From Octopus vulgaris (taxonomy: Eukaryota): 64,000 bases of DNA. Below are positions 1-64,000 of this stretch, one piece after another; within the stretch, counting starts at the first letter, position 1; each line of letters starts with the position of its first letter. The notes below the pieces were generated by a model. That model was not told where the DNA came from. It saw nothing but the letters and a program-made list of their open reading frames with translations, and ran no database searches. The translations under genes were made by a program, and so were the position numbers. The stretch is taken from contig OX597822.1 of the NCBI GenBank assembly GCA_951406725.2, positions 59,086,001-59,150,000 of the forward strand. The letters run 5' to 3'.

Positions 1-298
1 TCATCTCACTTATATTACTTTCATCACATTTTATAGTTCCATTTCATATTTTATCTTATATTGCTTTACTTTCTTTTTCATTGTTTTTTTTTTACTTATT
101 TTGTCTGCGAATGTGAGTGTATACGTGTGTGTGTGTTGTGTGTGTATATATATATATATATGTACTATATATACACATGCATACACACTCATATATGTTT
201 AAGTGAGTTCCTGCATATATATGTTTGCATATATGTCTGTGTATGTATATAAATATTTATCTCGCTCTCGCTTTCTCTCTCTCTCGCTTTCTCCCCCC

Positions 299-342
<44 letters not shown>

Positions 343-545
343 TTATCTATCTATAGATATATATATATATATACATATGCAAACATACATTCATTCATTC
401 ATACATACAGACATACATACATATATACATACATATACACATACACACACACATACTTGCAAACATATTTAAACACACATACAGACACACGCGTGCGCGC
501 GCACACACATGCACACACACACATACACACCCACACATACACACA

Positions 546-588
<43 letters not shown>

Positions 589-757
589 ACGCACAGTTTT
601 TTGTGTTTGTGATTGCTTTTATGAAGTGTTGGGGAGGGATCTCATTGTCTTCGCCCTTCAAACCGTAGTCGTTCGACGAATTAGACAGGAGTGGGAAAAG
701 TGAGACACGCTATTGTTATGTAGATCGATAGTGATCACCCAAAGCTCACTGAGTATC

Positions 758-832
<75 letters not shown>

Positions 833-1099
833 TCTAACACACTCGGTTGCATCCTTGTCCTCTCACTCACCCCTCACTAGAATACCACCAGGTCTGCTAC
901 GATCCTTATCACCACACCCGCACCGCCACCATCATCCTCATCATCATCAACTTTATCCCCACACTCACATTCAATTTAATACCGTGACTAGTACGTTTTC
1001 CACCAGTGCCACGACCGTTACAATACAATTACCATTATCTCTTTATCTCTATCGATCCATCAGCATTAGTATCGCCGTGCCCCCCCCCCCCCCCCGCCG

Positions 1100-1320
1100 C
1101 TACCGTCGCCATCACCGCCGCCTCCACGACGACGACCATCACCACTACCACCACCAGTCTCACAACCACCACCACCAGCCTCACTACCACCAGCCTCACC
1201 ACCACCACCACCACCACCACCACCACTACCACCACCACTACCACCACCAGCCTCACCACCACCAGCCTCACCACCACCACCAACACCACCACCACCACCA
1301 CCACCACCACCACCACCACC
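1100..1320. repeat. (CAC)n-rich trinucleotide array
   Basis: Seen directly in the sequence. Confidence 0.9.
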
Positions 1321-1930
1321 GTAAGTGCCACTCCCTATAAACACTGGGCCTGAGTGTACGTTTCCATGCAAACACATGAAACGTCACTTTAATGAATATT
1401 TCGTTGGTTTAACACCTCCACAACTGTAGAGTGTGTTTCTGGATTAGAAAAAAAAATGTATGGACTAGATGTGAATGTTTTCGTTTTAATGAGGTTATAT
1501 ATCAGTAATGTCTATGTAGAGTTTTGGCGATCTGAAATGTAGAGTTGTAAGTGCTGATTGATCCTAACCTTTTAAGCAACACCCAACAAAGAACTTCACA
1601 GAGTGTTTCAGAACAAACAAGTGAAGCAGTATAAAGGAAGTTTAATAATAAACTGTGGAGATCATTCACACTCTTTGAGAAGCTTACGCTAGCTGCTTAG
1701 AAATTCTCTTGTTTTCAAATTCAAAATCCATATTACATTGCAGCTTAACAATCAGCATGCCACTGCTTTCTCTCGTCATCTTGGGAGAAGTGAAGTAATG
1801 TTGTTCAGATGAGCTAAATAGAAAGAGCAACCGGCCGGTTTGAGCTTCGTACCAAGCTGCTGAAATGTCCTCAAAAAACAAATATCATAGCGGAACAAAA
1901 TACAATAGATTGCACACATACACACACAAA

Positions 1931-1968
<38 letters not shown>

Positions 1969-2336
1969 ACACAACACATACATACACACACGCACGCACT
2001 CTCTCCCTCTCTCTCTGTCACACACACACACAATACACAACACACATGCACACTTTCTCCCTGTCTCTCCATCCCTCTCCCTCTGTCACACACAGAGCAG
2101 AAAACACACATACACACACACACATTCTCTCTCTATCTCCCTCTCTCTGTCACACACACACACACACACACACATTCATAGCTCACGCTGTATTAGTCCT
2201 CTAATAATTATAATCTATTCGGCAATAAAATTTGTTATTCACATTGCCGGTGATTGGAATTGTTAATCTTAACTACAGTAATTTTAAACACGGCCATCAC
2301 CCTCACCAGCATCTCATACACCCTCTTGTGCATGAC

Positions 2337-3090
<754 letters not shown>

Positions 3091-3767
3091 GTTGGTTTGT
3101 TATTTACTGAATGAAAGCTCCTCACATTGGAACAAGATTGCAGTAGCTTCTACTTGGTTACTTGATATGCTAGAAATATCATCAAATCTCCCCCACAAAT
3201 CCTACACTTTACCGTGTTAAATATATTTTACATTGTCCCACATAATTCTCCATCAGAGTTGAGTTTCACTCTTACGTATCTGCCGGCTATCATTTTTACA
3301 GACTAAAAATTTATTGATGGTTGACCTGTTCGACCTCAGTAACGTATGTATTTAGCTTTTATCTCTCTCTCTTTCTCTCCCTGGTGACAACAAAGTCGAT
3401 CCAGGTCGAATTTGAACGCACTATATGGATGGAAGTAATTAAATGCTGGATAGAGATGTTTAGGGTCCAGAGAACCATGACTGGAACTTATAGACCCTAT
3501 TTAGTGGGAATATAGAAAGCTAGTATCCGATGGTGATAAACATTTGGAACCAAACTAAATTACTGATGGTTATTCAGTTTGTTGTTCTGGGAAAAATAAG
3601 TCAGTGGATCACTTCTTTTTTAGCTAACAACATGCGGGCGTTAGGACTGCTTGAACCGCGTAGCAGCAGTAGTTGCGACAGTAGCAACAGCAACAATAAC
3701 AGCAACAAAAACAACAACAACTTCAGCGGCAACAACAAAAGCAGCAACAACATTATAATACTGTATT

Positions 3768-4000
3768 AAGGCGGCGAGCTGGCAGAAACGTTAGCGCGCC
3801 GGGCGAAATGCGTAACCGTATTTCATCTGTCGTTACGTTCCGAGTTCAAATTCCGCCGAGGTCGACTTTGCCTTTCATCCTCTCGGGGTCGATAAATAAA
3901 GTACCAGTTTCGCACTGGGGTCGATGTAATCGACTTAATCCGTTTGTCTGTCCTTGTTTGTCCCCTCTGTGTTTAGCTCCTTGTGGGTAGTAAAGAAATA
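3768..4000 (+). mobile_element. tRNA-derived SINE, family M (Meta-domain-like)
   Basis: GGCGAGCTGGCAGAA A-box, GAGTTCAAATTCC B-box, GCCTTTCATCCT.TCGGGGTCGATAAAT.AAGTACCAG core. Confidence 0.8.
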
Positions 4001-4111
4001 TATAATACTGTATCAAACCATACTAATCTGTACCGAATTACATGCCTCGTAGTTTAGCGTAATTACCCACGGGTTAAAACAAGACTGACCTGGGGTAACA
4101 ACAACAACAGT

Positions 4112-4142
<31 letters not shown>

Positions 4143-4453
4143 CTTCAACAAGCAACCGCAAACAAAAGCAAACAATGACACCACTAATTTTGTAAATGGT
4201 GTCTGGTTGAGACGAATTCCTTACTGAAACCTCGTGTGCTTGTTTCGTAACTCAAGCAAGTTGTTCCTGCTGTTTGTCCCCAAGTAATTCAAGGACTAAG
4301 CAGAGTTATGATTGCAGACAATCCAACCATAACCACCTCGTCCGCCTATCATCCATTGTGCACCTAGGACAACATTATCCAGTGTGTCTCATCCTTTTGA
4401 AACCAGTTGCATGTAATCTGAGAAAAAGAGAAAGAGATGGAGAGAAAGAGGAG

Positions 4454-4529
<76 letters not shown>

Positions 4530-5737
4530 TTGACTGCTGTTCCTAACAAGTTGAATGACCACAAAAAAATTCCATAGATGAAAGTTCATGTAAACCAGTC
4601 TTGAAATTACAAATGGTTCAAGAATTTGACCTATTTTCGAGTCATTTCAGGACAATTAATTAACCAGTTAATTTAAATGAATAAATAAATAATTAATAAA
4701 GAACAATTTTATCGATTGCTTTTTTTTCCCAACTTTTACTCTTCGCTCCCCGGTTTAGTATTTAAATCGATTGTTTGTGGGAGTCACCCTACATTTGGTA
4801 ATATGTTTCTTGCAGGGGACAAAAATATTTTTAAAAAGGGGTTGACAAATCGCTATGTGTTTTCAAAACTAAGATAGTTTTAAACATTTTAAACTTATCC
4901 ACCGCCATTATGGTGAAGAAAGTAGGATTAAATGGACACAAATCCGGGTGAAACTGACTTTGTTCAAATTCTTTATGATCTGAGTTCAAATCCTGTCGAG
5001 ATTAACTTTATCTTTAATCCCTCCGTGGTCGATAATATAAAGTACCAGTCAAGTTTTGAAGCCTTGTGTGTGTGTGTGTGTGTGTTTGTCCCCCACCATC
5101 GCTTGGCAACCGTTGTTGGTGTGTTTATGTCCCTGTAACTTAGCGTCCGGCAAAAGAGATCCGATAGAATAAGTACTAGGTTTAAAAAAAATCCTGGTGT
5201 CGATTTGTTCAACAAAAACGCTTCCAGGTCCCAGCGTGACCGCAGTCAAATGACTAAAAGAAGGAAACAATAATAAAAATAAAAGATGTACGAGGTAATG
5301 GATGCGTTAGCTGCGCTACAAAATTATTTTATAAATTGCAGCTCTTGATAGTATCCACGTTAAACTCACTCTTTTACATGACCCGTCAGAGTTGAAGCAC
5401 TTATAGCAGGGCTACTAGGTAGTATGAAGAGCATACAAAGAATGGGAGAAATACATGTATCTGTTACATATATCTGTTACACACCTCTCTACGATCGACA
5501 ATCCAGGATTGATGATGAACAGTGATAGTTGGCAATACAATTTACAAAGCACATTCGAGCATCCCAGTCGCATATCTCCAATCTTTCAGAGGATGCAGCC
5601 GATTTGCCAGAATATGGCTTTGTAAATTATAATATGCTATTTATTATCGTTCATTGATTTGACTTATCGATCACAGAACGTGCGTAACATATATGAACGA
5701 AACATCAGTTTCACGTTTCAAGTTCTTCTCTCATGCT

Positions 5738-5817
<80 letters not shown>

Positions 5818-5818
5818 C

Positions 5819-6441
5819 TAAATAAAATGAGACAACAAAGCTAAGGCTGTATAGAATTTTCAGGACATTTCTCTTTATAAATGTCCTGAAAATTCGACAC
5901 AGCTTTGCCTTTGTTGTCTCATTTTATTTAACATATACATGCTCATCATACAAAACCCACATTAGACTCCTCACTCGTATCATTATCAAACCGAGAGTTT
6001 AACTACAGTCCTTCCATAGCACATTGCGTTACCTTCCACCTTGGGTCTTCTGGATACCAATACCTCTCAGAGAATTACTATTGCTTATTTCCACTTTTTC
6101 GAGATCAGTGACTTTCCGTCACTGGAAAAAGTATATATATATTTGCATTGAAAACCACTTCCCATCGCCAACTGGTGGTTGCCACACGCTGATGACGGGT
6201 CAATACCCAGAAACTCGGGTCCGTATGTATCACGTCAGGCTGGAGATGGTAAAGATGACTTCCCTTTGCAAATATCGATAGTGCACAGAAAGTGTGTCAA
6301 TAGCCAGCTGGAGGAGATGTCTTCCTGGGGCTACAAGCTACAGTAGCATCAAGCCTTAAGAGTTAGCCACGTTTAAGTGACGAATATACTTCACGATGTC
6401 GTGTAGTTACTGTTTATACCTCGCTCAGAGATTCATTATTG

Positions 6442-6443
<2 letters not shown>
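5819..6443 (+). mobile_element. Hammerhead-bearing PLE/retrozyme-type insertion in a (TA)n tract with a 5' inverted repeat
   Basis: Inverted repeat 5819-5870/5879-5930. End motif ATACC..TCAGAGA.T.A.TATTGCT occurs at about 6060 and 6416. Hammerhead at 6183, TA flanks. Confidence 0.6.
6183..6227 (+). ncRNA. Type I hammerhead ribozyme (canonical core, slightly decayed stems)
   Basis: CACACG-CTGATGA-CGGGT-CAAT-ACCCA-GAAA-CTCGGG-TC-CGTATG, with one mismatch in each of stems I and II. Confidence 0.75.
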
Positions 6444-6510
<67 letters not shown>

Positions 6511-6546
6511 CATATTTATACATACATACATACATACATACATACA

Positions 6547-6594
<48 letters not shown>

Positions 6595-6598
<4 letters not shown>

Positions 6599-6895
6599 AT
6601 CGCGAGGTTGTGAGTTCGAATACCGGACCGAGTTGCGTGTTGTATTCTTGAGCAAGACTCTTTATTTCACGTTGCTCCAGTTCACTCAGCTGTAGAAATG
6701 AGTTGCGACGTCACAGGTGTCAAGCTGTATCGGACTTTGCATTTCCCTTGGATAACACTGGTGGCGTGGAGAGGGGAGGCTGGTTTGCATGGGCGACTGC
6801 TGGTCTTCTATAAATAACCTTGCCCGGACTTATGCCTGGGAGGCTAACTTCCTAGGTGCATTCCCATTGTCAGTCATGACCGAAGGGGGTCTCAG
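6595..6895 (+). mobile_element. Family-R1 SINE, 5'-truncated
   Basis: B-box and body match the 37238 copy. Confidence 0.8.
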
Positions 6896-7257
6896 CATAT
6901 ATATCTTTCTGACGATGTGTTCCAACACAAAAAGTATTGGTGGAAAAATACTAATCCAAAATATATGTTGAACGTAAGCATAGCAAGTCCGGAGGATCAT
7001 TTTGAGATAGAAAGCATAACTGATCATTGTGAGCATGCTGGCTTGCTTCAGTATGTTCAGTTAAACCTTGAGGTGTGCGACCAGTTGCTGTGGTAAGAAA
7101 AAAAAAATCTCCACAAATGGTTTCAATACAGTTTTAACAGAAACATTTGGAAGAATTAGATGAATGCTTTTGGAGTTATTTTGTTTCATGTAAATAATTT
7201 AAATTAATTTAAAATTTTGTCCGCAAAATCTTATAAAATGATAATTTATCTCTTTTC

Positions 7258-7641
7258 TCTTTTACTTGTTTCAGTCATTTGACTGCGGCCATGCTGGAGC
7301 ACCACCTTTAGTCGAGGAAATCGACCCCGGGACTTATTCTTTGTACGCCCAGTACTTATTCTATCGGTCTCTTTTGCCGAACCGCTAAGTGACGGGGACG
7401 TAAACACACCAGCATCGGTGGTCAAGCAATGCTAGGGGGACAAACACGAACACACACACACACATACATATATATATATACATATATACGACAGGCTTCT
7501 TTCAGTTTCCGTCTACCAAATCCACTCACAAGGCATTGGTCGGCCCGGGGCTATAGCAGAAGACACTTGCCCAAGATGCCACGCAGTGGGACTGAACCCA
7601 GAACCATGTGGTTGGTTAGCAAGCTACTTACCACACAGCCA
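7258..7641 (-). mobile_element. tRNA-derived CORE-like SINE, family K, with internal microsatellite
   Basis: Minus strand GTGGCTGTGTGGTAAG...GGGTTCAGTCCC...CTTGGGCAAGTGTCTTC, then a (TA/TG)n slot and conserved 3' arm. Confidence 0.85.
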
Positions 7642-7704
7642 CAATATATATGTTATATTTATATATATGTTATATTTTATATGTTATATGTTATATTTAT
7701 TTAT

Positions 7705-7913
7705 TCATTTATTTGTTTGTCATTTGAATGCGGCCATACTGGAGCACCGCCTTTTGTCGAACAACTCGACTCCAGGACTTATTCTTTATAAGCCTAGTAG
7801 TACTTATTCTAACGGTCTCTTTTGCTGAACTGCTACGTTACCGGGACGTAAACACATCAACATCGGTTGTCAAGAGATGGTGAGGAGACAAACACATTGA
7901 CACACGCACACAG

Positions 7914-7960
<47 letters not shown>

Positions 7961-8115
7961 TATAATGACGGGCTTCTTTCAGTTTCCGACTACCAAATCC
8001 ACTCAAGGCTTTGGTCGACCTGAGGCTATAGTAAAATATACTTACCACGTAGTGGGACTGAACCTGGGACCATGTGATTGGGAAGCAAGCTTCTTACTAC
8101 ACAGCCACGCTGCGC
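7705..8115 (-). mobile_element. Family-K SINE
   Basis: Both arms plus (CA)n. Confidence 0.8.
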
Positions 8116-8755
8116 CTATATATGAAAAAAAAAAAATTATTGTATTAGAGACCAGCCGGCCCACGGATGTGAATATCTTAATTAAAATCCAGCGACAAAA
8201 AGAACTTTTAAACCTATGCCTGTCCAAAACATTTTCTTAAGTTTTCAAGGTTTTTACTCGGCGTTTGTTTCATTCAGTCTGATAAAAGTCTACAGCTTTA
8301 CGAAGATAGCAAAGTTACTCTTAGTTATTTAGTGCTGAAATAGAAGTTTGGAAAAAACTGCAGTTCGGTTTGCGGACAAAGATATACAAGAAAGAAACAA
8401 TGTAAACTGGCAAAGTTTTTTTAAAGATTCATTGAATAATTTTTACGGACGTTATTATCTAAATTTCAATAAAGAATATGCTTCAACACACGAACTCATA
8501 TAAAGAATATTGCAAACCAAATCCAAAAACGAAACCCAATAAAGAAGTTTGAGATTTATACGTAGATAGATTTACGAGCATATGGTTACATTCATTTCTG
8601 TACGAGAATAATTTAAATTACTTTAATATGTCAGAAAATATCAGTGATACATACGCTGAAATAGCCCTGTTACATGATAAGCTATACATACATACATATA
8701 TACATACATACAAACATACATACACACGAGCGCGCGCATGCACATATACACGCAC

Positions 8756-8796
<41 letters not shown>

Positions 8797-9115
8797 TAAC
8801 GAATATATATGTATGTATGCTTGTGTCTAGATGTAGATGTATTTATTTATAAATATTTTAACAGTCAAAGAAATTTGATAAATCACCTCTTGCTTAATAT
8901 ATTCTCAGAGAAAAATTTAAGTCGGACAACTGTTATCAGATATGGAAGATCCGAAAAGAATTAGGTTTTATACACACACATAGAAATACACACACACACT
9001 CTCTTTCTCACACACACGCACACACACGTAACACGTTTATGTAAATATATGCATGAATGTATGTAGATGTGTGTATTTGTGTGTGTGTATGTGTGTATAC
9101 ATATATGTACGTATA

Positions 9116-9179
<64 letters not shown>

Positions 9180-9537
9180 TATAATTTCGTATATGTACAA
9201 ATACATACGTACGTACATACATACATATACACACACACACATATATATATATATATACATAATACATAAATATATAGCTATGCGTGTGTGGATACATGAT
9301 ATATATGTGTGTGTGTGTGTGTTTGTGCACATGTATATATATATCTATGTGTGTGTGTGTGTGTATGTGTGTATGTGGCCATACTGCATACATATAATAT
9401 TGAAATATTACTCAGGAGTTGGTGAGTTGAGCGGGATGTGAACTTTAGAATGATGTTGACATTTCAATGTTTATGGTTCTTGTCAAATGAGATCTGATTC
9501 TGATTACGTAAAACATGCTTGCATACACACATACATA

Positions 9538-9601
<64 letters not shown>

Positions 9602-9864
9602 AAACACATACAGTTTTACATAGACCCTTGCTGACAAACACACATAACATACTTTGCACAGGCATATGTCCAAAAGAAACCGAGATTTTAAAACCAGTGC
9701 ACCAACAAACTGGCGCAGCATAAACATGGATGCAGTGCTGTGTAGGCTGGTGGTGATATTCTGTCTAATAATGACTGCATCCCGCTATATCAGCCGGTCA
9801 TGCTTGGTTGAACGTTGTGTATTTGTCAAATTGTTGCAAGTTCAACTGTGATGGCTTTAGGAAG

Positions 9865-10560
9865 GCAACATGTATGTGTGAAATTTTGTTCCAAATTGCG
9901 AAAATGCTTTAGTAGAGATTTTTTATAATGTTGCAATAAGCGTGTCAGAAATATTGTTTGTTCTGTATGCAATGTCACAAATAATATCACAACGATTCAC
10001 ATCTGGAAGAATACCCACGAAAGGCGATTTCAAATCTGAACTATCTTCGACGACAGCAGTGGATGATCCCATTAGGAAAATGTGCACTGTGATCCGTGAT
10101 TGGGATCCGTGAAAGTCGTTGCTTGAAAGTCGTTTCCAGGAAGATTCCGAAGAAGTAAGCTTCTTCAAAAAATTATATCACATAATTTTAAAGGAAAATG
10201 AAGATGCATTATGTTGCTGCAAAATTTCGGTCGCTGAACAAAAAGATGAATAAAAAGAGAACCGAGTCACTTGTCAGACAAGGGCCATCTGTTCATTTGA
10301 ATACTGATGAAAATGTTTTGAAAAGTGGAAGGATATGTGTGTATGGCCCTGATGTTGAAAGAGGCAGACATCACTGTAGGTTAGATAAGCGCATTCCCCT
10401 TTCCCAGAACTGGTGTGGTAGAGTCGCGCAATGTGAAGGGAATATTGATCGTCTTTCTGAACTAGAAGGGCGTTGTTCATCATGAGTTTGTTCCACGTGA
10501 TCGGACAATAAATAAAAGCTTTTACTTAGATAATCAGGGGCGTTTTTGGAAGGCGTATTG
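9865..10560 (+). mobile_element. Degenerate mariner transposase relic
   Basis: CVKFCSKL, LKMHYVAAKF, TDE...CVYGPDVE (WVYGYD.E-like), GVVHHEFVP...TINKSFYL. Confidence 0.75.
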
Positions 10561-11083
10561 TGGCGTGGTCAAACAAAACATATGTAGAATGTTGGTAAAT
10601 CATAAGTAAAATTGCCAGAGAATCTGGTACCTTTCGAACTGCCATAAAGTCTCAGACATGTAAGATATAATGCGTCCTAAGCCGATCAACTAATCTCTGC
10701 TGCTCACTTAAATTGTAGTTTGGAACACATATTCTCTGTCTGCAATAATTCTCAAGCTCATTATGGCGTTACAATATAGAGTAAAATGTCATTTGTGATT
10801 GGTTGATGAACAACTGGGAAAGCGATATTCTAGTCTGAGAAGTTTCGAACTCACGAGCTTCTGCGTTTTGATATTCTATCGTATTTCACAAAGACTTTGA
10901 ATATCAACTCGTATGCAATCAATATTTCGAAAGCACATGATATTTCGTCGGTTAAGCTGGCTCCTTGGGAACATGAAGTTGATCTTAATAGTTTAATCAA
11001 GTAGGAGGATCTGTAGGTCCTATTACCTTTGAAGTCCCTGACGGACATGAGGCAACCGAATGAAATTTTAAACATGAAGATGA

Positions 11084-11532
11084 TTCGTGTTAGATTGACA
11101 GTATACAACCATTCTATTGCCCCACCACCGTACATGTCTCTATGAGAGATTTAGAAATTTAGTATTTCTGATTTTGATAATCAGTGAATAGACTTCACTG
11201 AAATTTAGATATATACATTGCGAGTTGAGACAAATATCATCAGCTGACCGGTGTATGCTACTCTAGGCCGACGAAGGACAATCATCCTGAAACACGTGTC
11301 CCTAGATGCAGCTCCGGGCGGCTGGGGGTGTTTGTCTCCCCTTCGTAAATGTATATAAGGACACAGGAAAAATGTGTCAAATCCATCGGGAGGCGTCGAT
11401 GCTTCCTAGGGCTAAACAGCGGTGGTGTACCCCCCTACTGTCACGTTCGCGTTAGATTGACAGTATACAGCCATTCTATTGCCCCACCACCGTACATGTC
11501 TCTACGAGAGATTTAGAAATTTAGTATTTCTG

Positions 11533-11533
<1 letters not shown>
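11084..11533 (+). mobile_element. Retrozyme-like unit (about 1.24 copies, 362-bp period) with hammerhead
   Basis: About 85-bp direct repeats at 11086-11170 and 11448-11532, an internal hammerhead, and a 3' end running into (TA)n. Confidence 0.8.
11262..11306 (+). ncRNA. Type I hammerhead ribozyme (CCGACGA core, U4C variant)
   Basis: TCTAGG-CCGACGA-AGGA-CAATCA-TCCT-GAAA-CACGTG-TC-CCTAGA: perfect stems I and II, palindromic stem III, GUC. Confidence 0.8.
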
Positions 11534-11590
<57 letters not shown>

Positions 11591-12110
11591 GTGTGCGTGT
11601 ACGTGTGAGTGTGTGTATATGTGTGTTTGTGTATGTGCACATGTCTGCATTTGAGTATGTGTTCATACTGAATTAACCAAGATGTGTGAGGAGACGTCTA
11701 CGTAGTCGCTCCACCTGCTAGAAACCGTAGCTATATTTCTCTCAAACCACACATTATGGTCTTAGATAAAGAAGGATACACTGGACATTGCAGCCGCGGC
11801 TGGAAAATCTTTCAGACATTGGTCAACATGGTCATACCTGAATTGAATCTATACAACAATATCATCATCATAATCATCGCCATAATCATAACAAATTGAC
11901 TATAAAGTCTTACTTTTTCTATTACATCACACATACCATGACGTCATTATCATATATTACGTCATACATTTTTTTACGTTGGTTGCCAAATATCATCTAT
12001 ATTTTACTTCAAAGTCAAATTCCAGTTACTTCCTTCACATAAAGTAAGATGCTATCTTATAAAACATAAATAGCTATAAATAATATTCTTTCGGAATTCT
12101 GTGTTAACAG

Positions 12111-12167
<57 letters not shown>

Positions 12168-13489
12168 TTTGGAATAAGTTTACCTGTTGTATGTTTTAGC
12201 TTCTTCCAAACAAAATAAGGTTTTCTTTAGACCTCATGAGATTTTCACTAGATGGCTTCCGCCTTAGTAAAAGCATTTAAATACGCAAAATTCAGATACT
12301 TATAAAACAGAACACAACACAAAGAAGAACATTAATACACGCAAAGTTCAAAATAATTCAAACGTAAACTGTATTTAAACGGTAATAGAAAGAGTGTCAG
12401 TTTTGCTTCGATCGCTATTCAAAAGTAACTCATTCGTTTAAGTTGAATCCCGGAAAAACAAAGCATTTGGGAGAAGTATATTACAATGGACAATGCTTCT
12501 TTTACGTCGGGAAATATCGAGAAGTTCGCATAGAAGAGAGTAACACACCTGTCCTGTGTACAACAGAGGAAGTTTCCATATGCCCACAAAAAGAACAGTT
12601 AAAATAAGCACTGGCCACTATTTAAAGAGATGTCATTTTCATCGACCGGAATGGAGGAATATGGAGGTGTGAAGACGAAAGGTCGAGGCGGTATGCTCAC
12701 ATGGTCGTACCACCTATATGTGAGATGGTAGAGCACAGAGATCACAGCTGTGGACATTGATTCGGACATTGGATCTTGATTTTTCGTCACCGTCGTTGTA
12801 CCGTATTAGTAGGTTGAGAGCCAAGGTTACCCAAAGACGACGTCTGTTCGGTTGACTCTTGTTGGATCCATTAGTCCGACATTCCTATGACTGATAAAAC
12901 ACTACGATATCGAAACACCGGGTGTCACAGAGTCCTCTTACGCTAATTAATTGAGTGTGTTATGAGCACACATTCGTCTTAAAGGAGTTGTTCTCCTATA
13001 GCATAACAGTTATTACACTGTGTAACGCGATTTTTGTCTTTGGGTAGCAACTGTAATTTCCTATTTGCTTACCTCTAGAAAGTATGGAAAGTGGCTAATA
13101 TTTCATTCAAACTTTGCTTTTGTTAGATTTACCTAAACCCCAAAGAATCCTTCTCAACACATAGCTATGATGCTCCTCCATTACTCTTGCTCATGATCAG
13201 AGATGCGCATATTGACATAACCAAGTGGCTAAGATCACGTAACTGACAAGTAAATATGTGGATGTTTTCTATAACGATATTTCTGCTTCAGCAACTTAGC
13301 GATGAATTTGTCTGGAATGTAATAGAAAATAGGTTAGTTTCAAAACATTGAGTCCACGTTGCAAAAACAAAATTTGAAGGGAATAGTAGTAATTTCCTTT
13401 GGTTTCTTGACAGAATCAAATAGGAAATAGCACTTACTGAACAAAAGCAAAACAAAACAAAACAAGACAAAAAGAATTGAAATTTTGTA

Positions 13490-13532
<43 letters not shown>

Positions 13533-13839
13533 ATATCATATGTTGAATCTGACACTTCGATTAAGATACCCTTCTTTCCCTGGAGGTCTTTAACAGTAAT
13601 GCCTATTAAATTCACAGTGACAACCCTGTGTGTGTCTGAAATGGCAGAGGCAACGACATACACATAAGCACCCGTCTCCATGAAAATACAGCAACAAGTC
13701 CAATGTTTAACATCATTTTACTTTGAAAATATTTAGAAGGAAATGAATAAGTGAATTCATTGACTTTATTTATTACGCACACAGGGAAAATGTAAAATGT
13801 CGGATTTAAAAGCCATTATTATTTTTATTGTTTTCTCTT

Positions 13840-13950
13840 TATCACAGGTTTTGTTGGAGCTCCTGGAGTCGTGAATGCGTAGCAGGCTTACTACCTACAA
13901 CCTACGGTACTATGCTATTCGTCCTTTCAGCTATGAAATACTTTTCTGAT
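13840..13950 (-). mobile_element. Short 3' end of the R4/Dong-like family
   Basis: CAGGTTTTGTTGGAGCTCCTGGAGTC...GCGTAGC...CCTACGGTAC matches 19693-19760. Confidence 0.6.
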
Positions 13951-13962
13951 TATTATTATATT

Positions 13963-14020
<58 letters not shown>

Positions 14021-14039
14021 CCATCACCACCACCATCAC

Positions 14040-14114
<75 letters not shown>

Positions 14115-14212
14115 TACTATTATTGTTGTTGTTATTATTATTATTGTTTTTATTATTATTGTTATTGCTATTGTTGTTATTATTATTGTTATTGTTGTTG
14201 TTGTTGTTGTTG

Positions 14213-14256
<44 letters not shown>

Positions 14257-14306
14257 GCTGTTGTTATTGTAGTCGTCATTTTGTTGTTTTTGCTCTTGTT
14301 ATTATC

Positions 14307-14358
<52 letters not shown>

Positions 14359-14420
14359 ATGGTGATGGTGATGGTGATGGTGGTGGTGGTGGTAGATGTC
14401 GTCGTCGTCATCTTCATCGT
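13950..14420. repeat. Compound trinucleotide microsatellite (ATC/ATT/GTT/GTA/GTG)
   Basis: Seen directly in the sequence. Confidence 0.95.
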
Positions 14421-14955
14421 CATCCTCGTGGTTGTTGTTAGTGATGGTAGTGGAAGTAGTGATTATTGTTGGTATTTCTGGTCGTGGTGATCGTGGTGCT
14501 TCAGTCATGTTCTTCTTGTGCTGATAAACCAAATGCCATCAATATACGCCACCCTTCATCCTCCTCTTCTTGTAGCTAAATAAAGAAGTACTATCATTAT
14601 TGACATTTTAAAATATGTGTGTGCATGTGTGTCTGTGCGTGTTTGTAAATATGTGCGTATGTGTATATTTGTGTGTGCGTATGTAAGTCTAAACATATAT
14701 ATATATTCAATATATACATATATTGATAAATGCACGCATACATACATATACATTTACATATGTACAAATATATATATGCGCAAATGTGTATATGAATATA
14801 TATTTGTATGTATGTATGTATGTATGTATGTATGTATGTATGTATGTATGTATGTATGTATGTATGTATGTATGTATATATATATATATATATATAAATA
14901 GTAATGCAATACAAGAGTATTGCTTTCCAGTAAATAATAGCCCGTGAGGGAAAAT

Positions 14956-15365
14956 TATACATAGAAGTAAATATATGGTACAACGAAGTACCGATATTTA
15001 CTGGAAAATAGCGAACGTAATAAATACGACGCTAATGTATAGCTTCACCGCGTATGTACTAGCAAAAATGCGTCTGTGCAACAAACTTGAAAAAATTGTC
15101 TTACCTCCAGGAAGAACATCTGAAAGATGAAATACCTAGAAAGGGATAATGTGGTACCGGTTTCAGATTTTTCAAGATATGTCTGCACACATATACTTGA
15201 TTTATCTTCATCAGCCAACATATACCTTGACAACATTTCAAATGTTGCCGCATCAATGCCAATACACTCGACTGAAACGCCAAAACGCTGACAGAACGAG
15301 AACAGTGAAGAAGTTTCCAGTAAATATCGGTACTTCGTTGTACCATAAATTTACTTCTATGTATA
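14956..15365. repeat. About 52-bp inverted repeat (14956-15007 / 15314-15365) bracketing a hammerhead module; PLE pseudo-LTR-like
   Basis: TATACATAGAAGTAAATATATGGTACAACGAAGTACCGATATTTACTGGAAA and its reverse complement with one mismatch. Confidence 0.8.
15149..15221 (-). ncRNA. Type I hammerhead with extended stem II
   Basis: Minus strand: ATGTTGG-CTGATGA-AGAT aaa TCAAG TATATGT..ACATAT CTTGA aaa ATCT-GAAA-CCGG-TA-CCACAT. Confidence 0.75.
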
Positions 15366-15417
15366 TATATATAACAAATGAAAGACAAAAGATGGAATAT
15401 ACGAGAATATATTATTA

Positions 15418-15521
15418 ATCACAACAATTGTTTCGACATATCTAGCATCGACTCCTCTTGTGGGACACGCAAAAACTGGTTCAAGAGTATCCAGTGGTGC
15501 AGAGATATCTCGTCGGGTGAT
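15418..15521 (-). ncRNA. Type I hammerhead with long stem II in the PLE 3' region
   Basis: Minus strand: ATCAC-CCGACGA-GATAT...ATGTC-GAAA-CAATTG-TT-GTGAT, with palindromic stem III (ACAATTGT) and a GUU triplet. Confidence 0.7.
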
Positions 15522-15939
15522 AAATATATAAAAAGTCTCGTTAAAATGACTGTTCCATAATGCACCTTTCCGTTTTGTAGAGAGAAAAACAGCCATACGG
15601 AGGAAAATTCTTCATATATATAGAAGACCCAAAAATAAAATTGCAGAAGACAAAAAGAGAAACGAACACTTAATCCAGCGAGAAAAGTATTGAAAATAAC
15701 CGTTAACCGATATGGATGTATAAACGCCCTCAGGCAAGCAGCATGGCACGAGTACACACGCTCATACAAGCATTAGCAAAAATGTGAGCATATGCACACG
15801 CGAGGTTAGGCGCACTCATAATTACAAAGCGAGTTAGATATTTAGTAAGTGTTTAGAAGAACGGGGAGGTTTAAAATAAATTTAAGTCATCCATACCTTA
15901 AAGTAAAATAAAATAAAATTACACTAAGTTAACGGTTAC

Positions 15940-16737
15940 TCAAAATTCATTCCCACTGTATTGTGCGAAAGTACATTTATATGCGTGTAGGCATCTCGAT
16001 ATTCTTTCAGAAATTCTATTAAGTATCTTTTCGTTAGTCCACAGAATAGACAGGGATTCCTCGGATCAGAGACATCATCTCCTGGAAATTGCACTGAATG
16101 GTTTTTCATGTCTAACTATGGACCAATTAATGTAGTATTTCGTATTAGCCTCCTTCAGTCGCCATATAAAGTCTGTCAAAGATGTCGAATGTCTCTTATT
16201 GATTGACCTAAAGCTGGCAACAGGATTACGATAACGATTCTTAAATGAATCAGCTGTCTGCCCAATGTAAACATAGGGCCCTCCCCTTGTGTGCACGGTA
16301 CATTTATATACAAGATTTGTGCTCATACAGAGATTAATCAAAGGACATTTTGATTTATCCCTGCATGAGCATTTATCATTTTTATATGTACATAAAGCAG
16401 TCCTGACTTCATTTACTGGCGTTGTTATCGTGCTAGCTGTACCATGAGTATTTCTACTACTACAAATTGGTCGAAGTTGATGATTATAAATGCTGTTTAC
16501 ATCTCTTTGGTTGGCATTTAGATGTAAATGTTTGCTAGATCCAATAGGTGGGTTATTGAACCGTTGTCGCATTTTGCTATTGTTTATGCGATGCACAAGC
16601 TGCTCCAAATTAGCAGAGCTAGCGTAGGATACCTTCACGGTGTGGTGATTAAAAATAGCATGGTACCGATTGGATTTAGGAAAACACTTGTCCAAAGCAG
16701 CAAAAAAATTTCCAGCGATCCTGGTTGAAACATGCAA
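15940..16737 (-). pseudogene. PLE C-terminal linker/GIY-YIG domain with in-frame TGA at both Cys of the CxxC motif (putative Sec)
   Basis: Reads ...KPFSAISRR*CL*SEESLSILWTNEKILNRISERISRCLH... and matches the recalled family pattern KRCxLCxxEK...LLNKRSE..KCRH. TGAs at 16075-16077 and 16066-16068. Confidence 0.75.
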
Positions 16738-18499
16738 ATTGAAAATTGGGTTGAACCAGAGGACATCCTGATTCCTATAACTGTTGTTAGGCTTATTTGA
16801 TCGAGTGTGTTGTACAGGATTGGAACAAGCAGTTGAATTATTATATCACATGTGTCTATGAGTTTTCTTTTGTAGATCATTAACATGACCAATATCTTCG
16901 AGCCGTATTCTTTATCCGAGTGATTTCTCAAACGGTAACGTTGTGGTGGCATACGATGTGTATCGCAGTTGAAGTAATTACCAGTGTTGCTTAAGCCTGC
17001 ATCTTGTATATATTAAATTCTATCATGGTACCCAGTCTTAGCTAGAGCATCATTATAATAAGATGCATGAGATTCGAAAATTTTACTGGTAGCAGATAAT
17101 CTAGAAAGCCTAGTAGAAATATTCTTAACTAGTTCCCGTATAATCGAGGGTGGATGGTTAGATTCTACGTTAATGTACTTAATATGATCATTCGGTTTAT
17201 GAAATGGTTCAAATAATCTAGAATCAAGACAGAAGGTAGTGTCAAGAAAGTTCACTCTACGATAATCTTTACCTATAGTAATATTTAGTCCTAAATTTTC
17301 GAAAAGTCTAAAGAAATTTTTCCTTTGCCTTTCTAACTGTATTTTACTACTTCTATCTAGAAAATGTAAGGTGTTATCCCTATATATAGACTCCTTGTTA
17401 ATTCAGGAAAGGAAGACTGGATTAATGGAAGGATATATATTCCGACTAGGTCACTGACCTGAGCAGAATCGTGTGAGCCCATTGCTGTATCAAATTCATT
17501 TTCCCTATCTAACCTACTCCATAATTTACCATCAAAATCTACTAAAGTGGCTCGCGCAGCAAGAATAATATCTATTTCGCGTCGGGACAAATCTGAATTT
17601 TTCATGCTAAAAATCAGGGCTTGATTGAGAACGATTGGGTTGATAGTGGCATAGTAGCTCTCTATATCAATTTGCAAGAATTTACAAGTTTTATTAATTT
17701 CAAGAAGCTTGAACCATCGAACCACCTCTTGGGTATCAGACCAGAGGGCTAATCTAATTTTAGACTTAAGGACGAGTATTACCCTGTCAATGATACTTTT
17801 ACTAATAATGCCTATATCGGATTTAGATGGACAAATCAATCTAACTGAGGAGTCGATAAGAAAGTTAGGTTTATGGTCCTTAAACAAAATCCGGGGTTTT
17901 CAGGGGATGTAGGGTTCTGTTCTATCATCAATGGCTAGATCTTTGACGATTTGTAGCCCTGTATTGTTGAATCTCTTTAATACGTCATTACTAGCATGTC
18001 TATATTTGCTCCATAATTCCTTCCTAATCATAGACTTATATAGATCAATATCAACTTGTTTTGTCCGCTGGTACAAATATCCCCGGAGCTTTCTTGAAGT
18101 CGACAAGTAATTTTCTGATTTTCTGCTGATGTATATTACACCGTCCAGGGTACTTCCTGAACTTCACGTTATTGACAATACTATATAATTCTTCTTCAAA
18201 TCTGGTTAGATATTGGTTTGTCGGTGGGTTCCTTCTAGATTTGAACACTTTTTTTAGTAGGTCACTATGTTCAGGTTTGTCGTTAGGTTTACGCTCCTTG
18301 TCGAAAAAGAAAGCTTTCCACCGCATTTTACGCACAAATTGGTTCGTTTTCTCCAAGAGATCCCGTATATATATATATATATATATATATACGAGGTCTG
18401 ATCAATAAGTATCTGTTTTTCAGCCCATGTGACCAATACATTGTTGTTGCTGTTGTTGTTGTTATTATTATTGATATTATTGTTGTTGTGGTCATTGTT

Positions 18500-18531
<32 letters not shown>

Positions 18532-18532
18532 T

Positions 18533-18588
<56 letters not shown>

Positions 18589-18599
18589 GCTATTGAATG

Positions 18600-19060
18600 T
18601 TACTTTAGTTAGAAGGGATGTTGTTTTGAAGTTTGGTGACGACGAGTCTCAAAAACAATCTTTCACAGGATTCTTGCAGCAAACAGGATGGTACTCTTTT
18701 ACAGGTCAACAATACGTGTCTCAATTCCAATATTTTTCAGCCTCTTAGTTAGTAGTTTTGGTGTCTCTGCCAAGTGCACTAATTACCACATGAACAATTA
18801 TCATCTTCGGCTTCCGCAATCTCTTCATCTTTCTGACTAGGTCCTCAAATTTCTTAGTTTTCTCAATGTCTTGTATATCCACTCAATTATGGTATGGAAT
18901 TGCAAAAACTAAGATCTTACACTTGTTAGTTTTATGCCTCTACACTCGTATTTAGTATCCTTACTTCAATTGAATGGTCAGTCTCATGGGGAAATGTTAT
19001 AAAAACCTGTAATTATCATTCGCCTTCACAGCTTGTAACTCATGTTCATTATGATATTAT
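18600..19060 (-). mobile_element. Highly degenerate RLE non-LTR fragment
   Basis: IEKTKKFEDL...IIVHVVISALG...KSTILFAARIL remnants next to (TAA)n. Confidence 0.55.
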
Positions 19061-19084
19061 CGTTATCATTCAGTAGTCTTATTT

Positions 19085-19559
19085 TTATCACGTGCTTTCA
19101 CTTCACTACCGAGCGCAGCTCTGTGTGCCTTGAGTATGTGCTCTGGTTGGTTGTGATGCTCTTATGCTTACTGTATTGAAAGTGTTTTGCGTAGGATGTG
19201 TGCAGTGCCCAGTAGTGCAATTTTCTGTATGTTATATATATTTTGTAAGTCCTGTTGTTTTTGTTATATATTTGTTTGAATATCTTTTTATCATATCTAA
19301 TGCGCCTACTATGATAGGAATTGTTTTTGTTTTTAGATTCCACATTCGAGTTACCTCTATTTCCAGGTCTTTGTATTTTGAAAGTTTCTCCATTTCTTTT
19401 AGAGAAATGTTGTCATCTGCTGGTATTGATACATCAATTAGAAAGCATTTTTTCCTTTCATGATCTCTGACAACTATATCTGACATATTGGCCTTAATTT
19501 CTCTATCTGTGTGTATTGGCATATCCCAAAGTATAGTTGCTTTCTCGTTTTCTGTGACC

Positions 19560-19560
<1 letters not shown>
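19085..19560 (-). mobile_element. R4/Dong-like non-LTR retrotransposon 3' end (restriction-like endonuclease)
   Basis: ILWDMPIHTDREIKAN.SDIVVRD...CFLIDVSIP.D.NIS.KE.EKLSKYKDLEIE..RMW....IPIIVGAL...IQKIALLGTAHILRK, adjacent to (TAA)n. Confidence 0.88.
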
Positions 19561-19658
<98 letters not shown>

Positions 19659-19689
19659 ATTGTTGCTATTGTTGTTGTTATTATTATTA

Positions 19690-20135
19690 ACTCAGGTTTT
19701 GTTGGAACTCCTGGAGTCTTGCATGCGTAGCGGGTTTGCTGCCTGCAGCCTACGGTACCGTGCTATCTGTTCTTCTCAATTATCTAATACTTTTCTGATT
19801 GTTGTGGCCATGCCAAGGAAGCAAGACTTTTCTAACAGTTCTATTAATCTCTCCATTCCGATTTCCTTTGTATTCCTCTTGATGCCTTCTGATACTGTTT
19901 TCATGGACCCAACAATAATTGGTACTATCGTCTCCTTCTTAATTTTCCATAGCTAGGCTATTTCGTACTTGAAAGCATTTTATATATATCTATTTTTTGC
20001 TTTCCTTTTGACTAACCGTGGGTAAAACAGCACGCAACATCAATTATATAGCACATGTGGTGTATCATGTCCACCGCCATTAGCTCCGGTCTGTTATACT
20101 CTAGCACCTGATGTGATTGGATTGGAAAATCCCAC
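19690..20135 (-). mobile_element. Degenerate R4/Dong-like RLE fragment
   Basis: IVPIIVGSM...KSCFLGMATTIRKVLDN*. Its 3' UTR resembles 13840-13950. Confidence 0.7.
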
Positions 20136-20195
20136 AGGATTTTGCTGGTCTCCAACTCTGCCACTCACTGCGGTTTGTGCTCATACTTCCTCTTG

Positions 20196-20256
<61 letters not shown>

Positions 20257-20527
20257 AGACAGCACTTTCCGCACAGTTTCCAATGTAGCTTTCGCTATCT
20301 CAACGTGTCACCACAATTTGTGGTTTTGGACAAGTCTAAGGCGTTCACTTGCGATGTGTGCAATGGTTTCGTACACTCTATTACAGATGCGACACAGTGG
20401 AGACATTTGCTCATTCCTTAGGCTGACCCTTCAATTTGTGGCCAAAGCTGGGTCTTGCGCTGCCAATGTGGTATCTGCACTCTGTTTTTGAGTGCTCCTT
20501 TCTTCAGCCAGTCCCACCTATGTTTTC

Positions 20528-20600
<73 letters not shown>

Positions 20601-20612
20601 AATATTAATATT

Positions 20613-20830
20613 CAGGCGGCACACCGGCAGAATCATTAGCACGCCAGGCAAAATGCTTAGTGGCATTTTGTCTATCTTTACGTCCTGAGTTCAAATTCCG
20701 CCGAGGTCGACTTTACCTTTCATCCTTTCGGGTTCGATGAAATAAGTACCAATTTTGCACTGAGATCGATTACTTCGTCTATCCTCTTGCCTAAAATTTC
20801 AGACCTTGTACCTATAGTGGAAAGGATTAT
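20613..20830 (+). mobile_element. Family-M SINE
   Basis: GAGTTCAAATTCCGCCGAGGTCGACTTTACCTTTCATCCTTTCGGG. Confidence 0.75.
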
Positions 20831-21037
20831 TATTATTATAGACACAAAGCTATGTTTTTAAAAAAAGAAGGTCTAAAAGCACGTAACAACCTGGCATTTA
20901 CAACAGAAAATTTAGACAAATACGTACAATTAGATTAGCGTGTTTAAATGTTGAACAGAGCACTATCAATTATATATGTCTAAATATATCTTTCTATATA
21001 TGTATATATTTATTTATTTATATGCATACACCCCTCC

Positions 21038-21076
<39 letters not shown>

Positions 21077-21209
21077 ATTATTTATACACATACACACACA
21101 CGCACACACACACACACGCACACGTATATATAAATACATGTATATATATTTCCTTGCACATTTATAGCTAAATGTCCACTATCAGATCATTCATTCCGGA
21201 TATATATAC

Positions 21210-21326
<117 letters not shown>

Positions 21327-21356
21327 ATATACATATATATATATGCGTGTGTGTGT

Positions 21357-21615
21357 GAAGGCGCAATGGAATGGCTCAGTGGTTAAAGCAGCGGACACGC
21401 GGTCGTAGGATCGTGGTTTCGATTCCCAGACAAGGTGTTGTGAGTGTTTATTGAGCGAAAACACCTAAACCTCCACGACGCTCCGGCAGGAGGTGGGGGC
21501 GAACTCTGCTGTACTCTTTCACCGCAACTTTCTATTGTACAGGTACAACACTGTGTCACGCTGAGTCACCCCGAGAACTACTTTAAGGAAGGTGGAGTGC
21601 TCAGCAACTTCACTA
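21357..21615 (+). mobile_element. Family-R2 SINE
   Basis: GGTTTCGATTCCCAGAC...TTTATTGAGCGAAAACACCTAA. Confidence 0.8.
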
Positions 21616-21811
21616 CATATATATATGTATTGTTTTCCAAAATGGAGGCGAACGCCTTTCTCCATGTGACCGGCTTGAAGAATTGTTAAGATACTTGGAT
21701 GTTTTCCTGCCCTTCTTTATATAAAACCAATGGTAGCCTTAATTCACAAATAAAGAAATTATTTATCCACCAATGCTGTGTTGAGCACGCATTTCATCGT
21801 TCTACGTTTAC

Positions 21812-21877
<66 letters not shown>

Positions 21878-22462
21878 GTGTGTGTGTGTGTGTGTATACA
21901 TAGACTATTTAACCAAAGGAGGTGGATGAGATCCAACATTGTCCAATTGTGTAACATTAGTTCTATGAATCATTTGTTCTGTCAAAAGAGGCTATAACGC
22001 CAGACATATTTTAGAAAGAAGGATAGAGATACATTTATATAAAGAATTAATTATTTTGGATCCGCTACTGTGTGCATGTAATTTTACTCGCATTTATCAA
22101 ACGTAAAACATCAGAGAATTTATTCTTGGATATTATTGACTGATAAAGAAACACAGAAAATATATAACCTCTCTGCTTGAGCGTATTTGTACGATAAAGC
22201 CAAATACTTATATTATTCTACAGTATTAATCAATTTATATTGCCTTGGGTCTGCACACGTGCGTGTGTGTGCGGGCTCAGTTTTCTTCCTTGATTTATGT
22301 ACATTTTATCAACTAGATTACAGAATAAGATGCACACACATCTATATCGAGGAAGCAATTTATTATAATCACGGATATTATCAGACTGTTATTGTTATCT
22401 TAATTAGCGGTTCCCAAACACTCTAGGCTACTGCTACATATTCTGCTTTATAATATTAACCG

Positions 22463-22506
<44 letters not shown>

Positions 22507-22507
<1 letters not shown>

Positions 22508-23050
22508 GAATGAAAGAGCAGTGTATGCCATCCAAGTGACACTGGGGTAAAATATACGAAGCCCAGTATACCCATCATGACTACTCGTCTGATAAGGGTA
22601 CACCAAGCATATGCATCACAACCATATGTGCGCGACATGGTGATTTCATATCAAGATAAACAGCACAGGACCTTGCAGGTGGAGCCCAGTTAGAATTTTC
22701 TTTAGGTCGTGTAGCCCATCCCGCTCAAAAGGTCCCTGAAAAATAGTTTAAAGATGTACGAAACACCCAATTTTCCAGAGGTGAATTATTCAAACCCTAA
22801 AGAATTCCTCTCAACACATGGCTATGATGCTCCCCCACTACTTCTGCTCGTGATCAGAGATGTACATATCGTCAGCCACCAAGGGACATGGTCAACTGGT
22901 TAAGGTCAAACACCTGACAAGCAAACCTGTGGTACTGAGCAGAATATTTGCTGTAGCCCATCTTTTATACCAAAACAAAACAATGTACATGATAACACTT
23001 CCAATCAGTTAAGATCAGAAGCCATGAGAGCCACTGCCTGGTACTGCATC
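22507..23050 (-). mobile_element. Second copy of the 550-bp TAA-associated element
   Basis: Colinear high identity to 2401-2950. Confidence 0.8.
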
Positions 23051-23599
23051 TATTATTATTATCTAAATGACTATTGGAAGAATGCCTGTCATGAGTACAG
23101 GATATGTGGGTTCGAGTCCGACTGGCAACCTTTGCCTTTTTTCTATGCTATTATTTCTAGCTTTTCTGCTTCGAGATTTCACATTCTCTCGAAGTTTTAT
23201 AAATTCTTATGACGTTATATATATATAAGATAATTTTTATCGGAGACAATACTCCGTGTATAGTACAATTGTTTTTTGGGACTCGTTTATGAGCTAAGGA
23301 GTAATAAAATTTTGCAGAACGTAAAAATTCCAGGTGTCAGTACTTTACATCCGAAAATGAAATCGTGCTTACAGTGATTTATAAGACTTGGATGGGATAC
23401 ATGATTATATTAAATATTCAAAATATAAAAATGATAAAAGAAAATGAAAAATATAATAACAATGAGACATAAACTAAGATATAAGAACATGAAAACCGTG
23501 TATGCGTGTGTAGATACATGTATTCGAGGGAGAATAAATAGAGTTCAGTAATACAAGATATCATGAAGGTAAAGATTCGTTAAAAATAGGATCAGTTAA

Positions 23600-23688
23600 A
23601 AACCTACGTCCGTTTCAGAAAATATCAAGGGGCTGTAGGGACAGACCGTATTCTACTCTATCGAATAATATTTCCTTCTTCAGGGTTT
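23600..23688 (-). ncRNA. Type I hammerhead with 11-bp stem II and a large loop
   Basis: Minus strand: AAACC-CTGAAGA-AGGAAATATTA...TGATATTTTCT-GAAA-CGGACG-TA-GGTTT, inside a TA-flanked segment of about 23230-23810. Confidence 0.75.
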
Positions 23689-23899
23689 ACTGCTTGGAGC
23701 GAAGTTCGTTTAAAATTCTGCATAATGAATTCCTGTTGATGGGTGGACGTCGAATGATTAAATAATTAAAAATATAACTGGCGAAATTGATACAGGAACA
23801 TCTAAAATTTATATATATATATATATATACACACACATAAACGCTACTATCGAATAACGTAAATGAGTGCTCAGTACTTCATTGTTGGATAAATGTTCT

Positions 23900-24057
23900 T
23901 TATTTTTGAATTAACAAGGCAACCTTTGATACCATGTGGAATAGATCTCCACAATTATTCAAGAGAACCACTTGCCCGTGTCTTCAAGTGGCCCGCTTGA
24001 ATAATTGTACATATCTCTTCCACATGAAACCACCGGTTGCCATGTTAATCCATAAAT
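23900..24057. repeat. Imperfect foldback hairpin (MITE-like)
   Basis: ATTAACAAGGCAACC...CATGTGGAA...ACAATTATTCAAG..CCACTTG paired with CAAGTGG..CTTGAATAATTGT...TTCCACATG...GGTTGCCATGTTAAT. Confidence 0.7.
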
Positions 24058-24060
24058 GAG

Positions 24061-24202
<142 letters not shown>

Positions 24203-25155
24203 ACTCAATATAGTCATACACACAAATTCTAAGTGAACTACATTTTGTTTTGGGATAATTTTAAATGTAAGGTCGAACTTTTTCTGATAAATATATAATA
24301 TTTACCTCTCCGCGAAAGCCTAACCTGCTGTAGACTAATCACTATACGGAATCCTAGTTGTTAGTGTACATTATATACAGCTATAAGCCACTAATCTCTT
24401 CATGGACATAAGACGTTTGATAATTGCCTGATGAAATACTAAGAAGAGGAGAAACTGGTTAGGTTATGAGAAAAAGAGTAAATCTTTTTGGGCTGTTATG
24501 TGTGGTCTGCTTCGCTCGAATATCATATTAATATCGAATTCGGTGTTCTGTTACTTTAAGGACTTTGTGCGGTTTTATAAATCGTAGTGTTCTGTTCCAC
24601 ATGTTTCAATGACGAAATATGATTGAAATATGTAGTCTGAATCTGCCTTTTACCATTTTTCTGAACTTTTACTGAGTATTGATTGCTTTGGGTAGGTTTT
24701 GGCGACTGTTGTCTCATATGCAAACGAATATGTATGTATGAGCGTGTATGTGTGTGTGTAGGCGGATTAACACACAGATATGTCCTTTTTTGTATATTTA
24801 CTGTAGCAATAACCTGCAACTTTAAGGTTATAATTTTGGCATGCGTGAGTCTGTGTATGCGTACGTAAGTGAGTGAGTATAAGTGTGTGTGTGTGTAGGG
24901 GGGTGTAATTTGATGGAGATTTGGTTGCTATTTCAAAGTGATCGCACAGTAGAGCTCTGCCATTCCACGTATTTGTCTGTCACATTATGTCCTTACACTC
25001 TATCTCTATTCCCTCTTTTACACCTGATCGACCCATCACATAGTCAACACACAAACACACTATGTCTCCCTATTTCCCTCTCTATGTGATATCAGTGTAT
25101 TCGTTAGTCTCCCAAAAGACTATACAATAGGCATATTTGTATTTGTGTGTGTGTA

Positions 25156-25223
<68 letters not shown>

Positions 25224-25224
25224 G

Positions 25225-25562
25225 AGGAGACCCCCTTCGGTCATGAATGACCATGGGATTGCACCTAGAAAGTTACCCTCCCAGGCACAAGTCAGGGCAA
25301 GATTATTTGTGGAAGGCTAGCAGTCGCCCATGCATACCAGCCTCCCCACTGCACACCACTGATGTTATCCAAGGGAAAGGCAAAGGGGCCGATACAGCTT
25401 GGCACCAGTGATGTCGCAGCTCAGTTCTACAGCTGAGTTAACTGGAACAACGTGAAAAAAAGTGTCTAGCTCAAGAACACAACACGCAGCCCGGTCCGGG
25501 AATCGAACTCATAACCACAAGATCGTAAGCTCTACGCTCTAACCACTGAGCCATGCGCCTTC
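25225..25562 (-). mobile_element. Family-R1 SINE
   Basis: Reverse complement of the 37238 element. Confidence 0.85.
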
Positions 25563-26739
25563 ACACACACACATATGTGTGTGTGGTGTGTGTGTCTGTG
25601 TGTGTGTGTATGTGTATGTATGTATGCATGAATGTATATATGTTTGTAAGAATGTATGTACAGCCGTCTATGTATGTGTATATGGTATGTATATTTTCCG
25701 TGTCTGTTCCTATATTATGTGTATGAGAAAAAAAATCTTCGTCACAAAACAAAAAAAAAAAAAGAACGCTAAAAAAACTGAAACAAGAAAATAATACAGC
25801 AGCACTAAAACAACCACGAATCAAAATTACTGTCTGTTTTAATATTCATTTATCTCTCTTAGTCTTGACAGGATGATAAAACGTGATACTATCTGAACTG
25901 AGAAACCGTCACATTCTCCAGTCAGCCGTTGTAATACAACAATGCTTATTTTACATTCCAAAAAGAGAATAAATGACAAATCTAGTGTGCTTGGGTGTTA
26001 TGGTGTTTTGCTAAGGAAGCTCCTAGAAATTTGGTTTCCTATATTACAAGAAATGAAAAAAAGAAATTCCTAGAGAGTGACTATCTATATGATGGTGGGT
26101 GGGCAGGAAATTACTTTTTCTGTGTGAGGCCTGAACGATCGAGAATACAGTTTCCGGGCCAGTATGATGGAATTTGATATCTTTGTGGTTAAGTGATAGA
26201 GCTATACATTAGTTGTCCTTCTTTGTCGTTGGCGAAGATGTTGCTGTTGTTGATGCTAGGGTGGCGGAGTCAACGTTGGTGGTGGTGGCGGCGGTGGCGG
26301 TGGTGGTGTTAGCGGTGGTGATACTTTTGTTGATGTCGTCGTAGATGTTGTTGCTGTTGAAGGAATCCTTCATTTGTGTATTTCATGTCAGGTTTTCCTT
26401 CGGTTAAGAGAATCATATTACAACCGTGTGTGAGTAAAACTAGGTGTAATTTATCTCCCGCACCATCACATACATATCAAACACAACAAACTACACATTA
26501 ACCGACCTACTTATTTATATACAAATGATTATATACTTACACACATACAAACGCATACATACATATACATACATATGTATGAATTTATATACAAATACTC
26601 TTACGTACACGCATACACAAATATATACATACATACACACGAACACATATACATACATATATACATACACACGAACACATACATATATGCATGCATACAT
26701 ACATACATACATACATACATACATACATACATACATACA

Positions 26740-26770
<31 letters not shown>

Positions 26771-26777
26771 TATATAT

Positions 26778-27110
26778 TGAGACCCCTTCGGTCATGACTG
26801 ACCGTGGGATTGCGCTTAGAAAGTTACCCTCCCAGGTACAAGTCCGGGCAAGGTTGTTTAAGGAAGACCAGCAGTCGCCCATCCATACTGGTCTTCCCTC
26901 TCCACGCCACCAGCATTAGCCAACGGAAGGCAACGGCCGATACAGCTTAGCACCATTGACGTCGCAACTAATTTCTACAGCTGAGTGAACTGGAGCAACG
27001 TGGGATAAAGTGTCTTGCTCAAGAACACAACACGCAGCCCGGTCCGGGATTCGAACTCACAATCTCACGATCGTAAGCTTGACGCTCTAACCACTGAGCT
27101 ATGCGCCTTC
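26778..27110 (-). mobile_element. Family-R1 SINE
   Basis: Reverse complement of the 37238 element. Confidence 0.85.
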
Positions 27111-27139
27111 ACATACATACATACATACGTATATACACA

Positions 27140-27435
27140 AGTCTACGGACCATTGATAAGGAATTACCCAAGATACACTTTCAGTTTCATATCCATTATC
27201 ATTGGAGCAAGAGAATACGTACGAACCTGCCTACAGCAAAACATGGTTGAACTTGGATTATTGGGGGAGAAAATGCAGATCCTTAATCCGTACTCTATAA
27301 ATGATTACGATAGCTGGGACAGTAATAATCTGCATGACTCTCTTTAATCTGCAAGACCTTCCAAAGATTTAAAGGTTGATGAACAAAACAAGATGCTTTC
27401 TTTGACAACCACGCTATCAAGCAGGTGGCTGGTCA
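27140..27435 (+). mobile_element. RLE-type non-LTR 3' fragment
   Basis: YGPLIRNYPRYTFSFISIIIGA...; homologous to 35845-36200. Confidence 0.6.
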
Positions 27436-27473
27436 AACTTAATACGAAAAAAAAAAAAAATTTTAAACGTGTT

Positions 27474-27958
<485 letters not shown>

Positions 27959-27969
27959 GTATATATATT

Positions 27970-28064
27970 GCAATAATAATTCTCTAAAAGAGATATAGAC
28001 AGTAACTGCTCGATAACATAAGGGACTAAAGCCATCTGAATATGGCTAGGGACAGGGCAGGGTG
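27970..28064 (-). mobile_element. Short 3'-end copy of the family at 50259
   Basis: GCAATAATAATTCTCTAAAAG...GGCTAGGGACAGGGCAGGGTG is near-identical to 50259-50353. Confidence 0.7.
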
Positions 28065-28332
28065 ATACACAGGAAACCGAAGACAGCAATCGCAGGTTGC
28101 GGAATTGCTAAGAATTTCCGGGGAATTGACTCAAGCCTTGTGTCACTTGTAGAAAAGCCTACGGAACATCCTTCAATCAGTTACACGAAAGTGACGAAGA
28201 GTTACTAGAATGTAAGTCATTCAATTTACTAACATTTCAGTGCGAATCTTAAAAGCATCAGCAACCCACGTTTATTGGGAAGCTTCAGAAATGCACTGTA
28301 AACTACTCCTGTAATTTATGTCTTCGAGAACA

Positions 28333-28714
28333 TCTCTCTCTATATAAACGGCAGTTTGTCTGTCTGCGTGTCTGTGTGTCTGTTAGGTTGTACCCTCACC
28401 CTGACCACGGCTTTCAACCGATTCTGATGAAACTTGACACACACATAGCCCAATGTCATAATTCAAAACTAACGCAGCGAAAGTTTTGAAAAGTTCCCCA
28501 GTTCTGAAAAAAATCGATAAATTCGACATGGGGTCGAGAATCAGAAACACAAACCACAGACTGTCTAGGGGACGCAATTCGACCTTTTTAACTAAAAAAA
28601 AAAATTTACCATCATTTTTTTTCCATTTTTTTGCTATTTTTTGGCTATAACTCTCTAAAATGCTTTATAGTTATTTCCCTTACAAACCCGAGCAACGCCG
28701 GGCGATACTGCTAG
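28333..28714 (+). mobile_element. Non-autonomous Helitron
   Basis: A|TC 5' end, 3' hairpin CCCGAGCAACGCCGGG, then CTAG|T. No TSD. Confidence 0.8.
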
Positions 28715-29489
28715 TTTTCTATAAAAAGGAGCTACGACCAAAGCAAAAATGATGACAATAACTCGGAGATGGGACCGCTACCATACACGGACACACTAAC
28801 GAACAAATAGAAATGAGTGAAGGATACAAACAACTCAAAACGTATCTCGCATTAATATTTGAGATTAACTTCATTGTTTACATCAACAAATCGTTAACTG
28901 AGCAGAATGATCATAACACAGGATCGATAAACAAATTCTACTGACTTAATTAATGATCGATCAGGTTGATAAAAATCACTCGACTCACAAGGAAACTAGT
29001 TTCTGGATATTGAATGTCTGCTTGTAGTGTGTTGCAGTTACTATTTGCCAAGAGATGGGAGTAACAGAGATGAATCGAAATGATAATACACGATCAAAAT
29101 GGATTTCTTTTTTTTCACAAAAGTACATCACTAAACTGTAGCCAAAACGTCGAACAATTGGATACAATTATTGGATGCAAAGTGAATAACGAATTCACAA
29201 ACCACCATTTGTGACTTAATGATACTGGTGGTACTGGCGGTGGTGATGGTGGTGATGGTGGTGGTCGCTGGTAGAAGTGGTGGCAGTCAATTTTCAGATC
29301 GAACCAAGCAAACTATATTTCCATTGGTTTTTCAAATTGCTAATACTATCTGTCGGTTGCAACTCCTGACATAAGTGTTACCGTTTTTCTGTGACACGGC
29401 ACAATTTGAGACTCAGAATGTACAGATAAGATAACGCAGCTTGTCTGACGCTCTAACTTGTCAGCCAATCCACTGCTCTAGATTACTCC

Positions 29490-29675
29490 TTTTACTCATT
29501 TACTTGTTTCAGTCATTTTGAATGCAGCCATGCTGGAGTCCGCTTTTAGTCGAGGAAATCGACCCCAAGACTTATTCTTTGTAAGCCGAGTACTTATTCT
29601 ATCGGTCTCTTTTGCCGAACCGCTAAGTTACGGGGATGTAAACACACCAGCATCTGTTGCCAAGCGATGTTGGGG

Positions 29676-29742
<67 letters not shown>

Positions 29743-29914
29743 GATATAGATATATACGACGGACTTCTTTCAGTTTCTGTCTACCAAATCCACTCACAAG
29801 GCTTTGGTCGGTCCGAGGCTAAAGTAGAAGACACTTGCCCCAGGTGCCCCGCAGTGGGACTAAACCCGGAACCTTGCGGCTGGTAAGCAAGCTACTTACC
29901 ACACAGTCACTCCT
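29490..29914 (-). mobile_element. Family-K SINE, full length
   Basis: Both arms plus (CA)n(TA)n. Confidence 0.85.
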
Positions 29915-30249
29915 AGTAATTTTTTTTCCTATCATCGACCCCGAAAATAATGAATGTTTAAATTGAATTTGACGGGATTTGAACTCAGAGCGTAGAGAGT
30001 AGAATCGAATATCATAACTAACACTCGATCGACTTGGACAATTCGCTGCCTTTATGTGAGACTCTCCAAAATCTACGAGAACTGCCGACGAGCAGTACTG
30101 AAAGTTAAATGCCTTGAAACTTTAAGCATAAACCATGAGCGATATGTAAAAAACTGTCTTATCGTAAGAAATTACAAAAGCGAAGTACGATTATCCGTAA
30201 GTTTGCATTAAACTCACAGACAGTATATAGCAGCATCAAAAACCTTACC

Positions 30250-32600
30250 ATCAAATACTTCCCACCTTCAGAATGTCTGAAGTTTGGAGGCGAGAGATCT
30301 GGAATGTTAGTCTTGTCGAGGAAATGCAAAAGCTACATTCTTGTATATGTGGAGGAGTGAAAAAAATGCCACATTTTTTTTTTATTACGTCGGGATGTAT
30401 TCGGGTAATATTCACGCCATGAGACACTAGAGCTGGCCACAATATTCTCATGAGACACAGAAATAGAGAATGATTGGGATAAGTGTTCATACTGAGTAGT
30501 CGATCGAGGAAAGACTATTGTTCAAATGAGGAGTACTTATATCAATAGAATCTTTCCCATCAACAATGAAAAATGCTACAAGTATCTCGGAATTGAGTAA
30601 ATAGAAGTATCTCGGAATTAGGTGAAAAAAATGCTACATGTTTTTTTTTATTACATCGGGATGTATTCGGGTAATATTCACGCCATGAGACACTAGAGCT
30701 GGCCACAATATTCTCACGAGACACTGAAATAGATAATGATTGGGATAAGTGTTCATACTGAGTAGTCGGTCGAGGAAAGACTATTGTTCAAATGAGGCGT
30801 ACTTATATCAATGGAATCTTTCTCATCAGCAATGAAAAATGCTACAAGTATCTCGGAATTGAATATATTGTTGGATACGTTGCTGTGTAAGTGTAGTTAG
30901 AACGACAAAGGAGGACTTCAACAGACTGTCGGCATTTAATAATACTTTTGAAGTGCAGTACAAGTACTAACACTCAAAACACTAGATTAGATACTTAGAG
31001 AGAATCCTCAACTTAGACATTAAGACCAGAATGATGTTAATCATCTTTTGTAATCATATCAACAATAACGTTAACGGGATTTCTCTTAAAGAGAACAATA
31101 GGAGAGATATAAAATGACAAAGACTGTTTGTATTAGCTTTATCACTCAGTATCTATTGTATACTGTGACAGTACCTACTGAGCGGTAAAGGGAGAAATGA
31201 GTAGACCCCATGTATATATTCAGTAGTGAAAAATAACAACTTCAGAGTCGTATAGAACTCCTGAACAGGTTTTCTGAGAATGCAATCACTCCAAAAGATC
31301 CAAGGGTAGCAAGACTAACTACATAAGCAGAGACTTATTCATCAAATGGCAGTAAGTTATGCATTGATTCATATCCCGCAAACTAGAGGATAAAAGTAAC
31401 ATTGACAGGAGGAGTGGTCTCTTTTGTGCTTGTGATACTGAGACAGACACATATTCCATTCCACCAAGTAGTATTCGCTTTCGCTATTCTGAAAAAGGAG
31501 AGACCTGCTAGATTCCTGTTCAATAAAAGGGATATAGATGTTTCTAAATTTCCACTGTGTGATGGTTATATCCATTTGGCTCATACGAGAATGGAAGATA
31601 TCACTTACATGAGTGGTCCTCAACCAGGGTCACTTAGGGATCCATATAAAATTTAGTTGTTAAAAATTATGTCCAATAAATTGGTAATACTTCTACAATA
31701 CACAAAATATTTTAGCAATTATATATACAATTCCTAATAATAATGAATTATAAAAATATAAGATTTTTTAACCCACTTGGGACACCCAGGCCGATTGATC
31801 GGCCCAAGTTATACAAGCTGAAAGGACTTTGAGGCTGATCCATTCTTCACGATGGAACAAATGTTGGGAATGGTTGGTTTTGAAGTGTAATAGCTAATCA
31901 GAGATCGTTCACCAGTAGTTGTATCGCAAAAAAAAAATGGTCCTTTTGGCTACACATACCAAATCATCGTGTGTCTAAAGAGGGTTAAACTTCAAATGTA
32001 TATGGAGGGCCAGTAGATTAAAATAAGAATCAAAGGGGTCCATAGGAAAAAAAGAACAATAGTTGAGAATCTCTGACCTACATCATCGCCTCCCATGCGA
32101 CATGACAGTGTTGCTAAAATTATTTACAGCTATCAGGAGAGATTGATCTGACGGTGATAGAACCAGTCTAGAACCAGAATGAATCCATAACTTGAAAAAT
32201 GAAGAACAGTGATGGGATGTTCCCATAAAAACACCAATCTAATGCGAACACCATCAGGTCGAGGGAATGAAGTCATTCTCTATTGTTAAGTCTAGCTGCC
32301 CAGATGATGTGAGCGATTCGTCTAAAGTTATGAAAAAAGTGATCTGTGGTAAAGTAATGAAGAACTTGCTGTTCTTACCTTTCAGGTGATAGATTTTTCA
32401 TTTGTATCTATCATCATCGGTGCACCAGGTTATGTAATAACAGATTTTCACAAAAGCCTGAAAATGCTGGCGTTTTCCAAGGAAAAAAAAAAAGAAAAGT
32501 AATCACAGTCCTCCAGACCCAATTGATCAGAGAATGGTATAAATCTTCATACAGTGAAGATTTGTAAAACAAAAGGAATCTCTATTTTAGCTCCCTGGAA
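30250..32600 (+). mobile_element. Scattered, heavily decayed non-LTR (RLE-type) remnants with an internal tandem duplication of about 265 bp
   Basis: EKCYKYLGIE motif duplicated (30357-30600 vs 30622-30862). Further remnants such as EVSCP.D and IIIGA.GY near 32290-32440. Confidence 0.5.
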
Positions 32601-32899
32601 TGAATATATACACACAATCACACGTATGCAAGTGGCATATACATAATTACACACACGCACACATAGAGTAACATTACATGGGTACAAGTATATCCACACA
32701 AACATCTACATGTATGCACACACTAACCCACCCACATATTTACAAATTCCCGGGACTGTCTTGACTTAATCAAAAGTGTCTTGTCTTCTTAATTTGTTAA
32801 CGATCGGTTTGTATTCTCTGAAGAAGAATTTGAATATATCTCGAACAAAAGCATAGAGAGTATGCTTTCCCCCCTCCCTCCCTCCTTCTTTCCCTCAAT

Positions 32900-33083
32900 A
32901 CATCCATCCACCCATCCATCCATCCATCCATCCACCCATCCATCCATCCGTCCATCCGTCCATCCATCCATCCACCTACCCATCCATCCATCCATCCATC
33001 CATCCATCCATCCATCCATCCATCCATCCATCCATCCACCTACCCATCCATCCATCCATCCATCCATCCATCCATCCATCCAT

Positions 33084-33117
<34 letters not shown>

Positions 33118-33203
33118 GTCCATCCATCCATCCATCCGTCCGTCCATCCATCCATCCAGCCATCTATCCATCCATCCATCCATCCATCCATCCATCCATC
33201 CAT
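32900..33203. repeat. (CATC)n tetranucleotide array
   Basis: Seen directly in the sequence. Confidence 0.95.
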
Positions 33204-33352
33204 GGGTGTGTGGTAAGAAGTCTTTTTCTCAACCGCGGGGTCAGTTCTACTGTGTGGAATGTTGGGCGTCTTTTGTTATAAACCAGGGACGAACAAAGCC
33301 TTGTGAGTGGATTTGTTAGACGGAAACTGAAAGAAGCCTGTAGTATACGCTT

Positions 33353-33425
<73 letters not shown>

Positions 33426-33715
33426 AACACACACACACGTACCTACATAGACACGCACCCGCGCACACACACACACGAATATATGTTTAAATCTGTGTAC
33501 GTGTCTTTGAGTTTATCCCCCTCCACCACTGCTTGACAACCGATGATGGTTTGTTTGCACTCCTTCAACTTAGCGGATCCGCAAAAAAGAAAGACCGATA
33601 AGATAAGTACCAGGCTTAAGAAAAATAAATGCTGAAATTGATTCGTTCGAATAAAACCTTTCAAGGCATTGGCCCGCATGACTGCAGTCCAATGACTGAA
33701 ACAAGTAAAATATAG
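33204..33715 (+). mobile_element. Family-K SINE, diverged
   Basis: Both arms, with (CA)n in the slot. Confidence 0.75.
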
Positions 33716-34578
33716 AGATATAGGCACAGGAGTTGTGAGCCCAACCCTCTCTAACCACTGAGCCATGCGTCTCTAAACTAGCAATTAAGATATCGGCGAA
33801 ATTTTGAAATAGTTACGTTATATATATAATTCCAAATATGGTTGTAGTCGCATTAAGATCTAAATTTTAATAATAATTTATCTTTTCCATTTTTGCTTGA
33901 ATCGTTAGGCCTTTTGATCGGACTCAGTACTTAAAAGATGTAATCTTGGTTCGCAAATGCTTACTGGATTTCTTCCAGTTTGCCAGTGAGCTTGACGCTA
34001 AAGATGGCCAAAAACTAGGAATAGCAGTTAGATCGGCAGAGAATAAATATATTTCACGCAGATTCATCATGACTCACTTTCTTTTTACATAAATGTTCTC
34101 AAGATCAAGATCGTCATTCACCTGAAGGTTATTACCCGCTTAGCAGTCTTGGCACCAAATAATGGCATCGTTGCTAAATATAATTCCGAGATTGCGCAAA
34201 AGTTCAGTTTCTAATATCAAAGTATCTCGGTACTAAATGTATTCCTCTCACAGTGTCTTTCAGAGTTTCTGCGCAGAGAAATTCAATGTTTTCTGACAAT
34301 AGCTTTGGTTATCGATTCCTTGCCAGAACTCATAATTTGTAGTCGTCTTTCATGGTGGCTACATAACCAAAACTCTATTCTCAAAGCACGCCTCCCCTAC
34401 AGGATTAGGAAACACTGAAAAACAGCACTCTTGATCACTTGATAACCTTCGCAAACCATGAGAGTCACACACACACACACACACACACACACAAATTCAT
34501 AAACATATTTACGTAACGATCACTCTAAAAGTGACCGTGCTTTACTAGTAAGCTACCAAGTGTAAAGCATTCGTTTTA

Positions 34579-34657
<79 letters not shown>

Positions 34658-35844
34658 ATGTTTATGAATTTTTGTTTGCAAACGCACGCACACCTACAAA
34701 TGCAGACGCAAACGTATGTGCATATAAAGATACACATGATAGAAGAACATAATGAACTAAGTGGAACAGGAGCACACATGAGGACGGAAAGTGTCGCTGA
34801 TGAGGTTACGGATGTGTGACGAAAGATTTCCGGACGATGGACACCAGTTGAAATAAGAACCGTAATAAACGAGTGAAGAACTAAAATATAGTGCGTGTGT
34901 TTATTTGGCAAAAAAAAAAGAAAAAAGGATGGCCGTCCCGAAATACAACAACAACACACATATACACATATATTTGCACATAGGTACGTACATACATACA
35001 TGCATAGATATCTGTGCGCGCGTGTTATGAGACAGTGTTACTGCCACACCTTCAAACATTCTAGACCACGTCTGGTTGATTGGCAAAGTTTCAACCTAAC
35101 CTAACTTCTGGCTGACATAGGTAATGTCTCTTCCCTTTGTCTCTGCGTACTACTTACTTGCACTCAAACCCACAGGCTGCATCTGCCATTTTCTATCTCG
35201 TCACCCTTATTGCGTCTCATTTCCAAATCTCTCACGAAGCATTTTGCTCACTACCTCCTTCTTAGAACTTTAATCATAAGGAGTTGTATCTGTGCCCATA
35301 TACAAACACCTATATCAAGATTAACGGTGTATGATGATCTATAATGGCTATGGCTCCCACTTTCTTTTTACATCTAAATAACCAAACGAATGGGAAAACT
35401 GAATCTTATTGCAGATTTTTGTATCATTAGACACCTTTGTTGCTTTGACAATTTTGTTGTAGACATAAATCGATAGGGAGTCTGTCCGCACTTATAAATT
35501 TATGTTTGCAACAACACCAAAAAGAAACCCCACAACAATTGTTCTGTGTAGAATGTTCAATAATAAAGGTGTAGTGTTGTTGCATGGTAAGAAGTTCAGG
35601 GCTCAGTCCCGCTAAGTGACACGTCTTTTAATATAGATACGGACTAACCAAAGCCTTGTGAGTGGATCTGGTAGATGGAAGTTGAAAGAAAACTCGTTGT
35701 GTACACATACATACACACACATACATATATACATAGATACATACATACATACATACACACATACATACATACATACATGAATGCATACATACATACATAC
35801 ATACATACATACATACATACATACATACATACATACATACATAC

Positions 35845-36205
35845 CCTCTGGACACGAATGTGGTTAGAAAAATACAAGAGAAAGAGGACGTCTATGGAAC
35901 ATTGTTAAGGAGTTTACAAATCCAGTACCCAAGGTACACTTTTAGTTTCATATCCATTGTCAGTGGACTAACAGGATACATGCCAACTCATCTGGGGCAA
36001 AGTATGGCTGAATTTGGAATCTTGGGGAGAGAATGTGAATCCTTAATTAACACGCTATAAATGATCGCGATATCTGGGACTATAAAAATCTGCAATATTC
36101 TTCTTAAGATTTATAAGAGGACGGGTAAAACAAGATAGCTTCCTTCACAGTCCTAAGGGAAAGGCAAAGGCCGATACAGCTTCAAGTAGGTGGCCGGTCA
36201 AAATT
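35845..36205 (+). mobile_element. RLE-type non-LTR 3' fragment
   Basis: EKEDVYGTLLRSLQIQYPRYTFSFISIVSGLTGY, following (CATA)n. Confidence 0.6.
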
Positions 36206-36351
36206 TACTCTAAATTAAAAAGAGAGCGAAAAAAAAAAAAAGAATACGCACGCACACATATATACATACATACATACATACATACATACATACGTACATA
36301 CATACACACATACATGCATGTATACATATATATGCATACATATATATGTAC

Positions 36352-36444
<93 letters not shown>

Positions 36445-37142
36445 TCTCCCACTACCGCCACCACAACAAAAAAATTAACAATAGAATAAGTATCAGGACT
36501 AAAAAGAAGGTGCTGGGGTCGAATTACTCGACTGAAGCTTTGAAGGCGGTGCTGCAGCATGGCCAAGATTCAGTGATTTGAAACACGTAAAAGACAATAA
36601 TATAACTTCCAGCCTCTTAAGAAGAATTCAAGCATACATTTCCGACGTCTTCCTACAACACTGGAGTCGCATAACCTATAATGTTAGATACGTGACGTCA
36701 GTAACATGACTCACAGAGTCTTACTACATCGAGTTAATGTTTGACACTTCACTACATTACATACCAGTCGCTCCTAAAATACTATTGACCCGAGGCGGCT
36801 TTAGGAAGCGAGAAATTTTTCGATCGTTATAAGAAAATTGCATTCTTTCCTTTGGGAATGCGTTTAATTTTGTCTCGTTGGGATTAATAAACATAGCTGG
36901 GATATTTGTGCAAATGTGGTAACATGTTTTTAATTCATATTTTTTTTACTTATTTCAGTCATTGGCCTGCGGCCATGCTGGAGCACCGTCCAGAAGGATT
37001 TAGTCAAATCGTCCAGTACTTATTTTTAAAGTCTGGTAAATATTTTGTCGGGCTCATTTGCTGAACCACTGAACTACGGAAACGTAAGTAAACCATCAAG
37101 TGATGGTGGGGGACAAGCACAACACCAGCATAAGGACACACA

Positions 37143-37174
<32 letters not shown>

Positions 37175-37237
37175 GACACACACACACACACACACACAAC
37201 GCACATACATATATATGTATATGTAAATGTCTACACG

Positions 37238-37575
37238 TGAAGGCGCATGGCTCAGTGGTTAGAGAGTCGAGCTTACGATCGTGAGGTTGTGAGTTCGATT
37301 CCCGGACCGGGCAGCGTGTTGTGTTCTTGAGTAAGACACTTTATTTCACGTTGCTCCAGTTCACTCAGCTGTAGAAATGAGTTGCGACATCACTGGTGCC
37401 AAGCTGTATCGACCTTTGCCTTTCCCTTGGATAACATCAGTGGTGTGGAGAGGGGAGGCTGGTATGCATGGACGACTGCTAGCCTTCCATAAACAACCTT
37501 GCCCAGACTTGTACCTCGGAGGGTAACTTCCTAGGTGCAATCCTATGGTCATTCATGACCGAAGGGGGTCTCCCC
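37238..37575 (+). mobile_element. tRNA-derived SINE, family R1, full length
   Basis: GGCTCAGTGGTTAGAG A-box, GAGTTCGATTCCC B-box, GTGTTCTTGAGTAAGACACTTT core. Confidence 0.85.
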
Positions 37576-37589
37576 CAAATGTCTACCTA

Positions 37590-37835
37590 TATATCTGTGA
37601 AAACCATGTATGTCATAAGGTCCGCAAATCTAACGGCGGTCTCAAAGCACATTTTAAGATTCACAAAGATCAGAACTTAACTGCAGCTCTAGTCCAAATC
37701 AGATATGCAATCTATGTGGGTGTCTTTTGAAAACATTGTCTGGTTTAAAAAGCCACATCATATGCCATAGTGGATCTAAAGTGTAAGTACAAGAGGTGGT
37801 CAGACTCTGCATAAGGAGTAGACAACCACCATATA
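37590..37835 (+). mobile_element. RTE LINE 3' fragment (zinc-finger region and 3' hairpin)
   Basis: VCHKVRKSNGGLKAHFKIH and CNLCGCLLKTLSGLKSHI, followed by GGTGGT..ACCACC and a (CATA)-like tail. Confidence 0.65.
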
Positions 37836-37860
37836 CAAACATACATGCATACATGCATAC

Positions 37861-37921
<61 letters not shown>

Positions 37922-37937
37922 GTGTGTATACATATAC

Positions 37938-37975
<38 letters not shown>

Positions 37976-38218
37976 TAATAATAATAATAATAAAAGGTAA
38001 AATTAATTAATTAGTTAGTAATTAATAATTCCACCAAATAGTGTTCAGCATGTTAAAAGGACCATTTACGGTAAACTTATACATTACGTTTTATAATTAT
38101 GAGTATAATTATAAATAGGGTTCAGCAAAAAAAAAAAAAAAATTAGAAATAGCAGCCAAATAACTTAGCTATTTCTTCTACTATAATCGTGTTAGCGAAA
38201 TTATATGTGATATAAGGT

Positions 38219-38929
38219 CAGTGGCGGTTCGTAGATAAAATTAGTTGGGGTGCTGCTTCAGAAAAATTTTAGACGTTGTTTTAATATTGTGTAAAAGGAA
38301 ACAAACATATAAAAAGAAAATTTATAAATAAACTTGATCGGTTCGCGTTTTAATCACTGCCGGGTAGTGTGTATAATTTGTTCACTGAACCTCACCGCGA
38401 ATTCACCTTTGTTTTTAAAAAATTCCCCCAAGTCACAAAATAAGGGGTGAGGGCGGGATGTGTCCTATTTTTCAAATCCTGACAGCAACACTGAAGCTGG
38501 AAGCAGGATAATAATCTAATTCTACACTTTATCACATTCAAGAATATAAACATGTTTTTAAGCATAACACACGCCGAGTTAAAAAGAAACACTACATTTC
38601 ACCAGCACACAAGAGTCGGCACTGCGTGAACGACAGTGCTCTCTCTCCCTAGCGTGCAGCTTCCTATCTCAGATATGTGAGCATGCGCACAACAGACAAA
38701 CACTGAGTCGCTGCAACTGTGAGGTGCACAATTCTATAAAGGATTTTGGTATTCTTTTCATAAACTAGGGGATGGCTACTGACATTAAGCTTAAAGGATT
38801 ATATAATGTACAAGTATAAAAAAAGAATTAACGAAAAAAAAGGACTCATTATATTAAATGTCATCGATAATATCTTGTGGAAATAGGGGGTGCTGCAGTT
38901 CTGCATTGCCAATACACGAGCCGCCACTG
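38219..38929. mobile_element. Non-autonomous hAT-type DNA transposon
   Basis: TIRs CAGTGGCGGTTCGT / ACGAGCCGCCACTG and a perfect 8-bp TSD TATAAGGT (38211-38218, 38930-38937). Confidence 0.9.
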
Positions 38930-39416
38930 TATAAGGTATATTTCTAAAATCAGTTCAAATAAAGCTATGTTGGTAAGTAAAAGGTGTTTCTTTTATAATG
39001 GGAGAAATAAACCAGTTAATGATTTAGGCTGTAGGAGTCGGTATAAATGTGAAGGCTTAAAAATATGTTTTAAACGGTTCTCTACGCCTGCACGTCTTAT
39101 GCTGACGACACCTATGAATTTATGTATGTATGTATGTATGTATGTATGTATGTATGTATGTATGTATGTATGTATGTATGTCCGCATGTATGTACGCATG
39201 TATGTATGTATTTATGTATGCCTGTATATACACACATGAGCAACCTAACTAACTGCGTATGAATGGATATATGTATCTATGTTCTACTGTATGCACTTGC
39301 GTAAAATGAAATATGTATTTTATACAATTGTAAATACATACCGGCATCGCTTTTCTATTCAACTCTACGCATGTAGCATGTATGTATGTATGTATGTATG
39401 TATGTATGTATGTATG

Positions 39417-39450
<34 letters not shown>

Positions 39451-39485
39451 TGTATGTATGTATGTATGTATGTATGTATGTATGC

Positions 39486-40760
39486 ATATTTAATATCAGG
39501 CGCCTTGCTGCAAAAACAAAGATATTTACCTCTATCATGAGAGACCTTTTGTATGCTGATGATTGTGAGCTAGTAGTACACTCAGAGATTGATATGCAAC
39601 ACATTTTGAATGCATTCTCTGGTGCTTGCACTGCCTTAGGATTGACAGTCAATCTCAAGAAAACTGTTGTCATGCATCAACCTGCCCCTGGTAAGCAGTA
39701 TAGTGTACCAAATATCTATGTGAATGGTAAACGACTTGATGTAGTCGATCAGTTTGTCTACCTGAGAAGCACAATTAATAGATATGGCAATGTGGATGAT
39801 GAAATTCCATATAGAATTATGAAAGCAAGTGTTGCTTTCGGAAGGCTAGAAAAGATCCTTTGGAGTCGGCGAGACATATGCAGAAAGACAAATATAAAGG
39901 TGTACAAGGCATGTGTGCTCCCTTCTCTTCTCTATGCCTGCGAGACGTAGGTCACATATCGATACCACCTTAAACGACTGGAACGTTTCCATCAGATGTG
40001 CTTCAGACAGATGTATGGCATTAAGTGGAAGGACCGCATCAGTGATCTTGAAATACTCGAAGTCTCTCGGTGTGAAAGTATAGAAGCTCTTGTGTTAAAG
40101 CAAAGGCTCAGATGGAGTGGTCATCTGGTCAGAATGAAGGATTCAAGGATGCCAAAACAACTCTTTTATGGAGAGTTAGCTAAAGGAAAACGACCTCCAC
40201 ATAAACCAAAAAAAGGTATAAGGACGTGCTGAAGGCTTCCTTAAGAGATGCTTGCATCTCTCCTGACACATGAGAAGGCATAGCTATTGATCGTAGCAGG
40301 TGGAGAAGGATTGTGCATGAGGGGACAGCCACGTTTGAGAAATCTCGAGTTGCACATGAGAAAGTAAAGAGGGACGTCAGGAAGGGCATCGCTGTTACAC
40401 CTCCAGAAGGGAAGGGTCTTCCTTTGATTCTGACATGCAATGTCTGTGCAAGACCCTGCCTCAGTAAAGCTGGACTCAAGAGTCATCTTCGTAGTAATAA
40501 AACGAGACAGATGAGTGACAACCTGGCCACTGGTGGTAGTGTAACACACCATACTAATCATATCTGTCGGGCATGTGGAAGAGAGTGTAATTCGGCAGGA
40601 GGACTTAAACGACATGCAAAGGTACATGAAGCCCATTGCCAATTTTGTACAAGACATTGTAGATCTTTAGCTGGGCTAAAAAGTCACATTCGATCACAGC
40701 ACCAGTAACAGTTAAGCTTCGTGCAATGGCCATACTCGATAACGAGGGGGCAGCCATAAT
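39486..40760 (+). mobile_element. 5'-truncated RTE (BovB-like) LINE: C-terminal RT plus three C2H2-like zinc fingers, (TATG)n tail
   Basis: LLYADDCELV, KASVAFGRL, VYKACVLPSLLYACET, RLRWSGHLVRMKDSRMPKQLFYGEL, CNVC..GLKSH, CRAC..GLKRH, CQFC..GLKSH. Contains stops and a frameshift, and is embedded in (TATG)n on both sides. Confidence 0.93.
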
Positions 40761-40805
40761 GTATGTATGTATGTATGTATGTATGTATGTATGTATGCAT
40801 GTATA

Positions 40806-40982
40806 ACTTTTACTTGTTTCGATCATTGGACTGCGTCCATGCTAGGGTACCACCTTCATGCGTTTAGCTGAACAAATCGTCCCTAGTACTTAGGTTTTTA
40901 AGCCTAGTATTTATTCTTTCTGTTACGCTTGCCGAATCGCTAATTTAAACAAACCAGCAACGGTTGTCGAGCGGTAGTGGTA

Positions 40983-41068
<86 letters not shown>

Positions 41069-41195
41069 TATACGACGAGTTTCTTTCATTTTTCACCTAC
41101 CAAATCCAATCACAAGATTATTGTCCAACGTACTACGCAGTGGAAACGAACCCGAAAGCATGTGACCGAGAAAAAAACTTCTTACCATACACAGG
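40806..41195 (-). mobile_element. Family-K SINE, diverged
   Basis: Arms recognisable around (CA)n. Confidence 0.65.
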
Positions 41196-41427
41196 CTCAC
41201 TCTGTCTGTCTATCTGTCTGTCTATCTCTCTCTCTCTCCCTCTCTCTCTCTCTATACATATATACATATATATATAATATACATACATACACACACACTT
41301 ACACACGCACATGTACATATACATCCAAATGTATATACATACATACGTACATTTAAAGGGAATACTTATAAATTTTTCCCTTATAAGGTTTTCACGCTGA
41401 CCACTTGATAAATTCTTAAGATTTTAT

Positions 41428-41500
<73 letters not shown>

Positions 41501-41713
41501 TTATATATATACATACAGAAAAGTGTGTATGATATGTGTTTCTAAACTTAGCGTATTTACCAGCTACGTTTGTCTTAGTTACTGCGCATATATATCACTA
41601 GCCCAAATATGCTTTCGGATATAAATACTTGAAACTGGGAGACAAAAGTGGTCAGTTTTCTTCCTGTCATTTCAATGCCCACAGAGTATAATAAAATATA
41701 TACACACATACAT

Positions 41714-41767
<54 letters not shown>

Positions 41768-41785
41768 TTAGTATATATACATATA

Positions 41786-42181
41786 TCTTTATATATAAAA
41801 GAGAAGTTGTGTGTCTGTCTCCTACGATTTAGATTCCTAACTACTCCCACATTTTGCGGTGCAGTTTAACCAAAACCGGGTATCTTATAGTCGTGATTCA
41901 TATCGAGCCCTTCTGGGTATTAGCGCGCGTCTACGATGAGTCTACGATTTAAAAAAACATTTTCCATCATTTTTTTCCATTTTAATGCATTTTTCGCTAT
42001 TATATAAGGGAAGTAACTCTCTAAAAATGTCTACGATGAGTCAACGATTTAAAAAAAATTTACCATCATTTTTTTTCCATTTTTAATGCATTTTTTTGCT
42101 ATGTTTTGGCTATAACTCTCTAAATATGCTTATATAGTTATTTCCCTTACAAACCCGAGCAACGCCGGGCGATACTGCTAG
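41786..42181 (+). mobile_element. Non-autonomous Helitron
   Basis: TC start. The 3' ~130 bp are nearly identical to the 28333 copy and end in hairpin + CTAG. Internal duplication of CTACGATGAGTC... Confidence 0.8.
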
Positions 42182-42183
42182 TA

Positions 42184-42799
42184 TCTTATACAGAAATGGC
42201 AATTTCTGTCTGTCGATCTGTCTCTTACCATCTTATTACCTACACCAGTGAACCAATCTTGACGAAACTTTGCATGCATGTCAAACTAACACCCAGTTCA
42301 ATAATAGGATAATTGGATTTCAATAAAATGTATAATGGGCCCTCCTATTATTTATCAAATAAAAGCAAGCCCTTAGGGTTTGCTATTATTTGATAAAATG
42401 AGAAGGTTGAAAGGAGTGTTAATGTGATGGAAATGTAGGGACATAGTGAATGTCAGGGAAGGGGTGGACAGCGTTGTGTAAGCGACAAATATGGAGTGGC
42501 AGTGGGATGATGACGTTAATACAACTGTCATAAGCAACTTTTAAAATGCCGAGGAAGGGAAAGAAATGTGGGTGTGAGGAATACGTAGCTTTAAGAAGAG
42601 AAGGGGTATGTGGATTTTCTGCTGTCCATCGCAAAGAAACACTCTTACACAGACACACACACACACTTATACATGCATATATATGCATGCATAAGTACAT
42701 ACATACATACATACATACAAACATACATATGTCTACTATACATCATTTTAAATTTGTGATTATCTATGTGTATATTTGTAAATGTGTGTGTATGTGTTT

Positions 42800-42830
<31 letters not shown>

Positions 42831-43391
42831 CACGTCCTATAACTGTCTGTCTCTCTACTTCTGTAGGGCCTTCCCTGTTGCTGTTACGTCAAAATTTATA
42901 AATCTGGTACATTGAAATAATTTTCCGCATTAAATCCGATTTTGTTATATATTTGTTTCAGAAAAATTGCAGAAAAATGTTACCCAGGTTTAAAACTTAA
43001 TCGGTTTTACCTAATCAGAAAACAGGATTTTGAAACTGGCATTTTTTTACATGATAGCTGTCTATCACAAAATAAAAACAAAATCAATACGAGCAGGAAT
43101 TTTTAATTAAACAAACGAAAGTAAAGCATTACGACGACTAAAGTTGTAAGAACTGAAGTTTTAATGAGTTTTAATGAATAAAGTCATGTGAAACGGCCGA
43201 ACAGACATATGAATAATTTAAAACGGAAAAAAATCCCCAACTAAGTTTTTTTTGCAAAAAAACTACACAAATATGTCCTGATCAAGAGGCCTATCTGTCG
43301 GGGAAGGCATGGTTTGACATGGAATAAGCAAAAATTTATATAAGACAGTCTATTGTAAAAGTTTCCCGGCAACGACGGGCTATGCAGCTAG
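42184..43391 (+). mobile_element. Second Helitron immediately in tandem
   Basis: TC start with a 5' region similar to the 28333 copy; 3' CCCGGCAACGACGGG...CTAG|T. Confidence 0.7.
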
Positions 43392-43417
43392 TATATACAT
43401 ATATACCTATATATATA

Positions 43418-43462
<45 letters not shown>

Positions 43463-43772
43463 ATAATAGTTATCGCCATACTACCCTTGTTCGAAGGTTA
43501 TATGGATACAGTTTGTGTATCAAATAGCTAACTTAAGGCGATGGCCTCATGGAGCTAATAAGCGGACAGCTTTTTTCTTATTTTTATAAGAATGCCATAT
43601 TAGTATGGCGATAACTATTATTTTCCGGGAACGCTGCCGCTGTTCTCTTTTAGAGAGACTTAGTTATTTTAATATTTCTATTATTGAAAACAAGTGGATG
43701 TATTCCACCGAAACTAGGTAAATAAAACCATCGAACAGAGATTGTCGGAAGCGACACCTACTGGCTGGCTAC

Positions 43773-43814
43773 GCTGCATTGAAAAGGGGCAATACCCCGA
43801 AACGCGTCTGTAGC
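43773..43814 (+). ncRNA. Type I hammerhead ribozyme, array copy 1 (U3-A8 core variant)
   Basis: GCTGCA-TTGAAAA-GGGG-CAATA-CCCC-GAAA-CGCG-TC-TGTAGC: 6-bp stem I, 4-bp stem II, palindromic minimal stem III (ACGCGT), GUC cleavage triplet ending at 43808. Confidence 0.85.
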
Positions 43815-44134
43815 TGCCGGTCAAGTAGTGTGGAGCGACTGACTTCCCTTGTTCGAAGGTTATATGGATACAGTTTGTGTATCAAATAGCTAACTTAAGG
43901 CGATGGCCTCATGGAGCTAATAAGCGGACAGCTTTTTTCTTATTTTTATAAGAATGCCATATTAGTATGGCGATAACTATTATTTTCCGGGAACGCTGCC
44001 GCTGTTCTCTTTTAGAGAGACTTAGTTATTTTAATATTTCTATTATTGAAAACAAGTGGATGTATTCCACCGAAACTAGGTAAATAAAACCATCGAACAG
44101 AGATTGTCGGAAGCGACACCTACTGGCTGGCTAC

Positions 44135-44176
44135 GCTGCATTGAAAAGGGGCAATACCCCGAAACGCGTCTGTAGC
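44135..44176 (+). ncRNA. Type I hammerhead ribozyme, array copy 2
   Basis: Identical motif 362 bp downstream of copy 1. Confidence 0.85.
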
Positions 44177-44496
44177 TGCCGGTCAAGTAGTGTGGAGCGA
44201 CTGACCTCCCTTGTTCGAAGGTTATATGGATACAGTTTGTGTATCAAATAGCTAACTTAAGGCGATGGCCTCATGGAGCTAATAAGCGGACAGCTTTTTT
44301 CTTATTTTTATAAGAATGCCATATTAGTATGGCGATAACTATTATTTTCCGGGAACGCTGCCGCTGTTCTCTTTTAGAGAGACTTAGTTATTTTAATATT
44401 TCTATTATTGAAAACAAGTGGATGTATTCCACCGAAACTAGGTAAATAAAACCATCGAACAGAGATTGTCGGAAGCGACACCTACTGGCTGGCTAC

Positions 44497-44538
44497 GCTG
44501 CATTGAAAAGGGGCAATACCCCGAAACGCGTCTGTAGC
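44497..44538 (+). ncRNA. Type I hammerhead ribozyme, array copy 3
   Basis: Identical motif 724 bp downstream of copy 1. Confidence 0.85.
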
Positions 44539-44891
44539 TGCCGGTCAAGTAGTGTGGAGCGACTGACCTCCCTTGTTCGAAGGTTATATGGATACAGTTT
44601 GTGTATCAAATAGCTAACTTAAGGCGATGGCCTCATGGAGCTAATAAGCGGACAGCTTTTTTCTTATTTTTATAAGAATGCCATATTAGTATGGCGATAA
44701 CTATTATTTTCCGGGAACGCTGCCGCTGTTCTCTTTTAGAGAGACTTAGTTATTTTAATATTTCTATATATATATGTATGTATATATATGTATAATATAT
44801 ATATGTATGTATATATGTCTGTATACATATATATATGTGTATATATATGTATATATATATGTATATATATATTATATATATGTATATATAC

Positions 44892-44964
<73 letters not shown>

Positions 44965-45010
44965 TAAACGCACATGAGCGAGATTTAAACAGTTGGAGTA
45001 TGGAATCGTA

Positions 45011-45265
45011 ATATATAATTGACAACCAAGTGTGGTGTCCTATTGACAGTGCTGTTGACGTTTATTGCCCCAGGAAGCCATCTCCTTCAGCTGGCTAACG
45101 ACACACATTTTGTGTCCGATTAGTATTTGCGAGGGGTGGTCATCGCTCCCATCTCTAGCCTTAATCGGACACAGAATGTGTGTCGTTAGCCAGCTGGAGG
45201 GAGTGTGTTCCTGGGGTTATAAACGTCAGTAGCACTGTCCTGTATAGGACGCCACACTTGATTGG

Positions 45266-45276
<11 letters not shown>
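45011..45276. repeat. Imperfect inverted repeat (arms about 112 bp, 39-bp spacer) in (TA)n
   Basis: 45011-45122 matches the reverse complement of 45162-45276. Part of the arm also matches about 6283-6335. Confidence 0.8.
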
Positions 45277-45319
<43 letters not shown>

Positions 45320-45437
45320 AGGGTAGTTTTTTCGTGGGCGAAGATCATGAGGAAGACCTGCACACTCTCAAGTGGAAATGTAAACCAATCCATGACGCTG
45401 CATAGCCTCACTTCTTGCCTTTGCTTAGAAGTTTTAA

Positions 45438-45600
45438 ACGACGGGCTTCTTTCAGTTTCCGTCTACCAAATCCACTCACAAGGCTTTGATCGGCCCGAGG
45501 CTATAGTAGAAGACACTTGCCCAAGGTACTACGCAGTGGGACTGAACCCAGGACCATGTGGTTGGTAAGCAAGCTACTTACCACACAGTCGCTTCTACGC
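45438..45600 (-). mobile_element. Family-K SINE 5' arm
   Basis: ACGACGGGCTTCTTTCAGTTTCCGTCTACC...CTTACCACACAG. Confidence 0.8.
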
Positions 45601-46952
45601 CTTTTTGCATACGCATAAATCTTATTCTATACTCTACCCATTCCGAGTTACTAATTTATTCGAATGAGATGGAACGATAGACGTTTGAATTATTCTTTAT
45701 GAGGTTCCATGAGTTTGCTATAATTGATGTTGCTATGTTTTATTGTGGAACCGATGCGTGATGCCGTCTGCTTGTCGACTCTCCTATTCAGCAAAATAAT
45801 AAAGGTAAAAAAAGCATGCTATTTTACCCAATTCACTCGAATAATCCATAGCAGTAGTGGCGGTGTTACGATCGCCAACAGTGACAACTTTGCCAGTCAT
45901 TAGTGACAGTGATGTTGAAGTAGATGGCGGCGACGATGGCATGAGTAAAAGCTTGGCAGTTTTGTACAGTTTTCGGTACTATATTCGTTTACGGAATTCT
46001 ACGTACAGTGGTTTGGTCTCAGTAAAGACTATAATAGAAGACAAGTGCTCAAGATGCTGCGCATTGGGAAAGAACCCAACTAGAAGCCATAAGGTTGCAA
46101 AATAAACTCCTTCACCACGTAGTCATATCCGCAGCCAGTATTTAAACAACACCGAACAACTCCGAACAACTCCGAACAGCTCGAAACATTCTATATGAAT
46201 GGATGTTCCTCTCGTAAGTTAAGCAAATTTTGTTGCTTTCTCACTCATAGAACCTCTTCCTCTTCCCCTCCAAAACAGCCGCTCAAATGAGAAAAACCAA
46301 TATATCGACTTTATATTTGTTTCTATAGCAATTGGTTTTACGTTGCTAGATTTCCATAGAAACGTCTGTTCAGACAGGGCAATCGCGTAATTTTTTTTTT
46401 TTAAAGTTAGGCAGAATTGGGACAGTACTCATGACCTTTGCAGATTAGTGAGGCTGATGCTACTGATGCCGAGTGTGAACAGCTGCAGTTTAATGCTTGC
46501 AGGAAAAAACGTGACTTAGTGGGGCTCTGGTAGGAATTACTGAAATAAAGGGAGGTTTACTAAAGCATACAAAATTGTGAGTTCGAATCGACTGAAACGA
46601 AATAGGGAAAATAAGGTAAACTTGTTTACAATATTTTCTAACTGTGGGAATTTACGAGATCACTTAGCCTGCTAGAAATAGTTGTCGATAATCCCTCAAA
46701 TTACATCCTGCCCTCTTAATTAGGAGGTACATTAGACAATATGGTCCTAGATCTGATAGTTTCAGTTGCCATACCCTTCAAGCAGATCTCGGATTAAACA
46801 ACAATAACAACATACAAACAAACATGCAAACAACAGTCTTATCTTTGTCTTCTACAATAATACTAACAAAGGAACCTAAGTCTTGTGTGTGAAACTGTCG
46901 GCGGAATCTATGTTGAAGCCCATTTGGGTGGGTTGTAACAACTGCTATTGTG

Positions 46953-47230
46953 GAGGTGCGTGACCTTGTGTTTAGGGTTTTGGTCTAACAATTGTAAGGT
47001 CGTTGTTTCGATTTCAGGACCGGGTAGCACATTGTGTTTTTGCGTAAAATACTTGATTTCATGTTATTCCAGTTCACTCAGCCGAAAATGATTAGCGGAA
47101 ACGGCTGGAGGTGGGGGCGTCCCATTCAAGGGTAGTCTGTAGTGTTCTCGATCGCTTATACGCCATGGAAACTAGGATAAACTCTGGCTTAATTAGCCCG
47201 TAAGCCTCGTGACATACCTAAGACCTAGAA
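46953..47230 (+). mobile_element. Diverged R1-related SINE
   Basis: tRNA-like head and CCAGTTCACTCAGC core. Confidence 0.55.
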
Positions 47231-47806
47231 TCAACTGATCAGCTGCGGTTTTTCCTCCCTAACCTTCGACAGTCTAAGAGCCCCTACAAAGATCACGGAC
47301 ACCCTATTCCACCATAAACCAAACAATGCACACATACACATGAACCACCTCATCACACAATCCAGCTTACCTTAGAAAATATCTAAATCTCTAGGATTAT
47401 AAATCACAAAGCTATTAAATTCATCTCCTATGCACAACTACACTGATCTTAGATTCGCTCAATATCTGGTTGTCTTTCCAATATCCTTATTTTCAAAAAA
47501 GTATTTTCTTTTTATTGATTCATGTCATGTACTTGTGAACAACAGAATCTTTGCCCATAGGATTAAATTCAGCCAGTAACTGGTTCACTGCAAGGATCAT
47601 TTATATTTCTCATTATTTTTCACAATTGGATTTCCAGAAATGCAGAGCTATCAACTTCTCCTCGACTTCCGACTGTCTGAAACAAATTCATTCATTATTT
47701 CTGTTGACATAACCTTAGTTATCTTTTTTTTTTCTCTCATCGTTTAGTGACAGGTCGGCTTTTCACTCATCTCTGCTTTACTCATCAAGAACAACGCAAT
47801 GTATAC

Positions 47807-47870
<64 letters not shown>

Positions 47871-48259
47871 GTTGTTGTTGTTGTTGTTGTTGTTGCTGTT
47901 GTTCTTTTTCTTCTTGCTGTATACAATCATTGTAGTATTACCGACATACCCCAGGTTATTAATTGTCAAGTCGCCAATCATAAAAACAGCTTTTGCTCCC
48001 CCGCACCTAAGAGCAGAGCTTGACACCGTATAGCTTTCTTATTTAAGCAGAAACGGATGTAACATACAACCGGCTATATACGTGCGCACACACACACTAT
48101 ATATCTGTCTGTCTGTCTATCTGTATGTATGTATGTATGTATGCACCCAACATTAACTGGATGTAATTTATGGCTTTATGTGCTTCGAGATTCGCCGTTC
48201 TCCAAAAGAATTATTTCACGATTTCGAAGATTTTGAATTCTTATAACGTCATTAGTATA

Positions 48260-48615
48260 GGCGCAGACGTGTCTGTGTGGTAAGAAGCCTTGTGAATGGA
48301 TTTGGTAGACGGAAACTGAAAGAAGCCTGTCGTATATATGTGTGTGTATGTGTGCGTGCGTGTGTGTATGTATGTGTGTGCGCGCGCGCGTGTGTATTTA
48401 TGTGTGTGTGTCATTGTGTTTGTCCCCCACCGTTATTTGACAAGCGATGTTGATCCACTTACGCAACTTAGCGGTTCAGCAAAAGATACCGATAGAATAA
48501 GTACTAGGTTTGCTAAGAATAAATCCTAGCGTCGATTTCTTCGACTAAAAAATCCTCATAGGTAGTGGTCTAGCATGGCCGCAGTCAAATGACTGAGACA
48601 AGTAAAAGAATAAAA
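48260..48615 (+). mobile_element. Family-K SINE with internal deletion
   Basis: Head fused to GCCTTGTGAATGGATTTGGTAGACGG; 3' arm intact. Confidence 0.75.
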
Positions 48616-48676
48616 GAATATATATATTCTTTAATTCTTTATTCTTTTACTCTTTATATATATATATATATGTATG

Positions 48677-48740
<64 letters not shown>

Positions 48741-48749
48741 TGCGTGCGT

Positions 48750-48787
<38 letters not shown>

Positions 48788-49070
48788 TCTACTGACGAGG
48801 CAAAGCATTACTAAATGCAAAGTCAGAAATCCGGGATCTAGAATTATCCAGTAATTTTTTACTAGTTTCATCTTGTCTCTTTGTTTTCTCTCCGTGTTGA
48901 TATATGGACAATTAAGGTGGTTTTAGAGTCAGATCATGGCTTCTATTTTCAGCATGGTGGTATCTCGTAGATACCCTAATTTATAATTTTATATATATAC
49001 ATATATATATATATAAATTAAATTAGAGATAAAACCACTATTAGGCAACTCCCTAATATTATTATATATA

Positions 49071-49113
<43 letters not shown>

Positions 49114-49248
49114 AATACTTATATCTCTTTATCTTTTTATATTACTGTATATATAAATATCATATATGCCTTTACTCATATGTAATATATACTTTATGAG
49201 TATATCGGATGTGATGTTTTACTGATGTAAGTATGTTTCTCCATTCTC

Positions 49249-49305
<57 letters not shown>

Positions 49306-49307
<2 letters not shown>

Positions 49308-50161
49308 GGTCTTCCCATAAATAATGTGGTTTTTTCCAATTGTATGAGCTAAAATTCGGAGGAGGACGGGATAAACGATCTCCATCAACTTGTTATAAAA
49401 GCAGGTAATAATTTTACCTTGTACTTATTCTTAGTGCAAGTTTTGAAGAGTGCAGTTTGATTTTAACAGTTATTTTTTCCAAAGCTATAATGGAAGTGAC
49501 AACAGGAACATATTCGGCATGTTTTCCTTTATGAGTTCAATAAAGGCAAATACGCAACGGAATGTGCGAGGAATATTAATGCAATATATGGAGATCGGAA
49601 AATAATCGTAAGCCAGTGTCAACGGTGGTTCCAGAAATTCAGAGCCGGAACTACAGCCTAGAAGACGAGCCTTGTCCTGGAAGAGCTGTAGAACTCAATG
49701 AGGACGTTCTGCAAACCCTGGTAGGACAAAATCCCATCGTAACTGTTGAGGAACTGACAGAGAAGCTTGGATTTGGTCATTCAACCAGTCATTCAAGTCA
49801 GCAATATTTGTTTTCAAGATGAAAGGTGTTCTCCCATCAGGATAATGCTCGGCTACACACAGCAAGAATGACATTCCAAAGGCTGGAGCAGTTTGAATAT
49901 TCGCCGAACATTGTCCCATCTGATTATCATTTATTCCGGAGTCTTCAAAATCATTTGGGCGGAAAAAATATGAATTCTGTAGACGAGGTCAGAACAGTAC
50001 TGGAGGAGTATTTTTCGTCACGGACAAATGAATTTTGGAAGAGAGACGGAGGGGCATTATGAAAAATGAAGGAGAGTATATTTTACATTAAAAAAAAAGT
50101 GTTTCTTTTAATTTTGAAAAATAAAATATTAAAAAACCGCATTATTTATGGGATGACCGAA
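49306..50161 (+). mobile_element. Internally deleted mariner element with TIRs
   Basis: TIRs TCGGGTCTTCCCATAAATAATGTGGTTTTTT / AAAAAACCGCATTATTTATGGGATGACCGA in TA context. Transposase remnants HIRHVFLYEFNKG, QRWFQKFRAGNYSLEDEP..GR, HQDNARLH, YSPNIVPSDYHLFRSLQN. Confidence 0.93.
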
Positions 50162-50217
50162 TATATACACACACTTAAATATACGCACACACAAAGAAAA
50201 TTATGAGTGTGGGTATA

Positions 50218-50258
<41 letters not shown>

Positions 50259-50259
<1 letters not shown>

Positions 50260-50531
50260 CAATAATAATTCTCTAAAAGGGATATAGACAGTAACTGCTC
50301 GATAACATAAGGGACTAAAGCCATCTGAATATGGCTAGGGACAGGGCAGGGTGGGGGGTGTTACTGTTGCATTTAGCCCCGGCGACATCGACGTCACCAG
50401 AAAGGCTCGACACCGTCACGGTGCCTGGCACCGTGACGGTGTCGAGCCTTTCTGGTGACGTCGATGTTCGCCTGGGGCTAAATGCAACAGTAACACCCCC
50501 ACCACCCTGCCCTGTCCCTAGCCATATAGTC

Positions 50532-50537
<6 letters not shown>
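50259..50537 (-). mobile_element. 5'-truncated PLE/retrozyme-family end with an inverted duplication forming a palindrome of about 230 bp
   Basis: Arms 50307-50425 / 50427-50537 are nearly perfect. The minus strand ends CTTTTAGAGAATTATTATTGC(TA)n. The same end occurs at 27970-28064. Confidence 0.7.
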
Positions 50538-50581
<44 letters not shown>

Positions 50582-51240
50582 GTATATTCCCACATCTATT
50601 TATAAACATACAGACAATTGAGTGGGGCGTATGAGAGCTAGAGTTTCGTCACGCCTCTTTCTACATTTTCAACTAGACGATGTACCTTAAGCTGTTTACC
50701 AAACTGTCTACTGTCTACAGTTCTCTACAGTTGTCTGCAGACAGACAGACCTGTTGAAGAAATAAGGACCCAAGAAACTGTTGTTAGCTACTACGTTCCC
50801 AGGTTCGTGAAAGAATTTCTAGAAAATGAAAGAAAATAATAATAATAATAATAATAATAATATTAAAGGCAAAATATATTTTAAAAAAAAACACATGAAA
50901 GGAATTAGAAAAAAAAGAGAATGCAACAAACAGAAAAGATAAAGCAGGCAGTCATTTTGGTGGTGATGGGGCTGTTGTTGCTACCAATTCTCTAGAACTT
51001 TCTGCCACTTTCGGAGGTGATGCATTAGTTTTCTATTTTTACGCAGCATCATTGCTTCAACAAGTGTGTGTGTGAGTGCGGGTGTGTATTTTTGCGTGTA
51101 ATTTAGGAAGAGCTATATTTCAGTTACATATGCATACAATGTTGTGCATTGTATGCATACGTGCATGTACGCGTACACACATACATGCATATATAAGTGT
51201 AGTGTAGTGTGTATGTGTGCGCACTAGTTGAGTATGCAAT

Positions 51241-51299
<59 letters not shown>

Positions 51300-51345
51300 A
51301 GAACAATCTTACTTAGAAATGGATGCGTGCGTTCCGTCATATAAT

Positions 51346-51980
<635 letters not shown>

Positions 51981-51989
51981 TCTTTTTAC

Positions 51990-52200
51990 TCTCTTTACTC
52001 TTTTACTTGTTTCAGACATTTGACTTTAGCCATGCTGGAGCACCGCCTTTAGTTGAGCAAATCTACCCCAGGACTTATTCTTTGTAAACCTACTGCTTAT
52101 TCTATCGGTGTCTTTTGCCGAACCGCTAATTTACGGGGACGTAGACACGCCAGCGTTGGTTGTCAAGCGATGTTGGGGGGACAAACACAGACACACAAAC
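51990..52200 (-). mobile_element. Family-K SINE 3' arm
   Basis: CCATGCTGGAGCACCGCCTTTAG...GGGGACAAACACAGAC. Confidence 0.8.
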
Positions 52201-52725
52201 ACATCCCTACTCCACCTTCCCTATCCTTCCCATCCCCCATCCCATCCCCCATCCTATCTCACACACCCTCCCTCACATACCCACCTCTACCCCACCCTAT
52301 GCCTACCCACAAACCCCCAACTCTGCCCCAACTCTCAGCCGAAACCACACCCCACCCGTGCTTACTCCCCTCTCGCCTCCTCCACCTTCCAACAACATCA
52401 CACCACACCACACTACACCATACAACATTACGCATCACCTCACAACACACCACCCACACAACCACCCACACACCCATCCCCTCATTCTCACGCCTACACA
52501 TACATACACGCACACGTCCAGACCACCAGCCCTCTTTCACACGCACATACATACTCTCTTATACACACACGCACCTTCGTGTTGGGGGTCATCTTTACTT
52601 TGTTATCTCCCCTACTTTCCTTCTCGTGTGTGACCCTTCTGTCCGAGTCAGACGCCATGATAGATCATTAGCCACTACACACACTTTTTTTTCTCTCCTT
52701 GTTTCTCTCCTTGTTTTCTGTGTCC

Positions 52726-52761
52726 CTTTCTGTAGAAGAGTGTAGGCTCGAAACGTAAAAG
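52726..52761 (+). ncRNA. Degenerate minimal hammerhead-like motif at a PLE-type 3' end
   Basis: CTTT-CTGTAGA-A-GAG-TGTAGG-CTC-GAAA-CG-TA-AAAG. Core position A6 is altered. Confidence 0.4.
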
Positions 52762-52851
52762 ACTTTTTCTATTCCTGAGCGTTATACTAATATATCTGTT
52801 TGTTTTGTACACCACCTGTCTTCGTCTTTTGTTTTTTTCGTAAACTCTCCC

Positions 52852-52893
<42 letters not shown>

Positions 52894-53032
52894 AGAATAC
52901 AAAAATGGGACAAGAACGTATGAATGTATTGTGTTTGTGTACGCATACGCAAACATAATTACATATATTATCCATAAACACATTCATATATACATACACA
53001 TACATATGATTACGTATGTATATGTAAATATC

Positions 53033-53101
<69 letters not shown>

Positions 53102-53528
53102 GTGTATGTACATAACGCATACACACACACATATATATATAGAGAGAGAGAGAGAAAGAAAAAAGAGGGAGAAAGAGGAGGTGCACATGATTCTCGTTAT
53201 TATAATTTTTATTAGTATGACATATGTATTTTCTAAAATTGCTTGCTCACCGACTCAACAGGTAGTCAGTCAGTACAATGACTATGTATATATATATGAA
53301 TTAAATAAACTCAAAGTATTAACTTCATATATGACTTAGAAAGAAAATATATCACAATTTGCATCACGGAGCATATACATGTTTCAGTGACAATTCACTT
53401 CGTCAGCCGGTGTAGAACAAAGATGATTAACTACATTTTTAACTACACAATAAATCGCAGTTGTTGACATTACGAGTGGTTATTATATAAAATTGCAAGG
53501 TATGAACGAAGTCACTTCACAGACACAA

Positions 53529-53610
<82 letters not shown>

Positions 53611-53617
53611 TATATAT

Positions 53618-53869
53618 ATTGGGCTGGTGCATAATTATTGCAGCTTTTTTTCAAAAAATTTTATTCAACAAAGAACAATAACAATATTTAACAAAATCAT
53701 CTTTAAATGACGGTCCGACCGTCTGCCAAGCAAATAGGAAGCAGTAATTGAAGTAGATGGTCAATATGCTCCGGAATAATCATTTAAAGATGTTTTTGTT
53801 TCATATTGTTATTGTTTTTGTTGAATAAAATTTGTTATAAAAAAACCACAATAATTATGCACCAACCCA

Positions 53870-53870
<1 letters not shown>
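53618..53870 (+). mobile_element. Mariner-derived MITE
   Basis: TIRs TTGGGCTGGTGCATAATTATTGCAGCTTTTTT / AAAAAAACCACAATAATTATGCACCAACCCAA with TA flanks. Retains the transposase tail RLPSK*EAVIEVDGQY. Confidence 0.88.
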
Positions 53871-53921
<51 letters not shown>

Positions 53922-53974
53922 ACACACACACACACACACCCTCACACAGACACACACACACACACACAGATATA

Positions 53975-54007
<33 letters not shown>

Positions 54008-55003
54008 CTATGAATTAGCAACTATCCTAGAAATACCAGAAATACCTTCTTATTACTCTATGTGTGGCGTGGAAAGGAGAGTTGCTGGTCATTCGTAGAA
54101 ATATGAATATCATGGCGTGAGCAGCGGAGAGGAATCCAAATACATACATATACATGTATACACACACACGCACACACACATATATATTTATATATAAATA
54201 CATACATATACATATATACACACGCGCACACACACATACATATATATATTTATATATAAATACATACATATATACATACATACACATACACTCTCACTCA
54301 CACATACATACATATGTACGTACTTACGTACATACGTACATACGTACATACGTACATGTGTTATACGTCTGTACGACTGTGCAGCTAGACGGCGTGCGCG
54401 TGCATCTGTGTGCTCGTGTGTGTATATTTAGCTTTTCTCTCATTGCCTCAGATGCTAGTCTTGGCTCTGACTGTTCCTTATGACCGAATTAGAGATAAGT
54501 TTCTCCATTCTATGATACAGCAAATAGTACAGAGATCTTTATGACGTAATGACTTGTGTGACCTTGTGTGGTTTCTAACACATTGTTTAGTTGAACTGGA
54601 TGCTGTTGTTGTTGTTGTTTCTCATGATGTTGCTGTTGTTTTTGATGTTGTTGTGGTTATTATTATTGCTGATGTTGCTGTTGCTTGTCGTTGGTGATGT
54701 AAGCATATTGGTATTAGCGAACAATCTCGACTACTTTCTTTTCCTTGTTGCTTCTTTATATGATCCTATAACCACAGAAACACCATCTCGCTTGCGATAG
54801 ATACCATTAAATACATTTTGGTAAAAAAGCATAACCATCGTCGTTTTCGTCGACACTACTACCAACATAACTACCGTTATCATTGCCCCGTCCCTTCATC
54901 ATCATCATCATCATCATCACCACCACCACCAACACCACCAGCACCATCATCATCATCATCATCACCAGCACCAGCACCGCCGCCGTCATCATCATCATCA
55001 CCG

Positions 55004-55063
<60 letters not shown>

Positions 55064-55173
55064 CCGTCGTCGTCATCATCATCATTATCCCGCTGCAGAA
55101 ACCTCCGTAAATTCCATCATTTTCAACACTAACATCGAACTATCACCCAGTGATTAATATTTCTTCCTCGGGC

Positions 55174-55605
55174 AAGGCAGCGAGCTGGCAGAAACGTTAG
55201 CACGCGGGACGAGATGCTTGGCGGTATTTCGTCTGCCGTTACGTTCTGAATTCAAATTCCGCCGAGGTCGACTTTGCCTTTCATCCTTTCGGGGTCGATA
55301 AATTAAGTACCAGTTACGTACTGGGGTCGATGTAATCGACTTAATCCCTTTGTCTGTCCTTGTTTGTCCCCTCTATGTTTAGCTCATTGTGGGCAATAAA
55401 GAAATAAGACTCGTTAGCGCACCGGACAAAATGCTTAGCGATGTTTTATCAGTCATTATATTCTGAGTTCAAATTTCACCGAGGTCGACTTAGCCTTTCA
55501 TTATTTCGGAATCAATAAAATAAGTACCAGTTGAGCACTAGGGTCGATGTAGTAGTCTTACCCGCTACCTCAAAATTGCTGGCTTTGTCCCAGATATGAA
55601 ACCAA
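55174..55605 (+). mobile_element. Two tandem family-M SINEs
   Basis: Same head and core as 3768; second copy starts near 55410. Confidence 0.8.
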
Positions 55606-55929
55606 CATTTCTTCCTCAAATCCAGAAAATATTTTAGCCTCGATGTTTCAGTAACAGATCTGCTTTACAAACCAAAAATACGACTCACTACGGAGTCATT
55701 GTTCACATCTTTTGGATGTTGCGATTGTTACTACATACAAAGGTAACCAAAATCCAGTTTAATCCATTCTGCTGACTACTTTTTGATCTACTCACTTGTT
55801 TACTCCACCAGAAGTGCAAGCCTCTGGTTTACCTTTTCTGTATAAGATGCTGTTATTTAACTCCACGTTAGCTCTGATCGAGCAGACCTATGATCAAAAT
55901 TATTTCGGATGAGACAATCTCATTGTTTA

Positions 55930-56580
55930 TCCTGTTCATAGAATCCAACGAAGATCGCATGGATAGTAGTAGTATCTGGAGATACTACTACCGATGTGTG
56001 ATCTTCATCAATGTTTGAAGCTGTCTGTATATTTTGTGGAGAAGTGAAAATATCGTATGGTATGAGATGAAAAAAAAAATAGGGGCAGGAGAACGGAACT
56101 CTTTGATAATTTACAGTTCCGGAAGTTCTTTCTAATATATTACGTAAAATTGACAGAACTACAGGTAATTTTGAGAGAGAGCGTTTTGTGTTGTTTCTCA
56201 TGTGGTGTTGAATATTTTGTGTATAAATGGATGATGTTGATGGTAGTTAGGTGATGTGTGGGAGGATTTTTGTTATTAGAGCCATCTTATATTTTCTGTG
56301 TTAGGCTTGTATGTAGTGAAGTGGAAAGTAAAGAGGTGAATCCATTTTGTAGTTTAAAGAGTTGTGCATGAATTGGTAATGTGTCTCTAAGCCTCTCTAA
56401 GATCGTTGAGGATGTAAATAGGAGGGAAATCGTTATAGATTACTCAATAGATTCCTGGTACCTTGGATGTTTTTATCGAAATCATTTCTGCTGCAAGATT
56501 TCGGACATAATTTCTGATTTTGAGGATACCTTTCTGCGTTCCACTCGGCAGTTTCGGGGTCCCTGTAAAGATCCATGGTG
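55930..56580 (-). mobile_element. Possible very degenerate PLE-type RT fragment
   Basis: Weak motifs only (TINIIHLYTK resembling T.DV.SLYTN, KVPG). Confidence 0.3.
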
Positions 56581-57407
56581 ATAGCTCATTTTCGTGACTA
56601 AAAGCTAAAAAAAAAATTCGAGCTAGCGGTCTTATTTGACAGAGAATTGGCTGTTATTTCTAGCCGGTCAAACACTTAAAAAAACGCTTTGATGTTGTGT
56701 GTGTATGTGCGTGCATGTGTGTTTGTGTGCGAGTATGATGGCGGAAAGCATCAAATAGTTATTTAAGATATGGAACGGTGTAATTTGAAATATACTTGAT
56801 GCTATTGCTACGCAGCTAGAGTCTCTCAGAGTTTCTATTTCACTAACTGTGGATCATTATTCACAAAAGGGGGTCTGCATTCCTCGATTGCGATAACAAC
56901 AATAGCAACAACACCCGAAATAATCTTAATAATAACAGTAGAAACATCAACCTTAGACTGTAGAATCAAGAACCACCTCCACCAAAACTACCACCACCAC
57001 CACCACCACCACCACCACAACTGCAACCACCAGTTTCGGTGACGACGGCCACCATCTCCACTACCCCCACAACTAATATTTCAATCAGCATCACTACTAC
57101 TAGTGCAGCTATTATCACCTGTGCCACCACCACCACCACCACCATCACCAACACCACCAATAATTACAGAAAAAAGTCAGTGCTATACCAAAAACTAAGT
57201 AAATGGGGGTGGTGGCAGTAGTAGAAGAGGAGGAGGACGAGGAGGAGGACGAGGAGGATGAGGTGGAGGAAAAGGAAAAGGAGGAAGTGAAGTGATGTAC
57301 CCCAGCTATTACCTTATATGTTTGATATCTTATTGAATCTTATCTAGCAGAACACCTTTCTTCTTGATGTATGCACGCGCGCGCGTATACATACGTACAT
57401 ACATACA

Positions 57408-57444
<37 letters not shown>

Positions 57445-57559
57445 ATATACATACGTATTTATGCATATATATACATATATATCTGCATACGCACATACAT
57501 ACATATATACATACATACACACATACACACACGCACATACACATATATATATAATAATA

Positions 57560-57613
<54 letters not shown>

Positions 57614-57912
57614 TATATACATACATGTACAAACCTACACTTCAAACACCAGTACCGTAGCGGCGTCAGTAGTCATGATGGTAATATAGAGGTGTATATA
57701 TATATATATATATATATTACACACACACACACACACATACACACACACACATATGCTTAGAGTGAGAGAGAGAGAGAGAGAAAGAGAGAGAACAGGGAGA
57801 GGGGAAGCGAGAGGAAGATGCACAACAGATAAGTTTTGTTTACAACTACATTCTTTAGAATTCTAGATCGTTCAGTGTTTATCTTACTGTTGTGAAAGAA
57901 AACTAGCAGCAT

Positions 57913-57960
<48 letters not shown>

Positions 57961-58364
57961 TGTGTACACCCCCACCCACCCACACACATAACGTTATCAG
58001 CGGCATTACGAACAGCGGTAATGTGGGCCATGGCGGCATCAGCAAAAACAACCACGTTAAGTACAATTGCAGCAACAGCGATGAACAACAGCGGAAAGAA
58101 CAAACCCAGTGTTATAACGACTCCCTGTTTTCACTGTGAAATCTTAGCTACAGAAACCACTTGAAAAACAATCATCCACCTTTATCATCTACTTTCCTTA
58201 CTTAATATCATTTCGACATGCAATGATAAACACGCATTATAAACCAGATGCAGTGTTTGTTCTGGCATAATCGTTTATGGTATCGGGGCAAAATGCTTTA
58301 TGGTGTTTCGTTACGGCTTTTTACGTTCTGTGTTCAAATCCAGTCGTGTTTGATAATATAACGA

Positions 58365-58657
58365 TAAACGTCGCCCTTTTCAAGCCTAGCCAGGCTCATG
58401 GGCCCGGTTTCCCGGTTTCTGTGGCGTATGAGTCCCCCCTCCCCCAGCTGGACGGAACGCCAGTCCATCGCAGCGTTACTCAATAAACAGGAAGAGAGAA
58501 TGAGAGAAAGTTGTGGCGAAAGAGTACAACAGGAACTTCGTGGAGCTTTTAGGTGTTTTCGCTCAATGAACACACACAACGCCCGGTCTGGGAATCGAAA
58601 CTGCGATCTTCCGACCGCGAGTCCGCTGCCCTAACCACTGGGCCATTGCACCTCCAC
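58365..58657 (-). mobile_element. Family-R2 SINE with a different 3' part
   Basis: Same head and core as the 63854 copy, but a distinct tail. Confidence 0.8.
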
Positions 58658-58917
58658 CTTGATAATATAAAGTACCAGTCAAATCGGGCATCGGACAAAA
58701 TGCCTTGTTATATTTAATTATTATCCTTTTATCTTCTGAGTTTACGAGTTCAAAGTCTCAGGATTTGTAAAAGGAAGTATCAGTCAATGTTGGGCCAATA
58801 TAATTGACACGCTTCATGTGTGTGTGTGTCCTCCATCAAAAGTGAGGTCTTATTCCTATGCCAGTAATTATTACTAAGCAAAAGAGCCAATGTGGGAGCC
58901 TTTTAGAGGTCGCTCTT

Positions 58918-59281
58918 TCATTTGTTTCAGTCACAAGACTGCAGCCATGCTGGGGCACTGCATTGAATTTTTAGTCTAATGAATCGTTCGCAGCATTTAT
59001 TTATTTTAAAAAAAATTACGCCTGGTACTTACTTTATCAGTTTCTTTGCCGAACCGTTAAGTTGACAACACCGATTGTCAAGCAGTGGTAGGGGACAAAC
59101 ACACACGCGAAGGCACGCACACTCACACACACACGGCAGGTTTCTTTTAATTTCCGTCTACCAAATCCACTCACATGGCTTTGTCGGCCTGAGGTTATAG
59201 TAGAAGACATTTTCCTAAGATGCCCTGCGGTGAGACTGAGCATAGAACCATGTTTTATACCACACAGCCACGCCTGCGCCT
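58918..59281 (-). mobile_element. Family-K SINE
   Basis: Both arms, diverged. Confidence 0.75.
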
Positions 59282-59437
59282 ATGATATAATAACCAAATC
59301 TCCTTTAAATTAGGCTCTAGCTCTAGGGAAAAGGAAAAGACATGTCTGATAATGTGTCTTAGTTTGTACCGTGTGAATAAAAGGTGGGTATGGGTACGGG
59401 CAAAACAAGTAGTAGCAATAGCAACAGCAGCAAGGGT

Positions 59438-59555
59438 GGAGGCATAATGGCCCAGTGGTTAGGGCAGCGGAATCGCGATCGTAAGAATGCGGTTTCGATT
59501 CCCAGACCGGGCATTGTGAGTGTTTATTGAGCAAAAACACCTAGGCTCCACGAGT
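59438..59555 (+). mobile_element. Family-R2 SINE 5' fragment
   Basis: GGAGGCATAATGGCCCAGTGGTTAGGGCAGCGG. Confidence 0.75.
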
Positions 59556-59884
59556 TAGTCACAATACCATATCAGATACTTTTAATGAACCGATAAGTTA
59601 TGGGAACGTAAACAAACCAACTAGTGGTGATGGGGGACACACAAAAACACACACATAGATATATACGAACGGCTTAGTTTCCATCTACAAAATTCACTCA
59701 TCAAACATTGTTTGGCCCGGAATTATAGTGTCACGCAGTGGAACTGAACCTAAAACCCTGTCGTTGCATAGCGAATTTTTTAACCACACAGACATGCCTG
59801 CTCTTAACAACAGTTTTCAGAATAATCCAAAAACCATTTGGAAATTATTACCATACTACTTTATCAAACAGTGATAGCAAAAGT

Positions 59885-60285
59885 TGGTTTCAAATTTTGT
59901 CACAAGGTCAAACATTTCAGATGATGGGGCTACAGTGTTCAACAGTTACTTATTTTATCGACAGCGAAAGGATGAAAGGCAAAGTCGATTCCGGTAGAAT
60001 TTGAACACAGAACGTAAAGACGGACGACATGCCGCTAAGTGTTTTGTCCAGCCTGCCTATGATTCTACCAGCTCGTTGCTTTAAGAGCAAAGTACATATT
60101 GGTTTCAAATTTTGGCACAAGGCCAGAAATTTCAGGGGAGGGGTTAAGTCGATGACATCGATTCTACTGCTGAGCAGGTACTTATTTTATTAACTTAATT
60201 TTATTACTACTGGAAGTACAGGACCTCAAATTTGGGGGAAGGGGACTAGTCTGTTATATCTACCCCAGTGAAACACTGGGGTAGA
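59885..60285 (-). mobile_element. Family-M SINE plus repeated 3' fragments
   Basis: GAAAGGATGAAAGGCAAAGTCGA...GAATTTGAAC (reverse complement of the core). Confidence 0.65.
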
Positions 60286-60531
60286 ACAAGCATACATATA
60301 CCAAACACATTAATAACACATCAAAACTTTAGCACAGCACCGGTCTATGTTCACTGAATTCACACGAAACACGTTGAGATAGAAGTTGTATATGTGGGAC
60401 AACATTCCTTCTATCTCTTCAACATTCTGGACTGCGTTGACAATTTCGGTAACACTCGTTAAAAAAAAACTCAAGAAGATAGAGTGGTTTACTATGTTTA
60501 ATGTAAATACCTGGTATTTTCTTGCTCTTAG

Positions 60532-60815
<284 letters not shown>

Positions 60816-60929
60816 TATGTCTGTCTCTTTGTATGCCTGTTTGTCGGTTCTATCCCCTACCTCTTTAATACTGTCAACAATCGCCTTATCACACTAATTT
60901 CCAACATCTCGACCCGACGTAGGAACTCC

Positions 60930-61110
60930 TTCGTAATTGTTCAACCTGCTAGAAATAATAGCTAAACCTCTCTCAAATCCAACTCTGTTATCCGAAGAAA
61001 GGACAATTGGATCATGTAAACTGATCTACTTCTAAAATTACGGAATGATTGTGGCTAGAATGCATTTGGCCATAAGTTTGCTCCATCGGGGTTGGCCTGC
61101 GTTTAAACAA
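60930..61110. repeat. Old dispersed repeat family (also about 3130-3220, 11700-11860, 46660-46800, 63060-63250)
   Basis: Shared CCTGCTAGAAATA..AGC.AAA..TCTCTCAAA motif in both orientations. Confidence 0.55.
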
Positions 61111-61329
61111 CGGAGACAACTCATATATGATGGAAACACTTTGCAATCATCGTATCCATCTCCAAAATATTAACTCTTTTTCAATTTCTCTCTCATCCTT
61201 TCTCATCTCGGTGACTATCCTTCCGGGGCAGATCTATTAGGAAGCTGCCCCTGCTCTGTCACTCATCAATTGACTTTCGTTCGTATGGATTCAGTGGAAG
61301 CGATACCGTTTCACTCTGTCTGACTTGAG

Positions 61330-62290
61330 ATCTCCGCTTATAAGCTTCATAGGTATCTTATCTTTTTGATTTCAAGTTTCGTGTTAGCTTGCATCATTGT
61401 AGCAATGCACCAGCAGAGGTCTCTCTTCACCTAACATTATATCAATCTGGTTTGCAGCGGGGATTGGATATGCCGCCTATGCTTTTCGTCATGTTGATTA
61501 ACGAACTTATAAAAAAGTACTCACTCTTATACAAATGGCACCACACTTCACTCCTTAGCTTTCCACACACAGACCTCATCTACATGCTACCTGCAAATCT
61601 CATGTCTTACTGCCTCTGTTAACAGAGATCTTGACAGCATTCTCTAAACAGGTTAATTCTGTTTCTTTCAACAGCACAGAGACAATCACCGCAGATATGA
61701 AAAAAAATACTTGACCTAAGATCGTGACACAGACATTATCCTTCTCTTCAGGACCAGAAAATATTTCAGATCCCAACAGCTGCTGACACTCTACAAGATT
61801 CTTATGAGACTCACAAAGGACTGCTGCTTCTACATCTGAGACAGAGCTGTTGCTACACACAGACATCCTGGATCACATCTAGAGTAGGGCCATTCGGCTG
61901 ATCTGCATTAAATCACCAACAGACGCGCTGCAGCCTCTAACCTACAGGTATGCTGTCTCTTTCCTCTATCTTTTCTATCGCTCATATAATGGTTTCAGAC
62001 CCTCTGAAATGGTTGGTCACATAATTCCCTCATTCAGGTGCACCTGACCCATATCTCACCATCTCTCGTTACCCGTATTGAGTTCAATCTCACGGCTCCG
62101 AACTAACCACTATGACCATTCCTTTTTCCGTGGAACACTAGCTCTCTGGAATATTCTCTCTTCCCAAGTCTTTTCTGCAACAGTTTAAACGGAACATTAA
62201 AGAGTTCAGGCTCACCAGTTTCGAGGGACCTGCAAAGGTTATAGGCCCTGTTTCTGCTTCCAGACTCGGAGAGTATTAAAAAAAAAAGGG
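61330..62290 (+). mobile_element. Degenerate CR1/Jockey-group LINE RT and 3' region
   Basis: SGLQRGLDMPPMLFVMLINEL (GVPQGS..P.LF...INDL-like), ILDHI*SRAIRLI, LQPL..R.AVS.LYLFYR, SFF..T.ALWN.L. Confidence 0.7.
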
Positions 62291-62662
62291 CGTGCACAAC
62301 ACAAAACCGCAAAGTCGTTACAATTGCTAAGTCTCACAAACTGTAATGATCCCTGCTGTTAATCTCATATACATAACATATTTAAAACTACATCCTAAAG
62401 AGAGGCATTCTTTTCCGTCTCAGGAAATACTCTCTAATCATCACTTTCCCGACATAATAACCCTCTATTCAAGAACCAACTCATTGCTTTTTGTATTACA
62501 ATGTAAAGCTGTTTGTATACATACATACATACATACATACATACATACATACATACATACATACATGTATGCATACATATATATATACATATATATATAT
62601 ACGCACACATACATGTACATATACAAATTTACACATATATAAATATGTGTGTGTGTACACAC

Positions 62663-62731
<69 letters not shown>

Positions 62732-63264
62732 GTGCATACACACACGCACATAGAGTCTTTCAGAGTTTCCTTTTGAAATTGAAAATCCGGGTAACTGGCC
62801 TGGTTACCACCCACAAATACGAGTTACCGCCCAAGGCTATGTGTTCATAAAACTGTTTACCCCAGCATTTTGTCGATGTCAAGGCATGTTAAGGTTTATA
62901 TATATATAGGGATAGAAAAGACAAGTGAAAACTTTAGCTATTTGATGACGTTGGTGCTGGTAGTGGTGGTACTTGTTGTGGGGTTTGGTGACATAGTGGT
63001 GATGGTGATGTTAGTAGTAGTGGTGTTTGTTTTGGGGATAGGTATTGGTTGTGGTGCAAGTCATACTGGTATTAATACTGGTATTAATGTTGTTTCTAGC
63101 CCCAGTCAAGTAGACCTATGATCGTAGGTACTCCGGTCGTGACCATTCTATTAAGAAAAAATAACACTATTCATCTTAAATTACATTATTCAATCGTATC
63201 CTTCTTTTAAAGGGAAATTTGGTTGCTGTTTCTAACAGGTCGAGCAACTACATAGAACAGTGGT

Positions 63265-63854
63265 CTTCTTCTTCTTCTTCTTCTTCTTCTTCTTCTTCTT
63301 CTTCTTCTTCTTCTTCTTCTTCTTCTTCTTCTTCTTCTTCTTCTTCTTCCAATCAGGACTCACGTCATTAGCCACTAAGAATAATCTCTAATTCGAGCCT
63401 ACTCTAAGCTACTAAGAATGCGTGTGGTTACTTGAAGATCCACCCACCACACGCGATAGACTGGCGGTTGCACGGGCGCAAAAGCTACGTTGTTATCCTC
63501 ATTCCATAAACGGTGGCTTTTAACGGGTGGAGAGCTGAACCATCCTGGGGTACAGAGGATTCGCAATCTAGACTAGGGTCTGAAAGTTTACCACACCATA
63601 GTGGGTTACACCATGGTTCCTCTGCTTTGTGGCAGAAGTAGGAAGAAAGAGTGAGAAAAAGTTGTGGTGAAAGAGTACAGCGGGGTTCACCCCACACCCC
63701 GCAGAGTACTGCAGGGATCGCCACCATCCCCTGCCGGAGCCTCGTGGAGCTTAGGTGTTTTTGTTCAATAAACACTTACAATGCCCGGTCTGGGAATCGA
63801 AACCGCGTTCTTACGACCGCGAGTTCGCCCTAACCACTGGGCCATTGCGCCTCC
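63265..63854 (-). mobile_element. tRNA-derived SINE, family R2, full length with (GAA)n tail and 11-bp TSD
   Basis: Head GGAGGCGCAATGGCCCAGTGGTTAGGGC. TSD AGAACAGTGGT at 63254-63264 and 63855-63865. Confidence 0.88.
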
Positions 63855-64000
63855 AGAACAGTGGTTTCATATGACCTGGGGGCGGGGGGCAGTCTATATC
63901 AAATTTTGTCATTAAGAATTTATGTTCAATAAATTGGTTGTACTTTTATACAATTTCTAATCATGTATGATTATAAAAATACAATATGATTTTTTAAAAC

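Follow-up and report, generated by a model that had tools for sequence, protein, structure and literature searches.

Two elements with predicted long-domain-II hammerheads, a Hydra-clade PLE and a non-coding 428-nt unit, probably inserted independently at one (TA)n run of Octopus vulgaris

Results

Organization of the locus

In the window, by which we mean the whole 64,000-nt stretch of Octopus vulgaris DNA analysed here (contig OX597822.1, positions 59,086,001 to 59,150,000), two repeated elements meet at a (TA)6 run (15362–15373), the target common to both insertions. Element A (15374–18365, minus strand), assigned to the Hydra clade of PLEs by its motifs, domain order and (TA)n target, is a 5′-truncated, decayed copy with its 3′ UTR and ends at the tail-less 3′ end of its family. 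Element B (14897–15365) is a copy of a 428-nt unit and consists of two arms. The direct arm (14897–15313, minus strand) comprises almost one full unit and runs to the tailed end beside a second (TA)n flank (14876–14897), and the inverted 5′ arm (15314–15365, plus strand) corresponds to unit positions 321–372 and forms the tail-less end; the “tail” itself (14897–14955, minus strand) spans the interval from one fixed 3′ end of the element to the other (14956 and about 14897). The 52-bp inverted repeat of the window (14956–15007/15314–15365, 98% complementary) is one such inverted 5′ arm of B. A type I hammerhead was predicted in each element, both from the motif and from its copies: hammerhead A (15418–15521) and hammerhead B (15149–15221), the latter lying between the arms of the repeat. 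The initial annotation had described the two motifs in much this form, one with a stem II domain of about 75 nt and the other with a bulged 43-nt stem II inside the 52-bp inverted repeat, separated by a short (TA)n, and all of this was recovered, with both motifs on the minus strand; it had also placed both at the 3′ end of the Naiad-like PLE, which has to be revised, as the motifs belong to separate elements and the PLE is of the Hydra and not the Naiad type. Pieces resembling other retrotransposons lie on either side (19100–20000, minus strand, and 12650–13300). Copies were sought in a genome of 2.8 Gb, and the loci compared below are best matches or motif-picked, so that the counts are not those of a random sample.

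Element A and its hammerhead

Translation of 15300–18500 gives an ORF, broken by stops and frameshifts, in which RT comes first and GIY-YIG last. On the minus strand, it carries the Hydra-diagnostic motifs RWK (18313–18323), DKT (18058–18065; DKA in Naiads) and the CxCX5C linker (16345–16371), and, at the C terminus, a GIY-YIG endonuclease without CCHH (16078–16311) that by eye resembles the published Hydra alignment. These are the features that, together with (TA)n targets, are given for the Hydra clade (Craig et al. 2021, PMC8557442), whereas Naiads are described there as having an N-terminal endonuclease, DKG changed to DKA and no canonical hammerhead. The (TA)n target of element A and its length of about 3.0 kb in the 5′-truncated state also agree with the under about 3 kb of Hydra elements. 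Pfam searches with six ORF pieces of the region yielded nothing useful and no GIY-YIG match, and a protein homologue search gave one unnamed match.

A genome search returned 2667 first-look candidates for copies of element A, and most of the endonuclease matches carry stops; on these sequences, family A is judged to be abundant and old. Its copies stop either at the end of the window copy or about 70 nt beyond, with (TA)n at both points. Contigs of the last 240 nt of A, from two presumed-RNA runs, pile up at 15358–15600 to a depth of 200–500, compared with under 40 upstream, and this peak may stem from one A copy lying in a transcribed gene.

Hammerhead A has the core CCGACGA (15516–15510), the triplet GUU, a palindromic stem III (ACAATTGT), a stem I of 5 bp and a domain II of 75 nt (15509–15435) with a 12-bp basal helix, and its predicted cut lies between 15423 and 15422. 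Among 60 loci, 55 stretches span the motif, leaving 54 copies after removal of the window duplicate. Position 4, which is U in the consensus, is C in 40 of the 54, and the dinucleotide at U4–G5 reads CG in 29, TG in 10 and CA in 10; as this spread is that of symmetric decay of an ancestral CpG, we infer that U4C is ancestral in family A and was fixed while the family moved. The last base of the cut triplet is U in 25 copies and C in another 25, and a small subfamily (5/54) also carries A9U. Hammerhead A is therefore a variant, differing from the canonical Hydra form in both U4C, which the initial annotation had not noted, and the 75-nt domain II. Hammerheads with U4C are less active in vitro, although viroids bearing it can still be infectious (Perreault et al. 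2011, PMC3088659); the change would weaken hammerhead A without necessarily killing it.

Because RNAalifold, applied to 46 copies (including one stray 1-base row), returned only three pairs, pairing was counted directly in the structures. In these 46 copies (eight of the 54, with deletions or near-duplicates, being left out), stem I, the basal helix and stem III are paired in 88–94% of cells (92% overall), and the subfamily changes preserve pairs, yet covariation does not exceed that of shuffles. The inner CTCTTG/CAAGAG pairing drawn by the initial annotation did not stand up among the copies: the hexamer CTCTTG is found in 2 of 54 (CTCCTG in 37), 44 of 46 rows break one of the six pairs, and the pairing, at 76%, ranks behind two alternative inner pairings (91% and 85%).

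Element B and its hammerhead

Element B consists of 428-nt units in head-to-tail order, and their junction is exact at 36 places, among which no two lie one unit apart on one strand. The longest ATG frame in three single units is 48–79 aa, and by its sequence the element is non-coding. A search with 14900–15370 gave 1777 first-look candidates, and three subfamilies were recognized: B1, to which the window copy belongs, B2 (83–85% identity) and B3 (about 70%). All three retain a putative intron-like GTAAGA...TTCCAG stretch (15001–15104, minus strand), and among 87 loci there was no intron-less copy and no locus with two whole units, although L133 has two complete hammerheads 428 nt apart. Contigs from the presumed-RNA runs cover both A and B and contain the head-to-tail junction of B; since this junction is also genomic, they are no evidence of circles, strand or level. 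Several arms at L008, L016, L095, L097, L131 and L144 begin at unit positions 217–223, beside the putative 5′ splice site, and these starts may mark a promoter or an RT stop.

Hammerhead B has the canonical core CTGATGA (15214–15208), the triplet GUA, the palindromic stem III ACCGGT and a stem I of 6 bp with one bulge. Its domain II of 43 nt (15207–15165) is built of 4 bp, a 3×3 internal loop, 5 bp, a bulge, 5–6 bp and a loop, and the predicted cut lies between 15155 and 15154. The motif thus has CUGANGA, GAAA and UH together with stems I–III, the core invariance being biased because the copies were picked by a motif overlapping the core. Of 10 readable B3 cores, 6 have C at position 4. A small group of B1 copies (L020, L027, L029, L030, L034, L035, L101 and L103) has a duplicated stem III palindrome, which could form a hairpin within a single RNA.

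In 58 of 76 distinct B1/B2 copies (18 truncated, gapped or stem-III-duplicated copies being left out), 97% of the cells are paired and five pairs show two-sided changes; the number of cells with such changes exceeds that in all 500 shuffles, whereas the number of pairs is matched by 421 of them. Across the three subfamilies (11 hand-picked rows), 9 of 25 pairs are two-sided, compared with at most two when the structure is slid, and the pair-level measure was reached by 16 of 500 shuffles. Stem I and each of the three domain II parts contain such two-sided pairs. The covariation represents few independent events, as it is distributed over three subfamilies; as the compensatory changes reach the distal hairpin, the whole domain II of B, whose architecture persists through about 30% divergence, appears to be kept folded. 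Conservation of the stems among copies, which the initial annotation had proposed as its test, accordingly holds strongly for B and for the basal stem of A, and fails for the inner A pairing that it named.

Insertion anatomy of element B

The arms of B end at unit position 372 or at about 428–436, with (TA)n next to them. The 87 loci contain 38 head-to-head junctions, 29 of them with both outer ends intact; 27 of these insertions have one end of each kind, two are tail/tail and none is tail-less/tail-less. Both tail/tail cases lie in one multi-arm locus (L008). When a duplicated locus is disregarded, one site per arm is seen in 26 of 28 insertions (P about 1.5e-6, assuming an independent even choice, for loci that are best matches or motif-picked). 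The inverted arm ranges from about 45 to over 600 nt and is often absent, and the copies are 5′-truncated and joined head to tail, mostly 1–1.65 units long, the longest arm being 703 nt. Fifty-eight arms cross the unit junction, five of them run beyond the upstream predicted cut, and L146 has two junctions; arms passing the cut, the two junctions of L146 and the two hammerheads of L133 together suggest that the templates of B are uncut multimers or circles. Element B thus displays the anatomy of a non-autonomous PLE, namely, a partial tandem, an inverted 5′ copy, an optional tail and a microsatellite target.

Search for an autonomous partner of element B

At L146 and L151, a 229-nt piece of B3 type (88%) passes, uninterrupted by a TA run, into the leader and beginning of a Hydra ORF (family C); in L146 (3020–3560, minus strand), the B3-type 3′ piece is joined directly to the start of the family C ORF, and the junction represents one locus. 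This suggests that either B3 RNA was copied together with C or B descended from the pLTR of C. However, B sequence is absent from all five family C 3′ ends inspected, and no ORF lies upstream of the hammerhead at 40 loci taken from 80 B2 motif matches, so that neither set contains an autonomous element with the 3′ end of B. In family C itself, an Asn-rich low-complexity insert precedes the endonuclease, and the 3′ end shows no clear hammerhead. A pair of hammerhead motifs separated by 2.7 kb, considered as a candidate for the partner, turned out to be a segmental duplication.

Hammerheads with a long domain II elsewhere

A strict hammerhead scan of 761 kb (overlapping, PLE-rich loci) gave 88 matches in 22 families and none in five shuffles; in 11 of the 22 families, domain II measures 42–96 nt. 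All 11 have (TA)4 within 250 nt downstream in the nearest member, compared with 33% of random positions. A looser scan of the window gave six matches (0–2 in ten shuffles) and missed motif B because its stem I is bulged. Rfam reported no hammerhead in window positions 9000–21000 at E up to 1, where only microsatellite-driven miRNA matches appeared, and none at the gathering score in four loci, nor any Rfam family inside domain II of A or B. By eye, the domain II interiors are unalike between families.

Families D and E, with domain II of 77 and 60 nt, respectively, adjoin Hydra-type ORF pieces. Family D (L146:3600–3760, minus strand, and L205–L229) is a Hydra PLE whose hammerhead resembles that of A in flanks and size, not in the interior; it was considered as a further U4C family, but 17 of 25 copies read TG and four CG, and U4 is mostly canonical. 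Family E (window 23600–23690, at 23683, minus strand) has copies 70–85% identical and Hydra-type RT pieces upstream at two loci. Family F (L255:1370–2500, equivalent to G000:C7:53857400–53858500, and L250–L269) is a non-coding tandem of a 470-nt unit, and L255 contains over two of these units. In its hammerhead, domain II measures 64 nt, stem III is a palindrome of 12 nt and stem II shows a compensatory change; the first-look candidates number 2304, and identity between copies reaches 99%. No long-domain-II hammerhead was tied to a Naiad, the further families followed being Hydra-type (E) or non-coding (F).

Two other hammerhead findings in the window may be mentioned. A third motif with the core CCGACGA (U4C), a 14-nt domain II and a palindromic stem III (11262–11307, plus strand) lies inside a repeated stretch ending at (TA)n, and three identical hammerheads with a U3–A8 core variant, spaced 362 nt apart (43779, 44141 and 44503, plus strand), form an array that looks like a classical tandem retrozyme.

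Discussion

The results described above make it quite probable that the locus arose by two independent (TA)n insertions, of an older Hydra-clade PLE and of a younger 428-nt element that a Hydra-type RT-endonuclease likely mobilises in trans; a type I hammerhead with a domain II of 43–75 nt is predicted in each. None of 29 other B1 loci runs on into A, and B is not present at the end of any of 58 other A loci (in L034/L035, B sits about 680 nt away). The two modules, which the initial annotation had suggested looking for singly or together in other PLE copies, thus occur separately, and its option of two families inserted at one TA site is borne out, except that B, as a non-coding unit, is not a second autonomous PLE. 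The same counts largely refute its other option, a composite pseudo-LTR in which A and B would be one element whose two hammerheads move together, and we regard this as very improbable. Both hammerheads of the window do lie on one strand, and at one further locus, L144, an A end (an 80-nt fragment) is likewise followed by a short TA run and then by a B2 arm; however, another B subfamily and other breakpoints are involved there, and the A and B families differ in age. As the ends of other hammerhead families also adjoin B at TA runs, the stacking recurs without being special to the A–B pair, and is ordinary for elements targeting (TA)n. Among the best 29 copies, identity to the window is 95.9% for B versus 88.2% for A, from which B appears to be the younger, and it probably arrived after A, in the TA run at the 3′ end of the latter.

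The anatomy of B fits the mechanism established for a lizard PLE, Poseidon_Ac (PAc), in which both strands are nicked and extended and the tail lies between two internal RT start sites (Frangieh et al. 2024, PMC11167929), and would add to it a rule of one site per arm. In the predicted course of insertion, B would be transcribed as more than one unit (a multimer or a circle), and a PLE protein would nick both strands of (TA)n. For each nick, reverse transcription would then begin at a different one of two internal sites, which lie some 60 nt from each other, and this two-site start would give a direct arm with the tail and a head-to-head inverted arm without it. The palindromic stem III may let two RNAs pair, the hammerhead cutting slowly, as a dimer or helped by protein, and its cutting would not be required for insertion. 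For the PAc element, the hammerhead cuts only with protein, cutting is dispensable for insertion, and the strands showed no difference in start site (PMC11167929).

Two other accounts of B deserve comparison with this PLE-type course. A 52-bp inverted repeat beside TA is what a MITE would show, that is, a TA-inserting non-autonomous DNA transposon with a captured hammerhead and the repeat as its TIR; yet the inverted arm can be as short as about 45 nt, exceed 600 nt or be missing, so that there are no fixed terminal inverted repeats, the repeat is not terminal on the tailed side of B, and the copies are 5′-truncated and head to tail. The variable arm length in itself excludes a MITE, to which we attach almost no credence. 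Closer to the PLE-type course is the view that B is a classical retrozyme, spreading through a circular RNA and rolling-circle reverse transcription by any available PLE enzyme, with no need for descent from family C. Monomer size, type I hammerhead and tandem units all fit the non-LTR retrozymes (PMC7229834; preprint 10.64898/2026.07.22.740005), and arms pass the upstream cut site, with two junctions at one locus. Nevertheless, none of the 36 exact junctions forms a pair one unit apart on one strand, and the longest arm, of 703 nt, is also explained by a linear read-through RNA from a partial tandem. The classical-retrozyme account is consequently possible but not the one we favour; it overlaps with the PLE-type explanation and differs from it only in template and ancestry.

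As for the hammerheads themselves, it is conceivable, if somewhat doubtful, that hammerhead A is a relic, already catalytically dead at the time when family A was active. The apparently ancestral U4C (CG 29, TG 10 and CA 10 of 54), the additional A9U of the 5/54 subfamily and the insertion of another PLE without hammerhead cleavage in vitro (PMC11167929) point in this direction, whereas the remaining core, stem I, the basal helix and the palindromic stem III are all kept, C4 recurs at window position 11268, in B3 and in some D and F copies, and viroid infectivity is compatible with U4C (PMC3088659). For the long domain II, the likeliest reading is a hairpin extension of loop 2 that is tolerated and stays folded to let the core form; in hammerhead B, the 3×3 internal loop sits at the place of loop 2 and may contact stem I. 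The initial annotation had supposed that the enlarged stem II hosts an extra functional element. Such a separately selected module, serving protein binding, dimerisation or a regulatory switch, would agree with the stem and loop lengths that B retains at about 30% divergence, with its compensatory changes past the first 4 bp, with the recurrence of a long domain II in 11 of 22 families, and with the finding that one PLE hammerhead tested together with its protein needed it to cut (PMC11167929). Against it, lengths vary from 42 to 96 nt, the interiors look unrelated between families, no Rfam family matches, and any long insert must stay paired simply for the core to fold; although the architecture of B is kept, we therefore consider a selected module rather unlikely. 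A still bolder and more speculative extension, which we hold to be improbable, is that hammerheads with a domain II of 40–100 nt are a large overlooked class and the rule in many Hydra PLEs and retrozymes of this lineage, that the extension serves to dock the PLE protein, that RNAs paired through stem III are copied from different start sites by an asymmetric RT dimer, which would account for the one arm with and the one without a tail, and that “hammerhead-less” PLEs, Naiads with spaced half-cores among them, have a ribozyme of this kind. Eight Naiads are listed with hammerhead half-cores 35–50 nt apart, and the relaxed core search of the same study allowed a spacer of 7–17 nt (PMC8557442).

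The present analysis touches on two questions: whether animal retrozymes are moved by PLEs, and what PLE hammerheads do. Animal retrozymes were defined, and PLEs named as their likely movers, by Cervera and de la Pena (2020, PMC7229834), and a PLE origin of vertebrate retrozymes was deduced from co-occurrence and pLTR similarity (Li et al., 2026 preprint, 10.64898/2026.07.22.740005). The link drawn in these two papers is thus one of co-occurrence and pLTR similarity, not of insertion anatomy, and element B, a retrozyme-sized unit with every PLE hallmark, supplies direct anatomical evidence that PLEs move animal retrozymes. The rule of one start site per arm can be tested in an in vitro PLE system. 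Judging by the survey, about half of the hammerheads in such genomes may escape descriptor and Rfam searches, a shortfall relevant to the view that certain PLE clades have none. The young families B1 (about 96% identity) and F (up to 99%) are a source of intact RNAs for cleavage assays, F being the best candidate. A literature search, mostly of non-subscription papers, returned no description of these families and none of Hydra hammerheads with a long domain II, though Repbase or Dfam may list them; as judged from sequence, what is of note is a structural variant of PLE hammerheads missed by standard searches, and a retrozyme-like element with the full PLE insertion anatomy.

Element A is worth comparing with the PLEs catalogued in PMC8557442. 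It is like the Hydra clade in its C-terminal GIY-YIG without CCHH, RWK, DKT, CxCX5C and (TA)n, and in the type I hammerhead at its 3′ end, of which stem III is palindromic. Ten of the 26 Hydra rows listed have U at the cut site, as does hammerhead A of the window, whereas position 4 is U in all 26 and C in family A, and domain II is at most about 26 nt in these rows (by eye), compared with 75–77 nt here. A likeness to Naiads exists in the (TA)n targets, partial tandems, inverted 5′ copy and tail; an N-terminal endonuclease, DKA and the absence of a canonical hammerhead set the Naiads apart, and element A has none of these. Minimal PLE hammerheads in which helix III is palindromic and activity as dimers is low have been described, and a circular template was considered possible (Cervera and de la Pena 2014, PMC4209133).

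Element B, in turn, resembles the animal non-LTR retrozymes, which are non-coding head-to-tail monomers of 170–970 nt with a type I hammerhead (PMC7229834, 10.64898/2026.07.22.740005), and differs from those described in its 1–1.65 units, PLE-type inverted arms, tail, (TA)n anchoring and long domain II. It is also like the non-autonomous PLEs of Chlamys (MRC1), which are non-coding, have pLTRs, are arranged head to tail and are moved by PLEs; those, however, are from a green alga (Chlamydomonas) and another clade, mostly without a canonical hammerhead, and their 3′ ends match an autonomous partner, whereas none was found for B (PMC8557442). In common with PAc, B would have two internal RT start sites bounding a tail, and for PAc nicking and extension of both strands and a weak, protein-assisted hammerhead are reported; the strands of PAc do not differ in start site in vitro, in contrast to the one site per arm of B, and the tail measures 30–40 nt in PAc and about 60 nt in B (PMC11167929). 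Finally, among the PLE-X hammerheads of spike moss, two rows flagged as non-canonical have a domain II of about 50 nt (File S2, PMC8557442) and hence offer a precedent for a long domain II in a PLE hammerhead; these rows come from plants and another clade, whereas in the loci surveyed here the long domain II characterizes about half of the families.

Follow-up and report, generated by a model that had tools for sequence, protein, structure and literature searches.

Non-LTR retrozymes of metazoans are known from coral, mussel, and axolotl, with molluscan units of 350 to 390 bp, and their mobilization by Penelope-like elements (PLEs) has already been published as a hypothesis (PMC7229834). As described there, they are tandems of 150- to 450-bp units with a GC content under 50% and one canonical type I hammerhead ribozyme per unit. 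The circular form is predicted to be strongly self-paired with the ribozyme free to fold, target duplications are long (>4 bp), and the elements coexist with PLEs. All of these features recur in the family reported here. It differs in that a U3-A8 core is fixed throughout the family and in its two-armed insertions with fixed ends, termed A and B, for which the accessible text of PMC7229834 gave us no counterpart; moreover, expression and circles have been shown for the described retrozymes, whereas in this family transcription and circles are proposed from DNA sequence. Vertebrate retrozymes have been argued to be non-autonomous PLE derivatives in both origin and mobilization (bioRxiv 10.64898/2026.07.22.740005). 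The case made in that preprint, as far as its accessible text goes, is co-occurrence and pLTR homology, whereas ours is made from insertion footprints, with pLTR homology not demonstrable.

PLE insertions are marked by partial tandems, an inverted truncated copy, a 30- to 40-bp tail at one end, and (TA)n targets (PMC8557442, PMC3846280), and the presence of the tail on just one of two inverted pLTRs has already been stated descriptively (PMC3846280). In vitro, the anole Poseidon protein, a predicted dimer, initiates cDNA synthesis internally, at two neighboring sites on either side of the tail, and both strands are extended; the ribozyme of this PLE is dispensable, and unprocessed RNA is the main substrate (PMC11167929). 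The insertions described here share with these systems the partial tandems, the inverted truncated copy, the one-end tail, the (TA)n or AT-rich targets, and the two adjacent starts of reverse transcription. Unlike PLE insertions, they contain no coding frame, their tail is about 60 nt rather than 30 to 40, and the repeat unit is the whole element, with arms several turns long. Further, the start site is alike on both strands for the anole protein (PMC11167929), whereas in the present insertions a site is almost never used by both arms.

A literature search that covered few subscription papers found no published cephalopod retrozyme and no exclusive use of two sites by the arms of an insertion. 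Neither the class of element nor the U3-A8 pair is new, and the link to PLEs had been put forward as a hypothesis. Taken by itself, the array is a retrozyme; novelty is confined to the anatomy of the insertions with its two-site (A+B) rule, and the interest lies in the insertion footprints of the family.

The array, its family, and its ribozyme

The array lies in a 64-kb window, the whole stretch of DNA that was analyzed. A preliminary description of this window had reported about 3.5 nearly identical 362-bp units with a difference near 43844, and both TRF and unit-by-unit comparison agree. TRF detected a 362-bp period at 43484 to 44767 (3.5 copies, 99% matches). As assembled, the head-to-tail array comprises 3.55 units of 362 bp with a GC content of 41%. 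Unit-by-unit comparison placed the sole difference between units at unit position 361 (window position 43844, T versus C); units 2 and 3 and partial unit 4 are identical. The features of the locus are as follows.

43392 to 43458, no strand: left (TA)n target microsatellite (TRF)
43459 to 43483, minus strand: short second arm, unit positions 118 to 142, outer end at site A (BLAST of the unit; A/B classes)
43484 to 44767, plus strand: long arm, 3.55 turns of the 362-nt unit, outer end at site B, unit position 198 (TRF, unit comparison)
43755 to 43832, plus strand: predicted type I hammerhead, copy 1, with U3 at 43779 and predicted cleavage after C17 at 43808 (fold)
43809 to 44170, plus strand: predicted monomer 1, 362 nt, 41% GC (prediction only)
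43979 to 43988, plus strand: site A in unit 2, unit positions 134 to 143 (outer-end histogram, pairing probabilities)
44041 to 44046, plus strand: site B in unit 2, unit positions 196 to 201 (outer-end histogram, pairing probabilities)
44117 to 44194, plus strand: predicted type I hammerhead, copy 2, predicted cleavage after 44170 (unit comparison, positions)
44171 to 44532, plus strand: predicted monomer 2 (prediction)
44479 to 44556, plus strand: predicted type I hammerhead, copy 3, predicted cleavage after 44532 (unit comparison, positions)
44708 to 44767, plus strand: "tail" of about 60 nt between sites A and B, in one arm only (arm anatomy; PLE tail as in PMC8557442, PMC3846280, PMC11167929)
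44768 to 44961, no strand: right (TA)n target microsatellite (TRF)

Further copies of site A are at 43617, 44341, and 44703, and of site B at 43679 and 44403. Positions 43459 to 43483 are the reverse complement of unit positions 118 to 142, and both ends of the element lie in (TA)n. In the window, an A arm of 25 nt is joined to a B arm of 3.55 turns, the inner end of the long arm falling at unit position 1, within a stop region that recurs in the family. The 25-bp segment had been read as an inverted 5' piece in (TA)n; its inversion and its flank stand, but it is the 3' end of a second arm that was, in our reading, separately primed. The unit is non-coding (longest ATG frame, 38 aa) and without LTRs. 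No frame with reverse transcriptase (RT) plus GIY-YIG was found within the array, no tRNA gene near it (ARAGORN), and no evident host gene among the long frames of the window.

Other repeats occur in the window. A GC-rich hairpin followed by CTAG at 43366 to 43391, immediately left of the (TA)n tract, resembles a Helitron 3' end. At 45045 to 45239 there is a MITE-like inverted repeat with 78-nt arms that are 86% complementary and 39 nt apart. Short dispersed repeat copies at 41069 to 41191, 45435 to 45587, and 46026 to 46078, which we take to be SINE-like, are also common in the loci fetched. Broken frames at 16075 to 17899 and 39249 to 40708 resemble, by eye from their translations, a GIY-YIG/RT Penelope-like element and a LINE, and a 266-bp tandem occupies 30357 to 30862 (1.9 copies, 95%; TRF).

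Counting genomic copies had been suggested as a check, and an exact core pattern gave 1,125 matches in the 2.8-Gb genome against 0 for the reversed control; the pattern permitted A or G at position 8, which was A in all 100 matches listed. Chromosome C1 holds 82 cores in 55 insertions, a ratio from which we estimate about 750 insertions in the genome. A more divergent subfamily adds 255 pattern matches. Among the best 40 of 1,076 BLAST candidates scored, copies were 99 to 100% identical across many chromosomes, and the subfamilies form a ladder of about 100%, 96 to 98%, and 84 to 87% identity, plus one at about 80%. Only 94 single-turn variants were found in 49,138 aligned bases from 50 young loci; the burst is therefore recent. 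For insertion anatomy we studied 100 insertions: the 40 best BLAST hits, after removal of six redundant views, and 60 consecutive loci from the listed core matches along C1 and the start of C2. By the structural features examined (tandem 362-bp units, 41% GC, a hammerhead per unit, dispersed copies, and 9- to 14-nt target duplications), the array belongs to a young non-LTR retrozyme family with predicted ribozyme function, the class proposed at the outset. The recent reverse-transcription origin proposed with it is likewise supported.

The preliminary description was also right that each full unit carries one type I hammerhead, with cores at 43779 to 43808, 44141 to 44170, and 44503 to 44532, and that helix III is a palindrome (ACGCGU). 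The 78-nt motif has a predicted folding energy of -34.6 kcal/mol (z -4.0), a value reached by 0 of 200 shuffles. Helix I spans 6 bp and leads through a UAC/U internal loop into a long distal stem; helix II consists of 4 G-C pairs capped by a CAAUA loop. The core reads UUGAAAA with a U3-A8 pair, GAAA and GUC are present, and the 3' strand reads GAAACGCGUC. We take the UAC bulge and the CAAUA loop to resemble the Schistosoma motif, with a putative tertiary contact between loops 1 and 2. Folded as a circle, the monomer has a predicted energy of -122.5 kcal/mol (z -6.8, 60 shuffles) and keeps hammerhead helices I and II with pair probabilities of 0.94 to 1.0. No hammerhead core was found on the minus strand. 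The positions proposed for cleavage (after 43808, 44170, and 44532) hold, but three sites delimit two full monomers.

As modeled, the ribozyme is a canonical type I hammerhead and not the minimal type of PLEs, as had been supposed, because helices I (6 bp) and II (4 bp) have canonical sizes and no extra base precedes helix II. The minimal type is defined by a long helix II (7 to 8 bp), a short helix I, and an extra base before helix II; the canonical metazoan type is defined in the same source, and the helix sizes here fit it (PMC4209133). The minimal hammerheads of the Schistosoma PLE Cercyon share the U3-A8 pair and the palindromic helix III but combine a long helix II with a short helix I and lie in pLTRs, in contrast to the 6- and 4-bp helices and bulged helix I found here (PMC4209133). 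Helix III resembles the axolotl motif of one base pair and a palindromic tetraloop, which works as a dimer (PMC7229834). The U3-A8 pair is a known natural covariation (PMC3088659, PMC4209133) that is present in Schistosoma PLEs (PMC4209133) and has been reported active in vitro (PMC3088659). Covariance models had been suggested as a further check, and Rfam detected no hammerhead: there was no match at gathering thresholds and only chance matches at E ≤ 10. A high-copy hammerhead family thus escapes Rfam.

Insertion anatomy and the A+B rule

Two divergent arms were found in 68 of the 100 insertions and one arm in 28; four were complex. Outer ends cluster at two sites about 60 nt apart, A (unit positions 134 to 143, mode 138) and B (196 to 204, mode 201). 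Both sites read CUAUUAU; in the predicted fold, A is mostly unpaired and B lies at a hairpin loop. An A end was paired with a B end in 57 of the two-arm insertions, a B end with a B end in one (L010), and an A end with an A end in none, while 10 of the 68 had one end outside both windows. The A+B combination therefore accounts for 57/58 classifiable two-arm insertions (binomial p 2e-16), with the caveat that the A and B windows were drawn after the data had been seen. It accounts for all 31 classifiable cases of the consecutive set (60 loci, C1 to C2), and the older subfamily mostly obeys the same rule, with one B+B insertion (L146) among 12 loci.

The outer flanks were TA-rich at 110/136 arm ends of two-arm insertions. 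Target duplications of 9 to 14 nt overlapping the element ends occurred in 10 of 15 informative insertions, which include one (L101) whose second end was placed by hand, versus 16 of 210 mismatched controls. At the junction, the arms overlap by 2 to 12 nt in 40/68 insertions; they are mostly joined by short microhomology. Their lengths are negatively correlated (rho -0.34), which may reflect the choice of loci with a full unit and is therefore given no weight. In L1 twin priming, both target strands prime and the inversion is joined by microhomology. There the second primer lies at variable internal sites of a linear RNA, whereas in this family the two sites are fixed and each product can run beyond one template length.

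Judged by their sequence variants, both arms of an insertion come from one subfamily. At diagnostic variants, the two arms agreed 316 times and disagreed 21 times across 38 insertions, whereas the fraction for shuffled pairs averaged 0.21 and peaked at 0.50; this argument is weakened because the subfamilies may have been active at different times.

Some loci show additional joins. The segments L037:417-2095 and L086:1-1679, on different chromosomes, share 1.7 kb at 99.7%, in which the RT-coding 3' part of a LINE is joined directly to the retrozyme near unit position 256; this is possibly a LINE-retrozyme chimera or a target-specific insertion. At L025:2445-2720, a second arm passes into a different sequence whose hammerhead-like core reads CTGATGA and which may be the pLTR of a third PLE family.

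Candidate PLE partners

Mobilization by PLEs had been part of the initial reading, and the footprints agree with it, since partial tandems, an inverted truncated copy, a tail at one end, and a (TA)n target are all found in the family. Among the 150 of 6,136 endonuclease candidates that were scored, we found at least two young PLE families in the same genome with a C-terminal GIY-YIG domain and a CX2-5CxxC linker, which marks Neptune and Nematis PLEs (PMC8557442). On these motifs, PLE-1 and PLE-2 would be of Neptune/Nematis type and are two candidate helper families.

PLE-1 (L122:430-5672, L125:768-2204) is young and about 4.8 kb long, with an intact 781-aa frame (RT plus C-terminal GIY-YIG) and an upstream frame of 479 aa that has no Pfam match over the cutoff. 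It sits in (TA)n and has two fixed pLTR ends about 40 nt apart. Both ends are used in 5/5 two-ended copies, and the proximal end in 17/18 single-ended copies of one sample; the distal end carries CTATTAT. Older PLE-1 copies contain a minimal-hammerhead motif with U3-A8, TTGATAA...GAAACATGT, whose core and helix III agree with those of the most divergent retrozyme subfamily. PLE-2 (L191) has a 1,116-aa frame and, in the loci examined, one fixed end and no clear two-site use. Its pLTRs (L191:2560-2712 and many loci) contain a minimal-hammerhead-like motif, by eye C3-G8 with U at position 6. Diverged relatives of the PLE-2 3' end were present in over 20 fetched loci, most ending in (TA)n.

BLAST detected no nucleotide homology between the retrozyme unit and 35 PLE loci. 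Alignment of the unit to the PLE-1 3' end was not significant (125/500 shuffles reach the score), and that of the PLE-2 3' end to the A-B region was marginal (22/500) and failed with older subfamily copies (64 and 258 of 500). What the unit has in common with these PLEs is limited to short motifs. A physical link is found at L058:32-1207, where the 3' part of PLE-2, running from the endonuclease through to the fixed end, and a retrozyme arm form a sense-oriented fusion that faces an ordinary A arm; this is the only piece of PLE-1 or PLE-2 adjoining an arm among the 100 loci. The join resembles the product of a template switch involving PLE RNA and retrozyme RNA, and it would point to PLE-2 rather than PLE-1 and to a second RNA in the reaction. 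At another locus (L023:1896-2420), a PLE RT fragment, presumably Naiad-like by its motifs, borders, in matching orientation, the inner end of a lone retrozyme arm.

Template and mechanism

We consider it probable, with good confidence, that a Penelope-like RT-endonuclease acts in trans on this young, non-autonomous, non-LTR retrozyme family and copies it in a twin-primed, multi-turn reaction, probably on a circle; cleavage, circle, and helper are parts that we infer. The arrays would be transcribed, and by analogy with related retrozymes (PMC7229834) the tandem hammerheads would cleave, probably as dimers via the palindromic helix III, leaving a 362-nt monomer to be ligated into a circle. A PLE endonuclease would then cut AT-rich DNA, mostly (TA)n, with a stagger of about 10 to 12 nt; the target preference and the duplications are observed. 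Each cut end would prime reverse transcription at one CUAUUAU site, one site per strand about 60 nt apart, to give the end positions and the A+B exclusivity seen in the insertions. Each polymerase would run for the 0.07 to 5.5 turns recorded in the arms, seldom stopping at the ribozyme site, and the two cDNA 3' ends would be joined by the few bases of microhomology found at the junctions. In a more specific and tentative form, which we hold to be quite possible, a single PLE dimer on one circular ribozyme RNA primes both target strands at the two fixed sites, and the two reverse transcriptases pursue one another around the RNA through strand displacement.

Arm lengths span 0.07 to 5.5 turns. 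Among the 150 arms that end at A or B, 95 extend to one turn, 30 to two, 8 to three, 3 to four, and 2 to five; the way loci were selected makes long arms too frequent in this sample, and the consecutive set gave 51, 11, 2, 1, and 1 of 98. The cleavage site is crossed at least once by 129/164 arms. Only 9/207 passes stop within 10 nt of it, and a pile-up of arm ends there is weak at most (9/164, uncorrected p 0.04). The template must therefore be covalently continuous at this position, as a ligated circle or an uncut multimer. Given copying by a PLE, we regard the ligated circle as rather likely and the uncut multimer as a lesser possibility.

The same two-site priming by a PLE on a linear uncut multimeric transcript of a master array, with no circle needed, is as a full account somewhat unlikely. 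Possible sources are at hand in arrays as long as 5.5 units, and joined ends exist as DNA, as contigs of 4/4 runs attest, among them a very large variant-rich run. Such a master would have to consist of identical units over at least 5.5 turns and escape a well-formed hammerhead. Furthermore, a stop region at unit positions 357 to 14, inside a predicted long-range helix, acts on every pass (24/239 overall; 7/134, 10/74, 3/20, 2/7, 1/3, and 1/1 by pass); these stops behave like a periodic pause, which fits better than one transcript 5' end. Single-turn variants seldom recur between loci (87 distinct of 94), and a few rare variants span all turns and both arms: in single older insertions, nine are common to all covering turns, six of them across both arms. 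The young subfamily cannot separate circle from multimer because it has 0 private shared variants.

Sequencing runs bear on the joint itself. The unit stretch occurs in 20 listed runs from 11 studies and 7 organism codes, none listed as RNA, and the head-to-tail joint was present in contigs of 4/4 runs from 4 studies. One 392-nt contig (362 + 30) of run X3 closes on itself with no differences, and a 379-nt contig of run X1 covers the unit without differences; run X15 yielded 4,227 contigs. These contigs are no evidence for or against an RNA circle because the RNA label was guessed and a DNA tandem would produce an identical joint. Immediately downstream of the cleavage site are words that by eye resemble Pol III A and B boxes, but U-runs of 4 to 6 in the unit argue against full-length Pol III transcripts.

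It is less likely still that the hammerhead is a weak or dead passenger, with the PLE protein copying the RNA for its A/B region and the ribozyme without a role. Helix III has just 1 to 2 bp, and Rfam finds no match. Eight of nine predicted Xenopus retrozyme dimers did not cleave (10.64898/2026.07.22.740005), and anole PLE insertion was unaffected by ribozyme mutants (PMC11167929); the uncleaved dimers, and the dispensable ribozyme and unprocessed substrate of the anole PLE, count against our preferred explanation as well. Set against a passenger are the reported in vitro activity of U3-A8 (PMC3088659) and the sparing of the core across subfamilies up to about 20% apart, although the search patterns fixed part of that core. 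Between subfamilies, N7 varies among A, C, and U with the core kept, the 10.1-11.1 closing pair of helix II changes from G-C to A-U, and helix III changes from ACGCGU to ACAUGU and stays palindromic. The helix I pair 293-328 occurs in three standard forms, and two distal pairs are altered on both sides. Because these changes keep core and pairing, within what the patterns left free, they argue for selection on the ribozyme. The preliminary description had seen selection in the U3-A8 pair; the structure-sparing changes support selection on the ribozyme, but the pair itself was already known (PMC3088659, PMC4209133). Over seven copies, the predicted circle fold shows 8 compensatory, 15 consistent, and 37 breaking changes and 56 invariant pairs, with single-copy decay included; outside the hammerhead it is only partly conserved. 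The best-conserved stretch of the unit is positions 105 to 240 (0.88 to 0.93 versus 0.69 to 0.86 elsewhere).

Fold-back self-priming of one cDNA at a hairpin, which would yield an inverted arm with no second primer, is very improbable. Self-priming has been proposed for PLEs (PMC3846280), and a few junctions at the hairpin of unit positions 2 to 14 are nearly symmetric (L026, L033, L038). Inner ends, however, are no closer than random (within 30 nt, 11/68 versus 11.5 expected; within 15 nt, 6 versus 5.8), and nothing in fold-back would make the second arm end at the site unused by the first. As a general route of inversion it is rejected because the inner ends are not symmetric. Local amplification of a solo pLTR-derived monomer as a minisatellite by unequal crossing-over, a process discussed in 10.64898/2026.07.22.740005, or an assembly artifact would suit the near identity of units within an array but is highly improbable given that the arrays are dispersed, that their partial units terminate at two fixed positions, that their inverted arms belong to the same subfamily, that target duplications flank them, and that the head-to-tail joint occurs in runs from four studies.

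What is at stake is how retrozymes are mobilized, whether circles serve as templates, and where PLE tails and inversions come from (PMC7229834, PMC8557442, PMC11167929). With hundreds of very young insertions, a quantitative A+B rule, a substrate of 362 nt, and intact candidate enzymes encoded in one genome with it, the family makes the mechanism testable in vitro. If the coordinated reaction on a circle is correct, the PLE "tail" and inverted pLTR would be a general footprint of coordinated two-site priming, and the arrays would be a direct genomic record of rolling-circle copying of circRNA into DNA in an animal.
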